Part shown: positions 1 to 64,000 of the stretch, in pieces
How the letters are laid out: the number at the start of each line of letters is the position of its first letter
How positions within the stretch are numbered: position 1 is the first letter of the stretch
Assembly: GCA_050013255.1 (NCBI GenBank)
Contig: JBEKFP010000002.1
Location: 608,001-672,000, forward strand
Length of the DNA stretch: 64,000 nucleotides
DNA from: Candidatus Bathyarchaeia archaeon
Lineage (GTDB): Archaea; Thermoproteota; Bathyarchaeia; 40CM-2-53-6
Direction: 5' to 3'
Notes under the pieces: generated by a model
Databases searched by the model: none
The model's input: the letters and a program-made list of their open reading frames with translations, nothing else
Told to the model about the DNA's origin: nothing
Position numbers and translations under genes: made by a program

Positions 1-141
1 GTAAACGACAAGCCTTGTGCCGAGCGGGGTTTTGGTCATTTCAAGCCTGCTGTACCCAGCCCTTTTCAATTCCTGCGATAGGTACTCGTCAATCTCGGCC
101 CTGCGGGCGTTTTCCTTCACGAAGTACTTGTGAATGGGCAA
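1..141 (-). CDS. rps3: 30S ribosomal protein uS3, N-terminal part (runs off window)
   Basis: Hand translation from TTG at 141 gives MPIHKYFVKENARRAEIDEYLSQELKRAGYSRLEMTKTPLGTRLVVY, the archaeal S3 N-terminus; lies directly after uL22. Confidence 0.93.
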   Translation of the reverse strand, partial: MPIHKYFVKENARRAEIDEYLSQELKRAGYSRLEMTKTPLGTRLVVY

Positions 142-142
142 T

Positions 143-610
143 TCACTCGGCTACCTCGTAACCCATTAGTTCCACGTGGACGAGGGTGTTCAAGTAGGGT
201 GTGGCCCTGCCCATGGCCCTCGTGATATAACGCTGAGTCTTCATGCCTCTCTGAGAGGCCGCGTGAACGATTCTTAGGCGGTCCACGTCGAGCCCCTTGT
301 ATTCTGCGTTCGCCTCTAGTTCTTCTAAGAGAAATAGGAATGTCTTGGCGGCCTTGACCGGGTAGCGGCCCGCATACCAGCCTTCGTCGAGGCTTCTGTG
401 GGGAACTTCCTTATGGTACCGCCTGTAAGCAATTGCGCGTTTCTTCTTCGTTACTGCCTCAAGTAGCTCCTTCGCCGAATCCAACCTCATCCCGCGAAGT
501 TTCCGGCAGATTTCAACTGCCGCCTTTGGGGAAATCTTCAACTCTCTCCCAGCGCACCTGACGGCTCGGTCCGGGTCGAATTCCTTGACCGAGTATCCCC
601 AATTTGGCAT
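143..610 (-). CDS. rpl22: 50S ribosomal protein uL22
   Basis: ISPKAAVEIC, GRYPVKAA, RAMGRATP motifs. Confidence 0.97.
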   Translation of the reverse strand: MPNWGYSVKEFDPDRAVRCAGRELKISPKAAVEICRKLRGMRLDSAKELLEAVTKKKRAIAYRRYHKEVPHRSLDEGWYAGRYPVKAAKTFLFLLEELEANAEYKGLDVDRLRIVHAASQRGMKTQRYITRAMGRATPYLNTLVHVELMGYEVAE

Positions 611-743
611 TGATTTTGCACCGTGCGCCCCCGCATGTGCACAGTAACCCTAAAAAACGTTGTTTACTACTCAGCCGCCTCCGAAACTTGTTCGTCTGGT
701 AAGTTCTATCTATCTCGCGTCGTCTTCTTGACTGTGAGTTGAC

Positions 744-1190
744 ATGGAACCGAACGACATCGATTCAACAATCGAAAGCGCGATTCACGGGACCACACTG
801 AGAGTCTACTGGTACCTATTCAGGAACCCGAAACCCGTAGGAGTGCGCGAAACCCAGAGGGCGCTCTCAATGTCGAGCCCAAGCACGGCCCTGTACCACT
901 TGGAGAAATTGCGGGAGCTCGGAGTAACTGAGAAGGACGCTATGGGACAATATTCCCTGAAAGAGCAGGTGCAGGTGGGAACGCTCAAAATGTTCCTCAA
1001 GGTCGGCCACCTCATCCTACCTCGGTATCTCTTCTACGCAATCTTCCTCTCAACTGCTCTCGCTGCTTACGCATTTGGAACGATTTTGCAGAATGGCGCG
1101 GTTGAGCCCGCAGGCGTGGTTTTCGGCGTCGCGGGAGCCGGAATTTCATGGTATGAATGCGCCAGAATGTGGAAGGAACGAGTTCTGTAA
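744..1190 (+). CDS. Membrane-anchored winged-helix (ArsR-like) transcription regulator
   Basis: N-terminal wHTH (GVRETQRALSMSSPSTALYHLEKLRELG) plus two C-terminal hydrophobic helices. Confidence 0.75.
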   Translation: MEPNDIDSTIESAIHGTTLRVYWYLFRNPKPVGVRETQRALSMSSPSTALYHLEKLRELGVTEKDAMGQYSLKEQVQVGTLKMFLKVGHLILPRYLFYAIFLSTALAAYAFGTILQNGAVEPAGVVFGVAGAGISWYECARMWKERVL

Positions 1191-1246
1191 ATGAAACATG
1201 GCCTGTTCGAAAATGTAGACTTAACCAAATCTAGAATACAAAGGGG

Positions 1247-1504
1247 ATGGATGAAATGATACCCAGAGTTTGGCTGGCGGCTTTTCTTGGTGTTCTTCTA
1301 GGGGTGGGTATGGCATTCGCGACTTCTGTGCCAGTCGCCCCCGCTGCCAACAGGAACCTGCCTGCGCAAACGTTTGAGGTTACACGCCAGACTGGTGCAA
1401 CAGCTCAGCCCATTCAGTCGAGTTCTCAATTGGTTTTGCTTTCATTAGTAGCAGGAATCATCGTGGCTACGCCTGCTTTCCTAATCGCCAAAAGGCGCAA
1501 CTGA
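1247..1504 (+). CDS. Small two-TM membrane protein, unknown function
   Basis: Hydrophobic N- and C-terminal segments, KRRN tail. Confidence 0.6.
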   Translation: MDEMIPRVWLAAFLGVLLGVGMAFATSVPVAPAANRNLPAQTFEVTRQTGATAQPIQSSSQLVLLSLVAGIIVATPAFLIAKRRN

Positions 1505-1519
1505 AAATCTGCGCTGGCA

Positions 1520-1921
1520 CTACTTGAGTGGCACGTACATAGATGAACGGGAGGCTCCGATGCCTGGTGTCCCGTGTACGACTTTTTTGTTGGTTATGAT
1601 GAATTCGCCGATATAGTGGCCGATCATTTCTGGTTTGATATCGGTTGATACGAATTCTTTGCCACTGTGGACTAGGAGTGTTAGGCCGACCATCTCTGGT
1701 ATGATGACCATGTCCCTGCAATGCGTCTTGATTGGCTTAGCTTCCTTCCCTTTGCCTCTGCTGTAGTTGCGGATTAGTTCCATCAAAATTCTTTGGTCCG
1801 CTGTTAAGCCCCTTGTCAGTGACCGCCTTTGCCTCGAGGGCAGTATCCTGATGAATTCATCCATGGACATTTGCTGTAAATCGTTAATCGTGTGGCCTCT
1901 GTAGGAGAATTCACGGGGCAA
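1520..1921 (-). CDS. rps19: 30S ribosomal protein uS19
   Basis: FSYRG, IKTHCRDMVIIPEMVG, GIGASRSSMYVPLK. Confidence 0.97.
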   Translation of the reverse strand: MPREFSYRGHTINDLQQMSMDEFIRILPSRQRRSLTRGLTADQRILMELIRNYSRGKGKEAKPIKTHCRDMVIIPEMVGLTLLVHSGKEFVSTDIKPEMIGHYIGEFIITNKKVVHGTPGIGASRSSMYVPLK

Positions 1922-2002
1922 ACTTTAGCACTCAACTGTTTCGTTCGGTAATGTTCTACTTAATGTTGCCGTTTGCAGGAAGAAGAATACCGCCGAATGC
2001 TC

Positions 2003-2278
2003 TCATAGTATTCCGAGGCGAACTGCGAGGTCGGAGGCCTTAAAGTCCAGTGTTAGCTTCACGAACGCCTTCTTCTCCCCTTCAGGTGTGATCAGGGTTC
2101 TGACATCCTGGACTCGTACTTCGTACAGCTCTTGAATGGCCCTCTTGATGTCGTGTTTATCGGATTTGATGTCAACGATGAAGGTGATCTTGTTTTCTGC
2201 TTCCAACAGAGTGACCGCATCCTCTGACAGTAGAGGGTATTTGACAACTTCATTGGTAGCGAGCTTGGCCATCTTCAA
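2003..2278 (-). CDS. rpl23: 50S ribosomal protein uL23
   Basis: ENKITFIVD, TLITPEGEKKAFVKL. Confidence 0.96.
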   Translation of the reverse strand: MKMAKLATNEVVKYPLLSEDAVTLLEAENKITFIVDIKSDKHDIKRAIQELYEVRVQDVRTLITPEGEKKAFVKLTLDFKASDLAVRLGIL

Positions 2279-3063
2279 CTTCCTCCAAGCCGGCTATCAA
2301 GCCCTTTGAGCGCAGACTGAGTCCAAATCGTCAGCCGGCCTGCATGCGTGCCTGGCGCTAGGTCGCTAACGTTTAGGCTTAGAACATCAACAACTTTAAC
2401 GCCGGTAAAATTCCTGAAAGCTTTCTCGGCCCCTTGCCTCTTTGCAACCACAAGTAATGCGCTTACGGGGTGCTTGAAGGGACGACCGCGCATACTACCT
2501 TTGCCGCTGCGGGCCTTCCGTTTGGAGGCACGCTCAACGTCTTCCCACACCCCTAGGTTCTTGAGGATCTTCTCAGCGTCTGAACTCGTCGTTATCTTTT
2601 CTGTGTCGTCTGAAACAACGAGGGGTAAGTCGAAGTCTTCTGCGATTTTGTGTCCTCTTGCTTTTACAAGTTCTTTTGATGATGTTGCGGCCACCGCGGA
2701 ACGCATGGCGAGCTTAAGTTCCTTCTTGTTGATTTTCTTGGTACTCAGTTTCGCTGAGGTTGGCGGAAAAGTCAACCTGCCTTTCACGGTCCCAACCGAA
2801 AACCCCGCTTGGCCACCCCTCGGGTATCTTTCGCCTTTCACTCTGGGGACGCGGGACATACCATGGCCAACTCCCAAGGATTCCGCAGTCGTACGTTTTC
2901 CAGCCATTGGGTCACGGCCCTGAGGTTGAAAGCCACCGCTATGAAGGGCCACAACCGCTCGTCTAATCAGGTCGGTTCGAACGGGTGACTCAAAGAAGCC
3001 TGGGACTTCAACCTTGCCCACAGACTTTCCATCAGCGCCGTAAACACTCACCGTCTTTGCCAA
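2275..3063 (-). CDS. rpl4: 50S ribosomal protein uL4
   Basis: AGKRTTAES, SRVPRVKG, LAPGTHAGRLTIWT. Confidence 0.97.
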   Translation of the reverse strand: MAKTVSVYGADGKSVGKVEVPGFFESPVRTDLIRRAVVALHSGGFQPQGRDPMAGKRTTAESLGVGHGMSRVPRVKGERYPRGGQAGFSVGTVKGRLTFPPTSAKLSTKKINKKELKLAMRSAVAATSSKELVKARGHKIAEDFDLPLVVSDDTEKITTSSDAEKILKNLGVWEDVERASKRKARSGKGSMRGRPFKHPVSALLVVAKRQGAEKAFRNFTGVKVVDVLSLNVSDLAPGTHAGRLTIWTQSALKGLDSRLGGS

Positions 3064-3070
3064 GTTCTCT

Positions 3071-3997
3071 TCACCCTAGCCTCATACAATTCAATAGCCC
3101 CAATGAAATGAGCACCGCTTCCTCGGTTCGAACAGTAGCCACGTTTTGGGCTGGAACGGTGTTGATGAGGAAACTGAAGACGCCTTCGGGACTCTTTCCC
3201 TCTTGGCTGAGAATCTCCGTGAGCCCCAACCGAGGTGATCCAAAAGCTACCAAAATCGACCCAACATTTTTCATTGAACTGCTGATCTTCGGCCAAATAT
3301 CTAGTACATTAGCTCCGTATCGAGACGTCCCGATTCTGAGATCGAATCTCTCCTTCTCAAGCAGTGCTGCTAACTTGAATTTCGATTGCTTAACCCGATA
3401 GCCCCAATATATGCTTATCTTGGTTGGATCGATGATTTCACCAACCAAATTTCTTTCCAAGTTTGTTAGCTGCACTGTAATTCTCGTTCCGACTTGAAGC
3501 GCTGCGCTACATTCCAGTGTCCGTTCTAGTCCGACATCAACATCCAAGCTCCCCCCGTGCCGAGCGACAACAACTCCTTCTCGAACATCTCCTTCCTTGC
3601 AGTCGCGAATGGATCGTGGGACATCGTGGGGGGGAATCTGCAGGGGTGGAAGAATTCCTGCATACTTGAGTGAGGGGCTAAGCCCGAAGAGCCTTTTCCG
3701 CAAGTATTGTGGCGTCTCGATGAAGCCCAATATCTGTTCACAAAGCTGCATGTCCTCTCCTCGTTCTTGTTGGGCACCGTCTGGGTAGAGAATTATCTCA
3801 TGGGTACCGAAAATTGCGCAGGCACGTGCAATTGTCCCCAATTTCGCTGTTTTCTCCCTCAAGTGTGGCGTATCAGTTACCAAAGATGCAGGAATTGCTA
3901 CGCACAGTTTGGTGTCGACGCTTCCAGAATACACTTTTTCTTCTCCGCTGAGGGATGGCACCGTGTGGAAGATGAATTTTATTGCGTTAAACAACAT
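3071..3997 (-). CDS. SPOUT-family RNA methyltransferase (SPOUT1/MTH1, DUF171); true start probably ~20 codons downstream
   Basis: IETPQYLRKRLF, LKYAGILPPL, FGSPRLGL, NVATVRTEEAV; usual neighbour of the L3/L4 cluster. Confidence 0.9.
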   Translation of the reverse strand: MLFNAIKFIFHTVPSLSGEEKVYSGSVDTKLCVAIPASLVTDTPHLREKTAKLGTIARACAIFGTHEIILYPDGAQQERGEDMQLCEQILGFIETPQYLRKRLFGLSPSLKYAGILPPLQIPPHDVPRSIRDCKEGDVREGVVVARHGGSLDVDVGLERTLECSAALQVGTRITVQLTNLERNLVGEIIDPTKISIYWGYRVKQSKFKLAALLEKERFDLRIGTSRYGANVLDIWPKISSSMKNVGSILVAFGSPRLGLTEILSQEGKSPEGVFSFLINTVPAQNVATVRTEEAVLISLGLLNCMRLG

Positions 3998-4015
3998 TCT
4001 CTGAGAGTGATCGGC

Positions 4016-4153
4016 ATGAACCTAGACGATATCTCGGCCATGAACAAAATTGGCCGCTCACGTATGCTCACAGTTATTGAAAGGACGCCCGGCGTGGATC
4101 CTTCTGAGTTAACGTTGATACCGAGATTTGGAGAAGCAATACACGGCAGCTAA
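4016..4153 (+). pseudogene. Possible N-terminal remnant of a bifunctional phosphoglucose/phosphomannose isomerase
   Basis: MNLDDISAMNKIGRSRMLTVIERTP resembles the PGI/PMI N-terminus (LDD...IDxSxML..I...P), then stops after 45 aa. Confidence 0.35.
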
Positions 4154-4617
4154 AGATCTAGAATAAACCTGACAATTGCAGCATCATCACTGTGAACGAC
4201 TTCAATCTTATGAAGGGTCACGGCTTTCACTTCAACTTTAGCGCCATGCTTTCGCCTCTCGTAAGTTTCTCCGTAGACCTTTGCGATAGCTTGAATTCTG
4301 TTCGATAGCTCCCGGTCGAGTTTCACTTTGAACTTGGAAAAGACCTTGTGTTCGAGCTCAAACTTGAGTAACAAGGATTCCAGCCAGTTGTAGAGGAGGG
4401 TGACTTCATCGGGTGCGGTGACTTTCACGTTTTCAACGTGCTCGGTGGAAATGGATTTCAAATCGCACATGGTGTCAAAGAGTGCCATTCCGGCGAACTC
4501 AAGCGCCTCTTCTAGAGTTGAACCAGTCGCTTGAATGTATGCATCAGTCGTGTGGGGGAGAAGTGTGTAACCCGGGGCTGGCACTAGAAGACCTCTTCGA
4601 CGTTTCCGCGCCTGCAA
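4150..4617 (-). CDS. Archease (RtcB tRNA-ligase cofactor); likely start GTG near 4584
   Basis: HTTD, LLYNWLESLL, EVKAVTLH, C-terminal ILDL. Confidence 0.93.
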   Translation of the reverse strand: MQARKRRRGLLVPAPGYTLLPHTTDAYIQATGSTLEEALEFAGMALFDTMCDLKSISTEHVENVKVTAPDEVTLLYNWLESLLLKFELEHKVFSKFKVKLDRELSNRIQAIAKVYGETYERRKHGAKVEVKAVTLHKIEVVHSDDAAIVRFILDL

Positions 4618-4650
4618 GTTAAATAGGAATCGCCTTCAGGGATATCGCTA

Positions 4651-4775
4651 GCCGGGATGGCCGAGTGGATTAACAATGAGGACTTGGTCCAGAGGCGCAG
4701 GCCTTGAGTGAGAGATTCAACGCGAGCCTGTGGCCCTTACGGGCCTCGGGGGTTCGAATCCCTCTCCCGGCGCCA
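4651..4775 (+). tRNA. tRNA-Ser(TGA) with two introns (4673-4692 at 21/22; 4709-4724 at 37/38); CCA encoded
   Basis: Spliced product GCCGGGA TG GCCGAGTGGATTAAGGC G CAGGC CTTGAGA GCCTG, long variable arm, GGGGG TTCGAAT CCCTC TCCCGGC G CCA; D-loop intron forms GGAT/GTCC helix with TAA and AGA bulges. Confidence 0.9.
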
Positions 4776-4816
4776 ACCGACGCATTGATTTGGCAAGAGT
4801 GATGAGGAAGCTCGAA

Positions 4817-6265
4817 ATGAAAAAGACCCAAACGTTCGTAATCATTCTAGGTCTAATCATCCTTCTCTCCTTGTTGTCTTCCCCTGCCCATGCCGCGCCG
4901 AGCTTGCGGACCGACCAGCCACTCTACACAATTCGGGACAAACAAGTCACACTCGTGGGATCTGGACTCTCGCAGGGACAGGCATACGACGTCTGGCTAG
5001 AGGGGCCTAGCGATAACAAAACAGCATTCACCGGGACCAGTTTCACCGCCCTCGCCGGCGGCTTGATGCCACCTAGCGTTGTCCTACCCTTAACTGCGAA
5101 CTCCCCGCTTGGAACATATTTGGTCAGCCTATCAACTTCAACCAGCGTAGATAACTCGCAAGTAATCGCGCACTATGGAGTTTGGGGAACATTGCAGCCC
5201 CTCTACCAGAGAACTCAATCTGTCTCGATCGTTGGCGGAGGCCTATTCCCCGGAACGAGCGTTAAGTTGACGATTCGCGATCCAGCCGGGAATTACGTAC
5301 ACCAAACCACACTCGCCTCAACCACTATTGGCGATTTCAACTATACATGGAGAATACCCGAAGCCGCAATTACTGACGTATACACAATCTTCATTGACGG
5401 CACTGGAACCTACGACAACGCACAACAGGATTATGTTTCTCAATCAAAGTTCACTGTCACGCTGGCAGTGTTATCTGCGAAGATCACACAGCAACCGAAA
5501 GATGCTTACCAACGTACTGAACAGGCGACGGTTTCATTCGCTCTCCAATATCCTGATGGAAGCCCGGCCCTCAAATCAAACCCGACCGTGCATCCAGTTT
5601 TGCTCTTGCAAGACCAGGTTACAGTAGCCTTCGCTTCGCTTTCCCTAGCCGACCCGGTAAATGGTATTTGGGGTGCGAGCTCCAAGATCCTCGCGAACGC
5701 AACTCCAAGTGCAAAGTACAGATTCGAACTACCGGCCACCTCGTTTGATGACAGTTTTGGAAACAAAGGTGGCGCTGCCAATACGTATTCAAACTATTTC
5801 CAAGTGACAAATGCAAGTCTGATTATTGAAAGCCAAGTGAATGGGACACAAATCCAGATTCCGTTCGGTCAGGTCAGCATAATTTCGAAAGTTGCGTACC
5901 CAGACGGAACCCAACTGACAAACGGCACGGTTCGATTAGTTGTCTCCAGCGGATCCACAGTCGTAGAGTTGAATTCAGTGTACGACCCCACTATTCAGGC
6001 TTGGCGCGCCTCGTATTCGAGCACGTTCGCAGACATTTGGCGGGTAGGAACTTGGACACTTAAAGTAAATGCTGCCGACACTTTGGGCAACTCAGGGACA
6101 GCTACTTATCATGTTGCCGCGCAACCATACTTATTCATCGTCTTGTTGGCTGTTCTAGTGGCTGTACTGGCGTTCGGCCGGTGGACCGTTGGCCGTTACG
6201 GAAGAAAAGTCTACTTCCGCGCAAGAAAAATCATTCAGAGGTTCAGGCGAAGCGCGGTCGGATAA
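4817..6265 (+). CDS. Secreted, C-terminally membrane-anchored beta-rich surface protein
   Basis: Signal peptide MKKTQTFVIILGLIILLSLLSSPAHA, Thr/Ser-rich beta segments, C-terminal TM with Arg-rich tail; the ORF-track start at 4730 lies inside the tRNA. Confidence 0.75.
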   Translation: MKKTQTFVIILGLIILLSLLSSPAHAAPSLRTDQPLYTIRDKQVTLVGSGLSQGQAYDVWLEGPSDNKTAFTGTSFTALAGGLMPPSVVLPLTANSPLGTYLVSLSTSTSVDNSQVIAHYGVWGTLQPLYQRTQSVSIVGGGLFPGTSVKLTIRDPAGNYVHQTTLASTTIGDFNYTWRIPEAAITDVYTIFIDGTGTYDNAQQDYVSQSKFTVTLAVLSAKITQQPKDAYQRTEQATVSFALQYPDGSPALKSNPTVHPVLLLQDQVTVAFASLSLADPVNGIWGASSKILANATPSAKYRFELPATSFDDSFGNKGGAANTYSNYFQVTNASLIIESQVNGTQIQIPFGQVSIISKVAYPDGTQLTNGTVRLVVSSGSTVVELNSVYDPTIQAWRASYSSTFADIWRVGTWTLKVNAADTLGNSGTATYHVAAQPYLFIVLLAVLVAVLAFGRWTVGRYGRKVYFRARKIIQRFRRSAVG

Positions 6266-6268
6266 TTG

Positions 6269-7150
6269 CTACTGGAAAATTCCGCCAGTGTACCCGTGAA
6301 CTGTAAGTTCCTTTCTCTGCCCACGCCACTCATAGATGAATGAATAGACAGGCATCAAATATTCCGCCAGCTCCGTTATTTGGTAGCGATTGCTGAGAAT
6401 TTTCGAGAATGCACTTGGCGGTTTCACAACCATTGCGTGAAGTTTCCTGACCAAGTCTTCCTTCGTTATCGAACTCTTGCCTAATTCAGCGCCGGGTAAC
6501 TCCTTTGCCAGCTGATCCGCGCCTATTTTCTGAAGCGGCAAATTGCGGTCGAAGAAAGCTTCGGCCTCAAGGTTCTCCTTGCCCTCGGCGTCCACGAAGA
6601 TCGACCCTTCCCTGTACATGTAAGCCAATTCCGTTACGTCACCCAAGCGAATTGACTTTACCGCAGACCACTCTTTTCGACCAAGAAGCCGTTTGGCAAG
6701 ATTTGCCAAGCTCTGTGCATCAACGGATTCTTGCCCTAGAAGATCTCGTATCTTACCTTCGACCTCTACGGCCACCACATCTTCGGGCAGATCAATCTTG
6801 TATGAATTGCCCCTAAAGTAGAAGCATTCATGGTAACCTTTGATTCTCCAAAATGGCACAAGTTTGAGCCGCGGTTCCACTAAGGTTAGTACGTCTTGCT
6901 CTTTGGGTTTCACAAAGGAGAGAACCCTGTTCTTGAACAACGACCGTTTGTGTGCTTCCGCAATTTTGCTTAATTCCTCTAGCGGTTTCGGTTGGAGGTG
7001 GTAAATCTCCGGAGCTATTTTCTCAGGATTCCAGCCGTTTCCAACTCGTGAATCTTCGAAGCCGCCCGCTGATTCGAAAAGTGTTTGGAACTCGTTTATT
7101 GTTGAGTCGAGTAGCCGTTTTATCTCTTCGAAGCGGTCGTCTGCGCTCAA
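6269..7150 (-). CDS. Hypothetical soluble protein
   Basis: 293-aa ORF with normal composition, co-oriented with ssb and valS; no motif recognised. Confidence 0.7.
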   Translation of the reverse strand: MSADDRFEEIKRLLDSTINEFQTLFESAGGFEDSRVGNGWNPEKIAPEIYHLQPKPLEELSKIAEAHKRSLFKNRVLSFVKPKEQDVLTLVEPRLKLVPFWRIKGYHECFYFRGNSYKIDLPEDVVAVEVEGKIRDLLGQESVDAQSLANLAKRLLGRKEWSAVKSIRLGDVTELAYMYREGSIFVDAEGKENLEAEAFFDRNLPLQKIGADQLAKELPGAELGKSSITKEDLVRKLHAMVVKPPSAFSKILSNRYQITELAEYLMPVYSFIYEWRGQRKELTVHGYTGGIFQ

Positions 7151-7191
7151 AATCCCGCCCCAACCGCAACGGAAGGGATGTTAAGGATCAG

Positions 7192-7482
7192 CTAGGGTTG
7201 TACAGTTAGCTTTCCATAGCGACCCACGCTAAGTTGTGTCTCGCCCCGAAAGCTATCGACGTAACCGTTCTCAATCGCAATGGAGTTGTTAACTTTCACT
7301 TGGTCGATTTGCTCGTTCCAGAGGTTTAGCTTGACGGTGCCAGAATCATCGCTGACTACTGCGGTAGCGACCCGTGACTGTTCGCCCCTGCGTGTCGTTA
7401 CTTCCCTTGCCTCGGAAATTTCAAGAATCTTAGCCGTGACATCAACACGTCTCATGCCAGGCTTCAGTTCGGATATCTTCAT
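7192..7482 (-). CDS. ssb: Single OB-fold ssDNA-binding protein (crenarchaeal-type SSB)
   Basis: KISELKPGM, DDSGTVKLNLWN, ENGYVDSFRGETQLSVGRYG. Confidence 0.9.
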   Translation of the reverse strand: MKISELKPGMRRVDVTAKILEISEAREVTTRRGEQSRVATAVVSDDSGTVKLNLWNEQIDQVKVNNSIAIENGYVDSFRGETQLSVGRYGKLTVQP

Positions 7483-7563
7483 TGAAATCGAAACGCTAGA
7501 ACCACACTTGTGGTATTAAATCATTGGGCTTACTTCTGAGTACCCGAACAGTGAGGAGTTCAA

Positions 7564-9933
7564 TTAGGGTTTGGTAAGCAACGAATGCATTCTGATGAGG
7601 TCGTCCTTGAATGGGGTTAGGGCCTTCGGTACCTGAACTTCTACAGGATCACGGAGGGCCAAGGCCTTTTCTTTCTTGACCTTCCAAACCTCTCTGTTGA
7701 ACTCCAGGATCTTCTCGGTGTAGCGCCTGTGATCCCTGGACCAGGCTGGTTTGGGGAATTTCTGGGCGTGTATGCTTTTAGTGGCATAGAGTTGCCTCCA
7801 AATATGGTCCGTCATGAATGGTGCTATTGGTGCGATTAGGAGAAGGGTGTTCTTCAACACAATGTGCAGAGTAAACCATGCGGCCTTCTGTTCTGCCTTG
7901 GTGAAGCCTTGTCCGTACGCCCTGGGTTTCACCATTTCGGCATAATGTGACGCGAATGTTTCCCAAACGAAATCTCTGATCTCGGTGGCAGGAGTGAAGA
8001 AGTTGTAATCCCGATATCCCTTCATGCATTTCTCAGCTAAGACCGCAAGTTCGGATAATATCCATTTGTCGCTAGCATGGAGCTTAGCGCTCTTGACTTG
8101 CGGGAATGAAGATATGAAGCGAGAGAGGTTCCACAACTTTGTGAGGAACTTGTGAGCACCCGCAATTCGCGCTTCGGAGCAACGAAAGTCCGAGCCTAGC
8201 GTTGCTTCCGACGCATTCCAGAACCTGAAGGAGTCCGCTCCAAATTTCTCGAGAATCGGCTCGGGCTCAACAACGTTGCCTTTACTCTTATGCATAGCTT
8301 GGCCTTGCTCATCCATACCCATTCCCGTTATCCAAGCGTGCGCGAACGGAGCTTGCTGAGTCAATTGGAAACATCGCAGAATCGAATAATGCAACCAGGT
8401 TCGGACTATGTCCTTTCCCTGCGGCCTGATGCTAGACGGGTAGCAACGTTTGAAGACCTTCTGGTCTCGTTGATACTTGGAAATGACCAAAGCGGAAATG
8501 CTGGAGTCCATCCAGGTATCGAAGGTTCGAGTGTCGCCTTCGAATTCTGTGTGACCGCACTTTGGGCAGCTTTCGATAGGCGGCCGGTCCCTCCAAGGCC
8601 TGTAATAGGCTCCACCAGGCGGTATGAATGGGACGCCACATCTCTTACAGTACCAGGCAGGTATCTCTGTGGCATAGACTCTGCGCCGGGAAATTGGCCA
8701 GTCGATTGCTATCGAGTTCAGCCAGTCGAGCAGAATCTGCCTGTTGGCGTCGGGGTGGAAGATAATCTTCTTCGCGAGTTGTTTCAGTTTCGGAAGAAAG
8801 GCCAGTTGCTTAAGGTAGTATTCCTTCATAGGTATGATTTCGATGGGGGTATGACTTCGTGAGCATATCGGTGTGCGGTGTATGATACTCTCCGTCTTCA
8901 CGATTAGCCCCTTAGCCTGAAGGTCTTGCACGATTCTTGACCGGCCCTCCTCCATTCTCAACCCTTGGTAGGGTCCTGCTGCATCGGTCAACCGCCCATC
9001 CTGGCCGGCGGCCATGATTTCTGTCAGGCCCAGCTCCCTGAAAATTAGAACATCCGTATAATCGCCATAACTGCATATCATCACGGCCCCAGTTCCGAAC
9101 TCTGCTCGAGCACTTGGGTGCGGTCTAATCTCCACTAGCCGGCCGTAGATTGGGAGTTGAGCGTGTTTCCCATGAAGGCTAGTGTACCTTTCATCAGCCG
9201 GGTTAACGATTACCAGTTGGCATGAGCATATGAGTTCAGGCCTCGTCGTGGCGATTACTAGAGGCTCCCCCGATTCTTCAACCGTAAACTTCACGTGCGC
9301 TAGCCGAGTGGGCAACTCTTCGTATTCTACTTCAGCGTCCGCTATGGTTGTGCCGCAATCGTGACAGTAATTGTTGGGGCGTGTTGCTTCATAGATCAGC
9401 TCCCTATTCCAGAGTTCGATGAAGGTTGTCTGCGTCAGCTTTCTATACTCTTCACTATCTGTCCGATATTTGTTAGTGTAATCGCCACTAAGCCCAATAC
9501 TTTTCATGATGCCGAGCATGTTGTTCTCTAGGTCGTCGAGGGCTGTGGCACATAGTTCGATGAATTGCTCTCTGGGAGTGTCCCGCATCTTCACGTTGTA
9601 TAGGTTCTCCGTGTAAATTTCGACGGGTAGACCGTTTCGGTCAAAACCGATTGGAAACAGAACATGTTTGCCAGACATACGCTCGGCTCTGGCGATCATA
9701 TCAATCTGTGAGTATTGAGCAACGGCGCCGATATGCCATGTTCCGGATGGGTATGGTGGGGGAGTGTCAATTACAAATGGCTTACCCGCCTTTCTCAAAT
9801 TGAGAGTGTAGAGTCCTTCTTGCTGCCACCTATCGAAGATATCGTGCTCTATACCGTGGTCCCACCGCTTCTCGGCAATCGACGGAAGAAATTTCTTTAC
9901 AGCTTCAGCTTTCTCGCTGGTCATCCTAACCAA
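7564..9933 (-). CDS. valS: Valine--tRNA ligase
   Basis: IDTPPPYPSG..HIG, ATTRPE, DWPISRRR, DTWMDSS, RPQGKDIVRTW. Confidence 0.95.
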   Translation of the reverse strand: MVRMTSEKAEAVKKFLPSIAEKRWDHGIEHDIFDRWQQEGLYTLNLRKAGKPFVIDTPPPYPSGTWHIGAVAQYSQIDMIARAERMSGKHVLFPIGFDRNGLPVEIYTENLYNVKMRDTPREQFIELCATALDDLENNMLGIMKSIGLSGDYTNKYRTDSEEYRKLTQTTFIELWNRELIYEATRPNNYCHDCGTTIADAEVEYEELPTRLAHVKFTVEESGEPLVIATTRPELICSCQLVIVNPADERYTSLHGKHAQLPIYGRLVEIRPHPSARAEFGTGAVMICSYGDYTDVLIFRELGLTEIMAAGQDGRLTDAAGPYQGLRMEEGRSRIVQDLQAKGLIVKTESIIHRTPICSRSHTPIEIIPMKEYYLKQLAFLPKLKQLAKKIIFHPDANRQILLDWLNSIAIDWPISRRRVYATEIPAWYCKRCGVPFIPPGGAYYRPWRDRPPIESCPKCGHTEFEGDTRTFDTWMDSSISALVISKYQRDQKVFKRCYPSSIRPQGKDIVRTWLHYSILRCFQLTQQAPFAHAWITGMGMDEQGQAMHKSKGNVVEPEPILEKFGADSFRFWNASEATLGSDFRCSEARIAGAHKFLTKLWNLSRFISSFPQVKSAKLHASDKWILSELAVLAEKCMKGYRDYNFFTPATEIRDFVWETFASHYAEMVKPRAYGQGFTKAEQKAAWFTLHIVLKNTLLLIAPIAPFMTDHIWRQLYATKSIHAQKFPKPAWSRDHRRYTEKILEFNREVWKVKKEKALALRDPVEVQVPKALTPFKDDLIRMHSLLTKP

Positions 9934-10078
9934 TCACCGAATCCGAAATTTGCTTTGCGTCGGTCATTTATGGAATTGGGTTGTCCTAGGCTTGCTGGAC
10001 TTGGCGGTGATACATTGCCCTTCAACCAATTTGACCTGAGAGCTGCCTCATCGTATAAGATTGTCGAATAGGGCTTTT

Positions 10079-11173
10079 TCAGGAACTGTTCGCGCTCATT
10101 CCTGTTGCTTTCAGTGTTAGCCAATTCGATATTCTCAGAGCGGTCCAGATGAGGAAAACAACGAGCACGACCAGACCGCCCGCCAGGGTCATGCCTTCAG
10201 TCAAATTCGAGAACATTGCCATGCCGGCTCCATATGTGGAACCCCCCATATCCAGTACCGTGAAATAGTAATCGAAGAACCAGTGGAGAAGAATACTTGC
10301 GTAGGCACCGTATGCAACATACGCTATGCCAAACACCAGTCCTGCTAGGAAAGCAGTTGTGACTTTGCCAATCTCCCAGCCACCTCCGAGTAAGAGGTGG
10401 GCTGAACCAAACGCAAAAGCAGTGACCAGAATCAGCACCCATTCAAGCGGGCTTATTCCATGTAGCAAACCATTCATGCTTACATTTCTATAGCCCAGCT
10501 TCTGTTTGGCAGCTTCAGGGCTAACCATTGTTAAGAGAACTAGTTTGAGCTTATTCACTGGGCCGGCAAGCTTAGGATCGGATCGAAAGAGGACGAAAGC
10601 AAGGACGATTCCAAGAGGAATGCCGATCGAAGTGATGCGGAAGCCGAACTCTTCACTTAGGGGTGCGAAAGCAAGGTTAAGCAAAATTACGTAAGGGCTT
10701 GTTGCTGGCGGGAAGCTCAGGTTGCCCGTTTGGACTCCTTGAGTCGCCTGAAACTCTTCGATGATGACTGTGGCGTAAAGCAGGCCAGTAGCTAGCATGG
10801 GCATGATGAAGAGAAAGTTGGTTCTCGCCATCGCAAACGGTTTCTTCAGCGCGTCCTTGACGGACTTAACAAAGCCACCACGGCTAAGCCAAGCAAGAAT
10901 GAAGCAGAGGACGAAAGCTCCCCAAATTGCAGCGAACAATGCGCCTAAACTGACGCCGAAAAGTGGGATCGGGATCTCGATCACAGTGAACACGTCAATT
11001 GGGAGGTGATGAATCGGCCTTGCCGCAACGGTCAAGCCGTCTGATGTGGAGAAGAATAAGATCGGGCCAAGAGCTAGTGAAACAATGTAGCTGATCGTGG
11101 ACAGGACCACGAGAACGAGGGCAAGCCCCTTTCCGAGATTACCAAACGCCTGAAGAAACCTGGTTAATGGCAT
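10079..11173 (-). CDS. CPBP (CAAX/Rce1-like) intramembrane glutamic protease
   Basis: EEFGFR, FGSAH and ILLHWFFD motifs in a multi-TM protein. Confidence 0.88.
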   Translation of the reverse strand: MPLTRFLQAFGNLGKGLALVLVVLSTISYIVSLALGPILFFSTSDGLTVAARPIHHLPIDVFTVIEIPIPLFGVSLGALFAAIWGAFVLCFILAWLSRGGFVKSVKDALKKPFAMARTNFLFIMPMLATGLLYATVIIEEFQATQGVQTGNLSFPPATSPYVILLNLAFAPLSEEFGFRITSIGIPLGIVLAFVLFRSDPKLAGPVNKLKLVLLTMVSPEAAKQKLGYRNVSMNGLLHGISPLEWVLILVTAFAFGSAHLLLGGGWEIGKVTTAFLAGLVFGIAYVAYGAYASILLHWFFDYYFTVLDMGGSTYGAGMAMFSNLTEGMTLAGGLVVLVVFLIWTALRISNWLTLKATGMSANSS

Positions 11174-11273
11174 ATCGGTCTTCTCGCCTCGTTCCGGCCT
11201 GAACGGCTAGCATTACCTAATCAACGTAATGGTGCAAGTCGAGCGGTCCATACACGCCATGATTACTATAAGT

Positions 11274-12452
11274 TCAGTGACCCATGCTGTCAGGGGGCCA
11301 TGCTTTCCTTCTGAGCTCGTCCACTTTGTCAGTCCTTTCCCAAGTAAATTCAGGATCGTCGCGGCCAAAGTGTCCATAGACAGCTGTCTTACGGTATATC
11401 GGCCGGCGCAATTTGAGGTGCTCAATGATTCCTTTAGGAGTCATGTCGAACACCGCTTTAACTGCCTCCGTAATTTCCTCGTCCGGCAATTTTCCTGTTC
11501 CATACGTGTTTACCATCACTGATACCGGTTTTGAGACACCTATGGCGTAAGCTATTTGCACATCACACTTATCAGCCAACCCCGCGGCGACGATGTTCTT
11601 CGCAATATACCTGGCCATGTAGCTTCCCGACCTGTCAACTTTGGTCGGGTCTTTTCCGGAATAGCATCCGCCCCCATGGCTACCGATACCGCCGTAAGTG
11701 TCCACGATTATCTTTCTACCCGTCAATCCGCTGTCCGCGAGCGTTCCTCCGATGGTAAACCGCCCTGTTTCGTTGATGAAGAATTTGGTATTGTCGTCGA
11801 GCATGCTTTTCGGTATGACCGCTTTGATTACTTTCTCAATAATCTCCTTCCTCATCTGCTCTCTGCTTACATCATCGTCATGCTGGGCTGCAATGACGAC
11901 TGCTTCCACCCTCTTCGGCTTGTCATTCTCATACTCAACTGTGACCTGTGACTTTCCGTCCGGCCGGAGGTAAGGCAGCAGCTTCTCTTTTCGCACAGCC
12001 GCGAGCCTTCTCACGAGCTTGTGGGCGAGCATGATGGGCAACGGCATGAGCTCCGGCGTCTCATTTGTCGCATGACCGAACATCATGCCTTGATCGCCGG
12101 CGCCGATATCTTCCTTGTCGACGCCCATTGCAATGTCGGGAGATTGTTCTTCAATGGAGACGAGGACTCCGCATGCTTCCCAGTCGAGGCCCACCTTGGC
12201 GTTGTCGAACCCAATATCCTTCAGGACGTTTCGAACAATTTGATTGATTGGCACGTATGCCTTGGTCGATATTTGGCCGGTTACGATAACCGTGCCCTTC
12301 ATTATTAGAGTCTCAATATCGACCCTAGCTTTCGGGTCTTTCTCAATGAGCGCATCAAGAATCGAGTCGGATATCTGGTCCGCGACCTTGTCGGGGTGAC
12401 CTTCAGTTACGCTTTCCGACGTAAACAGGAATGATCGAGGCCTTTTGCTCAT
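11274..12452 (-). CDS. metK: S-adenosylmethionine synthetase, bacterial/eukaryotic type
   Basis: [45 protein letters not shown]; start moved to ATG 12452. Confidence 0.97.
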
Positions 12453-12873
12453 TGCAACAGCAACATTCGTAGACGGAGAACTAATTGCACTTCGAATTCT
12501 GCTCAATGTCGATTTACCGGCTAGTTATTGCCGGAAGTCCGATATTCCTATAATATAAATTTGCGATAAGAAAGTATTCTACTAGGAATTATAACGATTC
12601 TGTTGTTTTTCCGACCTTTAATCGGGGGAAAAGGTAGCAATTCGTCATATGGGCCCCCTCATCATTTTACCACCTGAACGCGAGCAGCAAAGCGAGGAGG
12701 ACTATGATGACTATTAGAAAAGGCAGAAGGATGGTCTGCAAGGATGCTATGCTGAGTGCAACGTAATCTCGCCAATTCACATGTTTTTCCTTGTTTCGAT
12801 CAGGATGATCCTCATCTTCTCTCGAAACTCATCACCTGAGCTAGCTCGTTAGATCTTTCATCTACGTTTTGTT

Positions 12874-13905
12874 TCAAGTTTTGAGTATCGGAATTGGTGA
12901 TGACAGTTTCAGATCGAAGTGACAGGATACAAGATGGCCAACTCTCCGAGATTCAAGGGGGGGGTCTTCTTGTGCGCAGAGGTCTTTCACGTATGGACAC
13001 CGTGTTCTGAAGCGACAGCCAGATGGGATGTTAACTGGGCTTGGAATGTCGCCACTGAGAACTACTCTCTCTCGAACCAAATCGGGATTAGGTATGGGAA
13101 GGGCTGATATTAGGGCGTGCGTGTAAGGGTGTTCAGGCCTACGGTATATAGTGTCTCTCGGTGCTGCTTCCATTAATTTTCCAAGGTACATGACGCCGAC
13201 TCGGTTACTCATATGTTCTATGACACTGAGATTATGCGAAATGAACAGGTACGTTAGGTCGAGTTCCTCTTGGAGGTCTGAGAGAAGGTTAAGAATCTGA
13301 GCTTGGACGGAGACGTCGAGGAAGGATGTGGGCTCGTCTAATATGATGATTTCAGGGTCTGTCGTCAGCGCGCGTGCGACGGCCACGCGTTGACGCTGGC
13401 CTCCACTGAACTCGTGTGGAAATCGGTAAAGGTGATCTTCGTTCAGACCAACTCTCTTTATCAGCTCTTCGGCTTTCTTGGCCGCTTGATCTTCGCTTTG
13501 AACGATCTTATGGTATTTCATTGGCTCGATCAATGCGCTCTTAATTGTCTGCCGAGGGTCGAGTGAGGCGTATGGGTCCTGAAAGACTATCCCGAACTTT
13601 CTTTGAATCTTCCGGAAAGCTTCGCCCTTCAATCTTGTGATATCTTGGTCTCGGTACATTATTTTTCCGTAACTGGGTTCGATCAGGCGCAGGATGCATC
13701 GTCCGAGAGTTGTCTTGCCTGACCCAGATTCACCGACGAGGCCGAAGGTTTCGCCTTCTTCAATTTCTAGGTCTACTCCATCCACTGCCTTGACATGCCC
13801 TTTAACCCTCCCAAGTAATCCGGCGGTTACTGGGAACCATTTCTTCAGGTCTTTGATTTCGAGAACGCTCCGAGTCATGATTTTCCTTCCTCGTATAGGT
13901 GGCAT
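12874..13905 (-). CDS. oppF: Oligopeptide ABC transporter ATP-binding subunit (OppF/DppF)
   Basis: [29 protein letters not shown]. Confidence 0.93.
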
Positions 13906-14936
13906 GCGACAGTATGGCCTTGCCCGACATTCAGAAGTTCAGGCTTTACCCGCTTGCATTTTTCGAACGCGAGTGGACACCGCGGATGAAACCGGCAGCC
14001 CGGCGGCGGATAAATGAGGTCTGGAACTGACCCTTGAATTGTCTCAAGTCTATCCTTTCTCTTGTCGAGCATTGGAACTGCTCTGATCAATCCCCGCGTG
14101 TAAGGGTGAAGCGGGTTTGCGAACAACTCCTTCACGTTGGCAAGTTCCACAATGTTCCCGGCATACATTACTGCGACGCGGTCGCATAGCTCCGCTACTA
14201 TTCCCAAATCATGCGTGATAAGTAACGTCGATCCTTGAAACTCCCTCTTCAACTCTCTAAGCAGCTCGAGAATTTGCGCTTGTATGGTGACGTCTAGCGC
14301 GGTGGTAATTTCGTCAGCGATGAAGAGGGCAGGGTTTCGGGCCAGAGCCATAGCGATCATGCACCTCTGGCGCATCCCTCCTGACAATTCGTGCGGATAT
14401 TCTTTCAGAACCCGTTCCTGGTCGGGCAGTCTCACCCGCTTCATCACATCGATACTTAGGAGTTTAGCAGTCTTTTTCTGCTGTGATTTCGATAGGCTTT
14501 TTATCGATTTCGCCTTATTGTCTGATCCTTCCTTTTTTTCGGATGCGACACTAGCGAGATGCTTAGGACTCAAAAGGAATACTTCTTCGAGTTGTTCGCC
14601 GATTGTCAGTACCGGATTCAAGAAGGTGGTTGGGTCTTGGAATACCATCGCAATCTCGGTGGCGCGGACCTTTCGCATCTCATCATGCTTGAGTGCTAGC
14701 AAGTTCTTGCCTGCAAGAAGGATCTCTCCTTCGGTGACGGTTGCGTTTTCAGGAAGCAACCCCACTATAGTCAGTGCGGTTACGGATTTTCCGCAACCTG
14801 ATTCGCCCACTAAGCCTAGCGCTTCCCCTTTCCTTACGGTGAACGAGACGCCGTCCAAGGCTTTCACTTGGCCTGCATACGTGTGAAAGTCGAGTTTTAG
14901 ATGATTGACTCTCAGTAGCGCGTCGTTTTCTGTCAA
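13875..14936 (-). CDS. oppD: Oligopeptide ABC transporter ATP-binding subunit (OppD/DppD)
   Basis: [24 protein letters not shown]. Confidence 0.93.
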
Positions 14937-14940
14937 TTGA

Positions 14941-15810
14941 TTATCTCCTCAGCCTGGGGTCTAGAACATCGCGAATCCCGTCACCCATCAGGTTGAAGGC
15001 GAGTGAGATTATGAGGATTGCGAGTCCGGGGAAGGCTGTTAACCACGGGGCCTGGAAAATGTAGGTCTGACCTGCCGTGATTAGTCTACCGAGTTCAGGC
15101 GTTAGCGCGCTTGTTCCGAAGCCTAAGAAGCTTAGGCCGGCGAAGGTTAAGATGACGCCGCCGAGGTCGAGGGTACATTGAACGATGACGGGATAAATCG
15201 TATTGGGAATGATGTGTCTAAGGATTATTCGGACTTTGCCAATACCAAGTGCGCGTAACGCATCTACGTACAAGCGTTGCTTTTCAGCGAGTACCTGTCC
15301 TCGGAGTATGCGAGTGTATCCAGGCCATTGGACGACGATTATCGCGAGTATGAGGTTGTTTAACCCTCGACCAAGGGCGGCGGCAATCGCTAATGCGAGG
15401 ATTAATCCAGGTATTGAGAAGAAGATGTCGGTAACTCTCATCAGTGCTTCGTCGATCTTCCCGCCAAGAAAGCCAGAAAAAGCCCCTAACGTCACTCCGA
15501 TCGCCACGCCGGCTCCGACTATTTCAAGCATCGCTGCTACGTCCAGTCTGGTTGATAGTACTATCATGCCAAAGAGGTCACGGCCATAATCGTCCGTTCC
15601 CAACCAATGAGTGACGCTGGGAGGCTGCAATCGATTAGGCAAATTTATCGCCGTGGCGATAGCCGGTGATATGACAAGCGTGCCGAAGATTGCGGTCATT
15701 AGTACTCCAACCGAGATTATTGTGCCCGTCAGTACTAGTTTGTTCTGAACTAGGAGATGCATAGCGAATTTCAGTTCGGAAATTGCAGGTGACCAGTTTG
15801 ATCTTTTCAA
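14941..15810 (-). CDS. oppC: Oligopeptide ABC transporter permease (OppC/DppC)
   Basis: HWLGTDDYGRD, RHIIPN, FNLMGDGIRDVLDPR. Confidence 0.93.
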   Translation of the reverse strand: MKRSNWSPAISELKFAMHLLVQNKLVLTGTIISVGVLMTAIFGTLVISPAIATAINLPNRLQPPSVTHWLGTDDYGRDLFGMIVLSTRLDVAAMLEIVGAGVAIGVTLGAFSGFLGGKIDEALMRVTDIFFSIPGLILALAIAAALGRGLNNLILAIIVVQWPGYTRILRGQVLAEKQRLYVDALRALGIGKVRIILRHIIPNTIYPVIVQCTLDLGGVILTFAGLSFLGFGTSALTPELGRLITAGQTYIFQAPWLTAFPGLAILIISLAFNLMGDGIRDVLDPRLRR

Positions 15811-15822
15811 ACTCTCTCAAAC

Positions 15823-16854
15823 TCAATACTTGATGCGTGGGTCCAGGAACGCGTAGAGAATGTCCACTCCCAAGTTAGCGAGGACCAGCATCAACGCCGT
15901 TATGAGAGTGAATCCCATTATCAGTGGAGCGTCGTTTCTTCCAATCGCATCTACCGCCAACCTCCCCATTCCCGGCCATCCAAATACTGTCTCAGTTAGA
16001 GGGGCTCCGCCAAGTAATCCTGCAATTGCTAAGCCTGCCACGGTCACTGTCGGTATCATCGCATTCTTGAGCGCATGTCTGTAAATCACTACTCGTTCAG
16101 GCAATCCTTTCGAGCGAGCCAGGATTATGTAATCCTGTCGAAGAACCTCAAGCATGCTTGAGCGCATTATCCTCATCACTATTCCCAATGATATGAAACC
16201 CAAGGCGAAGGAGGGCAATACTACGTGTGCAAGTGAGTCTTCGAACATTACCCAATTACCGGTGAGTAAAGTGTCCAACACCGGGAGTCCAGTAATCGTT
16301 GTGATTGGGTGATTGAGCACTAAGGTTGTGTCGATTATTCCGTTTGAAGGCAAATGTGGGAGACCAAGTTGCGCGAAATAATAGAAGAATACTAGCTGAA
16401 GGATTAAGCCAAGCCAGAATACGGGCGTCGAAACGCCAGTTAACGCCACGAGTCTTGAAATGTGGTCCGGAGCCTTGTTATTCTTCAATGCTGAGATGAT
16501 TCCAGCAGGTATTCCAACAACCAGAGTCCAAAGGATGGCTGCTATTGTCAGCTCAATAGTTGCAGGAAATCTTTGTGAGAGCGCTTGCAAAACCGGCTCA
16601 GACAATGATCGCGAGAAACCCCAATCGCCCCTCAGAAGATTCCACACATAGACAGCGTACCGTATGGGCCAAGGGTCATTAAGATGATAATACGCGATGA
16701 TCATAGGAATCGATTCTATTCGGGTCTTGTCCGTGAGGTATAGAGCCAGTGGATCCATCAAGACCTGGGAAAGAAAGAATATGATGAGCGTTACACCAAT
16801 TAGCACGAAGACCAGAAGAAACAAGCGACGGAGGACGTATTCCCACAGCTTCAT
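15823..16854 (-). CDS. oppB: Oligopeptide ABC transporter permease (OppB/DppB)
   Basis: PATIEL, QDYIILARSKG, HALKNA, YAFLDPRI. Confidence 0.93.
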   Translation of the reverse strand: MKLWEYVLRRLFLLVFVLIGVTLIIFFLSQVLMDPLALYLTDKTRIESIPMIIAYYHLNDPWPIRYAVYVWNLLRGDWGFSRSLSEPVLQALSQRFPATIELTIAAILWTLVVGIPAGIISALKNNKAPDHISRLVALTGVSTPVFWLGLILQLVFFYYFAQLGLPHLPSNGIIDTTLVLNHPITTITGLPVLDTLLTGNWVMFEDSLAHVVLPSFALGFISLGIVMRIMRSSMLEVLRQDYIILARSKGLPERVVIYRHALKNAMIPTVTVAGLAIAGLLGGAPLTETVFGWPGMGRLAVDAIGRNDAPLIMGFTLITALMLVLANLGVDILYAFLDPRIKY

Positions 16855-17087
16855 GACACGCTCACCAGTCGACCGAGTTAGAGATTGGTGGTTCTTAATA
16901 ATGAAGTTAATAGATGCGAGGGGGGTAAGAAGTTAGGATCATAGAACTTCCTATCGCACTTAGTTTCGACGCTCTTAGCGCAGATAGAATTAGTCAGCCA
17001 AACGCTTAACGATCAGGCGGCTTGAGATCAGAGGCAGAAACTCTAAAAGGCGAACTCGAAGATGTGTTCTTCCGCATTTGGTGAACT

Positions 17088-17435
17088 ATGGCTTCCGTAA
17101 TTCTTGCAATCCTAAGGAAATCTATTCTGCTTGCGTGTGTGATCATGTTTGCCGACGCAGTCGGAGTTACGGTAGGGTCAATCATGCTAAAACTGAACTT
17201 GTTTCATTATTATACCCTCATAGTGTTGGGACAAGCTGGCCTCTTGTTCTTGGTTGGAGGAGGCTTGGACGTAGGGCGGTCTCTTGGGTTCGCGAGGATA
17301 GCTCATCGTGTAAACAGAACGAAGAGTTGGACCTTCAGTGAACATAAGCAGGCACAACAGAGAGCTGCTCCATACATTGTCACCGGGATTTTGCTCCTCG
17401 TGCTTAGCTTCATTCTTGCCTACCCACTAAACTGA
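17088..17435 (+). CDS. Small three-TM membrane protein
   Basis: 115 aa with three hydrophobic segments. Confidence 0.6.
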   Translation: MASVILAILRKSILLACVIMFADAVGVTVGSIMLKLNLFHYYTLIVLGQAGLLFLVGGGLDVGRSLGFARIAHRVNRTKSWTFSEHKQAQQRAAPYIVTGILLLVLSFILAYPLN

Positions 17436-17475
17436 AAAGGTCGAAATTTCGGACACTCTGCCACTCTTCCCGATG

Positions 17476-17881
17476 TTAAGGTTCTTGACTAACATACTTG
17501 CGTTCCGCAGCATCGTGAAGAGCGACGATGCTTCCGCCATGCCTATTCACTATAATGGCGTACTTGATTTTCCAGTCCTCACCGTAGCCTTTGAGGACCT
17601 TAAACACGTAATCTAAGTACTCTTCTCGACAAATTCAGTGATACAGCGCGGTCCTTGAAGCGCCGAGTGTGTCTGTATGATATCGTAGGACCAACCAGGA
17701 CTCGATCCCCAGCGATTCTATAAACTTCTTCCGCCGTTCTCTCTGGTATAATCACGTCCGCGGCCACACTACAATGTGGGGCCATGAGTTTTAATTGTTC
17801 CAACAGAAGCAACGTATCGATCTTGCCGATGACTTGCAAAGTCTTGGTGTTATTCAATTCTTTAAGCGCATATGCCCTCAT
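17476..17881 (-). pseudogene. Frameshifted, truncated creatininase-family (creatinine amidohydrolase) gene
   Basis: Motifs spread over different frames: VGTIKTHGP (cf. PVGxxExHGPH), ADVIIPE..VLVGPTISY, then EEYLDYVFKVLKGY..YAIIVNRHGGS (cf. NGHGGN) followed by a stop. Confidence 0.75.
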
Positions 17882-17987
17882 CGAGTGGGAGAGCGAAACA
17901 AGTCAATGGGATTTCGTTTTGTTTCTCTAACAGAATGTTACGTGTGAGAATCCTCGCGCAAATCTGTGCAGTCGTGGTAGTGCAAAG

Positions 17988-19178
17988 TTAGGTGGCTAAG
18001 CTGTGGAGCTTTCCTCTTCTAATCACACAGGTTATGTTCTTGGGAGAGATCGCTTCAATATCGTTCAATGGATTGCCTTTAACGACCACAAGGTCCGCAT
18101 CATATCCCTTCTCAATTCGTCCTGTCGTGGCTAGACCTAAACATTCAGCTGCGGCGGCTGTGGCAGCTATGAGTGCTTCCCTATTTCCAATCAGGCTGGC
18201 GAGGCCGACTATCTCTCGGTAGTTTTCTCCGTGCCGTAGCGTATCTCCCGTGTAGTCAGATCCGGAAACTATTTTGAGACCGAATTCTTTCGCGATTCTC
18301 ATGTCTTCTGTACAGTGCCGCTTAACGAGCGCGGCGCTTTCGGCGCTTCGGTTCGGGTTCGGTGTGAGATATATGCTGATTGTTGGCACGTAATAGATTC
18401 CGTTATCTTTGATCCCTTTAGCGATTTCAGGGGTTAGGCCTATTCCATGTTCGATGGAATCCACGCCGGCTTCAACCACGTTGCTCATGGCTTCTTCGCC
18501 ATAAGCATGGGCTGCAACTTTGAGTTCGGCTGAATGTGCTTCTTCAACGATTGCCTTGAGCTCTTCGACTGTGAACTGAGCTCTAACCTTTCGTCCCTGG
18601 GCGAAGCTACCGGAAGCGTATACCTTGACGACTTCCGCCCCGTCTCTCACGACTTTTCTAACCGCTTTCCGGCAGTCCCAAGGACCATCACAGTAATACG
18701 AGTAGGATAGTTGCTGGGCAACGTGGATGGGTAAGAGTGTTGGATCGTCATCTCCTCCAGTTTGGGCCAACGATTTTGAGGCTGAGATGATTCTCGGCCC
18801 TTGAATCAGTCCTTCTCTCTCAGCTAAACTCAAGTAAGAGCCGGCTTTGCTGCCCAAATCTCGTACAGCAGTGAAACCTGCTCGCAGCAGATGTTCCATG
18901 TCAGCTACGCCTCTAAGGGCAGTAAGAGTTTCTGGGACTACAACCCAATCTGTGAGGCTGTGCTTTTGGGATCCGAAAAAATGTAGGTGAGCGTCTATCA
19001 AGCCTGGAAGAATGGCCCCGTCTTTTACTGCAATCACCTGCGCTCCTCTTGGCTCGTCCACCTCTCCCGTCTGTCCAACGTTCGTGATCTTCCCGTTCAA
19101 CCTATCAAGAACTATAACTCCGTTATCGAGCAATTCGACTCCACTGAATACTGGCCCTTTCAAAACAAGACTTGACAT
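17988..19178 (-). CDS. Metal-dependent amidohydrolase (prolidase/Xaa-Pro dipeptidase-like)
   Basis: PGLIDAHLH, VKVYASG, VAAHAYG, SIEHG, GSD. Confidence 0.9.
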   Translation of the reverse strand: MSSLVLKGPVFSGVELLDNGVIVLDRLNGKITNVGQTGEVDEPRGAQVIAVKDGAILPGLIDAHLHFFGSQKHSLTDWVVVPETLTALRGVADMEHLLRAGFTAVRDLGSKAGSYLSLAEREGLIQGPRIISASKSLAQTGGDDDPTLLPIHVAQQLSYSYYCDGPWDCRKAVRKVVRDGAEVVKVYASGSFAQGRKVRAQFTVEELKAIVEEAHSAELKVAAHAYGEEAMSNVVEAGVDSIEHGIGLTPEIAKGIKDNGIYYVPTISIYLTPNPNRSAESAALVKRHCTEDMRIAKEFGLKIVSGSDYTGDTLRHGENYREIVGLASLIGNREALIAATAAAAECLGLATTGRIEKGYDADLVVVKGNPLNDIEAISPKNITCVIRRGKLHSLAT

Positions 19179-19232
19179 GACCGATCTCTTCTTCGAAGTG
19201 AGGTAAAGAAAGTGAGGTGTTCCAGGTCCAGC

Positions 19233-21317
19233 CTAGAACGCCTTCTTTGAGGATAACACTATTGCAGGCAGCTCAATCAGATTTAGGAAGCGACTTAGAG
19301 CTAGGAACGATACTCGCGTTGCGCTTGAGGAAGGTGATATTTGGTCTCCTTTCTGAAGCTCAAATAGGAAGTAGCCGTACATCGCTGGGTTATTGTGTTC
19401 GATTCCCGAAGCGACGGAAGCGCCTGCACGTTCATGTACCCACGACCTGGAGAGCGAATATGCTGCTCCATAATTGAGCCACACGTAGGCGTAGTCTTCG
19501 TTCACCAGTTGTTGGATTTGGTTAATGAGTTGCAGTCGTTGTGCCGGGTCGATGGTCTTTGCCTGTTCGGTAATCAGCTGATCGACCTTGGGATTGTCGT
19601 AGCTCATTGTGGGTGGATAGTAACCTACGTTGCCCAATGCGAAGGGCACTAGAAAGTCATCGGGGTCGACGTAGTCAACGTACCATGCTAGGAAGAAGGC
19701 TTGAAGTCGATGTTGGTGCCGTAGGGCATGGAGCTGAGGACCTGCAATTCCAACAACTGTAGCGGAGAGCCCTGTGTCTGAGGACATGCTATTTATCGAG
19801 GTGGCGAGCAGTGTTGCTGCTGCCTCGTCAGCAGCGTAGCCTATGATGTATTCGAATTCCACGGATTTCTGATTCTGGGGGCTGAACGCATTACCTGGAG
19901 TGATTGGGTTTGCGCCCGCGTCGAGCAGCAGTTGCTTGGCTGTGTCGAGATTGTATGGGGTTGGTTGAATAGCTTGGTTATAGCCGAACATGCCTGGAGG
20001 GATCATCTGTGACGCTGGTACGCCAAAGTCCTGTAACACGTCGTGAAGGTGTGATGTCCTGTTGAAGGCTAGCGTGAAGGCTTTTCGTATTCTTACATCC
20101 GAGAAGGGCTGGAACGCTACAGGGTTTCCATCTGCCCCGCGAATCTTCTGGTTGAAGCCGATGACCATTGTGCTGAATTGTGGCCAGAGTCCATCTGCTG
20201 GAAACAGTTGATAGTCAGGGCTTAGCGAGACTAGTTTGTGTTGAGTGAACCACGCATTCTTGTCGGCAAATTGGAAGATAAGCCCGCCGGCCATGATTGA
20301 TGTGATGCTTACTGGAAGGCCGATAATGTCGGCTGTTCCGGTTTTGAAGTCAAGGATTCTTGTGTTCGGGTCATCAACACCCTTTACGATCACATTCTTT
20401 ATGGGTGCTATGCCTCTGTTGTAGGGGCCTCCCCAGTAATGTTCGTTCCGAACCATGACGACGGTCTGCGTTTCCTTATCCCATGATTGGAGCACGTATG
20501 GGCCTGAGCCCACCGCATTCGTGCTGGCCCAAGGATTCAACTGGTCGCTGTAGTCGCCGCCTGTGGCACCTTCAATGTAGCCTGTGCCATCAGTCGGGGC
20601 AGTCCAATGTGCCTTGTATGCTGTGGGACTGACGATGGCTGTGACCGTGAAAGCCATTACGAACGGCCAGCCCGCGTAAGGTCGTTCCAAGTGGAGAGCA
20701 ACCGTTTGAGAGTCTATAACTTCCACTGCTTTAGCGTTGACGAAGTCGTTCACTTCGGCTTGGGTGTATTTGTCACCGTAGCCGTTGGTAGCGCTGGGTC
20801 CAGCGTTATTGTATGATTTACTATAGTTTTGGCCGCCGCGCAGGACTTGTAGCATCGCCCAAGCCGGTCCGTTTGGGTCGTCAATGATCATGGCGCGCAT
20901 TAGGCTGAAGTACACTGCGTTCGCGTCGACTGGGGTTCCGTCACTGAAAGTGATCCCGCTACGTAGATGAAACGTGTAAGTCAACCCATCAGGGGTGGCA
21001 TCGTATGACTGCGCCAACCAAGGAACAACGTGACTAGCGTTATCCCCTGCGAAGAACAGCAACTGTTCGTACAGGTTCTGGATGACATTGGCACCGCGGA
21101 TTTCGTAGTCAATCGCTGGGTCAAGAGTGTCAGGTTGCCCAATTGTCTCAACAGTGAGAGTATCCGGATTAGGGACAGAAACGGCGCTTTGGGTGATTGG
21201 TCCAGTAATTCCGCTTTGTTTAGCGGTGATGTAAGCTCCGGCTGCAACTGCAACTATTACGATTACGATGACGATAGCTGCCTGAACTTTCGAGATCGCT
21301 CGATTTGATATTTTCAA
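19233..21317 (-). CDS. oppA: Peptide ABC transporter substrate-binding protein (OppA/DppA, SBP family 5)
   Basis: PDTLDPA, YTFHLRSGITFSDGTP, GSGPY, RIRKAFTLAFNR. Confidence 0.92.
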   Translation of the reverse strand: MKISNRAISKVQAAIVIVIVIVAVAAGAYITAKQSGITGPITQSAVSVPNPDTLTVETIGQPDTLDPAIDYEIRGANVIQNLYEQLLFFAGDNASHVVPWLAQSYDATPDGLTYTFHLRSGITFSDGTPVDANAVYFSLMRAMIIDDPNGPAWAMLQVLRGGQNYSKSYNNAGPSATNGYGDKYTQAEVNDFVNAKAVEVIDSQTVALHLERPYAGWPFVMAFTVTAIVSPTAYKAHWTAPTDGTGYIEGATGGDYSDQLNPWASTNAVGSGPYVLQSWDKETQTVVMVRNEHYWGGPYNRGIAPIKNVIVKGVDDPNTRILDFKTGTADIIGLPVSITSIMAGGLIFQFADKNAWFTQHKLVSLSPDYQLFPADGLWPQFSTMVIGFNQKIRGADGNPVAFQPFSDVRIRKAFTLAFNRTSHLHDVLQDFGVPASQMIPPGMFGYNQAIQPTPYNLDTAKQLLLDAGANPITPGNAFSPQNQKSVEFEYIIGYAADEAAATLLATSINSMSSDTGLSATVVGIAGPQLHALRHQHRLQAFFLAWYVDYVDPDDFLVPFALGNVGYYPPTMSYDNPKVDQLITEQAKTIDPAQRLQLINQIQQLVNEDYAYVWLNYGAAYSLSRSWVHERAGASVASGIEHNNPAMYGYFLFELQKGDQISPSSSATRVSFLALSRFLNLIELPAIVLSSKKAF

Positions 21318-21405
21318 AAACCTCCTAAGCGCGTAAACGTTCTAGTTGAGTACAAAGAGTTTTCTAGCGGTCTTTAACGTTCCCAAAAACAGTTCGTACA
21401 GTAAA

Positions 21406-21433
21406 TAGTGTAATTAGGATAATTAGTGTAATT
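21406..21433. repeat. Three tandem 9-bp repeats in the oppA/pepA divergent intergenic region
   Basis: TAGTGTAAT-TAGGATAAT-TAGTGTAAT-T. Confidence 0.6.
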
Positions 21434-21536
21434 GAAACGCGGCACACTGGTGAAGGCATCGAGGTACGCTAACGAATCAATGCGCCTTTATGAACTCGGA
21501 ACCACTAATTTCTATCACAACCAAGAGGCATGAAAC

Positions 21537-23048
21537 GTGTTTAGAATCGAATCGAAGCCATTTCATGAAATCAAGACTGAAGTACTCGTCGTTAACATAT
21601 TCCAGGATGAAAGCAAGCTCCCAGAGGATCTCATGAGGCTTGATGAGAAGTCTAACGGTATCATCAGCGGATCCTTTAGAGATGGGTCTTTGTCTGGAAA
21701 GTTATGTGAGGTAGCAAGCTTCCATCGACCCCCAGGCTTGTCAATCAATAGACTTCTGCTCGTTGGAGCCGGTACGAAACACGACTTCAACTTTGAGGTT
21801 GCATGTCAGCTAGCTGGTACCGCTGCGCGTCACGTCCACAAGACTGGAATTCGTGAGATTGCGTTCTTGATGCGAGGTGAGTTATTGGCGGAACGGCGAG
21901 GACAGGCGTGTGTTGAGGGAACACTTCTGGGAGTCTTTGAAATGGGGAAGTATAAGACTAGAGATTCTGCGAAACTAGCACTTCATTCAATTGTACTTCT
22001 TCCGAGCAGAGCGGGCGAGGAGAATGAGCTCAGGAAGGGGGCGGAGCGGGGGCGCATTTACGCAGAGGCTACGAATTACGCCAGGGATCTTGTGAACGAG
22101 CCGTCCAACATCCTTACTCCCACACGTCTTGCTGAAAAAGCCGTGGCTCTCGCGAAGGAGTTTGGCATGCAGGCCGATGTTCTCGGACCAGATCAGATGA
22201 GGGAGATTGGGCTGAACGCTCTCCTGAGCGTTGGAAAGGGTAGCCATGAGCCTCCACAGCTTTGCGTTGTAAGATACCAAGGAGGCGATGCGCAATCATC
22301 AGCCATTGCATTAGTCGGCAAAGGGTTAACATTCGATTCTGGTGGAATAAGCCTGAAAGATCCTGATGGAATGCAGTACATGAAATATGATATGGCGGGC
22401 GGTGCCGCAGTCTTAGGAGCGCTGAGAATAGTTGGAGAGCTCAAACCCAAGATCAATGTTCTCGGAATCGTTGCTGCTGCGGAGAATTTGCCTGGGGGAG
22501 GAGCACAGAAGCCTGGTGATGTTGTCAAGACTTTCAACGGGAAGACAATTGAGGTTGTCAATACTGATGCTGAAGGAAGACTCGTTTTAGCCGACGCAAT
22601 TTCCTACGCTCAGCATCTAGGCGCAACCCATATTGTTGACATCGCGACATTAACCGGATCGTGTGTCATTGCACTTGGCGACATCACTACGGGGGCTATG
22701 ACTAATGATGAAAAGTGGGCAGCGCAAGTTTTGAAAGCCGCGGCATATGCTGGCGAAAAAGTGTGGCTACTGCCAATGTTTCCAGAGTACCGAGAGTTAA
22801 TTGAGAGCGAAATTGCTGATGTGGCAAACATCGCCAATAGAAAAGTCGCTCACAGCGGAGTCAGCCCAGCGGGCGCAACAGTCGGCGCGATGTTCCTAAG
22901 GGAATTTGCTGAAGAGACAAGCTGGGTCCACCTGGACATAGCTGGAACCGCATGGAACTCTAGGAGGATACCCTACCTAGCAATTGGCCCAACGGGAGTC
23001 GGAGTGAGAACATTAGCTTCTCTAATTATCTCTAAAACGCAGGAATGA
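21537..23048 (+). CDS. pepA: Leucyl aminopeptidase (M17)
   Basis: GKGLTFDSGG, MKYDMAG, NTDAEGRL, DIATLTG, HLDIAG. Confidence 0.96.
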   Translation: MFRIESKPFHEIKTEVLVVNIFQDESKLPEDLMRLDEKSNGIISGSFRDGSLSGKLCEVASFHRPPGLSINRLLLVGAGTKHDFNFEVACQLAGTAARHVHKTGIREIAFLMRGELLAERRGQACVEGTLLGVFEMGKYKTRDSAKLALHSIVLLPSRAGEENELRKGAERGRIYAEATNYARDLVNEPSNILTPTRLAEKAVALAKEFGMQADVLGPDQMREIGLNALLSVGKGSHEPPQLCVVRYQGGDAQSSAIALVGKGLTFDSGGISLKDPDGMQYMKYDMAGGAAVLGALRIVGELKPKINVLGIVAAAENLPGGGAQKPGDVVKTFNGKTIEVVNTDAEGRLVLADAISYAQHLGATHIVDIATLTGSCVIALGDITTGAMTNDEKWAAQVLKAAAYAGEKVWLLPMFPEYRELIESEIADVANIANRKVAHSGVSPAGATVGAMFLREFAEETSWVHLDIAGTAWNSRRIPYLAIGPTGVGVRTLASLIISKTQE

Positions 23049-23162
23049 AAAATACGAGAAGGATACGGAACTCAGCGAACCTTTAGATGCTGAAACCGTT
23101 CTTGGGAGCAACCCTACCGCAAGCATGTCCTATGACGCGGCTATCGTTGAATCATACAAATC

Positions 23163-23315
23163 ATGGATGAGGCCTTCCCAAGTGTAAATGAGGAGACACC
23201 GCTGTCAATGGTTTCCACCCTCCTGCAGTACTCGCCCGCCGTCCTAGTCACGAAGCGGGGGCATGTTCAAGGCATAATTACTAAAGCCGACCTATTGAAA
23301 GTCATTGGCGCCTAG
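23163..23315 (+). pseudogene. C-terminal CBS-domain remnant of the archaeal HTH-CBS regulator (COG3620-like)
   Basis: Hand translation MDEAFPSVNEETPLSMVSTLLQYSPAVLVTKRGHVQGIITKADLLKVIGA*; no N-terminal HTH or first CBS domain upstream. Confidence 0.7.
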
Positions 23316-24595
23316 TTTGATTTTCCCTTCGCGGCCGCTACGATCGTGACGATGTCCCGGTCTTTCAACTTATAATCTGCAGGCAACCGAATCTTGGTTC
23401 GCGCGTCAACCGCGTAAAGCATAGTCTTCGCCAAATCGGTATGGACTTGGCCTGCCAGGTCGCCGACTGAAGCGTTGTAGGGAACGAGGAAGACGTCGGG
23501 GAGCACGTTGCCTTTCCTGTCAGCTAATCTTTCAATATCCTCGACTGGGTAGACAACGTTCATACTTAACAGCTTGAAGACGCAGGTGTTGAGTGCGAAC
23601 TGCACGCCTGTTCGAATCCATTTCGAGAAAACACGCTGCTCAACATAGGTCAAGGCCGCCCTCTGCTCAGCCGTCAACTTATCCTTGTCTTTGACCCTGA
23701 AAACTTCCTCGCCGGGAATGTACTCAACGTAACCTTTCTGCTCCGCGCGGCGTAAAGCTAATTCCGCGTCACTCGACGCGGGGAGTACGAATGCCTGGCC
23801 AAATTCCTTCACGAGGTTCACGTAATTCTTATCCGCGGGTGCGAGGTCCATCTTGTTCGCGATTATGTGGGTCGGCTTCGAGATTTGCCTAATACTCTTC
23901 GCGAAGCCCCAAACGTCTTCATGGCTCCACCGCCCGAGGTCTTTGTCTGCAAGGGCGTTCTCCTCCAAAGCCCTCGCAACATGTTCGCCGGTAATCTTCA
24001 GCCCAGCTAGGTCCTGCGTGAAGAGCCGGTCAACGGACGAACCTTTCTTGGCATGTTTTTTTAATTTCTTGATGGCCTTCTCAACTATTTTGGCGAACCA
24101 GCGAACCAACTCTTCTTCAATGTCGTAGACGTCAGCGACAGGGTTCCCCATCCCCGGCTTTGTGAGTTTTCCATCCGCGTCCACGCTACCCGACGCGTCC
24201 GCTATGTGGATGAGAGCATCCGCTTGTGATGCTACGCTCAGGAATTGCGTACCGAGGCCCTTTCCCTTCCATGAACCTTTGATTAGGCCGGGCAGGTCGA
24301 TGAGCTGGACGGGGATGAACCGAGCGCCTTCGATGCAAGATGAATTCCTAGGATTATCCTTGACACCCATCTCTCTGCACACGCAGATCGTCTTGACGTA
24401 CGCTTGGCCAACTTTTGGTTTCTTGGTCGTGAAGGGGTAGGTTGAGACGGGAGCGCTGAGTAGGGTTGCCGCGTTGAAGAAGGTGGTTTTCCCCGCGTTG
24501 GTTTTCCCGATGAGCCCAATCTTGAGCAAGGGCGATCGGCTAGAATTCTCGCTTTGCGGTATCACTACTTGACGGGCCTCACCGGAATCAGCCAA
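23312..24595 (-). CDS. ychF: YchF/OLA1-family Obg-like NTPase
   Basis: GKTNAGKTT, YPFTT, DLPGL, ANKMD, C-terminal TGS domain (VHTDLAK). Confidence 0.92.
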   Translation of the reverse strand: MADSGEARQVVIPQSENSSRSPLLKIGLIGKTNAGKTTFFNAATLLSAPVSTYPFTTKKPKVGQAYVKTICVCREMGVKDNPRNSSCIEGARFIPVQLIDLPGLIKGSWKGKGLGTQFLSVASQADALIHIADASGSVDADGKLTKPGMGNPVADVYDIEEELVRWFAKIVEKAIKKLKKHAKKGSSVDRLFTQDLAGLKITGEHVARALEENALADKDLGRWSHEDVWGFAKSIRQISKPTHIIANKMDLAPADKNYVNLVKEFGQAFVLPASSDAELALRRAEQKGYVEYIPGEEVFRVKDKDKLTAEQRAALTYVEQRVFSKWIRTGVQFALNTCVFKLLSMNVVYPVEDIERLADRKGNVLPDVFLVPYNASVGDLAGQVHTDLAKTMLYAVDARTKIRLPADYKLKDRDIVTIVAAAKGKSN

Positions 24596-24655
24596 AATCC
24601 ATATAGCAACTGGCTATGCGTGACTGGGATGGGGCCGCCTTGTCGGTTCCGATGT

Positions 24656-24884
24656 GGGGCCGTAGACACAGTGACCATTCGGGAGTGACGGGCTCTAGCC
24701 AGGGATGACGACAGGGACACGTTCCCGCCAAGGGCTCCAGAAGACCAAACCTTAACGGGTTTGCGGACCTGAACGGAATGACGAACTTCAGGAGCGAAGA
24801 AACCCGTAGACATGACGGCATGGCGGAAGTCGAGGGTTCAAAATGGTTCACCCCAGAACCATGAGAATCCCTTCGGCCCCACCA
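24656..24884 (+). tRNA. tRNA-Trp(CCA) with five introns: 24666-24693 (10/11), 24713-24731 (28/29), 24741-24801 (37/38), 24810-24828 (45/46), 24842-24866 (58/59)
   Basis: Exons join to 77 nt: GGGGCCG TA GTCT AGCCAGGGA TGAC G ACGGG CTCCAGA CCCGT AGGTC GAGGG TTCAAAT CCCTT CGGCCCC A CCA; each intron is bounded by a strict or relaxed BHB. Confidence 0.88.
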
Positions 24885-24978
24885 CAATTTAGCACCGTTT
24901 ACTGTAAGTATGCAAAGTATTTTCTGTCAATCCTATACCAATAAACAGAGACCGCGGCATTTGCATCTCGTATGACCG

Positions 24979-25500
24979 TTGCCAAACCAGCCTTCGAACA
25001 GTTCCCAGCGCAGATTCAGTAGGCGAAACCTCCTGAAGGGGGCAGTCCTATTCGGGGCAGCGGCGCTACTACTCCCGCTGGAGAGACTTGGGCAGTTTCT
25101 ATTCGTTCCGCAAGAGACAGGGCCCCTAACCTACCCTAGGCTGCGAATAGCCAACACGAACGACGTTCCCACCAATGGAAGCCTACTCTTTGAATACCCT
25201 CACAAAGACCGACCGGCCGTCCTCATTCACTTGTCCGACGGTTTCGTGGCATTTGATTCAATTTGCACGCACCTCGGATGCCAAGTACACTACGACAAAA
25301 CGGTTGTAGCAGGATGGGAGAGCAAACCAAACCAGAACTTCTGTTCATGCCATGGCGGTGTCTTCGACCCTAAGACGGGAGAGGTGTTGGGCGGCCCGCC
25401 GCCGCGGTCTTTACCAAAGATCAAGCTCGAAATCGACAATCAAGGAGACATTTACGCGGACGGTTACGAAAGTGGCCTTCCCCTCTATGGTGAGGCTTGA
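24979..25500 (+). CDS. Rieske [2Fe-2S] protein with Tat signal
   Basis: SRRNLLK, CTHLGC, CSCHGG, GPPPRSL. Confidence 0.95.
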   Translation: MPNQPSNSSQRRFSRRNLLKGAVLFGAAALLLPLERLGQFLFVPQETGPLTYPRLRIANTNDVPTNGSLLFEYPHKDRPAVLIHLSDGFVAFDSICTHLGCQVHYDKTVVAGWESKPNQNFCSCHGGVFDPKTGEVLGGPPPRSLPKIKLEIDNQGDIYADGYESGLPLYGEA

Positions 25501-25506
25501 AAGAAC

Positions 25507-26157
25507 ATGCGCCGTCGCTCATTCTCCAGGAGGATTTGGGATTGGTTTGTGGAACGAACCAGAATCGAACCAATCTTAGATACGAAGATCACGGAACGAG
25601 CTCTCAGCCCAATGTATTGCCTTGGCGGCTTAACATTCCTCTTCTTCGTTCTTCTAGCATTAACCGGCGTGATGCTCGCAACGTACTACAAGCCGACACC
25701 AGACAGCGCTTACGATAGCATCCAAACCATAACTATGAATGTGAAGTACGGCTGGCTCATACGCGGCATCCATTTCTATTCAGCTAACGGGATGATAATC
25801 ACATCAATTCTCCACATGCTTCGCGTATACTTCACCGGAGCTTACAAGAAACCGAGGGAACTCAACTGGATAGTTGGGGTCGGGCTCGGCGCCTTCACTC
25901 TGATGGCTGGCTTTACCGGGTATGTGCTCCGATGGGACCAAGAGGCGGTGGGTGCCGCCGGCGTAGGTTTAGGGCTAGCCAATTCAATCCCGCAAGTCGG
26001 GACCCTCTTAACCTACCTGTTTTGGGGGAACAACTACACAGACACCCTCGGCCGCTTCTTCGCCAGTCACATACTACTCATTCCTGGATTACTTGTGCTA
26101 ATGATGGCGTTCCACTTTTGGATGATTCGGAGGCATCGAATTGCAAGACCCCTCTGA
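25507..26157 (+). CDS. Cytochrome b N-terminal subunit (b6/QcrB-like)
   Basis: YCLGG, YYKP, RGIH..ILHMLRVYFTGAYKKPRELNW, SH-x14-H. Confidence 0.94.
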   Translation: MRRRSFSRRIWDWFVERTRIEPILDTKITERALSPMYCLGGLTFLFFVLLALTGVMLATYYKPTPDSAYDSIQTITMNVKYGWLIRGIHFYSANGMIITSILHMLRVYFTGAYKKPRELNWIVGVGLGAFTLMAGFTGYVLRWDQEAVGAAGVGLGLANSIPQVGTLLTYLFWGNNYTDTLGRFFASHILLIPGLLVLMMAFHFWMIRRHRIARPL

Positions 26158-26668
26158 GGAAGAGCCCGAGAACGTTCCGTTCTTCCCAAACGTACTATTA
26201 GCGGAGATGAGTCTCGCATTTGCCGCAATCGGACTGCTCACAATATTCGTAGCTCTCTTTCCTTTAACGCTCGGAGCAAAATTCGACCCCATTCATCCGC
26301 CGACGATTCTTGAACCTGAATGGTACTTCATGGGTGTCTACCAACTCCTAAAGACCCAAGGTGTCCAAGCCATCTACGCCGTCGTGCTACTGGCATGTCT
26401 CGGGATTTTCATGGTGGCCGTTCCCTTTATCGACCGTGGTTCGGAACGCCGCCCACTGAGAAGGCCCATGTTCCTCGCATTCGCCTTCTTCGTTGCCGCC
26501 GAATTCTTGGGCCTGACAATCTACGGCTATCTCTCGCCTGGCCAAGTAGGTTCCTTTGCTTCACCTGAGTTCACCGTGGCATTCCTCATGACCAACACAG
26601 TCGCAATCTTGCTGATATCCTTGGTTCTTTACGCCGACTGGAGAATTCGAAGGGGCGTTAGGAAATGA
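26141..26668 (+). CDS. Cytochrome b C-terminal subunit (subunit IV/PetD-like)
   Basis: PFFPN, PEWY, PFIDRGSERRPLRRP; no CxxCH. Confidence 0.92.
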   Translation: MQDPSEEEPENVPFFPNVLLAEMSLAFAAIGLLTIFVALFPLTLGAKFDPIHPPTILEPEWYFMGVYQLLKTQGVQAIYAVVLLACLGIFMVAVPFIDRGSERRPLRRPMFLAFAFFVAAEFLGLTIYGYLSPGQVGSFASPEFTVAFLMTNTVAILLISLVLYADWRIRRGVRK

Positions 26669-26925
26669 AAGTTGTTTCAAGGTTGAGGCAGGGCTTGCAT
26701 CTGGTTCTTCTTGCGGCCGCTTTTATCGTCAGCACTTACGCGGTTTCGAACTTGATGCCACTTCTCCTTCATGCGACTGGAAACGGCTTCAACGCCTCGG
26801 ACGCAGCCTCGATTGTCGGCGACTTGGTCGCTGGAATCGCATCTGTCACCTTTCTGGCGAGAGAGGTCTATAGGCTGGATAAGCGGGCAGGGCGGATACG
26901 CAACAGAGTGGGATGGTTCGAGTGA
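26665..26925 (+). CDS. Small two-TM protein in the respiratory operon
   Basis: ATGA overlap with the upstream stop; two hydrophobic helices. Confidence 0.7.
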   Translation: MKVVSRLRQGLHLVLLAAAFIVSTYAVSNLMPLLLHATGNGFNASDAASIVGDLVAGIASVTFLAREVYRLDKRAGRIRNRVGWFE

Positions 26926-27135
26926 ATGGATAATCCAAGAAGCGATAATGTTTCCCGAAGTTGGGTTGCGTTGGCGGTTGTACTCATCGGCTTGGAATTC
27001 ATCTTTCTGTACGAAGCAATAATCGCTGACATGGGTGGGCACGAGAGATTCTTCGCGGCGTTTGCAGGCTTAGCGATACTCTGCTTCGCCGCTTTACTCT
27101 ATGCTGCTGCTGTGGTTCTCTATGGGTGGGATTGA
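26926..27135 (+). CDS. Small two-TM protein in the respiratory operon
   Basis: ATG immediately after the previous stop; two hydrophobic helices. Confidence 0.65.
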   Translation: MDNPRSDNVSRSWVALAVVLIGLEFIFLYEAIIADMGGHERFFAAFAGLAILCFAALLYAAAVVLYGWD

Positions 27136-27152
27136 GAAGAGGGTGAGCTGGT

Positions 27153-27575
27153 TTGGTTAAGTGGACTAGGAAACTGGTTGACAGAAGCAGTGACCTAAAT
27201 CCTCGCAACATGAGGCTCGGAATGTATGCATGGCTGATGCAACGCATCTCTGGACTTTACCTGGTCTTCTTCCTACTGACCCACGTGATGGCAATTGCCC
27301 AAGCGAACTTCAGCATCACTATTGGTTCTACGGCCGGGATGTTGGATGTGTTCAGAAACCCGTTCTGGGCCGGGAGTTCAATGTCAGCAACTTTCGATTT
27401 GGTTGCACTTGGCATTATTGCCTTTCACGGGTTGAACGGTATACGAATTGTATTGCTGGACTTGGGCTTTGGCGTTCGGAAACATAGGATTGGTTTCTGG
27501 GTTACGATGGTCATCGCGATCGTCACGGTGTCCCTCATCATCAATCTGGCCCTGCCAATGTTGCATTCATGGTGA
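27153..27575 (+). CDS. sdhC: Succinate dehydrogenase cytochrome b subunit
   Basis: WLMQRISG..LLTH, FHGLNGIRIVLLD. Confidence 0.93.
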   Translation: MVKWTRKLVDRSSDLNPRNMRLGMYAWLMQRISGLYLVFFLLTHVMAIAQANFSITIGSTAGMLDVFRNPFWAGSSMSATFDLVALGIIAFHGLNGIRIVLLDLGFGVRKHRIGFWVTMVIAIVTVSLIINLALPMLHSW

Positions 27576-27904
27576 CACAGATGGCGAAGCAAAGTTTGTG
27601 GAAGAGTATAGGCCTCTGGATTCTGCAACGAATTACAGCAGTACTCTTAGTACTGTTTCTAGGATTGCACTTATGGGTATCGAACTTTACGACAGATTGG
27701 GCTACAGCTTCACGAGCGCTGATCGACCTCTCATTGCTCGGCCTAGCTCTATTTCACGGACTCAACGGGGTTAGGACCATCGTATTGGATTTCGGCCTTG
27801 GGTCACAGGGGCGGCGGTACTTGTCCGTAAGCCTAGTGATGTTGGGGTTCACGGCATTCCTCTTTGGAGTATACGGCTTCTTACCACTCGTCTTCACGAA
27901 ATGA
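27569..27904 (+). CDS. sdhD: Succinate dehydrogenase membrane anchor subunit
   Basis: WILQRITA..GLH, FHGLNGVRTIVLD. Confidence 0.9.
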   Translation: MVTQMAKQSLWKSIGLWILQRITAVLLVLFLGLHLWVSNFTTDWATASRALIDLSLLGLALFHGLNGVRTIVLDFGLGSQGRRYLSVSLVMLGFTAFLFGVYGFLPLVFTK

Positions 27905-29613
27905 GAGTGCAAAATATGATATCGCATGATGTGATCATCGTTGGCGGTGGCCTCGCAGGCCTACGCGCAGCGATCGAAGCATCTCAATACGCGGACACCG
28001 TCATCTTCAGTCGAGTCCACCCGCTAAGATCACACACCGGGGCCGCCCAAGGCGGGATAAATGCCGCGCTAGGGAACATCGATGCAAACCGCGATGACAG
28101 CTGGGAAAAACATGCATATGACACAATCAAGGGCAGCGACTTCCTAGCCGACCAAGACGCCGTCGAAGAAATGACCAAAAAAGCTCCGCCCCGAATAATT
28201 GAAATGGAACATTGGGGTTGCCCCTTCAGCCGCACCGATGACGGTAAAATTGCTCAGAGACCCTTTGGTGGTGCAGGCTACCCACGAACTTGCTTCGCCG
28301 CCGACAAGACTGGTCATTACCTTTTGGTTACAGCGTATGAGCAAGTCATTCGACGGAACGTGAAAGTGTACGAGGAATGGTTAGTCATCTCCCTTATCGT
28401 TGAGAGCAAGTCTGTCAGAGGCATCGTAGCCCTAGACATCCTGACCGGCAAGCTGGAGGTTTTCATGGCAAAGGCCGTCATCTTGGCCACCGGCGGGGCA
28501 GGTTGGATTTACGGAAAGTCAACCAACTCGATGATCAACACTGGCAGCGGGATGGCTATGGCGTATAGGGCCGGCGTCGCGTTGAAGGACATGGAATTTG
28601 TGCAATTCCACCCTACAGCCCTCTACCCGACATGTATTCTCATTACCGAAGGAGCCCGCGGCGAAGGCGGCTACCTCGTGAACTCACAAGGGGAACGTTT
28701 CATGCAACACTATGCCCCCAAAGCTATGGAGCTCGCCCCACGTGATATTGTCAGCCGTTCGATTCAGAAGGAAATTGAGGAGGGACGCGGAGTAAGCGGC
28801 CTCTACGTTCAGCTGGACATCCGCCACCTCGGAAAGAAGAAGATTCTCGACAACCTCCCAGGGATACGCACCATTGCGATAGACTTTGCAGGCATTGATC
28901 CAATCACGAAACCCATCCCCGTCCAGCCAGCCCAACACTATACAATGGGCGGAGCTGATTGCAATATGAAATGTGAAACCGAAATCAAGGGACTCTACGC
29001 GGCGGGAGAATGTGCCTGCGTCAGCGTCCACGGCGCCAACAGGTTGGGCGGGAACTCACTACTCGAAACCCTTGTCTTCGGAAAAATAGCCGGAGAGGAA
29101 GCTGGAAAATTCGCCAAGAGTACTCCTTTCAACCGGAAGGACGAAAGCGCGTACCAAGAGGCGCTTAGACGAGAACAAGAACACATCTCAACTCTCTTTA
29201 GGGGAAGCGGAAAAGAGGACCCGTCGACTATTCGCGAAGAAATGCGAAACCTGATGGTCGAAAAAGTATTCCTGTTTAGAAGCAAAGAGGGCCTAGAGGA
29301 GGCTACCTCAGCGATAAAGGGCCTGAAGGCGCGGCTGCGCAATCTAAGACCAATAGACGGACACAAGGTCTACAACCTCGACCTGATCCGTGCAATTGAA
29401 CTCGAAGACATGCTGGAGCTTAGTGAAGTAATTGTTGCATCAGCCTTGAACAGAAAAGAATCACGTGGCTCCCACGTGCGCCTCGACTTCCCGCAGCGTG
29501 ACGATATCAACTTCCTAAAGCATACGCTCGCCTACAAGACAAATGAGGGCATCAGAATTGAATTCTCACCCGTGAAGATAACTCGGTACACACCGGAGGA
29601 GAGAAAGTATTGA
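27901..29613 (+). CDS. sdhA: Succinate dehydrogenase flavoprotein
   Basis: GGGLAG, RSHTGAAQGG, QFHPT, EGARGEGG, HGANRLGGNSL. Confidence 0.97.
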   Translation: MRVQNMISHDVIIVGGGLAGLRAAIEASQYADTVIFSRVHPLRSHTGAAQGGINAALGNIDANRDDSWEKHAYDTIKGSDFLADQDAVEEMTKKAPPRIIEMEHWGCPFSRTDDGKIAQRPFGGAGYPRTCFAADKTGHYLLVTAYEQVIRRNVKVYEEWLVISLIVESKSVRGIVALDILTGKLEVFMAKAVILATGGAGWIYGKSTNSMINTGSGMAMAYRAGVALKDMEFVQFHPTALYPTCILITEGARGEGGYLVNSQGERFMQHYAPKAMELAPRDIVSRSIQKEIEEGRGVSGLYVQLDIRHLGKKKILDNLPGIRTIAIDFAGIDPITKPIPVQPAQHYTMGGADCNMKCETEIKGLYAAGECACVSVHGANRLGGNSLLETLVFGKIAGEEAGKFAKSTPFNRKDESAYQEALRREQEHISTLFRGSGKEDPSTIREEMRNLMVEKVFLFRSKEGLEEATSAIKGLKARLRNLRPIDGHKVYNLDLIRAIELEDMLELSEVIVASALNRKESRGSHVRLDFPQRDDINFLKHTLAYKTNEGIRIEFSPVKITRYTPEERKY

Positions 29614-30320
29614 AGCATCAGGATGACACCATCCGCCTAAGAGTTCAACGCTACGATCCAACAAAGGAAGCGGAACCGCACTATGACACCTTCGAGATCC
29701 CAACAAAACCCGGCATGACCGTTCTGGATGCACTCTTCCATGTCCTAGAGAAAAAGGATGGGACACTTTCCTTTCGATATTCGTGTAGAAGCGCGGTGTG
29801 CGGAAGCTGCGCTACCTTCATAAACGGACGGCAGCGGCTTGCCTGCAATGCCCAAATCGCGACGCTAGGGAAACGGATCACAATCGGACCCTTGCCACAT
29901 CTACCGATAATCAACGATTTGGTAGTCGACCTCCACCCCTTCTTCCAAAAGATGGAGATGGTAAAACCGTACTTCGAAGGCCATGAACCGTACCCGGAAA
30001 GGGAATTCCTCCAGTCACCGAAACAAAGGGGAGCGATTGACATAGCCATTGACTGTATTGATTGCGCAGCCTGTTTCTCATCTTGCCCCATGACATGGAC
30101 TGACCCAAGGTATCCCGGCCCTGCAGCACTAGTGAAGGCTGCACGTTTCATTGCGGACAGCAGGGACACTACTAGACATGACCGCTTAAGGTTGGTCGGA
30201 TGCGAAGATGGTCTCTGGCGATGCCACACTGTTTTCAACTGCGCGGAAGCCTGCCCCAAGTCAATTGACCCCCCGCATTTCATCCAATACCTGAAAAGAA
30301 AAGCCTCTCTGCAGCATTAG
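29610..30320 (+). CDS. sdhB: Succinate dehydrogenase iron-sulfur subunit
   Basis: SCRSAVCGSC, CIDCAACFSSCP, CHTVFNCAEACP. Confidence 0.97.
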   Translation: MKHQDDTIRLRVQRYDPTKEAEPHYDTFEIPTKPGMTVLDALFHVLEKKDGTLSFRYSCRSAVCGSCATFINGRQRLACNAQIATLGKRITIGPLPHLPIINDLVVDLHPFFQKMEMVKPYFEGHEPYPEREFLQSPKQRGAIDIAIDCIDCAACFSSCPMTWTDPRYPGPAALVKAARFIADSRDTTRHDRLRLVGCEDGLWRCHTVFNCAEACPKSIDPPHFIQYLKRKASLQH

Positions 30321-30507
30321 GGGAAAGCACAATTGAGAAAACGTCGACATCTGATCGTGTGCACCTGCATCCTTCTGTAGTTCAAACCTTTGACAAACTG
30401 TTGTTGATTGATGCTTTAGTTTTTCATGTGCGCCAATGTACTTCCCGAGGATGGACGGCGGGCGAGCGACTTATTTTCTGGGTTCTACCGAAGCATTCTG
30501 ATTAGCT

Positions 30508-30840
30508 TTGTACAAGGTGAACGTGAACAGTGTTGCGGATGCTCCAGTTACGGAGGAAGGCTCCAAAGGAACGAGAATAAAATGGGTCATAGATGAGAAA
30601 CATGGAGCCCCTACCTTTCTCATGCGCCAGTTCACTCTCGAACCGGGAGGGTTCACACCCTACCACAAACACGATTGGGAACACGAGGTGTACATCCTTG
30701 AAGGGCAAGGCAAGGTTCGATACGAGAACCGTGAAGAGCCGATCAAGGCCGGGGACGCCATCCTTATCCCGCCTGATAAAACACATCAGTTCCAAGCTGG
30801 GACTGTCGGTCTAAAGTTTCTTTGCATGATACCCAAATGA
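30508..30840 (+). CDS. Cupin-domain protein
   Basis: TPYHKHDWEHEVYILEG..GD..IPPDKTHQF. Confidence 0.9.
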   Translation: MYKVNVNSVADAPVTEEGSKGTRIKWVIDEKHGAPTFLMRQFTLEPGGFTPYHKHDWEHEVYILEGQGKVRYENREEPIKAGDAILIPPDKTHQFQAGTVGLKFLCMIPK

Positions 30841-31200
30841 AAAGAGTGAGATCACCTCCACTAGGTCACTAAGTGCAACTTTGACCTCCTATTGTGAACC
30901 CGCAACCCTAGGTTATTTTGGATTCCTTGGTCTATTTTCGCACGTGCTTAGGAGTGGATGATGTATTTTCGTGGGGAGAACATGTTACTTCACGTTTGTG
31001 ATGACGCTTCCGGTAGCGGGTGGGGCTATTTGGGGACCCCCCCATAGGGGGGCACCCGCCCACCTTCTCAGTTTCGTGGTCTTGCGGTCTTCTTCTCTTA
31101 TGGCGTTCGAGTGGATGACACCCAATGATTGAATGTGTACGCTGGCCAATACATTCGGCAATTCCCAACGCCTTGAATTTCACATTGCCTATCCGGACCG

Positions 31201-32481
31201 CTATGGGTTGCTGGAGTCCTTTTGTTTTATTGCAAATACTAGCGCTGCGCTCAAGACCTGCGTTACTGCACTCGCTACAAAAATGTAGGTCGGACCAATG
31301 GCGCTCCACACTAACCCATAAACGAGCGGCCCCATGATTATGCCCAGGTCTTCGCATGAGCCATAGATTCCTACGACGGTGCCGTACATTCTCTTGGGAG
31401 TGACGTCGGGTACAATGGCGAGCAGCAGCGACGTTGCTGAAAGGCCCAGGCCGGCGGCAATGGAGACAAGGAAAATCTGGTAAGCCGTATTCGCGAGGAG
31501 GTAGAGCAAGAAAGAGCCGGAACACAGCAAGAACCCAACGATAATCATGGGCTTTCGGCCAAACCTGTCGGACAACCAACCGAGAAAGAGAATTGCAACC
31601 AATTGAGACGCAGCAACAGTTGAAATGAGCGTCCCAACCTCAACAGTTGACATTCCAAACCGCCCCGAAGCGTATAGGGGTAGAAACGCTCGAACAATGG
31701 AGAACCCCATGAAAGCGAAAATCGCTGAGAGAAAAAGGAATTGCGCCGAACGCCTCCGCAGGGTAGAATTGAGGCCATAAATCATGCTCTTCGACCTTCC
31801 GGCTAATTGGCGACTAGGTGGAAACGACCAAAACACAATGAAAATCAAAAGGACGCTCAGCGCAGATGAGGTGTAGAACGAATACTCGAACGACCAGCTT
31901 TGAGCAATGTACGTTCCGATCAAAGGCCCGATGATCCGGCCGATGGAGGAAAAAACCCACCAACCACTCGCGTAGAGCCCGGCAGATTTCAAGGAAGACT
32001 CCTCCGATACAGACGCCCTAGTCGTAGGCCCAACTACGACTCCAACCGCTCCTGAAAGGAGTTGCAGAACTAAGAAGAAGAAAAAGGAACCATGACGGGT
32101 GTAGAGAATGAAAATTGCACTCATGCACGATAAAGAAAAGATCAGGAGATGCCTTCGATTAGTTCTGTCACTTAGACTGCCCCACACCCATTCGAAAAGA
32201 AACATCCCCAAAGCGAACATAGCAGCCAACGTGCTCCATCCGACGATGCCGATTCCAAGTTTTTCAATGTAGAGAGGCAGGACAGGGCCCGTAAGGGTTA
32301 CAGACAAAGAAACATTCCAGAGAAGCAATGTAACATAAGCTGGAAGCACGCGACGAAAACTCGGATTCAACAAGCGGGATACGCCACCAACCAATACGTG
32401 AGCATCTCGTTCAGAGCCGCAGTCTAGTCCGAGATTCTTTATGGTTACGTCCCATTCCCTTTCGGGACGAAGGACCGACAT
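31201..32481 (-). CDS. MFS transporter
   Basis: About 12 TM segments; GSLSDRTNRR and GWLSDRFGRK motif A. Confidence 0.9.
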   Translation of the reverse strand: MSVLRPEREWDVTIKNLGLDCGSERDAHVLVGGVSRLLNPSFRRVLPAYVTLLLWNVSLSVTLTGPVLPLYIEKLGIGIVGWSTLAAMFALGMFLFEWVWGSLSDRTNRRHLLIFSLSCMSAIFILYTRHGSFFFFLVLQLLSGAVGVVVGPTTRASVSEESSLKSAGLYASGWWVFSSIGRIIGPLIGTYIAQSWSFEYSFYTSSALSVLLIFIVFWSFPPSRQLAGRSKSMIYGLNSTLRRRSAQFLFLSAIFAFMGFSIVRAFLPLYASGRFGMSTVEVGTLISTVAASQLVAILFLGWLSDRFGRKPMIIVGFLLCSGSFLLYLLANTAYQIFLVSIAAGLGLSATSLLLAIVPDVTPKRMYGTVVGIYGSCEDLGIIMGPLVYGLVWSAIGPTYIFVASAVTQVLSAALVFAIKQKDSSNP

Positions 32482-32598
32482 TGCGGATCGCCGCAGATAT
32501 TGACTCCCCTGTAGCCCTCAAGGAATTTAACTGAGAACCGTACCTCGCGAGCAACAACTGAAGTTAGAGGGAACCAACGGAGTTCACAGTTAGGTAAG

Positions 32599-34344
32599 GT
32601 GCATATGATGGTTGATTTCTGCCGGGACTGTGGAGCTTACATCCCATCAGGCTTCACGGAATGCGCAACATGTGACCCGAGGGGTAAACCATTCCTCCGG
32701 TTGAAAGAGATCAATCCAAACCAGCTAACTCCGCAGGACGTGCTAGACTTATTTCCGAGTCGAACCTTTCGCGAACACCAGAAGGAAACCATCACTAAGA
32801 TGGTCGAGGCGTTCACTTCTGGGATAAAGTGCATACTCCTCGTAGCCCCGACGGGCGCTGGGAAATCCTATGTGAATGCTTCCTTCACATCGGCCACCCG
32901 CTCGTTCTACGCAACACCCCAGCTCGCATTAATCGACCAGATCATGCGGGACCCATTATTGGAGAAGCGATTTGTGGAGATCAAGGGCCGGCAGAATTAC
33001 CGATGCTACTATAACCCGAGTAGGGGTGTGCATGTTGGAAAATGTGAGACCGAGCAGTACCCCTGCAACGAACGCTTGGACATCTGCCCGTACTGGATGC
33101 AGAAGATGCGTGCGTTGAAAGCGCCTAGCGTCCTACTGAGCCTCGCTTACCTCATCTCGGAAGGCCAGACTGAGGGCATAAGCGAAACTTACCTAGGAAC
33201 CAGAGCACTAATGGTTTTGGACGAGGCGCACAACTTGGAAGAGCAATGCCTCAACCACATCTCAGTCCGACTATCCCCTTTCTCGATACCCTACGACGTC
33301 TACGATGAAATACTCCCCGCCCTTCGCGAGGTGGGGTCGGACATTGAGCTTGGAAGATTCCTGGAAGGCTTGGAGTCGAAGCTCAGCAGACTCTTGGAAC
33401 AGCTGAAACAGAAATCCGAAACCTCAGGCCTCTCAGTAGTGCAAACCGAGAACAGGGATCTCATTGAGCGATACCTCGCAAGCTACTACCTCTACATGAA
33501 TTCGCGGTCGGAATGGGTCTGGCAGATCAGGAACGACCAACTCCTCCTGCAACCAGTATTCGCGAAGGAGTTCATGAAGCAACTCATCTGGAAGCGAGCG
33601 GAGTACTATGTAATCTCCTCGGCCACCATTCTAGACCCAGAAGAATTCATCGAGCTGACAGGCCTTACAACGATTCTTGAGAAGGACGAGATTTACGTTC
33701 TTCAAGCGCCAAGCACCTTCCCCGTCGAGAACCGCCCAATAATCGACGCAACCGTCGGCCCCCTGTCAAAGCAAGAGTGGGACAAGAACATGCCCCAAGC
33801 CGTGAAGACAATAACGGAGATCCTTCGTAAAGAAAAGGGTAAAGTCGCGATCCATTCCCACAGCTATCGCCATCAACGAGCCCTCGTCGAGCATCTACCC
33901 GCAGACATTAAACCCCGCCTAATCGTACACACGAGCCGTGACCGGGAGGAGAAGCTGCAGGAGTGGATGCACTCCCGAGGAAAAGTATTCGTCTCCGTCG
34001 CCTTCAACGAAGGCCAAGATTGGAAGTACGACCTCTGCGATGCTCAAATCCTTTTGAAAGTTCCCTTCGCGGACCTGAGCGATCGACGAACGAGCCGCCG
34101 GTTGGGGCTTGGACATAGGAGGTGGTATGAGAATCAGGCGATGATGGAGGTCATTCAGGCGTATGGGCGGGCGATTAGAGCCGACGACGACAAGGCAGGG
34201 TTCTACGTGGTGGACGGAAGCTTCCAGAAACTTGTCAGAGACTGTTGGCCATACATACCCGACTGGTTCAAGGAAGCACTACCACCAACCCTCCAACCTC
34301 CGAACCCCTATCATGCTCTAGGTCACGTTTCAGAAAGTACGTAA
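32599..34344 (+). CDS. DinG/Rad3 (XPD-like) SF2 helicase with N-terminal zinc ribbon
   Basis: APTGAGKS, DEAH, SAT, QAYGRAIR; N-terminal CRDC..CATC. Confidence 0.88.
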   Translation: MHMMVDFCRDCGAYIPSGFTECATCDPRGKPFLRLKEINPNQLTPQDVLDLFPSRTFREHQKETITKMVEAFTSGIKCILLVAPTGAGKSYVNASFTSATRSFYATPQLALIDQIMRDPLLEKRFVEIKGRQNYRCYYNPSRGVHVGKCETEQYPCNERLDICPYWMQKMRALKAPSVLLSLAYLISEGQTEGISETYLGTRALMVLDEAHNLEEQCLNHISVRLSPFSIPYDVYDEILPALREVGSDIELGRFLEGLESKLSRLLEQLKQKSETSGLSVVQTENRDLIERYLASYYLYMNSRSEWVWQIRNDQLLLQPVFAKEFMKQLIWKRAEYYVISSATILDPEEFIELTGLTTILEKDEIYVLQAPSTFPVENRPIIDATVGPLSKQEWDKNMPQAVKTITEILRKEKGKVAIHSHSYRHQRALVEHLPADIKPRLIVHTSRDREEKLQEWMHSRGKVFVSVAFNEGQDWKYDLCDAQILLKVPFADLSDRRTSRRLGLGHRRWYENQAMMEVIQAYGRAIRADDDKAGFYVVDGSFQKLVRDCWPYIPDWFKEALPPTLQPPNPYHALGHVSEST

Positions 34345-34384
34345 CATGATTATTTGATCCGCTACATCGAATTGTGCGGACCTT

Positions 34385-35302
34385 CTAAACTAGGAAGAGA
34401 ACTGCAACGCCGATTACTGCGATCATTGCGCCGAGAATCCCTCTCCAACTTGTCCTCTGCCTATAAAGAATCCAGACCACCGGGATAATCATGACTGGCA
34501 TTAGTGAGAGTAGGGTCTGCGCGATACCTACTTCCGCATAGGTTACAGCAACCATGGATAGCGTCACACCCAGGAAAGGCCCCACAACCGCAGCGGCAAG
34601 CGTCTGTCTCATTCCCTCCCTGTTCTTGAAGGCACTACGAAGTTCGGGCAGTCTTCCCGCAGCTATCAGGACGAGCCAAAGGGAGCAGGCTCCTAGAATC
34701 ATGCGCATTAGCGTGGCAGATATTGGGTTCAATGTTGCCGCGGGGTTGAGTTCGATTCCTTTCTTCGCCAGAACCAACCCTACTCCTTGGCCAATTGCAG
34801 CGACGAGGCCAAAGAAAATGCCGTAACTCTTCAGCTTCTTTGACACAGGAGCTTCGCCGGAGTGCTCATCACGTTCTAAGATGACTAAAACGACACCGCC
34901 CAAGGTCAGTGCGATGCCAACTGCGGCGACTGCTGGAATTGTTTCACCGAGCATGACATATCCGCCCAGAGACGCGAATATTGGAGCCAGAGCCATAAGC
35001 AGCAGGGAGCGGCGTGGGCCAAGTATTACGTAGGCGGCGAATAGTCCCGAATCACCAATACCTAACCCGACTATGCCGCTCGCACCTAACCAGAACCATT
35101 GGGGACCGCTAGCCAAAGGTAGAATGGTCCCGAGCAAAACAAATTGAGTGACGAGGAGCAGACCCACCGCTATCACAGTGCGGTACGCGTTCACGCTGAG
35201 CGACCCTATTCGTCTCCCGGCCGCGGTGAAGAACAATGAACTAACGGTCCAAAGGGCTGAAGTGATTACTGCAGCGGTTTCCCCGAGAAAGCTCGAGTTC
35301 AA
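34385..35302 (-). CDS. EamA/DMT-family transporter
   Basis: About ten TM segments, SGIVGLGIGD, LGE, two-fold internal repeat. Confidence 0.88.
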   Translation of the reverse strand: MNSSFLGETAAVITSALWTVSSLFFTAAGRRIGSLSVNAYRTVIAVGLLLVTQFVLLGTILPLASGPQWFWLGASGIVGLGIGDSGLFAAYVILGPRRSLLLMALAPIFASLGGYVMLGETIPAVAAVGIALTLGGVVLVILERDEHSGEAPVSKKLKSYGIFFGLVAAIGQGVGLVLAKKGIELNPAATLNPISATLMRMILGACSLWLVLIAAGRLPELRSAFKNREGMRQTLAAAVVGPFLGVTLSMVAVTYAEVGIAQTLLSLMPVMIIPVVWILYRQRTSWRGILGAMIAVIGVAVLFLV

Positions 35303-35515
35303 TTAGCTCACTGAAGCCCTAGCTTGCACAGCGACATATGCGGTCTTTTTTTGTCTTTGGTTACAGTCTCTCTGTTGGCGTATCAGCAAACTGAAAGGTT
35401 TACAGTTTGTTGCTCTAACTCCGGTCTGTTCGGTCTGCAGATCGGGCAAAAACTCTTTCTGGCTATTATGTTGGCCCTCGGGCGGGATGGTGGACGGTAA
35501 GAAGTCTCGCTGAGC

Positions 35516-35833
35516 TCAGATCTTGAATTGCAAAGCGCCTTCAGCGGTTCCCGTGTAGTGCACTATTTGGGTGACCCGAACTTCGTTTGGGCTCGCTGTT
35601 ATTCTGCCAATTACCCTAGGACCACCGTCAAGGTCGATTAGCGCAACAACGTATGGCGCTCCCTTCTCGAATCCTGTCGGCGGATACCTGATCACAGTGA
35701 ACGTGGCAACCTTGCCTTGCCCCGAGAATGATACTTCTTTGATATCGCTCAGGCAATGTGGGCACGCTTTAGTTGCGAAGAAGTCAGACCAGGTACAGTT
35801 CACGCACTTGTAGCCTCTGATGCCTTCATCCAT
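35516..35833 (-). CDS. DUF35 zinc-ribbon/OB-fold thiolase partner
   Basis: CVNC..CPHC, GKVATFTVIRYPP, PYVVALIDL. Confidence 0.9.
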   Translation of the reverse strand: MDEGIRGYKCVNCTWSDFFATKACPHCLSDIKEVSFSGQGKVATFTVIRYPPTGFEKGAPYVVALIDLDGGPRVIGRITASPNEVRVTQIVHYTGTAEGALQFKI

Positions 35834-35836
35834 ACC

Positions 35837-36991
35837 TTAATCACTTCTCAGTATGTGGACCGCGGCCGTGCCACCAATTCCGCCCACGCTCTGCGACATT
35901 CCCAGGTGGGCTTCGGGGACTTGGCATTTTCCTGCTTTCTTTGACAGTTGGAGAGCGAGTTCTGCGATTTGGTACATTCCACTAGCACCGACAGGATGGC
36001 CTCTTGCCTTTAGCCCTCCGAATGTGTTTGTGGGCATCGGCCCATCCCGCGCACAGACTCCATCCTTTACGAGTTGAGTACCAGAACCTTTCGTTGCAAA
36101 ACCCAAGTCTTCCAACGCCATAATTCCAAGAATTGAGAAGGCATCGTGGACCTCTAAGAGGTCGATTTCTTTGGGCTTCACACCCGCCGCCTCGTACGCC
36201 CGTTGGGCCGCTCTTCTTGAGGCCTCAAAGGTAGTCAAGTCTTGGCGTTGGTAGAGGCTGAGCGTATCAGTCGCAACGGCAGAAGCAGCGATCTTCACTG
36301 GCAAATCCGTGAATTCCTTCGCCTTCTCCACAGTCGTTAACACAAGGGCGGCCGCGCCATCTCCGATCGCTGAGCAATCATACAACCTCAATGGGTCCGC
36401 CACTAACGGGGACTTGAGCACATCTTCGACAGTGATGTTCTTGTGAAATTGAGCCTTAGGGTTGTTGAGGGCGTTTTCGTGGCAGAGGACCGGAAACTGA
36501 GCCAGTAGCTCATGTGGTGTATCGTACTTGCGCATGTATTCTCGGGCAATCATGGCGTTGAGGCCAACGAAAGTGATACCCGTAGCGCCAACCCGGGCTT
36601 TGTCCTCTGCCATCATAAGACCTGATGTCACCTCAGGTGTTGAGTAACCCGACATTTTCTCAACCGCCCCGACCAAGACCACGTCTTCTAACCCCGACAT
36701 TACACTCTTCACGGCGGCATGAGCGGCAACTCCACCCGAGGCGCATGCACCTTCCACCTTGAAACTTGGGACGCCTTCCCTTCCGAGTGCTGTCACCATC
36801 AAAGCGCCCAAATGCTCTTGGTTCTGCAGAAACCCAGACATCATGTTCCCGACGTAAATGGAGTCAATTTTGTCGACCCCCGAATCTTCAATCGCTTCCG
36901 TAGCGGCTTCGACGAATAATTGTGGCAGGCTTTTCCCAGAACCTGCCGTAACCGGCGACATTCCAACCCCAATTATGGCGACATCCCGCAA
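35837..36991 (-). CDS. Acetyl-CoA acetyltransferase (archaeal SCP2-type thiolase)
   Basis: EGACASG, DGAAA, EVHDAF, GGLKARGHPVGASG. Confidence 0.93.
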   Translation of the reverse strand: MRDVAIIGVGMSPVTAGSGKSLPQLFVEAATEAIEDSGVDKIDSIYVGNMMSGFLQNQEHLGALMVTALGREGVPSFKVEGACASGGVAAHAAVKSVMSGLEDVVLVGAVEKMSGYSTPEVTSGLMMAEDKARVGATGITFVGLNAMIAREYMRKYDTPHELLAQFPVLCHENALNNPKAQFHKNITVEDVLKSPLVADPLRLYDCSAIGDGAAALVLTTVEKAKEFTDLPVKIAASAVATDTLSLYQRQDLTTFEASRRAAQRAYEAAGVKPKEIDLLEVHDAFSILGIMALEDLGFATKGSGTQLVKDGVCARDGPMPTNTFGGLKARGHPVGASGMYQIAELALQLSKKAGKCQVPEAHLGMSQSVGGIGGTAAVHILRSD

Positions 36992-37061
36992 AGTTACCTA
37001 CCTATACGTAGAACATCTTGCAGGCTCTATGTTTAATTATTCGCTGGTGGGCAGTTGGTTT

Positions 37062-37188
37062 GGAGTTGGCGGCCATAGCTGAGGGCTAGGACCCGTTCCC
37101 ATTCCGAACACGGAAGTGAATCTCTCAGGCGATTCGGGTAGTAGTGTGTTCCGAAAGGCCATGCGAGCCCCGGACCGCTGCCGACTCC
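37062..37188 (+). rRNA. rrf: 5S rRNA (stand-alone)
   Basis: GGAGTTGGCGGCCATAGC...ACCCGTTCCCATTCCGAACACGGAAGTGAA...CCGCTGCCGACTCC with paired termini. Confidence 0.95.
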
Positions 37189-37229
37189 ATTATTCTTGTG
37201 ACTTGGTTGATTAGCACTGAGTCAAATGA

Positions 37230-38420
37230 ATGAACGTTTATTACATGGGCGGCTTGGCTTATGATTTGAAACTTAGAGGAATCCTATTGTTAGGTCAACT
37301 AGGCGCCATAATTCTCGAAACCGGATTATTCGGCTCAGGCGGAGTCAGCAATTTAGTGAACATTCTGTTCTTCGTTATGTTCTTTGGTTTCATGTTGTTT
37401 GGTCAACAAATTCAAAGTCGAATTGCCCTAATGCAAATAGATGGGGCTGTTAGAAAACTTGAAAACATGAGGGACAACGCGAAATCTCTCACAATAAAAG
37501 TGCTTCGGGACGTAGGCAAACCCAAGGACGACCCGACAGCGCGATTGAATTCGTTGCTTGAGCAATTCCTCATTGAGCCCGTGAATATGGATCCATCTGG
37601 TGTGGTCAGGAAGTTCGATCACCTGCTCGACGTTCGGGAGTCGAAGTTCAAATCGGATGTGGCTAGAATTGCGCCCGAAGCGAATCCTTCACAGGTCAAC
37701 AATCTCGAGAACCTAGTCGAAGCAGCTTGGGCGCTGAACTACATGTTCAAGGTTGTTCGGCATTTGTACCTGCTCGGCAAGAAGACTTTCAGCATCTTCG
37801 TCATATTCCAGCTTCAGGCGTTCCTACCACTAATCATGATGGAGGCGGATGCTTACCAAGGGGCGACGAAGGCCTTCGCGGAAGGGCACCCGATAGGTGA
37901 CGGCGCTGGCGCGCTTGTGGCGTCGAGGTTGATGCGCGGCCACGAGGCTAGGAAAGTTGAGAAGGACATGGTTGCGGCCGAGACAACTTTGGAAGGCCGG
38001 AGAGTTATTGCGTTAAAGGCAGAGGGCCCAGGCGGGAACGTTGGAAAGCCTGGTGACGCCATCCGCCAGGTCCTGGAAGAAAACAACGGAAAAGCATCAA
38101 TGATAATCATGGTTGATGCTGCGTTGAAACTAGAGGGAGAGAAGACAGGGGAAGTTAGCGAAGGAATCGGCGCTGCGATTGGTGGCATTGGGACAGAACG
38201 GTTCAAGATTGAAGAGGAAGCAACGAAATTCGGCATACCCGTCTACGCCATCGTAGTCAAACAAAGCATACAGGAAGCAGTCACCACCATGAAGAAGGAG
38301 ATCGCTGAATCCGCTGAAACTGTCATAGAGAGAATAAAGCGGCTAATCGTTGAACGCACCAAAGAAGGCGAACTTGTCATAATCGCTGGCATCGGCAACA
38401 CCGCCGGCATCGCACCATAG
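37230..38420 (+). CDS. DUF1512 family protein (start probably further downstream)
   Basis: IEPVNMDPSG, PIGDGAG, KAEGPGGNVGKPG, VDAALKLEGE, GIGNT. Confidence 0.85.
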   Translation: MNVYYMGGLAYDLKLRGILLLGQLGAIILETGLFGSGGVSNLVNILFFVMFFGFMLFGQQIQSRIALMQIDGAVRKLENMRDNAKSLTIKVLRDVGKPKDDPTARLNSLLEQFLIEPVNMDPSGVVRKFDHLLDVRESKFKSDVARIAPEANPSQVNNLENLVEAAWALNYMFKVVRHLYLLGKKTFSIFVIFQLQAFLPLIMMEADAYQGATKAFAEGHPIGDGAGALVASRLMRGHEARKVEKDMVAAETTLEGRRVIALKAEGPGGNVGKPGDAIRQVLEENNGKASMIIMVDAALKLEGEKTGEVSEGIGAAIGGIGTERFKIEEEATKFGIPVYAIVVKQSIQEAVTTMKKEIAESAETVIERIKRLIVERTKEGELVIIAGIGNTAGIAP

Positions 38421-38430
38421 GCGACGACAC

Positions 38431-38823
38431 ATGAGTGGCAAGCCTTCAACATTCTACCCATACATACTGATCGCCTTCGGATTGGTGATCCTAGCAATTT
38501 CAATGTGGGCAATGGTACAAGCCCTCGATTACTATAACGCTGGACAATTCCCACAGTTTTTCGTGTACGGTATAATGGCAACTGTAGGCACCGTGCTCGC
38601 CATATCATCAATCACACAAATGCGCCGCCGAATGGTCGTCCTACAACACATCGCCGCCAAAGTACTCAGCGTCGTGCTCTGCGCGAACTGCGGATTCAAA
38701 GTGGTTAGGACATTCAGCGTCGGGGACTACGTGACTAAGGAAGTTGGGCAATGCCAACAGTGCAAGGGCAGCATGCGTGTCGACTCCATCTACGCTGATG
38801 ACCTTAAGCCAAAGAAAATCTAG
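38431..38823 (+). CDS. Membrane protein with C-terminal zinc ribbon
   Basis: Two TM segments, CANC..RTFSVGDYV..CQQC; follows DUF1512. Confidence 0.75.
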   Translation: MSGKPSTFYPYILIAFGLVILAISMWAMVQALDYYNAGQFPQFFVYGIMATVGTVLAISSITQMRRRMVVLQHIAAKVLSVVLCANCGFKVVRTFSVGDYVTKEVGQCQQCKGSMRVDSIYADDLKPKKI

Positions 38824-39716
38824 GCAGTTAAGACTCGGCAACCATTCTCAGTCACGATTATCGTATGCTCCGCCTGAGCAACAACGTGGCCGCTCGCTTC
38901 GACGAGCACAGGGTAACCAACAATACACCGACGCTTCACTAGTTCCCCAAACGCCGCTTGGAAATTGGTACTGCGCCAAGAGTTATGCGCCCAACGAGCC
39001 GCGAAAGGTAGAGTTTTGTATGTATCCCTAACAAACTCAGCAAGTTTAACGGCTTCATCTGTTTTGGCACCTTTTGCCTTAACAAAACGGTAGATGTACG
39101 TGGAATCGCCATCGCGGACAGCACCCTCAGCACTTTTCAACGTAACAAAAGGCTCGATTGCATAGACTTCGCCCACCTCAAAGCGGCCGCTCTCCATCCC
39201 TGAAACGTTAGGAACCGACTTCCCTGCATGTATCGTGTAGCGGTCTATTTTGTGGCCGGTCAAGTTTCTAATCGGCTTGAAACCGTACCTCTCGATGCAG
39301 CGTTCCACCACACTACCGATTTCCGACAGCTTTCGTCCGGGGGCTACAGCTGCAAGCGCCTCCTGGAGAGCAGCCTCAGCCGCGACTTTCATAGACTCAT
39401 AAGCTGGGTCTAGTGCCATCGTTATCGCTGTATCTGTTACGAAGCCATCGAGCGCTACACCGAAATCCACCTTCACTATACAATCCTCCGGAATCTTGCT
39501 GGTGTCGTCCCACGGGCTAGTATAGTGGGCGGCCACGTCATTGATTCCGACATTGCATGGAAAAGCTGAGTCCGCCCCCAGGCTCTGTATCTTTCCCTCT
39601 ACCTTCTCACACACTTCCAGAACGCTCCTGCCGGCCACGGGAAGGGTTTTCACGAACTCTCGAACCTCGGCAAGGATTCGCCCGGATTTTGTGAACATTT
39701 CAATTTGCTGGCTCAA
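38820..39716 (-). CDS. map: Type II methionine aminopeptidase
   Basis: AFPCN, AAHYT, KVDFG..DTA, NLTGH, AIEPF, AQAEHT. Confidence 0.96.
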   Translation of the reverse strand: MSQQIEMFTKSGRILAEVREFVKTLPVAGRSVLEVCEKVEGKIQSLGADSAFPCNVGINDVAAHYTSPWDDTSKIPEDCIVKVDFGVALDGFVTDTAITMALDPAYESMKVAAEAALQEALAAVAPGRKLSEIGSVVERCIERYGFKPIRNLTGHKIDRYTIHAGKSVPNVSGMESGRFEVGEVYAIEPFVTLKSAEGAVRDGDSTYIYRFVKAKGAKTDEAVKLAEFVRDTYKTLPFAARWAHNSWRSTNFQAAFGELVKRRCIVGYPVLVEASGHVVAQAEHTIIVTENGCRVLTA

Positions 39717-39774
39717 CAGCAGCTAAACCTTCCTTATGGAGGATTTACTGGGGATCCTCGTACATGTGACAAGC

Positions 39775-39966
39775 TTACTGCTTCTTTGCAACCTTCACCA
39801 TTATCCGGCCAAGCCGCTTATGCCCGGTGTTAGATACTCCCACTCTTATTCTGTGCCTAGGGTAAACTCTTCCGTTGAAAGTGCTGTTGAAATTATAGGG
39901 AGCAATTATGGTCCAACCCTCACCATCGAAGATGCCTGCGCTGTAGGCCACATCAGTAGCGTTCAT
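39775..39966 (-). pseudogene. Truncated LAGLIDADG endonuclease fragment fused to a GHKRLGR tail
   Basis: AYSAGIFDGEG and RVGVSNT, followed by GHKRLGRIMVKVAK. Confidence 0.6.
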
Positions 39967-40157
39967 TTGTTAGCTCCAGACTTGGCGATCTTTATGAGCA
40001 GTCTGCCCAAACGTTTGTGTCCCGCAGTCATGTACCATTTCAGCCACCAGACGGCTAAAGCTTTGACCGCTTCTTGATCTAGGGATGCGAGGTCTCTTTC
40101 TGCCTCTTCCGCTGCCGCGTCCATTTTAGCCAAAACATTGCCTTTCTCGTCACTCAT
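39963..40157 (-). CDS. Small hypothetical protein (WWxKWY..AGHKRLGR motif)
   Basis: GGGGAG SD before ATG 40157; 64-aa helical protein. Confidence 0.65.
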   Translation of the reverse strand: MSDEKGNVLAKMDAAAEEAERDLASLDQEAVKALAVWWLKWYMTAGHKRLGRLLIKIAKSGANK

Positions 40158-40324
40158 AGCTACTCCCCAGCAACATGGCATCAATGGAGCTTCTAGAAGT
40201 TTACCCTATTTCTGCCGCAGCGGCTATTTGATTTATACAACTCGCCCGTTATGATATACGCACATTAATTGTGGGGAAGCAACTAAGTCGGAGCGTAGTT
40301 TCTGAAAGCGGGAGAACCTGAGCT

Positions 40325-41461
40325 GTGTCAGTCAATAACGAGGAAATGGTGGTCACCCCTTGGGAAGTTACGGGTAAAATCGATTATGATAAGCTGATAA
40401 GGGAATTTGGGACCCAACCCCTTACCCCAGAAATCCTAGACACGATTAGGAAGCACACCGGCGAATTACACCCTCAACTCGCTAGAAGAATTTTCTTCTC
40501 ACACAGGGATTTGGATTGGATTCTGCAGAGGTATGAAGCCGGAGAGAAATTCGTACTCTACACAGGGCGGGGCCCTTCTGGGCCGGTCCACATAGGTCAC
40601 CTGGTCCCCTGGATCTTCACCAAGTACTTGCAAGACAAGTTCGGCGCCAAACTCTACTTCCAGATCACAGACGACGAGCGGTTCCTCCAACACGATGAGT
40701 TCTCGATGAGTGAACCGGCGAAATGGGCATTTGAGAACGCACTCGACCTGATCGCCCTAGGCTTCGACCCCAAGAAAACCCGAATCATACTGGACACTAA
40801 GAACATGGACGCCCTTTACAGCCTCGCGATTAAGATCGCTAAGCATGTGACTTTCTCAACCGCCAAAGCGGTGTTCGGCTTTCGGGAGAGCACGAACATA
40901 GGCATGGTCTTCTATCCGGCTATCCAGGCGGTTCCAGCCTTCCTGGAGTCGCAGCTAGTGGGACATAATGTCCCGTGCTTGATCCCGGCGGCTATCGACC
41001 AAGACCCTTACTGGAGGATCACCCGGGATGTTGCACCGAAGTTAGGGTTTTACAAGCCCGCGCAAATTCACTGCCGCTTCGTGCCTGGACTTGGGCGCGG
41101 CGGAAAAATGTCTGCATCAATGCCTGAAACTGCAATATTCACAATAGATAATCCTCAACAAGCGAAAAAGAAGGTCATGAACGCATTCACAGGCGGACGA
41201 GCCACGATCGAGGAACAGAAACGGCTTGGCGCCAATCCTGACATCTGCTCCGTTTTTGCCTACGACTACTTCCTATTCATGAACGACAAGGAGATTGAAG
41301 ACCTACGCTACAACTGCCTCGCCGGAAACATCATGTGCGGAGAATGCAAACTCACACTCGCGGAACGAGTTGAGGAGTTCCTCATAGAGCATCAAGCGAA
41401 GCGAGAGAAAGCCAAAGACAGATTCGAGGAATTCCTCTTCAACCCCAAAGACTCGTGGTAA
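40325..41461 (+). CDS. trpS: Tryptophan--tRNA ligase
   Basis: VTPWEV, YTGRGPS..HIGH, IDQDPYWR, KMSAS. Confidence 0.96.
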   Translation: MSVNNEEMVVTPWEVTGKIDYDKLIREFGTQPLTPEILDTIRKHTGELHPQLARRIFFSHRDLDWILQRYEAGEKFVLYTGRGPSGPVHIGHLVPWIFTKYLQDKFGAKLYFQITDDERFLQHDEFSMSEPAKWAFENALDLIALGFDPKKTRIILDTKNMDALYSLAIKIAKHVTFSTAKAVFGFRESTNIGMVFYPAIQAVPAFLESQLVGHNVPCLIPAAIDQDPYWRITRDVAPKLGFYKPAQIHCRFVPGLGRGGKMSASMPETAIFTIDNPQQAKKKVMNAFTGGRATIEEQKRLGANPDICSVFAYDYFLFMNDKEIEDLRYNCLAGNIMCGECKLTLAERVEEFLIEHQAKREKAKDRFEEFLFNPKDSW

Positions 41462-41586
41462 ACAATCTATTATAGACCCAGCCGCCTATAGCTGCGAAGC
41501 TTCGAGGTTGAGCGTATGATTGCAGGTGACCGCGTTTTCAGGCCTCAACGCAGCACTCCAGTTGTCCTCTGAGCTAATTTCCCTGA

Positions 41587-43149
41587 ATGCCGCGTGGAGC
41601 AGGCACGCAAACTCCATGGGAGCGCAAATTCTTGCTTGATATGCGTGAGAACGAAGCCGCGGTAATGCGTGGCCTACAATCCTCCGGCGGCAACTGCTCA
41701 TTCGAAGAATTAGTACTAAACACTAACCAGAGTAGTGCCGCAGTCACGCGAGCCTTAACGACTCTGCAAGAGAAGCAATTTGTTCGAGTGACGGAAGCTG
41801 AACGAACAATCCTGAAGCTTACAGAAGAGGGAATGAACTACGCAAAACAAGGTTTGCCCGAAAGACGGCTTCATCATGCTGTTCTTGAGCTAGGAGGCGA
41901 AGCAACTCTTGACCAGGCGGCGAGACGTGCCAATATAGCCGCGAACCTCGCTTCCGTCGCATTGGGATGGATTAAGGTCGCTGGGTGGTGCGAGGTCACA
42001 ACTCAACTTCAAAGAGTAGTACTCAAAGCGTCCGGCATACCTGACAAGACCGATTTAGAAAAGTCACTGGAAATTCTATCAATCAAAACCGAGACCACGC
42101 TCGAGGAATTACCAAAACCTCTACGCGAAACCGTTGAGACTTTGAAAAGACGAAAGTTGGTCATAAGCAGGAAGCAGACTAAGCGTTACACGGAACTAAC
42201 CTCGCAAGGTTGGAAAGCCCTTCAGGAAGGGATAACTGTCCCGGTAGAAGTGAGCGACCTCACCCCCGAGCTACTCGTGTCCCAGCGATGGAAAAGCGCT
42301 ACGTTTCGAAAATACAACATAGCGGCTTCAGTCACTCCGACCTGGCCCGGGAAGAGACAACCGTATCGGCTGTTTCTTGACAACTTGAAGAATAAACTCG
42401 TCAACCTTGGGTTCAAGGAAATGACCGGACCCGCGGTCGAATTGATGTTCTTCAACTGCGACGCGCTCTTCATGCCGCAGGACCATCCCGCACGCGAAAT
42501 TCACGACATTTACTTCATCAAGACGAAGGATAGGGGGAGCCTAGCAGAAAATGAACGCTTCATGAACCCCGTTTCGAGCACACATGAAAACGGTTGGAAG
42601 ACGGGGTCGACTGGTTGGAAGTACTCCTACTCACGCGACGAAGCACTGAAGCTCATACTCAGAAGCCAAGGAACCGCTCTAAGCGCCCGGACCCTCGTCA
42701 GCAAGGAGCTGCAGATACCGGGGAAGTATTTCTCACTCGTGAGATGCTTTAGACCTGATCAAGTAGACCGCACTCACCTTACAGAATTCAATCAAGTTGA
42801 AGGTATAGTGGTAGGCGCTGGCCTGTCACTAAGGGACCTTTTGGGGGTGCTCGAACGCTTCGCCATAGACATTGCGGGCGCGGACAAAGTCCGTTTTAGG
42901 CCGGATTACTTCCCCTTTACCGAACCAAGCGTGGAGCTGCAAGCCTACAAGGAAGGTTATGGGTGGCTTGAGTTCGGCGGGTCAGGAATCTTCAGGCCTG
43001 AACTGACACTCCCATTAGGAATCAAAGTGCCCGTGATCGCCTGGGGCATAGGCGTGGACAGGCTGTACATGATGCGCGCTGGAATCGATGACATACGCTT
43101 CCTTTTCGCCCAAGACCTCGAATGGATGAGGAAGCAGAAGGTCCTCTAA
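41587..43149 (+). CDS. pheS: Phenylalanine--tRNA ligase alpha subunit
   Basis: FMPQDHPARE, RCFRPD, YFPFTEPS, AWGIGVDRL. Confidence 0.96.
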   Translation: MPRGAGTQTPWERKFLLDMRENEAAVMRGLQSSGGNCSFEELVLNTNQSSAAVTRALTTLQEKQFVRVTEAERTILKLTEEGMNYAKQGLPERRLHHAVLELGGEATLDQAARRANIAANLASVALGWIKVAGWCEVTTQLQRVVLKASGIPDKTDLEKSLEILSIKTETTLEELPKPLRETVETLKRRKLVISRKQTKRYTELTSQGWKALQEGITVPVEVSDLTPELLVSQRWKSATFRKYNIAASVTPTWPGKRQPYRLFLDNLKNKLVNLGFKEMTGPAVELMFFNCDALFMPQDHPAREIHDIYFIKTKDRGSLAENERFMNPVSSTHENGWKTGSTGWKYSYSRDEALKLILRSQGTALSARTLVSKELQIPGKYFSLVRCFRPDQVDRTHLTEFNQVEGIVVGAGLSLRDLLGVLERFAIDIAGADKVRFRPDYFPFTEPSVELQAYKEGYGWLEFGGSGIFRPELTLPLGIKVPVIAWGIGVDRLYMMRAGIDDIRFLFAQDLEWMRKQKVL

Positions 43150-43150
43150 C

Positions 43151-44863
43151 ATGGTCACCATACTCACCCGAATAGACGACCTAGAGCAGTTAGTCGGCAA
43201 GAAACTGCCGCGAAGTCACGAGCAACTGAACGAGATACTCTACTCGGTCAAATGCGAACTGTCCGGCCTAAGCCGAACAGAACCCATCCTAGAAGACTCC
43301 GAACTTCAACTTGAGAACAAGGATACAAACCGGCCGGACACTTGGAGCACCGAGGGCATAGCCCGCGCTCTGAGAGGTTTGCTGGGAATTGAAGTCGGCC
43401 TTAAGACCTACGTGCCCACCGAGAAACCTGCCGTCCAAATCAAAGTCGACAAAGAACTGAAGGACATCAGGCCGTTCATTGCTTGCGTGGTCGCCAGACA
43501 CACGAAACTGAACGACGTTATCATTCGCGGGTTGATCCACCTCCAAGACAAGCTTGACCAGAGTTATGGAAGGAAACGCCGAAGATCATCGATCGGTTTC
43601 TACGACTTTGACTTGATTACTCCTCCACTGCGCTACGGCGCGGTGGGGCCGGACGATGTAGAATTCGTGCCCCTCGAAGGAGACAAGACGATGTCGCTCC
43701 GCGAAATCTTGGAAGCCCACCCGAAGGGCCTAGAGTACGGTCACATCCTTAAGGAGCATGAGAAAATGCCCATCCTGCTTGATGCAAAACAAAAAGTGCT
43801 CTCCTTCCCGCCCATCATCAACTCTAACGACCTAGGACGGCTCACACCAGACACAAAGAACGTACTCGTCGAAGTTACAGGTTCGTCTGAAGAAACCGTA
43901 ATGAACGCCGTCACCATCCTCACAACCTCCCTCGCCGACCGGGGAGCCAAAATCTCACCAGCCACAGTCCAGTACATGTACGGTAAGGTGCGGACACTGA
44001 AAACACCGGACCTCAACGAAAGACGAATCAAACTATCCATCGATAGCCTGAAAAGTCTAATCGGCCTGGAGCTCAGCCGCCCCCAGATAGTGTCGCTGCT
44101 TCGCCACGCACGATATGATGTGACAGGTTCTGCTGGGAAACAACTGAACGTTCGTGTCCCATGCTACCGGTTGGATATTCTACATCCAGTTGACATAATC
44201 GAAGATGTGGCCATCGCTTACGGCCTAAACAAAATGGAGCCGAAATGGCCATCGGATCTAACAATCGGCGGCCTCTCACCGATGGAAGAGTTCTCGGACA
44301 ATGTGAGGGCGTTGATGGTAGGACTTGGGTTCCAGGAGATGCTGGGGTTCATGATGACAAACGAGGAAAAGTTGTTCACGAAGATGAACAAGCAACCTGG
44401 CCAAGTGGTTGAGATTGCGAACCCGAAGATTATGACAATGAGATGCCTACGCCCCTGGCTGCTGCCAGACTTGATGGACTTCCTAGCGAACAACACCCAC
44501 GTCGAGTATCCTCAAAGAGTGTTTGAGGCCGGAGACTGCACAATCTGGGATCCGACCGTTCCGAACCGGGCGAGAGATATCCGCAGGTTGGCCTGCGTCT
44601 CATCTCACTCGAAAGCCAATTTTACGGAGATGAAATCTTACCTCGAACCGCTCATGCTCAACCTTGGATTCGAATTCACATTGAACCAAACCCTTGACCC
44701 AAGCTACTTGGAAGGTAGGGTCGGTAGCATTCTTATTGGCGAGCGAGAGGTTGGAGTAATAGGAGAGGTTCACCCACAAGTCCTCGAAAATTGGAAACTA
44801 GAAGACCCCGTAACCGCAATGGAGCTTGACCTTGACCAACTCTTCCAGTTGCAAAGACATTAG
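43151..44863 (+). CDS. pheT: Phenylalanine--tRNA ligase beta subunit
   Basis: NRPD, SFPPIINS, RLDILHPVDIIEDVAIAYG, GEVHP. Confidence 0.96.
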   Translation: MVTILTRIDDLEQLVGKKLPRSHEQLNEILYSVKCELSGLSRTEPILEDSELQLENKDTNRPDTWSTEGIARALRGLLGIEVGLKTYVPTEKPAVQIKVDKELKDIRPFIACVVARHTKLNDVIIRGLIHLQDKLDQSYGRKRRRSSIGFYDFDLITPPLRYGAVGPDDVEFVPLEGDKTMSLREILEAHPKGLEYGHILKEHEKMPILLDAKQKVLSFPPIINSNDLGRLTPDTKNVLVEVTGSSEETVMNAVTILTTSLADRGAKISPATVQYMYGKVRTLKTPDLNERRIKLSIDSLKSLIGLELSRPQIVSLLRHARYDVTGSAGKQLNVRVPCYRLDILHPVDIIEDVAIAYGLNKMEPKWPSDLTIGGLSPMEEFSDNVRALMVGLGFQEMLGFMMTNEEKLFTKMNKQPGQVVEIANPKIMTMRCLRPWLLPDLMDFLANNTHVEYPQRVFEAGDCTIWDPTVPNRARDIRRLACVSSHSKANFTEMKSYLEPLMLNLGFEFTLNQTLDPSYLEGRVGSILIGEREVGVIGEVHPQVLENWKLEDPVTAMELDLDQLFQLQRH

Positions 44864-44864
44864 G

Positions 44865-45006
44865 TTCGTTGGAGAGGCACCAGAGCCGCCCACCTCCGAG
44901 AGAGCCAACTGAGTGGGGCGATGCCCTCCGGTGAAGTTTGCGTGTTAGTGTCGTGGGCGATAGGGGTCGGATCGTTCCGGCCCTGCGGCGAATCCCCTCC
45001 AACGAA
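44865..45006. ncRNA. Unassigned structured intergenic element (candidate ncRNA or tyrS leader)
   Basis: 10-bp terminal stem TTCGTTGGAG/CTCCAACGAA enclosing further stems CACCAGAG/CTCCGGTG and GGGGTCGGA/TCCGGCCCT. Confidence 0.5.
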
Positions 45007-45053
45007 AGAAGAATAGCACAGCCCACACAATTAGAACTTGAGAGGGAAGAAAC

Positions 45054-46142
45054 TTGGACGTAGAAACACGACTAGGTCTCGTCTCTAGGGACACTGAAGA
45101 GATCATAACACGAGAAGAGCTACGAACGATTTTGGAGACTAAGAACCGCCCACGCGCTTACTGGGGCTTCGAGTCAAGCGGGATGATGCACATAGGGATG
45201 GGCCTCGTGTGCGGCAGGAAGATCATGGACCTAATTGAGGCTGGTTTCGATTTCAACGTATTCCTCGCCGACTGGCATGCTTGGATAAACAACAAGCTAG
45301 GAGGTCGGATGGAAAATATTCGAACCTGCGGAGAATACATCAAACAATGCTTCACCGCGATAGGGATCCCACCCTCGGTGGCCACGTATTCTTGGGCGTC
45401 TGATTTAGCGGGGAAAAGGGAATACTGGGAAAGGGTTGTACGAATCGGCAAGTCCATCAACGTAAACCGAGTATGGCGTGCGCTGCCAATTATGGGCAGG
45501 GAAATGGATAGCAAAGACCTCGAAGCCGCCTCAACCTTTTACCCATGCATGCAGGCGGCCGACATATTCGAACTACAGGTAGACGTCGCATGCGCAGGAA
45601 TAGACCAGAGAAAAGCTCACGCCTTAGCACGCGATGTCGCAGACAAGCTAAGATGGCCGAAACCAACAAGCCTGCACACACCTCTGCTCATAGGGCTAGC
45701 AGGGGCGAAAAGGATGGACACGGGCAAGTTCGATGAAAATCGGGAGGTCAGCTTCCAAATCTCCTCTAAGATGTCAAAGAGCATCACGGAAAGCGGAATA
45801 ATCGTCCACGACGAACCAGAAACAATCACGCACAAACTCAAGGGTGCCTACTGCCCCCAAAAGGAAACAGAGAACAACCCAGTCCTCGAAATCGCTCGCC
45901 ACATCATCTTTCCTTGGGCCAAGTCAGTCACAATGGATAGGCCGAGCAAGTACGGCGGCCCCGCAACATTCACCACGTACAAGGATCTAGAAACGGAATA
46001 TCGCCAAGGTAAGATTCACCCACTCGATCTGAAGACCTCAGTTGCGGAAGGCCTCATCAAAATCCTCGAACCAGTCCGAGAAGAATTCGAGAAACGTCCA
46101 GAACTACTTCACAAAATGGAACAAATGGAAATAACAAGGTAA
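45054..46142 (+). CDS. tyrS: Tyrosine--tRNA ligase
   Basis: AYWGFESSG..HIG, YPCMQAADI, GIDQRKAH, KMSKS, HPLDLK. Confidence 0.96.
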   Translation: MDVETRLGLVSRDTEEIITREELRTILETKNRPRAYWGFESSGMMHIGMGLVCGRKIMDLIEAGFDFNVFLADWHAWINNKLGGRMENIRTCGEYIKQCFTAIGIPPSVATYSWASDLAGKREYWERVVRIGKSINVNRVWRALPIMGREMDSKDLEAASTFYPCMQAADIFELQVDVACAGIDQRKAHALARDVADKLRWPKPTSLHTPLLIGLAGAKRMDTGKFDENREVSFQISSKMSKSITESGIIVHDEPETITHKLKGAYCPQKETENNPVLEIARHIIFPWAKSVTMDRPSKYGGPATFTTYKDLETEYRQGKIHPLDLKTSVAEGLIKILEPVREEFEKRPELLHKMEQMEITR

Positions 46143-46151
46143 CAACCCGCA

Positions 46152-46643
46152 ATGCGTGCCCCCGCCGAAGTAAGGCTTGAACGGTTAGAGAAACTCATTC
46201 AACGAGTCACCCACGAGTCTGAACAAGGCGGCATCATCATAGTCGAAGGAACACGCGACCGAGAATCCCTCCGCAAACTAGGAATCCCTGGGACAATCCT
46301 CTGCTTGCAGAGCAGCCGAAAAAACCCGGCAGGCTTCGTTGAGGATCTGCAGCCATATAGTAAGGTGATAGTTCTCACGGACTTCGACCACGAAGGCGTC
46401 TTTCTAGCGAAGCGTCTCGCCCGGACATTATACTACCAGAAGATTCACGTGAACCTGGTCTTATGGCGCGAGCTCCGAGGATTGACACGATCGGACGTTC
46501 GCAGCGTAGAAGAACTACCGAAATTCCACTCCCGTCTTAGGACCGTAGTATTTTTCGGCCCTCAGTCCACCGGACGTGAATATGAAAACCCATATTTCGT
46601 AGGGAGGCACAAAGTGCGAAGCAAGTTTCTGAGGAAACCTTGA
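46152..46643 (+). CDS. Small TOPRIM-domain protein
   Basis: IIVEGTRD, IVLTDFDHEG. Confidence 0.88.
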   Translation: MRAPAEVRLERLEKLIQRVTHESEQGGIIIVEGTRDRESLRKLGIPGTILCLQSSRKNPAGFVEDLQPYSKVIVLTDFDHEGVFLAKRLARTLYYQKIHVNLVLWRELRGLTRSDVRSVEELPKFHSRLRTVVFFGPQSTGREYENPYFVGRHKVRSKFLRKP

Positions 46644-47303
46644 ATGCGATTCAATATTCTTCTGTCATGCATTCTAATCTTAGTCTCAATATGTGCAATT
46701 CCACCGGCAATTCTGAACTCTAGGCCGGCGGATACTTCTACGACAACCGTGACACTAACCACGATTTTTCCAATTGCAAATGAGACCTACTGTGGCGTGG
46801 ATGCGGCGCCCATACCGTTCACAGGACCAGTCCACATAACCTTCCATTCAACTCTGCCCATGGATTTTTACATCTTCCAAACCCTCAACTACATTCCTTG
46901 CGGACAACATCTCCGAGTTGAGGATCTGGCGTCGAATGGATGTGTACTCGCGGAATGGGATGCCACTAAACTCAACCTCAACCAAAGTCTCCCATCAGCA
47001 TATTTCATATTCCTTGTCGCATGGGGCAAACCTGCGGATATCAACGGCGCGACTGCAACCATCATAATGAGCGGAACTCCTCAAAACACCAGCACGACGC
47101 AAGTTAACCTTACACCTTACACAACAATGCATCCTAGCACCTCAGCATCACTTGAGATGCCTCAACCACCACGAACTGCCTCGACACAATCAACAAGCAT
47201 CACAGAAGAAGCATTGGGTGTGGTCGTCATAGCCGGAATCGCATTATACCTACTCGTGAGGAGACGCGTCAAGCATTCTCAGAAGTTGTCAGTGCCACCC
47301 TAG
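46644..47303 (+). CDS. Secreted/surface hypothetical protein with C-terminal TM anchor
   Basis: Signal peptide, Thr/Ser-rich linkers, TM followed by RRR. Confidence 0.65.
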   Translation: MRFNILLSCILILVSICAIPPAILNSRPADTSTTTVTLTTIFPIANETYCGVDAAPIPFTGPVHITFHSTLPMDFYIFQTLNYIPCGQHLRVEDLASNGCVLAEWDATKLNLNQSLPSAYFIFLVAWGKPADINGATATIIMSGTPQNTSTTQVNLTPYTTMHPSTSASLEMPQPPRTASTQSTSITEEALGVVVIAGIALYLLVRRRVKHSQKLSVPP

Positions 47304-47488
47304 TTAACAGCTTAACCTAGAATCCTGCTTCTCAACTGATAACAACATCTCTCATCTCTCCGTGTCAACGCCTGCCCCGTTCGGATATTTCGTGCACGGC
47401 GTTTTAGTGCATCGAGCGAAATTTGCAATGCAAAATAGTGCACCTGCCGCCAAACCATTCAGACCGAGTTCAATTTCCATCGGAGACC

Positions 47489-48487
47489 TTATAGAAATTT
47501 CGACATGGTTTGCACCATGTCAACCAGCCTGTTCGAGTAGCCCCACTCGTTATCGTACCATGCGAAGACTTTGACCAACCTATTGTCGAGAACCATGGTT
47601 GAGAGTGAATCGAAAACGGCTGAGTGTGGGTTCCCGATAATGTCAGAGGAGACTAGGGGCTCCTCAGAGTATTCTAGGATATGCTGCATGGGACCGTTCG
47701 CCGCATTTTGGAATGCCTTGTTCACGTAGTCAACGGTGATGTCACGGCCGACTTCAGCCACGAAGTCAACAATGGATCCGTCAGGGACAGGTACTCGTAG
47801 CGCCACGCCGTCAACCTTGCCCTTCAGCTCAGGGATGACCTCAGTTGTCGCGATGGCAGCGCCTGTGGAGGTGGGAATTATTGAGAGCGCTGCTGCCCTC
47901 GCCCGCCTCAAATCGCTATGTGGCAGGTCGTGGAGTCGTTGGTCGCCCGTGTACGCGTGGGCAGTGGTCATAAAACCATGCTTTATCGTGCACGAGTCAT
48001 TCAGCACCTTGACCACTGGCGTCACACAGTTCGTGGTGCAGGATGCAAGTGAGACTACGTCATGCTTCTTCGGGTCGTACTTATCCAAGTTCACTCCCGG
48101 GACAATCGTGATGTCAGGATTCTTGGCAGGAGCGGAAATCAGGACCTTCTTGGCGCCGCCTCTCATATGCTTCACAGCCATGTCCCGACTCGTAAACAGC
48201 CCTGTGGATTCGACCACAATCTCGACGCCGTACTTAGACCAAGGGATTTCGCCGGGATCCTTGACGGACAGTATCTTCACCGGTTTTCCGTCCACCTTGA
48301 AACCGTCAGGCTCTAGGCTGACGGTTCGGCTAAATTTCCCGAACACTGAATCATACTTGAGCAAGTGAGCAGCCGTCTTAGGATCCATGATATCGTTTGC
48401 TGCGACGATATTCAAGCCAGCCTCTGTCGCAGCCCTGAAGAAGCAGCGGCCAATTCTTCCGAAACCGTTAATTCCAATTCGCGACAC
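47489..48487 (-). CDS. gap: Type I (bacterial/eukaryotic) glyceraldehyde-3-phosphate dehydrogenase
   Basis: GINGFGRIGR, ASCTTNC, WYDNEWGYS; start moved to GTG 48487. Confidence 0.96.
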   Translation of the reverse strand: MSRIGINGFGRIGRCFFRAATEAGLNIVAANDIMDPKTAAHLLKYDSVFGKFSRTVSLEPDGFKVDGKPVKILSVKDPGEIPWSKYGVEIVVESTGLFTSRDMAVKHMRGGAKKVLISAPAKNPDITIVPGVNLDKYDPKKHDVVSLASCTTNCVTPVVKVLNDSCTIKHGFMTTAHAYTGDQRLHDLPHSDLRRARAAALSIIPTSTGAAIATTEVIPELKGKVDGVALRVPVPDGSIVDFVAEVGRDITVDYVNKAFQNAANGPMQHILEYSEEPLVSSDIIGNPHSAVFDSLSTMVLDNRLVKVFAWYDNEWGYSNRLVDMVQTMSKFL

Positions 48488-48733
48488 GATTGCGCAACCT
48501 CCTGCCTGAAACGACGAACGATGAGATAAGATGTTCCCTCGGTAATACATTTTTGCTGATTACTAGATCATAGTATTGATTGGCGCTGTATCCGGAACTC
48601 CCCGTGTCTTTCACTTTCTTTCCATACTTCCAGAGTTCTGAGCTTCGTTCCAAGTTCGGCTAGTTCACAGTGTCAGGGGAGCCGCACGACTTGGCAGGCA
48701 GAGGTAAATTCAACATGCATGTTTTGAGGTATC

Positions 48734-49483
48734 ATGCGGCTGCATGCTATTTCACTGACTGCAATAGTGATTCTATTTCTTGGGGCATCAACAGGTTTGG
48801 CTTCAGCCCAGTCGCCCGTCTCCGGTGACATATTTTACTTTCACTTGAAGGCCGTGACATACCGTAGCGAGAACGCCTCTGCCACGCTTGTTGAAGAAGC
48901 CAATTTGACGGCCCCTTCAGGTTCAACTCCAAGAGTCTTTGAAGTCGCCGCGGCTATCCGAAACGCTACGACAATCTTCGGTACTATCTGGGTAGGATCC
49001 GTTGCTTGGGTGACTGGACCACTAACGGAACCTACAATGCTTGACGGAACCGCAACATTCACAGTGTGGCTCTCAAGCGACGACGTTACCCCATCCTTCT
49101 CTGGTGTGGGGGCAGGGGTTGCAGTTCTCAATCAACAAAATCAGACCGTTGGAAACTACCGTTACGCCTTCGACTACGCGCGCGGCAAGGCTCTCACCGG
49201 AACCCCGACGCTTTACAGTTTCAATGTCGAACTCAACCAAAACGTCTCTGCAGGCCAGAGACTGGTTTTCGCTGTTGGGGTGGGTTCGACGACTGAGGGG
49301 TGGCGTATGAATGTCTTTTTCGACGACGTACAACACTCTAGCGGCGTCCAACTACCCACGGCCGTAACCGTAGTCCCGGAATTCGACGCTGCCACATTTT
49401 TCCTGGCAATTCTCATCCCAACGATTCTATCGTTAACGATACCGCAACAAGCGATTCGGGGCAAGAAAGCCAGGCCTAGTTGA
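48734..49483 (+). CDS. Secreted protein with PEF-CTERM-like sorting signal
   Basis: Signal peptide; C-terminal VPEF, TM and basic tail. Confidence 0.75.
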   Translation: MRLHAISLTAIVILFLGASTGLASAQSPVSGDIFYFHLKAVTYRSENASATLVEEANLTAPSGSTPRVFEVAAAIRNATTIFGTIWVGSVAWVTGPLTEPTMLDGTATFTVWLSSDDVTPSFSGVGAGVAVLNQQNQTVGNYRYAFDYARGKALTGTPTLYSFNVELNQNVSAGQRLVFAVGVGSTTEGWRMNVFFDDVQHSSGVQLPTAVTVVPEFDAATFFLAILIPTILSLTIPQQAIRGKKARPS

Positions 49484-49686
49484 GGAAAAGTTCTGAAAGA
49501 GAACGAGGGCCTGAATGAGATATGTCTCCCGAGCAATACCGGTCCAGTGATTCCGAATCTGCCTGTGCATAGCATTTATATGGGGTACTTCGAAAGGTAC
49601 GTTTTGGATGCTCATGTCAGTTACTTACGCTTCGCTTCCTCTGTATACCGAAGCAAACATGAGCAAATTAGGAGGTTCAATCATAA

Positions 49687-50874
49687 TTGGGAGCAAATTC
49701 ACAATATGCACCTACGACCAAGTATATGATCGTCGCCCGTTTCGAAGTGGAGGGCGTCGTAGAGAAGCCTGACGTGATAGGCGCCATATTCGGTCAAACA
49801 GAAGGATTGTTTGGTCCGGACCTGGATCTACGCGAGCTTCAAAAATCCGGTCGAATCGGACGCATAGAAATTCAATTGGAATCCAAACAGGATAAAACAT
49901 TTGGAGCAATCACCATCCCGTCGAGCCTTGACAAGACCTCGACAGCCATTATCGCAGCCGCTGTACAAAGCGTGGACCGCATAGGTCCATGCATCGCCAA
50001 AGTCACATTGGACAAGGTCGCCGACATCAGAGAAGAAAAACGTAAGGTGATTCTGGACAAGGCGAAGGACATTCTCCGCACTTGGGTCATTGAAGACTCA
50101 CCAAGCACAGACGAGATGGTCAAGGACGTATCGGGCGTAATCCGCTCGTCAGACGTTGCCGAGTATGGGGCGGATCATCTTCCCGCAGGTCCAGACGTTT
50201 CCACCAGTGCAGCCGTAATTTTCGTTGAAGGCAGGGCTGACATCGTCAACCTTCTCCGATGTGGAATTAGAAACGCAGTAGCGATTGAAGGGACGAAGAT
50301 TCCCCGGACTATAATGGACCTAGCGAAAACTAAGGAAACGACTGCCTTCCTCGATGGGGACAGGGGCGGGGACCTGATTTTGAAGGAATTGATGCAGGTT
50401 GCTCCGGTGGATTATGTTGCACGGGCTCCTCTGGGTAAGGAAGTCGAAGACCTAGTGCCGAAAGAAATCCTGAAGGCCCTGCGCGAGAAAGTGCCAGTTG
50501 AAACCGCAAGGCCCCCAGGGACACGCCCCCCAGAACCAGTTCATGTTCCAACGCGACCACCTCCCGCGCAGCTGCCTCAAAACGTTGTAGTCAAAGCCCG
50601 CGAACTCAGGGGCTCCCTGGAAGGGGTGTTGCTCGACCAGAACCTGAATGAGATTGCCAAGTTACCCGTAAGCGAACTTGCAGGCAAACTCGCTGACTAC
50701 CAAGGGGTTGATACCATCGTCTTCGACGGAGTGGTCACTCAAAGGTTGGTAGATTTGGCTGAGGAGCGAGGCATCAAATTACTTGTGGGAGACCGGATCG
50801 CGGACCTAGCACGTAGGCCCGCCTCAATTAGGATCATGACCCTCCCCGAAGTCGCTGGCCCGCCAACGGCCTAG
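49687..50874 (+). CDS. dnaG: Archaeal DnaG (exosome-associated primase-like protein)
   Basis: GVVEKPDVIGAIFGQTEGL, VEGRAD, FLDGDRGG, DGVVTQRL. Confidence 0.96.
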   Translation: MGANSQYAPTTKYMIVARFEVEGVVEKPDVIGAIFGQTEGLFGPDLDLRELQKSGRIGRIEIQLESKQDKTFGAITIPSSLDKTSTAIIAAAVQSVDRIGPCIAKVTLDKVADIREEKRKVILDKAKDILRTWVIEDSPSTDEMVKDVSGVIRSSDVAEYGADHLPAGPDVSTSAAVIFVEGRADIVNLLRCGIRNAVAIEGTKIPRTIMDLAKTKETTAFLDGDRGGDLILKELMQVAPVDYVARAPLGKEVEDLVPKEILKALREKVPVETARPPGTRPPEPVHVPTRPPPAQLPQNVVVKARELRGSLEGVLLDQNLNEIAKLPVSELAGKLADYQGVDTIVFDGVVTQRLVDLAEERGIKLLVGDRIADLARRPASIRIMTLPEVAGPPTA

Positions 50875-53228
50875 GTTTCCAACTGCCCTTCGCTTACACC
50901 GAACCGTTCTAAGATCCGCATCGCGGCAGGCTTCACCTGGTTCTCCAAGTAGTACTCTCTGTCAACGTCTTCAGGTTTCACTTGGCTTGAAGGTTTGGCC
51001 TTCTGGAAAAGCTTTCCAGGTCCCTTCGTGATCACATAAGCGACCTTATCGCCAACCGTTAGGGTCCAACCCTCCTTCATCAATCGCTTAGCAACCTCAA
51101 CGTGGGGCGTTCTCACAACGTACTTTTCAATGGGTTTGGTCAACGTTTTCCGAATCGTAAGGTCAGCGAGCGGCACTTTCCCCTTTTGCAGTTTGCGTAT
51201 AGTCGCCTTGACTGCCTCAACAGCTTCCTCTAGAGATTGATCACGTAGGATCTTCCCCAATACTTCTTCTTGGACTTGGCGCGCAATATCAGACCAATCG
51301 CCGCGAACAACCTCTAACCCGACTATGTCTAAGGAATCATCTGGGAGAAGGCCTGCATACCGCTTCATCGCCTCCGTGAACATGACCCGGCGGTATTCTC
51401 GTTCAACCCTGATTTCCAGTCCGAGCTCATCTTCAACCCAATCGAGGAGCTGCTTGACCTTCGCGCGCTCATTCTTGACGAAGAGTGAGTCAGTGTCGCC
51501 GTAGATTATTGAGAGCCCGAGGGATTCTGCTTTCGTTATGGTTTTGGTAATCGTCTCTCGCCCCAGGGCGGCGGCGGATTCTGCAACCTCCCGGACATGC
51601 CACCGCGCGCCTGCCCACCCCGCGTAACCGTAGCACGCGTTCGTTATCACCTTCAGAGCCCTTTCACGTTCCTTCAGGACCTTATAGCCAGTCGACTTGG
51701 GACTCGCTCCCTTCAGCAAGGCTTTGATTGACAACCGCTCGTGAATGAGCGTGGCGAGTACTGTTTTGTACAAGCCGTCCGGTTTTGTCTTGAACCGGTG
51801 GTTCACTTCAGGAATGATGAACACTGAGTCTTCAGGAACGCTTTCGCCTGGTTTGATGAATGTATCGGGTGAGAGGTTGTACTTTTCCATGAGGGTGGGG
51901 TACATGGAGGCGAAGTCAAGTACCGCAACGTCGTCATGCAACCCAGTCTTGGGCTCAAGCACAATTGCACCCCTATACGTGAAGTATGGTTGCTCATTCC
52001 TCCCCGGAATCAACTCTCCTATTTGATGGGCCTTGCGAATCAAATACGAGTCGACGCGAAACCCAGTCGCCGCAGCCATAACCTGGTCGAGCGGCAACCC
52101 TGTTAGAGCGGAAAGTTGCATCGGAAAAATCATTGTTTCTCTCGCCAGCTCTAACGAAGCCTGGGCCGACATGCTTGCGTTTTCGATCAGTTTTCTTCTT
52201 CCGGACTCCTCAGCCCATAACGAAGACCTGTCCCATTCTTCGAACGTTGTGAACTTTACAGCGGAATCAAGTTGAAGATATTTGGCAACGTTTTCGAGCG
52301 TCTTCACTTTGACTTCAGGGATACCACTTGCCACGTCGAAGAGGTCTAGGTTTGCTCTGCCAGCTACTGAAACGTGGCCGTAGACGCTGGTATGCGGTTC
52401 ACTGGAATCCCGTCCCACCGCCAACTTGAATTTGACGGCTTTTGATCGTTGGATCAGGTACAGCCAATCTTGTGTGTTGGTCTGGAAGCCGACGATGATA
52501 TCCGGGTCGTAGCCCTTTACGAATTCGACGAAATCTTTTAGGACCTTTACATCGTCCTTTTCGGAAACAAGAGTTGCCGATTTTCCTGAGGTTGTCGCTA
52601 GGGCTATCGCTCGAATGGGGTCGCTCTCAGGCTTCGCTGAACCTTTCTCCCCCACCGTGAGCGTGTAGAAAGCAAGGATTCGAAGGGTTGGAACAGTATC
52701 GTCGGCAACACTCTTGGGCGCTGTAGACGCGACGTAAGCATCGTACCCTTCAGCCCCATCGAGCTTTATTTTGTCGGTTTCGCATTCGTTCCAACCGCAC
52801 GGGGTCAACATCAGGTCGGCCATGTAGCGGACTGGGAGCCTTAGGTCGTTCTCAAAGCCCTCGCCCTTGCCTACTAGCTTCTGCAACTCTTTCGAGTAGC
52901 CTGATCGCACGTCGGACGTAGCGCAGGTTATCTTCAGCACTTTGCATTCTTGGCCAAGGTGCTTTTTTGTTTCGATTGATACGCTAATTATTCCTGGAAA
53001 ATGCTTCTTGTCCTCGATGACCTTCTGCCTAATTGTCTCGAGGTCGTCTTGCTGGTTTGGTAGAAAATAGCCGTAAGGCATTATCAGGTTGCTGAGTATG
53101 CAAATTCTAGCGCCCTTCTCGTCCACGCCCCAAAACCTGACGCAAGGTTTCCCTTCCCACTCCACTTCATTATCATCGAGTAGGTAGAATCGAGATCTCA
53201 CTAGGCCATCACCCTTACTCATGCCCAA
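50871..53228 (-). CDS. polB: Family B DNA polymerase (PolB3-like) with degenerate exonuclease motifs
   Basis: LDFASMYP, KVITNACYGY, YGDTDS, KRYAG, YYLENQ. Confidence 0.93.
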   Translation of the reverse strand: MGMSKGDGLVRSRFYLLDDNEVEWEGKPCVRFWGVDEKGARICILSNLIMPYGYFLPNQQDDLETIRQKVIEDKKHFPGIISVSIETKKHLGQECKVLKITCATSDVRSGYSKELQKLVGKGEGFENDLRLPVRYMADLMLTPCGWNECETDKIKLDGAEGYDAYVASTAPKSVADDTVPTLRILAFYTLTVGEKGSAKPESDPIRAIALATTSGKSATLVSEKDDVKVLKDFVEFVKGYDPDIIVGFQTNTQDWLYLIQRSKAVKFKLAVGRDSSEPHTSVYGHVSVAGRANLDLFDVASGIPEVKVKTLENVAKYLQLDSAVKFTTFEEWDRSSLWAEESGRRKLIENASMSAQASLELARETMIFPMQLSALTGLPLDQVMAAATGFRVDSYLIRKAHQIGELIPGRNEQPYFTYRGAIVLEPKTGLHDDVAVLDFASMYPTLMEKYNLSPDTFIKPGESVPEDSVFIIPEVNHRFKTKPDGLYKTVLATLIHERLSIKALLKGASPKSTGYKVLKERERALKVITNACYGYAGWAGARWHVREVAESAAALGRETITKTITKAESLGLSIIYGDTDSLFVKNERAKVKQLLDWVEDELGLEIRVEREYRRVMFTEAMKRYAGLLPDDSLDIVGLEVVRGDWSDIARQVQEEVLGKILRDQSLEEAVEAVKATIRKLQKGKVPLADLTIRKTLTKPIEKYVVRTPHVEVAKRLMKEGWTLTVGDKVAYVITKGPGKLFQKAKPSSQVKPEDVDREYYLENQVKPAAMRILERFGVSEGQLET

Positions 53229-53688
53229 CCTTCACGACCTGTTTCTTGAAGCTCATTCGCATCCGCAGTGCAGCTGAACCGTCTGAGTAATAATTCTCTA
53301 GAACCATCATACGTGCAAAGTCGAACTTCTCGTAAAGTTTGATGGCCTCTTTGTTATCCTGTTTTACTTCAAGCCAGAGCTCTTCTACCCGGTGTGCCTC
53401 TAGGTATTCTATGAGGTTCTCGAGTAGTGCTGTCGCTACGCCTTTTCTACGGCCCTCAGTGAGAACCGCGATAGAAATCAAGTGGGCTAGCCTACCCTCT
53501 ATGGAGGAGACGCAGTACCCGACCAGTGCGCCATTCCCATTTTCCGCCACTAGGAAATAGTTTCCAATTTCATCTAGCAATCGGTTGAGTAGGTGGCGGG
53601 GATATGGGTCGGAGAAGGAATTATCCTCGATTAGGCAAATGGCCTGAAGGTCTGTTGCCGATGCGGGTCGAATTCGCAAACTTTTCAC
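53215..53688 (-). CDS. rimI: RimI/Ard1-like GNAT N-acetyltransferase
   Basis: HLISIAV, RRKGVA, LEVKQDN..AIKLY, YYSDG. Confidence 0.88.
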   Translation of the reverse strand: MKSLRIRPASATDLQAICLIEDNSFSDPYPRHLLNRLLDEIGNYFLVAENGNGALVGYCVSSIEGRLAHLISIAVLTEGRRKGVATALLENLIEYLEAHRVEELWLEVKQDNKEAIKLYEKFDFARMMVLENYYSDGSAALRMRMSFKKQVVKVGHE

Positions 53689-53786
53689 AGGGCATCCGGC
53701 TCAGTTTCGATTAGTCTAAGTCCTAGGAAAGTTAAATATGGCGAACTGGGTTGACCAGCCCGAATATTCACTTGGATGTGTGACGA

Positions 53787-54188
53787 CTGTCGGAGAAGAA
53801 AGTACCTCAGCGCTGGGGTATAGCGAATATCTATTCCTCGTTCAACAATACCATGGTTCACATAACGGACCTCAGCGGTGCTGAAACCATCTCCCGTAGC
53901 GCCGGGGGACAGCACGTAAAGGCGGACCGGCTTCAAGGGTCGCCTTACGCTGCGATGCAAGCTGCCGCGGCAGCAGCCCGTGTGGCTAAGGACAGAGGAA
54001 TCACATCCCTTCACATCAGAGTCAGGGCCCCAGGCGGCCACAAAGCGAGAACCCCAGGCCCAGGAGCTCAAGCTGCAATCAGAATGCTCGCGCGAACAGG
54101 TTTCAGGATCGGCCGAATCGAGGACGTTACCCCGGTTCCACATGATGGTACACGCAGGCCCGGCGGTCGCCGGGGCAGACGCGTATAA
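53787..54188 (+). CDS. rps11: 30S ribosomal protein uS11 (apparent CTG start)
   Basis: [13 protein letters not shown] lies upstream of the ORF-track ATG; [24 protein letters not shown]. Confidence 0.95.
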
Positions 54189-54212
54189 CCGTCGAACATA
54201 CCGCAGCGATCA

Positions 54213-54533
54213 GTGGACCAAATGCTCTCAATTCATCCTTCACTTGTTGAAAGACTTCGTCAGACGCTACTTGCGGATGGCTTTTCTAGCGCTGGAATAT
54301 TCCAGATTTGGAAGAGAGGGCAGGTTTTCGGCTATATCCGCCGCCTACGGTTTGATCTGGAGTGGCATGTGAGGGCTTATGCCGACGGACGCTTAGAGTC
54401 TGAGCTTGAACCGCCCCGAAACACAATTAGGCACCTACTCGTCAATCCCTACCAATCAGATGGCATGTTAGCCCTGCTTCTCAGCAACACCAAATCCCAT
54501 TTTGGACCGCTCAGTAACTTACCTGGTTATTGA
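54213..54533 (+). CDS. Hypothetical protein
   Basis: 106-aa ORF filling the gap between rps11 and glyA on the same strand. Confidence 0.55.
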   Translation: MDQMLSIHPSLVERLRQTLLADGFSSAGIFQIWKRGQVFGYIRRLRFDLEWHVRAYADGRLESELEPPRNTIRHLLVNPYQSDGMLALLLSNTKSHFGPLSNLPGY

Positions 54534-55743
54534 TCTTCCATTGAAACGTCAGACTAAGGAAAAGAAAGTAAAAATCCCGCCCTCCCTGAGGAAACTGCTA
54601 CACCAGCATGAAGCTTGGCGGCTAGGCCAATGCCTGAACCTTCTTCCCTCGGAAAACATGTCCAGCCCAGCAGTGCGCGGAATGCTCAGCTGCGACCTCG
54701 CCAATCGGTACACGTCGCCCGAACGATTCTACATGGGAACAAAGTACATTGATCAAATCCAGACCGAGACTGAGACATTAGCGAAAGAAATCTTCCGTGC
54801 CAAGTACGCGGATGTGAGGCCTCTTTCATGCCATTCCGCCGACATGATCGCCCTAACCGCATTGGCAAAGCGTGGAGACAAAATAATTACAGTCGGCCCG
54901 GGAAACGGCGGGTACCCGGGCATCTCTCAGGATGGGTACCCGAAAATTTACGGGCTCCAGGTCCTCGAATTTCCTTTCAACAGAAGAGTGTTCAACATTC
55001 ACACCGAACAGGCAAAGGCGCTCATCGAGCGGGAACGGCCAAGCGTCGTAGTTTTCGGGGCAAGCCTAATTCTCTTTCCACACCCCGTCCGAGCGTTGGC
55101 TGGTGTTTGCGAGCAAGTTGGCGCAAAGGTTCTGTTTGACGGTTCACACGTGTTGGGCTTAATCGCTGGAGGCCAATTCCAAGACCCACTGAGGGAAGGC
55201 GCAGCTGTGTTGATTGGTTCTACGCACAAGAGTTTCTTCGGCCCACAAGGGGGAATCATACTCTCAAACGCCTATGAGGAGAGCCTAAGGAAGGAAGTTC
55301 ATCCCGCCATCGTCGATAACGCCCACTGGAACTGCATCGCCGCACTTCAAGTTGCCCTCTACGAAATGAAAAGGTTCGGCAAACGGTATGCTCAGCAGGT
55401 CGTGCGCAACAGCAAAACCCTCGCAGAGGCACTGGACCAGCATGGGGTCAAGTTGCTTGGGAAGGAAGCTGGGTTCACCCAATCTCACCAGGTCATAGTC
55501 GACGTCCCATCCGAGGATGAGGGCTTTCGCCTGGCGCGGAGACTCGAGAAAGCAAACATGATCGTCGACATAGCAGTTAGGATTGGAACGAGTGAGGAGA
55601 CGAGGCGTGGGATGCGGGAAGGCGAAATGGAACAAATAGCCGAACTGATTGCTCGGGTATGGATCAGAAACGAGGACCCCGCTAGGATCAAGAAGGAAGT
55701 CTTGCGGTTAAGGCGAGATTTCCCATCTATTCATTTCGCCTAA
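54502..55743 (+). CDS. glyA: Serine hydroxymethyltransferase (archaeal type; start uncertain)
   Basis: LNLLPSEN, DGSHVLGLIAGG, STHKSFFGPQGG, SHQV. Confidence 0.93.
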   Translation: MDRSVTYLVIDLPLKRQTKEKKVKIPPSLRKLLHQHEAWRLGQCLNLLPSENMSSPAVRGMLSCDLANRYTSPERFYMGTKYIDQIQTETETLAKEIFRAKYADVRPLSCHSADMIALTALAKRGDKIITVGPGNGGYPGISQDGYPKIYGLQVLEFPFNRRVFNIHTEQAKALIERERPSVVVFGASLILFPHPVRALAGVCEQVGAKVLFDGSHVLGLIAGGQFQDPLREGAAVLIGSTHKSFFGPQGGIILSNAYEESLRKEVHPAIVDNAHWNCIAALQVALYEMKRFGKRYAQQVVRNSKTLAEALDQHGVKLLGKEAGFTQSHQVIVDVPSEDEGFRLARRLEKANMIVDIAVRIGTSEETRRGMREGEMEQIAELIARVWIRNEDPARIKKEVLRLRRDFPSIHFA

Positions 55744-56996
55744 GAGGCCCTATAGCGCAGGATCGCGGCGATCCCGCCGAAAGAATCCTTCAGCATTACA
55801 CCCTCATCAGTTTCCGTAGATATAACTGCGATGTTGGCGTTTTGTTTCTCCGCGATTTCCACCAACTCGTCTACCAAATCCGTCGTGTTCTCGATGAAGA
55901 GAGCTGATGCGTTGCATTTCTTGCAGGGAGTGGCCATGAGGTCCTGTTCGAACTTGACTAGGTTAGCTTGCGGAATGAGCGAGTCCTCAACGGCGCCGCA
56001 GTTTTTGCACTTCGTGTAGACGTGGAGTATGTTCATCTTCTCGGAAACAAGCAGAAGATCGATTATGCCCGCGGTCAAGAATTTTCTGACCTGAGTCTCT
56101 CCGTAGACGCCCAGGCCCGTTTCATGGCCGATTTCATACAGGAATTTCTGGACGAGACGTTTCTCCTCTAAGTACCTGACGCCTTTCAGAACGTCTTGGC
56201 TCTTGGAGATTATTTCCTCGACGCCCTGCTCCCCTACGTAGGACGTATCAACGGTGGCCATGATCTTCTCCTTCAACATGTAATTCAGGTAATCCCCTTC
56301 CACGAAGTCATGCTTCGTTGGCCCAGGGCCGCCTATGATCAGGCCTTTCAATCCCTGAACCTTGCCGAGTAGCTCGTATGAGTGGGTCGCAACCCTTCTG
56401 AAGTAGTCGTTCATAGCCTGCTCGCGGATCCGCTCAAAACGCCTGGCCGATTGCCCACCGGCTCTATGCTTACCAGGTATGCCCGACGTGAATTCCCGCA
56501 AGACTTCCATCCTTTGGCCTCGGACAGTAGCCACGACTGCTTCAGTAGAATCAACCACTATGACGCCAAACGCGTCCCGCTCGGTAGCCATCTCCAGTAA
56601 TGGCTCAAGGTGAAACTTCGCGTCACACCGGTAGAAGTAAATATTGATTGGTTCGGGTGGTTCGAGAACGTAGGTTTCCATCTTCTCCGTCCCGGGTCCT
56701 CCGTGTGGGATTGCCCCACAGAAAATGACTAAACCATTTTTTGGGGGCTCTTTGAAAAGCTTAAGCCTTTGCTGCACTCTCTCAATGGCTTCCAAAACGT
56801 TCTTTCGCGTCGTTCGCGATTTGATGTTTGAAGCGGTCCCGTACTCCTCACGGAGGTTAGCCATCACTTCGTGAATTCTCCGGGCTGGCGGGACATAGAG
56901 GCTTATGAGTTCGGTTCCACGACCCTCCTTGGAGGCTAGCATTTCCAATGTCCGTTTCAGCCTAAAGCGCGACACTGAATCCGAAGTCGTCGACAA
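55740..56996 (-). CDS. prf1: Peptide chain release factor aRF1
   Basis: GTELISLY, TASNIKS, YRCD, GGQSARRF. Confidence 0.97.
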   Translation of the reverse strand: MSTTSDSVSRFRLKRTLEMLASKEGRGTELISLYVPPARRIHEVMANLREEYGTASNIKSRTTRKNVLEAIERVQQRLKLFKEPPKNGLVIFCGAIPHGGPGTEKMETYVLEPPEPINIYFYRCDAKFHLEPLLEMATERDAFGVIVVDSTEAVVATVRGQRMEVLREFTSGIPGKHRAGGQSARRFERIREQAMNDYFRRVATHSYELLGKVQGLKGLIIGGPGPTKHDFVEGDYLNYMLKEKIMATVDTSYVGEQGVEEIISKSQDVLKGVRYLEEKRLVQKFLYEIGHETGLGVYGETQVRKFLTAGIIDLLLVSEKMNILHVYTKCKNCGAVEDSLIPQANLVKFEQDLMATPCKKCNASALFIENTTDLVDELVEIAEKQNANIAVISTETDEGVMLKDSFGGIAAILRYRAS

Positions 56997-57106
56997 TGGA
57001 AGGACCGTTGCGCATGGGTAACGTTCCGGATTTTATATAGGTTGGTTCGGAGGGGCATGGTTTCAGAAATCAAATAACACTCGGGACATACTATCAGTTA
57101 AGGCGT

Positions 57107-57790
57107 TTGTTTTTGAAAGCGGTGCTGAAGCTTGGCGGTTTCGCCTTCCCAGGCGGATCTGGAAAGCTTCTCGTCGAAGAATACGTGAAGTTACTCAAGG
57201 AACTTGCAGGCGAGTACCATTTTGTGGTTGTGACTGGTGGTGGCGGCGTCGCCCGCACATACATCAAAGCCGCTCGGACCATGGGTGTCACTGAGTCGCT
57301 TTGTGATCAGATAGGCATCCTGGTGAGTAGGTTGAACGCACGGCTGTTAGTTGATGGATTGGGAGAATACGCTTTCCCAGAAATCCCTGTCAGCATTGGG
57401 GACTTGAAACATTATTTTGGGTCAGGAAAAATCGTGGCCATGGGCGGACTCACACCAGGCCATTCAACCAACGCCGTTGCCGCAATCGCAGCAGAAACCG
57501 TCGGCGCCGAGCTTTTCGTAAATGCAACTGACGTTGAAGGAGTCTTCACATCCGACCCGAGCAAGGACAAGAAAGCAAAGAAGCTGGACGAAGTATCGGT
57601 CAGCAAGCTAACAGAAATCCTCTCGAAAGCCGACATCACAGCCGGAGCCTATGAACTCATGGACCCACTCGCCATCCGAATCATAGCTCGATCAAAGATA
57701 CCGACCATAATCCTGGACGGACGAACAACAGCAAACGTAATCCGAGCCCTAAGGAATGAGCATGTTGGGACCCGCGTGCTACCAGGCTAG
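57107..57790 (+). CDS. pyrH: Uridylate kinase
   Basis: VLKLGG, VTGGG..AR.YI, PGHSTNAVAA, DVEGVFTSDP. Confidence 0.94.
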   Translation: MFLKAVLKLGGFAFPGGSGKLLVEEYVKLLKELAGEYHFVVVTGGGGVARTYIKAARTMGVTESLCDQIGILVSRLNARLLVDGLGEYAFPEIPVSIGDLKHYFGSGKIVAMGGLTPGHSTNAVAAIAAETVGAELFVNATDVEGVFTSDPSKDKKAKKLDEVSVSKLTEILSKADITAGAYELMDPLAIRIIARSKIPTIILDGRTTANVIRALRNEHVGTRVLPG

Positions 57791-57802
57791 GCGGCTTGCC
57801 AT

Positions 57803-58081
57803 TTGAAGTTAAGCGACGTTTTTCAATCCAAAGCACAGGTCAGGCTACTGGAATATTTCCTAGACAACGCGGGAACACAACGCGTCTTCAACCAGGCACT
57901 CCTAGCAAACCTTCTTGGCCTATCGCCATCAACAATTGCCCGTATTGTCGAGCCCCTAATCAAAGAGAAGATAATACTCTTCGAAAAGTTTGACGAGGGC
58001 ATGAAAATCTTTACGCTTAACGAGGCTGAAGAGAAAACTAGAGCCCTCGTAGAATTCCACAAGAGGCTAAAAGAACTCTAG
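57803..58081 (+). CDS. Small winged-helix DNA-binding protein
   Basis: NQALLANLLGLSPSTIARIVEPL HTH plus wing. Confidence 0.75.
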   Translation: MKLSDVFQSKAQVRLLEYFLDNAGTQRVFNQALLANLLGLSPSTIARIVEPLIKEKIILFEKFDEGMKIFTLNEAEEKTRALVEFHKRLKEL

Positions 58082-58096
58082 GAGAGTTCCTTCGAA

Positions 58097-58243
58097 TTAC
58101 TTATTCTCAGTCTTAGCGACCGAGCGAAATTTGTCCGCCAGGGAATCACAAATCAGTGAACAGACGCGCCATTGCCGTAGGTTATAGTTTATTCTTAGCT
58201 CTTCGAGTGCTTCGACTACTTTGTCTTCTTCTTCTGGCGTCAA
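58097..58243 (-). CDS. Candidate 48-aa small protein not in the ORF track
   Basis: TTG start; MTPEEEDKVVEALEELRINYNLRQWRVCSLICDSLADKFRSVAKTENK*; TATA-like CTTAATAG upstream. Confidence 0.45.
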   Translation of the reverse strand: MTPEEEDKVVEALEELRINYNLRQWRVCSLICDSLADKFRSVAKTENK

Positions 58244-58357
58244 TGTTTTTTTCCCAACTGAAGGTCGGCGAATATTTGGGCGGCCTATTAAGTGTTCCCC
58301 GAATTTCTCAAAGCAAGGATGAAAATTCCAAAAAGTACTCGAATTCCATTTGCGGAA

Positions 58358-58735
58358 CTAAACTTCGCTGAGTAGCTCTCTGTCCATCCATGCGAGGTAG
58401 GGTCGGGACCCGCGGTCGATTTTGAGAGAGACTATCTCAGGCACCTCATAGCTATGTAGCGCGAGAATTCGTCGCCTCAATTTTGAGAAAATCTTTGAGT
58501 CGGTTTTGATTATCAGGAGCCATTCGCGTTCTTTCATGACCTTCCCTTTCCACCTATAGCATGAAATGACGGGGGCAATGTTCACGCATGCGGCTAGTCG
58601 CCTATGAACCAAGTCTCCAGCTATTTCGTGGGCTTCTCGAATGTTTCCGCAGGTCGAGAGAACTATGCTTCGGGGCATCTTGTGTCCCAGAAAGGTTTTA
58701 GTTGAGCACCCTAATTTCACTGCCGAAGATTTCAA
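58358..58735 (-). CDS. cutA: CutA divalent-cation tolerance protein (likely start at MPRSIV)
   Basis: LAACVNI, YRWKG, HSYEVPEI, YLAW. Confidence 0.93.
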   Translation of the reverse strand: MKSSAVKLGCSTKTFLGHKMPRSIVLSTCGNIREAHEIAGDLVHRRLAACVNIAPVISCYRWKGKVMKEREWLLIIKTDSKIFSKLRRRILALHSYEVPEIVSLKIDRGSRPYLAWMDRELLSEV

Positions 58736-59908
58736 ATGGATCCATTTTTCTCTTTCTTAGTAGTCTATCTCGCAATCTGGGTCCTCATATGCATTGCGTG
58801 GTGGGCGTTTAGGGCTGAGAGGTTCGGCGTTTCCGGGCTCCCGTTCTACATAATTTACCGAACGACACGGCTGAACAGGCTGATTGAAAGGATCTCGAAC
58901 TCAAAGCCCGCGGCCTGGAGAACATTTTGGAACATCGGCATCGTAACCGTCATCGGTGCGATGGTATTCATATTCTACCAACTTGCGACCAATCTGCTAA
59001 ACTTGTTCTTCCGAACCCAACAAGCTGTCTCCATCCAGCCCATAATTCCGCTTCCGGGAGTTGGGGTAAGTTTCGAAACCTTCCCATACATCGTTCTAGC
59101 CTTGTCGGTTGTTGTGGTAACACATGAACTCTCCCATGGAATTGCCAGCCTCGCCGACCACGTTCCACTCAAATCCACCGGAGCTTTCTTTGGCCACGTA
59201 TTGATGGGCGGTTTCGTTGAACCGGACGAAGAGAAGCTGACGCATGCAAGGAATTCAACTAAGCTTAGGGTCTTCGCGGCAGGCTCGTTCACAAACGCCG
59301 TGCTCGGAGTGCTCTGTATCTTTTTGCTGTTCAATTTCTCGGCCACAATCGCCCCATTCTACACGGTAACTACAACCGGCGTCGCAATCGGCTCAGTCCC
59401 CTCGAACCTACCCGCACATTCTTCCGGCCTTCAGGCAGGGGATATTGTAACGAGCATAAATGGAACAAAGATCACTGGCATCAACGACCTGCGCCAATAC
59501 ATGGCTGGAGTAATCCCAGGGGACGAAATTGCAGTCGGCACTCCACGCGGAACTTTCACGGTCAAGACGGGAGTGGATCAGACCAACTCAAGTCACGCCA
59601 TAATTGGAATAGGCGGGTTGACGGATAACGTTGTTTACAACCCTAAGGTCCAAGGCTGGTCAAGTGAATTCCCCCCAGTCCTCTTGCACGCCGAGTTCTG
59701 GCTTTCCGTTGTCCTCATCAGCGTCGCATTGATCAACATGCTTCCAATGTACCCGTTTGATGGAGACAAATTCCTCGACACCGCCCTGAACGTACTTGGA
59801 ATTACGAAAACGAAACAGATTCGCGCAGCAGCAAATCTCGCTGCCTACACACTTCTCTTCTTGAATGTGGGTTTGTCGCTTCTCAGGTTTGGTTTCCTGA
59901 GGTACTAA
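58736..59908 (+). CDS. Site-2 protease (M50) with PDZ domain
   Basis: HELSH, GGFVEPD, AAGSFTN, PDZ (GLQAGDIVTSING), NMLPMYPFDG. Confidence 0.93.
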   Translation: MDPFFSFLVVYLAIWVLICIAWWAFRAERFGVSGLPFYIIYRTTRLNRLIERISNSKPAAWRTFWNIGIVTVIGAMVFIFYQLATNLLNLFFRTQQAVSIQPIIPLPGVGVSFETFPYIVLALSVVVVTHELSHGIASLADHVPLKSTGAFFGHVLMGGFVEPDEEKLTHARNSTKLRVFAAGSFTNAVLGVLCIFLLFNFSATIAPFYTVTTTGVAIGSVPSNLPAHSSGLQAGDIVTSINGTKITGINDLRQYMAGVIPGDEIAVGTPRGTFTVKTGVDQTNSSHAIIGIGGLTDNVVYNPKVQGWSSEFPPVLLHAEFWLSVVLISVALINMLPMYPFDGDKFLDTALNVLGITKTKQIRAAANLAAYTLLFLNVGLSLLRFGFLRY

Positions 59909-59912
59909 GGCT

Positions 59913-60836
59913 GTGGATACTGCAACTTGCACCTATTGCTCAGGGAATGCAGTTTACACGAGGGAGTATGAAGGCGTCTCCTTCTGCTCCAAGTGTTTTC
60001 GTCACGCCCTAGAGGAAAAAGTGCGCAAAACTATCACATGCCATCAAATGCTTGACTACGACGACCATGTCGCGGTCGCCGTTTCCGGCGGAAAGGACAG
60101 TTTAACACTGCTCAACGTTCTTGTAAGGTTGGAAGGCCGGTTTCCCAAGAGCCGCCTCACCGCGGTTTGCGTGGACGAAGGCATCGATGGGTATAGGGAT
60201 GAGGCGCTCGAACTTGCTCGCAGGGCCTGCAGCCGGCTGGGCGTCGAACAAGTAGTAGTCTCGTACCGTGAACTTTTTGGCGTTACGACCGATGAGATCG
60301 CTGGGTTGAAGTTAGGGCAAACGCCTTGCGCATATTGTGGCGTATTTCGGCGAAAGGCAATCAACAAGGCTGCAGCCAAGATTGGAGCCACAAAAATCGC
60401 GACAGCACATAACTTGGATGATGAAGTGCAGACAGTACTCCTCAACATGTTGCATGGCGACCCCATGAGGATCGTGCGCTCAGGCCCATTTCTCAAAGAC
60501 TCAAGAGGGAAGTTCCTACCACGCATCAAACCTCTCTCAGACATCCCCGAGAAAGAGATAGTTCTCTACGCCTACCTGAACCGACTGGAATTTCAGAGCA
60601 TCGAATGCCCACATGGACATGAGGCCCTAAGAAACGACATCCGAGCTTTCCTGAACCAGCTGGAGCAAAAGCACCCCGGAAGCAAGTTTACGTTGCAAAG
60701 AGCCGCCGAAAGACTGCGCGATACATTGACCGAGACAACCCAAATCACGGAATTGCGTCAATGCGAAAAATGCGGTGACCCAACCCCACACCAGCTTTGT
60801 GAAGCCTGCGTAATGCTTGAAACTATCACAGCTTGA
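59913..60836 (+). CDS. Ncs6/TtuA tRNA 2-thiolation protein (TIGR00269)
   Basis: SGGKDS PP-loop, CAYCGVFRR, TAHNLDDE, terminal zinc fingers. Confidence 0.93.
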   Translation: MDTATCTYCSGNAVYTREYEGVSFCSKCFRHALEEKVRKTITCHQMLDYDDHVAVAVSGGKDSLTLLNVLVRLEGRFPKSRLTAVCVDEGIDGYRDEALELARRACSRLGVEQVVVSYRELFGVTTDEIAGLKLGQTPCAYCGVFRRKAINKAAAKIGATKIATAHNLDDEVQTVLLNMLHGDPMRIVRSGPFLKDSRGKFLPRIKPLSDIPEKEIVLYAYLNRLEFQSIECPHGHEALRNDIRAFLNQLEQKHPGSKFTLQRAAERLRDTLTETTQITELRQCEKCGDPTPHQLCEACVMLETITA

Positions 60837-60897
60837 AACCGAAGAACACGGCACTATCACTGCCGTCTTTATATGACAACCAAGGTGAGAATCAATC

Positions 60898-61223
60898 GGC
60901 GATGGCAGGAGGATCGGGGAGCCAGCCGTTCCCTGTGACCCGAAATCGGCTATACGCGGGGACCCGTTAACCCGAGGGAGAGTCATCTCCTAACCGTAGT
61001 AGGCCTCCAAGGCCAACGATGAGACTCTGCCCCACCGGGCCAGCGCAGGGGAGAATCCTTCTGAAGGGAAGGATTCATCTCTTCATCGTCGAACCCGATG
61101 AGGCTCGGAAGAGAGCAGTCGTAAGGCGAGCGCCAAGGCGCTGATGGGATAACAGGGTGTAGGAGGTTGTGGAGAAACCGCTTAGGCGTGGAATGCCAAT
61201 TCATCGGGGATGCTGCCATCGCC
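60898..61223 (+). ncRNA. ffs: Archaeal SRP RNA (7S)
   Basis: Helix 1 GGCGATGGCAG/CTGCCATCGCC; Alu-like 5' domain; helix 6 with GAAG tetraloop; helix 8 AGG-CTC-GGAA-GAG-AGCAG. Confidence 0.93.
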
Positions 61224-61417
61224 ATACATAATGAAGAGCTCACCCCAAGATACACGGTAGTCTCTTTATTCGACGCTACCAAAGATTATCTGTACAAAAA
61301 TTCTCATTAAATTCGCGGGAGCTTAGAATCTGCGGCCGAAGCCATTGGGTGAAGTCAACGCTTAATACGGCGGACCGTGTAGCCTACCAAAAATTCAGTG
61401 CAAATCAGGTCTGCCCC

Positions 61418-61996
61418 ATGAGTCGTAAGCCGCCCGAGATCAGGATCTTCGAGAAATGGGGTGTTGATAACATCGAAGTTCTAGACCCGGGCCTCGAGAA
61501 GTATCTCTCTGTGAAACCCATTCTCTTCCCTCACAGCGGGGGAAGACATGAACACAAGCGCTTTCGTAAGTCAGCCCTCAACATCGTGGAACGCCTCGTT
61601 AACAATATGATGCGTCCCGGTAGGGTAGGTGGGAAGAAGACTAAGGCAATAAGCATTGTTCGGAACGCATTTGAGATCATCGGCCTAAAGACGGGAAAGA
61701 ACCCTATCGAAGTTTTGGTAAAGGCCGTCGAGAACACAGCTCCAGCGGAAGATGTCACGCGAATAGCTTACGGTGGAATCGTCTACCCCATCTCAGTCGA
61801 CATAGCCCCACTCAGGAGAATCGACATGTCCTTACGCTTCATGACAAACGGAGCGCGCCAAGCGGCCTATAGCAACCCTAGAACGATTGATGAATGCCTG
61901 GCTGAGGAGATATCGTACGCGGCCCAACGCGACAACAGGAGTTTCGCAGTCAGGAAGCGGGACGAAATGGAACGAGTAGCTTTAGCCTCGCGTTAA
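61418..61996 (+). CDS. rps7: 30S ribosomal protein uS7
   Basis: PHSGGRHEHKRF, IVERLVN, ENTAPAED, ERVALASR; start moved to ATG 61418. Confidence 0.97.
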   Translation: MSRKPPEIRIFEKWGVDNIEVLDPGLEKYLSVKPILFPHSGGRHEHKRFRKSALNIVERLVNNMMRPGRVGGKKTKAISIVRNAFEIIGLKTGKNPIEVLVKAVENTAPAEDVTRIAYGGIVYPISVDIAPLRRIDMSLRFMTNGARQAAYSNPRTIDECLAEEISYAAQRDNRSFAVRKRDEMERVALASR

Positions 61997-62116
61997 GCAA
62001 ATTCCTTGAAATATTTTCCTACGCCGGACACTTTTCGTCTTTCGCAAAGTTCTAACCCTTAAATACGGGTGCCAGTGTTGACTAGCAAATAATCAGACAA
62101 ATTGGAAAGATGAAAT

Positions 62117-63442
62117 ATGTCTGCAGCGAAGAAGCCGCATTTGAACCTGATCATCATTGGCCATGTAGACCATGGAAAGAGCACGATGACAGGCCACCTA
62201 CTCTTCGATACAGGGAACGTGGACGAGAAGACCATTGCCAAGTATGCTGACGAATCGACCAAGCTTGGAGCTGGGGAGACTTTCAAGTTCGCATGGGTCC
62301 TCGACACGCTCAAGGAAGAGAGAGAACGTGGTGTTACGATTGACCTTAGGTTTGAGAAGTTCGAAACCGACAAGGTCTTCTTCACCATCATCGACGCGCC
62401 TGGCCATCGGGACTTCATCAAGAACATGATTACGGGCACGAGCCAAGCCGACGCGGCAATATTGGTAGTATCCTCGAAGAAGGGCGAGTTCGAGGTCGGC
62501 GTTGGCCCTGGAGGCCAAACCCGAGAACACGCATACCTAGCCCGAACGTTAGGCGTCGCCCAACTGGCCGTCGCTATTAACAAGATGGACGACGCGTCAA
62601 CAAACTACGCGGAAGAGAGGTACAATGAGTGCAAGAAGGAAATGGAAGCCCTCTTGAAAGTTGTCGGGTATGATACCTCGAAGATTCAATTCGTTCCCAT
62701 CTCAGGTTGGCTAGGCGATAACCTTGTTAAGAAATCAGCAAAGATGGCCTGGTACAAGGGCCCAACAATGATCGAAGTATTGAACAGCTTCACGGAACCA
62801 GTTAAACCAACCGACAAACCCCTAAGAATCCCCGTTCAGGACGTCTACTCAATTACGGGAATAGGAACTGTCCCCGTGGGCCGAGTCGAAACAGGGACTA
62901 TGAAGGTTGGCGACAGCATCGTCTTCATGCCGGCAAACGCCAGAGGCGAATGCAAGGACATTGAAACCCACCACACAAAGATTCCGCAGGCGCTTCCTGG
63001 AGACAACATAGGCTTCAACGTAAGGGGCATAGGAAAGACCGACATACACAGAGGCGACGTGGCGGGACATACTGACAAGCCACCAACGGTCGCAGCCGAG
63101 TTCATTGGCCGAATCATCGTAGTATTCCACCCAACCGCCATTGCAGCCGGCTACACGCCCGTGCTCCACGCCCACACCGCAACCACCTCAGCCACCCTAA
63201 CAGAACTACTGCAAAAGATAGATGCACGCTCAGGCCAGGTCACGCAGGAAAAACCTGACTTCCTCAAGACTGGCGACGCCGCCCTAGTGAAGATAAAACC
63301 GCTCCGCCCTCTAGCCGTAGAAGCATACTCCGACATTCCGCAACTTGGCCGCTTCGCAATTCGCGACATGGGTAGCACCATCGCGGTTGGCGTAGTTCAA
63401 GAGATCACACAGAAAGCCCAGATACCTGAGAAGAAGACCTAA
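62117..63442 (+). CDS. tuf: Elongation factor 1-alpha
   Basis: [38 protein letters not shown]. Confidence 0.98.
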
Positions 63443-63550
63443 CCTTCTCAGACCCGAAATTATTTTTCCAGACATCCTTCGCCTAGCGAACGCTTTTTAT
63501 TGGCCCCACCGGCCTAGGGGCATGTTTCGCACCTAGAAGGAAAGCATACT

Positions 63551-63859
63551 TTGCCAAACAAAGCGAGAATTCGGCTGTCAAGCACTGACCCCCAGGGCTT
63601 GAACAGCATCTGCGGTGAGATCATGAAAATTGCCGACCGCACAGGTGTGAAGCTCCGCGGGCCGATACCCCTCCCGACCAAGAGGCTATGGGTCCCGACA
63701 CGAAAAAGCCCATGCGGGGAAGGAACGCACACATGGGACAGTTGGGAAATGCGTATCCACAAGCGGCTAATCGACGTTGATCCGAACGAACGGTTTCTCA
63801 AGCGTTTGATGCGAATTCAAACCCCTGAAAAAGTCTTCATCGAGATTGAACTTCTCTAA
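63551..63859 (+). CDS. rps10: 30S ribosomal protein uS10
   Basis: [28 protein letters not shown]. Confidence 0.97.
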
Positions 63860-63870
63860 GCTCCCGCGTC

Positions 63871-64000
63871 CTATCTCCGGATTCTATTGATCTTTCTGGC
63901 TAACGTAAAATCCTTCATCGTTAAGCCGCCGGAATCATGTGTCGTTAGCACAAGCTTGACCTTATTGTATTGAACTAATATGTCCGGATGATGGTTCATG
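63871..64000 (-). CDS. Pterin-4-alpha-carbinolamine dehydratase, C-terminal part (begins outside window)
   Basis: Hand translation NHHPDILVQYNKVKLVLTTHDSGGLTMKDFTLARKI. Confidence 0.9.
   Translation of the reverse strand, partial: MNHHPDILVQYNKVKLVLTTHDSGGLTMKDFTLARKINRIRR

Follow-up and report, generated by a model that had tools for sequence, protein, structure and literature searches.

The question raised by this locus is whether a 229-nt interval that standard tRNA finders pass over can be the tRNA-Trp gene of its genome, cut into six exons by five introns. An earlier note, made from the letters alone, had proposed this for positions 24656–24884 of the window (the whole stretch of DNA that was analysed, 64,000 nucleotides in length), with archaeal EndA cutting a BHB motif at each intron. 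The sequence is as that note described it, and the comparison of 48 orthologous loci, including alleles that lack single introns, agrees with the proposed structure, as do contigs from RNA. We consider that an uncultured peat Bathyarchaeia archaeon has here a functional tRNA-Trp(CCA) gene with five introns of the EndA/BHB type, at a probability of about 0.92.

Six exons on the forward strand join into a 77-nt cloverleaf with the anticodon CCA:

24656–24665, forward strand: exon 1, tRNA positions 1–10, comprising the acceptor 5' strand, U8, A9 and G10
24694–24712, forward strand: exon 2, the D arm, G26, A27 and C28
24732–24740, forward strand: exon 3, G29–G37, with the anticodon CCA at 24736–24738
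24802–24809, forward strand: exon 4, A38–G45, including the 3' strand of the anticodon stem
24829–24842, forward strand: exon 5, G46–A59 when intron 5 is read at 59/60 (the exon ends at 24841 at the 58/59 reading)
24868–24884, forward strand: exon 6, U60–A73 and the encoded CCA at 24882–24884

The product was put together from 24656–65, 24694–712, 24732–40, 24802–09, 24829–41 and 24867–84, and ARAGORN reads this joined 77-nt sequence as tRNA-Trp(cca) over positions 1–77. The acceptor stem of the spliced product has 7 perfect base pairs and the anticodon stem has 5; there is a T arm, and A73 precedes an encoded CCA. The identity elements of archaeal and eukaryal TrpRS are the discriminator A73 and the pair G1–C72; both can be read directly in the product and are kept in 48/48 loci. 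On one side the gene is flanked by a minus-strand YchF/Obg-type GTPase gene, on the other by a Rieske gene and then a cytochrome b gene. As had been anticipated, the genomic form escapes the standard tools: ARAGORN makes no call with or without its intron option, Rfam returns no match on the region at E values up to 10, and RF00005 run across the whole genome does not recover the 229-nt locus.

A cloverleaf alone is weak evidence, because another multi-intron locus in the same genome, when introns are chosen freely, makes the ARAGORN call switch among Pro, Phe, Gln and Trp. It is the comparative and RNA evidence that lifts the present locus above chance. Uniqueness within the 2.46-Mb genome was assessed with ARAGORN (approximately 30 calls, many of them dubious), Rfam (18 passing) and a genome-wide spliced scan, none of which found another tRNA-Trp gene; the spliced scan scored 113.6 at this locus and at most 75 elsewhere. 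One candidate for a second copy, C3:122293-122472, has the same acceptor stem but was rejected, as its CCA alignment is forced and comparative alignment turns it into a tRNA-Pro(GGG) with the anticodon arm CCAGC/CTGGGGC/GCTGG. The locus is apparently the only tRNA-Trp gene of the genome, the assembly of which comprises 3 contigs, is not closed and has its completeness given as 100%.

To place the gene among its relatives, the 77-mer was mapped on 48 orthologous loci with a spliced aligner that contains no BHB rule of any kind. Of the 22 same-genus genomes, 20 have the locus, as do most of the order's families; beyond these, eight more families of the class contain its central part. The same five interruptions occur in all 15 complete same-genus loci, and five introns are seen in 30 of the 48 loci, representing six families (the 15 same-genus loci and 15 from five further families). 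Across the class the count per locus runs from 3 to 5, and L091 may carry five introns, its D-loop reading being uncertain. Neither a six-intron allele nor a fully intron-less one occurs among the 48 loci.

The alignment of these loci, which the earlier note had named as a check, gave near-invariant exons and introns that vary, with intron hairpins that covary. Exon 1 is identical in 36/36 order-level loci, exon 2 varies across loci in D-loop bases only, exon 3 is invariant in all loci and exon 4 is likewise invariant. The two halves of the T stem flank intron 5, one in exon 5 and one in exon 6, and show three kinds of compensated change (GAGGG/CCCTT here; GGGGG/CCCCT, GTGGG/CCCAC and AAGGG/CCCTT elsewhere). 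Judged from these alignments, the mature sequence is under purifying selection with compensatory stem changes.

Furthermore, the loci include natural alleles without single introns. Of the 36 order-level loci, 12 lack intron 1, and L021, L027, L032, L035 and L036 are exact intron 1-less alleles in which exon 1 is joined to exon 2. Exact alleles without intron 2 are L038, L095 and L096; in L090 and L094, which naturally lack intron 4, exon 4 runs straight into exon 5; and intron 5 is absent from L037–L040, L088 and L091–L097. Only intron 3, at the canonical position 37/38, is universal (48/48 loci). In some families there is instead an intron in the D loop, at 17/18, or one at 26/27.

The five introns, and a short repeat of the acceptor strand upstream of the gene, are laid out as follows, where a caret marks the cut:

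24631–24637, forward strand: GGGGCCG, an upstream copy of the acceptor 5' strand, associated with intron 1
24666–24693, forward strand: intron 1, 28 nt at 10/11; helix CCGT/ACGG, bulges AG^A and GC^T, covarying hairpin
24713–24731, forward strand: intron 2, 19 nt at 28/29; helix GACG/CGCC with one A x C mismatch, bulges AC^A and AA^G
24741–24801, forward strand: intron 3, 61 nt at the canonical 37/38; relaxed BHB CTCC/GAAG, bulges AG^A and AA^A
24810–24828, forward strand: intron 4, 19 nt at 45/46; helix CCGT/GCGG, bulges AG^A and AA^G, hairpin CATG/CATG
24843–24867, forward strand: intron 5, 25 nt, best placed at 59/60; strict hBHBh', 6-bp hairpin

A single rule describes introns 1, 2, 4 and 5. 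Leaving aside the last two bases of the intron, its final four pair with the four exon bases that directly precede the 5' cut; cleavage follows the second base of each 3-nt bulge, and the half-sites are separated by a freely varying hairpin. The helix is kept as CCGT/[AG]CGG in 24/24 loci with intron 1, as GACG/CG[TC]N in 33/33 loci for intron 2, as CCGT/GCGG in 36/36 order-level loci for intron 4, and as TTCA/TGAG or similar in 31/31 loci for intron 5. In other families the intron 2 helix is mismatch-free (CGTC, or CGTT with one G–U pair), CGCC being the form of the home genus. The closing stems of the four hairpins are built from many stem sequences and average 2.5–5.0 bp, compared with approximately 0.5 bp in shuffles; for intron 1 the mean is 3.6 bp (0.6 in shuffles, with 13 different stem strands) and for intron 5 it is 5.0 bp (0.6 in shuffles).

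Introns 1, 4 and 5 possess the full BHB motif, and introns 2 and 3 have one helix mismatch each, in the case of intron 3 a constant C34 x A mismatch in CTCC/GAAG. The helices and bulges that the earlier note had given for introns 1 and 4 are present as claimed. It had also called introns 2, 3 and 5 relaxed, which holds for the first two but not for intron 5, where the strict motif emerges at 59/60: the central helix is TTCA/TGAG, AA^A and AA^T are the bulges, and the T stem serves as the outer helix. The note had cut this intron at 58/59; because of a run of A the placement is ambiguous by one base and the spliced product is the same either way, so that its product stands while 59/60 is the better position. 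Strict hBHBh' outer helices on both sides are found in intron 5, formed by the T stem and the 6-bp hairpin. For introns 1, 2 and 4 the intron-side hairpin is present and no exon-side outer helix is evident; intron 3 has the anticodon stem as an outer helix and none on the intron side.

The exon bases borrowed by these motifs come from the acceptor stem together with U8, the D stem together with G26, the anticodon stem and the T loop. This includes the acceptor- and anticodon-stem bases that introns 1 and 4 had been said to use, their helices being drawn from those stems. Because the BHBs occupy bases of its arms, the cloverleaf is unable to fold before the introns are removed. The MFE fold of the region forms a helix between CCGCC in intron 2 and GGCGG in intron 4; as a trans-intron BHB this pair was rejected, since the cut geometry would join the wrong ends.

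The genome encodes an RtcB ligase and two divergent EndA paralogues of 190 and 187 aa, each with PF01974 and PF02778, which are 33% identical over a 78-residue local alignment. The best matches of the first paralogue are the chains 3p1z_B, 2cv8_A, 3ajv_B and 2zyz_B (E 1e-38 to 1e-28), which we take to be the crenarchaeal endonucleases of Aeropyrum, Sulfolobus and Pyrobaculum. The second is a more remote EndA-fold protein, with no sequence match to known structural subunits. A two-paralogue EndA gene set is also that of Crenarchaeota, whose heteromer is of the broad-specificity type, and such a heteromeric enzyme is said in PMC5829648 to be needed for non-canonical introns. The two paralogues are consistent with a heteromeric broad-specificity enzyme, their putative subunit roles being assigned from sequence. 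The proposal of an EndA/BHB mechanism is well matched by the motif rule and by the encoded proteins, which would be the enzymes involved.

Evidence from RNA was sought in environmental data. Fourteen peat and wetland DNA runs contain at least half of the sampled words of the locus, and six metatranscriptome runs contain part of them. The RNA survey covered the assembled contigs of four metatranscriptome runs from four studies, and three of the studies (X15, X16 and X19) yielded unspliced precursor contigs, with the proviso that RNA libraries can contain DNA:

24642–24804: X15 contig, 100% identity, unspliced
24652–24884: X16 contig, spanning the whole gene and then diverging into the flank of a relative
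24654–24818: X19 contig, depth 563, unspliced

A differently ordered contig was recovered from X17. In this 90-nt contig, positions 24774–24801 are followed directly by 24741–24802, which creates a permuted junction of 24801 to 24741, and its length is that of a 60-nt circle plus 30 at k = 31. It differs from the window by 3 substitutions and 1 deletion, located in the variable K-turn loop of intron 3, and comes from a relative. This one contig fits a circular intron 3 released at the predicted ends; alternatively, the relative may carry a tandem duplication. The earlier note had pointed to circular introns and junction reads as the signs of splicing, and the permuted contig is consistent with the former, while the contigs of the four runs, which are unable to show rare or short spliced forms, contain no exon–exon junctions and no mature tRNA. 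Nor do they contain circles of the four short introns, forms that such contigs likewise cannot show.

Intron 3 (61 nt), which shows conservation across the class, contains a guide-RNA-like element that was absent from the earlier account:

24755–24763, forward strand: antisense element 1, ACGGGTTTG, pairing with AA^ACCCGT
24764–24784, forward strand: K-turn, with D'-like CGGA at 24764–67, a C-stem hairpin at 24768–76, an AAT bulge at 24777–79 and C'-like GACGA at 24780–84
24785–24796, forward strand: antisense element 2, 12 nt, ACTTCAGGAGCG, 9/10 paired with G31–G37 plus the first 3 intron bases

Antisense element 1 consists of the nine bases before D', and the fifth base upstream of the D'-like box faces C39. 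Its helix is 94.6% paired across the loci, with a double change from U–A to A–U at the last intron base in L038 and L039. The K-turn follows the pattern CNGA, hairpin, RAU bulge, GANGA (a C'/D' motif) in 36/36 order-level loci; position 2 of D' and position 5 of C' form a pair that is GC (n = 8), CG (n = 5), AU (n = 3) and UA (n = 3) among 30 distinct sequences, and the C-stem covaries in length and sequence. For antisense element 2, C34 lies opposite the fifth base before the NNGA that comes after a 12-nt spacer. Its outer pair changes from GC to AU (n = 3) and to UA (n = 3), AAG/CTT becoming AAA/TTT or AAT/ATT, and in other orders the element is a perfect CTGGAGC. Double compensatory changes are present in both antisense duplexes. 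Relatives have CTGA, CGGA, CAGA or GTGA as the D-type box behind the spacer; in the home genus a deletion of 3–4 nt has left AAGA. Over the whole intron 3 alignment 89.4% of cells are paired, against 25–50% with slid partners, and the covariation score was reached by 0 of 500 shuffles, with six pairs changed on both sides.

No C box (RUGAUGA) occurs in intron 3 of any of the 48 loci. Two box candidates were rejected: CTGA at 24769–72, read as a D' box, sits in the variable K-turn hairpin loop and is unconserved, and the tail of the intron (GARGA), read as a C box, is explained by the BHB half-site, where R pairs with U33 (A–U or G–U). A C-box-like AUGACGA is found only in exon 2 and is identical to the C'-like box of intron 3.

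These features recall a known class of introns. The box C/D intron of the Haloferax pre-tRNA-Trp guides methylation at positions 34 and 39 (PMC4090602, PMC11408192), and archaeal pre-tRNA-Trp box C/D guides are reported for Haloferax volcanii and, as sR50, for Pyrococcus (Clouet d'Orval 2001 and Singh 2004, as cited in PMC4090602, PMC11408192 and PMC7994747). In Sulfolobus the tRNA-Trp intron is 65 nt long, forms a very stable circle and has no consensus boxes, and both complementarities remain (PMC3326292). Intron 3 is found in the same tRNA at the same canonical position, with 61 nt here against a median of 65 nt, and it shares with the box C/D tRNA-Trp intron the antisense elements at 34 and 39 by the fifth-base rule and a C'/D'-type K-turn. 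It differs in that it has no C box, a degenerate D box (NNGA) and C, not U, at position 39. The loss of consensus boxes with both complementarities kept is also the condition of the Sulfolobus intron, and the probable intron 3 circle would likewise have counterparts in the stable excised circles of Haloferax and Sulfolobus (PMC3326292). From its sequence, intron 3 resembles the known tRNA-Trp guide intron in how it would work, and we refrain from classing it among the canonical box C/D sRNAs. By analogy, its predicted 2'-O-methylation targets are C39 and, probably, C34.

The element could instead be merely structural or splicing-regulatory, its helices masking splice sites or aiding folding, with no guided methylation. 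We regard this as unlikely, albeit worth serious consideration. In its favour are the missing C box in all 48 loci, the AAGA that stands for a D-type box in the home genus, and a compatible alternative hairpin within the intron, CTTC/GAAG, that is 95.8% paired; the homologous Sulfolobus intron is also without consensus boxes (PMC3326292), and the Haloferax intron is dispensable (PMC11408192). However, the K-turn covaries in all four Watson–Crick types, and C39 and C34 are met exactly at the fifth base from a D-type box, with the 12-nt spacer, both positions being proven in Haloferax. The outer pairs of both duplexes are doubly compensated, whereas the alternative hairpin changes by wobble only, and the apparent circle was stable enough to assemble. 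A guide-like function of intron 3 is the interpretation we favour.

Two further explanations concern the gene as a whole. There might be fewer true introns, with some inserts retained in the mature RNA as an expansion or handled by other processing, e.g. trans-splicing. This would suit contigs that contain unspliced RNA only, the missing exon-side outer helix of introns 1, 2 and 4, and the helix mismatch of introns 2 and 3. It is nevertheless very improbable in view of the relatives' exact intron-less alleles for introns 1, 2, 4 and 5, which have the same flanking exon sequence, and of intron 3 appearing as an excised circle with the predicted ends; moreover, the X16 contig across the whole gene argues for one transcript, and the D, anticodon and T arms would be lost if the inserts stayed in. 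Hardly any more credible is a decayed pseudogene, i.e. an insertion-filled former tRNA-Trp whose working counterpart lies in an unassembled part of the genome, which could appeal to the silence of standard finders, the lack of spliced RNA in the contigs and an unclosed assembly of 3 contigs, but is opposed by exons that stay invariant while introns vary in 48 loci from many families, by T-stem changes compensated across intron 5, by a BHB with covarying hairpins kept in every insertion, by transcription in three studies together with a probable intron circle, by a completeness given as 100% and by the absence of any other Trp candidate genome-wide.

For a functional tRNA-Trp gene with five introns, the motifs suggest the following processing route. 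Transcription yields a precursor of approximately 230 nt that contains all five introns, which are of the protein-spliced type of archaea. Introns 1, 2, 4 and 5 each have a local BHB, none of which excludes another, and they could be cut in any order. The motif of intron 3 would need the anticodon stem, the 3' strand of which would be held by the intron 4 BHB and the 5' strand of which is split by intron 2; from this occupancy and this split we infer that intron 3 is cut after intron 4, and last. The set order of splicing by way of alternative folds that the earlier note had deduced would, on this view, apply to intron 3 only. The splicing endonuclease, with its two paralogues, would make the cuts, and RtcB would ligate the exons and circularise the introns. 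Intron 3 would leave as a circle, its K-turn being a predicted L7Ae-type binding site, and the circle may then direct 2'-O-methylation to C39 and probably also to C34, the role that the tRNA-Trp intron has in Haloferax. As in Haloferax, the excised circle would act in trans on other tRNA-Trp molecules.

The upstream GGGGCCG might also belong to this scheme. The copy lies 11–26 nt upstream in 24/24 loci with the 10/11 intron, compared with 2/12 loci without it (background 4.4%), and the contrast recurs within three families. In the MFE fold the copy is paired to the acceptor strand at the 3' end, and no transcription of it is seen in the RNA contigs, which start at 24642 or later. One could picture the locus as a compound RNA-processing unit, in which four introns block folding until removed, the universal fifth is a stable, trans-acting circle that serves as a minimal guide with a single K-turn and no C box, and the upstream acceptor copy takes part in processing or records the origin of intron 1. 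Taken as a whole, this picture is speculative and, in our view, rather improbable.

Multiple-intron tRNA genes are known from other archaea. A review states three introns per tRNA gene for Crenarchaea (PMC4090602), and the multiple-intron genes of Thermoproteales come from Pyrobaculum, Thermofilum and Caldivirga (Sugahara et al. 2008, as cited in PMC4090602 and PMC11291895). The present gene is like those of Thermoproteales in having BHB introns, spliced by proteins, at non-canonical sites of the D, anticodon, variable and T regions and in being difficult for standard finders, but it differs in carrying five introns as opposed to three, and in belonging to Bathyarchaeia of cold peat and soil and not to hyperthermophiles. 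In Asgard archaea most tRNA genes are interrupted and many introns are missed by tRNAscan-SE (PMC11291895; bioRxiv 10.64898/2026.10.13.758758). A 2024 table for this group gives up to four introns per tRNA gene, among them the Atabeyarchaeia-2 tRNA-Trp with 231 nt and four introns (PMC11291895, Supplementary Data 4), which comes near in size to the 229 nt here and belongs to a different phylum; a 2026 preprint reports ‘up to five in a single gene’ (bioRxiv 10.64898/2026.10.13.758758). Five introns had been thought at or beyond the known extreme. The number does exceed the three of the review (PMC4090602) and apparently ties the highest tRNA count reported, that of the 2026 Asgard preprint. No report of multi-intron tRNA genes in Bathyarchaeia was found in the literature searched.

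The locus indicates that introns can make up two-thirds of an essential single-copy tRNA gene and leave it unseen by standard annotation, in which case inferences on the completeness and codon usage of Bathyarchaeia MAGs that are drawn from tRNA counts would be wrong. Extreme tRNA fragmentation, published for Thermoproteales and Asgard archaea, hereby reaches a third lineage, one that is abundant and mesophilic. The class-wide series of alleles with three to five introns constitutes a natural data set for intron gain and loss, and the conservation of a guide-like tRNA-Trp intron across the class supports an ancient archaeal origin of this element.

A copy of the 5′ acceptor strand of tRNA-Trp, GGGGCCG, lies 25 nt upstream of the gene:

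24631-24637: GGGGCCG copy of the tRNA-Trp 5′ acceptor strand

This copy was present at all 24 loci that carry the 10/11 intron, compared with two of 12 without it, and in two families it makes a near-duplicate of exon 1 in tandem. As the assembled metatranscriptome contigs begin downstream of the copy, three origins are conceivable for it: an element close to the promoter, a leader that is rapidly lost, or the remains of a duplication.

Within the precursor, the 7-mer AUGACGA is common to exon 2 (the D arm, within 24694-24712) and the C′-type box of intron 3 (24778-24784), and is preceded by RAU at both sites. The D arm of the precursor is a possible candidate stand-in for the missing C box of intron 3. 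Separately, a weak Rfam match to the C/D sRNA sR24 (25368-25391, 15 bits, E 3.1) falls within the Rieske ORF and is probably due to chance.

The source genome also encodes the ligase RtcB, outside the window:

C1:110968-113778, minus strand: RtcB gene

RtcB matches occur here in two pieces approximately 1.4 kb apart within a single open frame of 1039 aa, and the gene looks like an intein-containing one.

Elsewhere in this genome, another tRNA gene has about four introns:

C3:122293-122472 (aligned locus L043:94-273): tRNA-Pro(GGG) gene, 180 nt

Its acceptor stem is identical to that of tRNA-Trp, its anticodon arm reads CCAGC/CTGGGGC/GCTGG, and its first intron is absent from relatives belonging to other genera (loci L062 and L063). 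Many copies of a tRNA T-arm/acceptor 3′ end (26-40 nt) are also dispersed over the source genome and those of its relatives, with 14 matches on several contigs of the former, including:

C3:131150, C3:134098, C3:137326, C1:124705 and C2:295574: T-arm/acceptor 3′-end copies

Either they belong to further tRNAs as their 3′ ends, or integrated elements left them behind as att-site remnants; both readings are tentative. Across the 2.46 Mb genome, ARAGORN with its intron option called no more than about 30 tRNA genes, and for several of these the proposed introns, of kilobase size, are implausible; Rfam RF00005 gave 18 matches above the cut-off. Multiple interruption appears to be the state of most tRNA genes in this archaeon.
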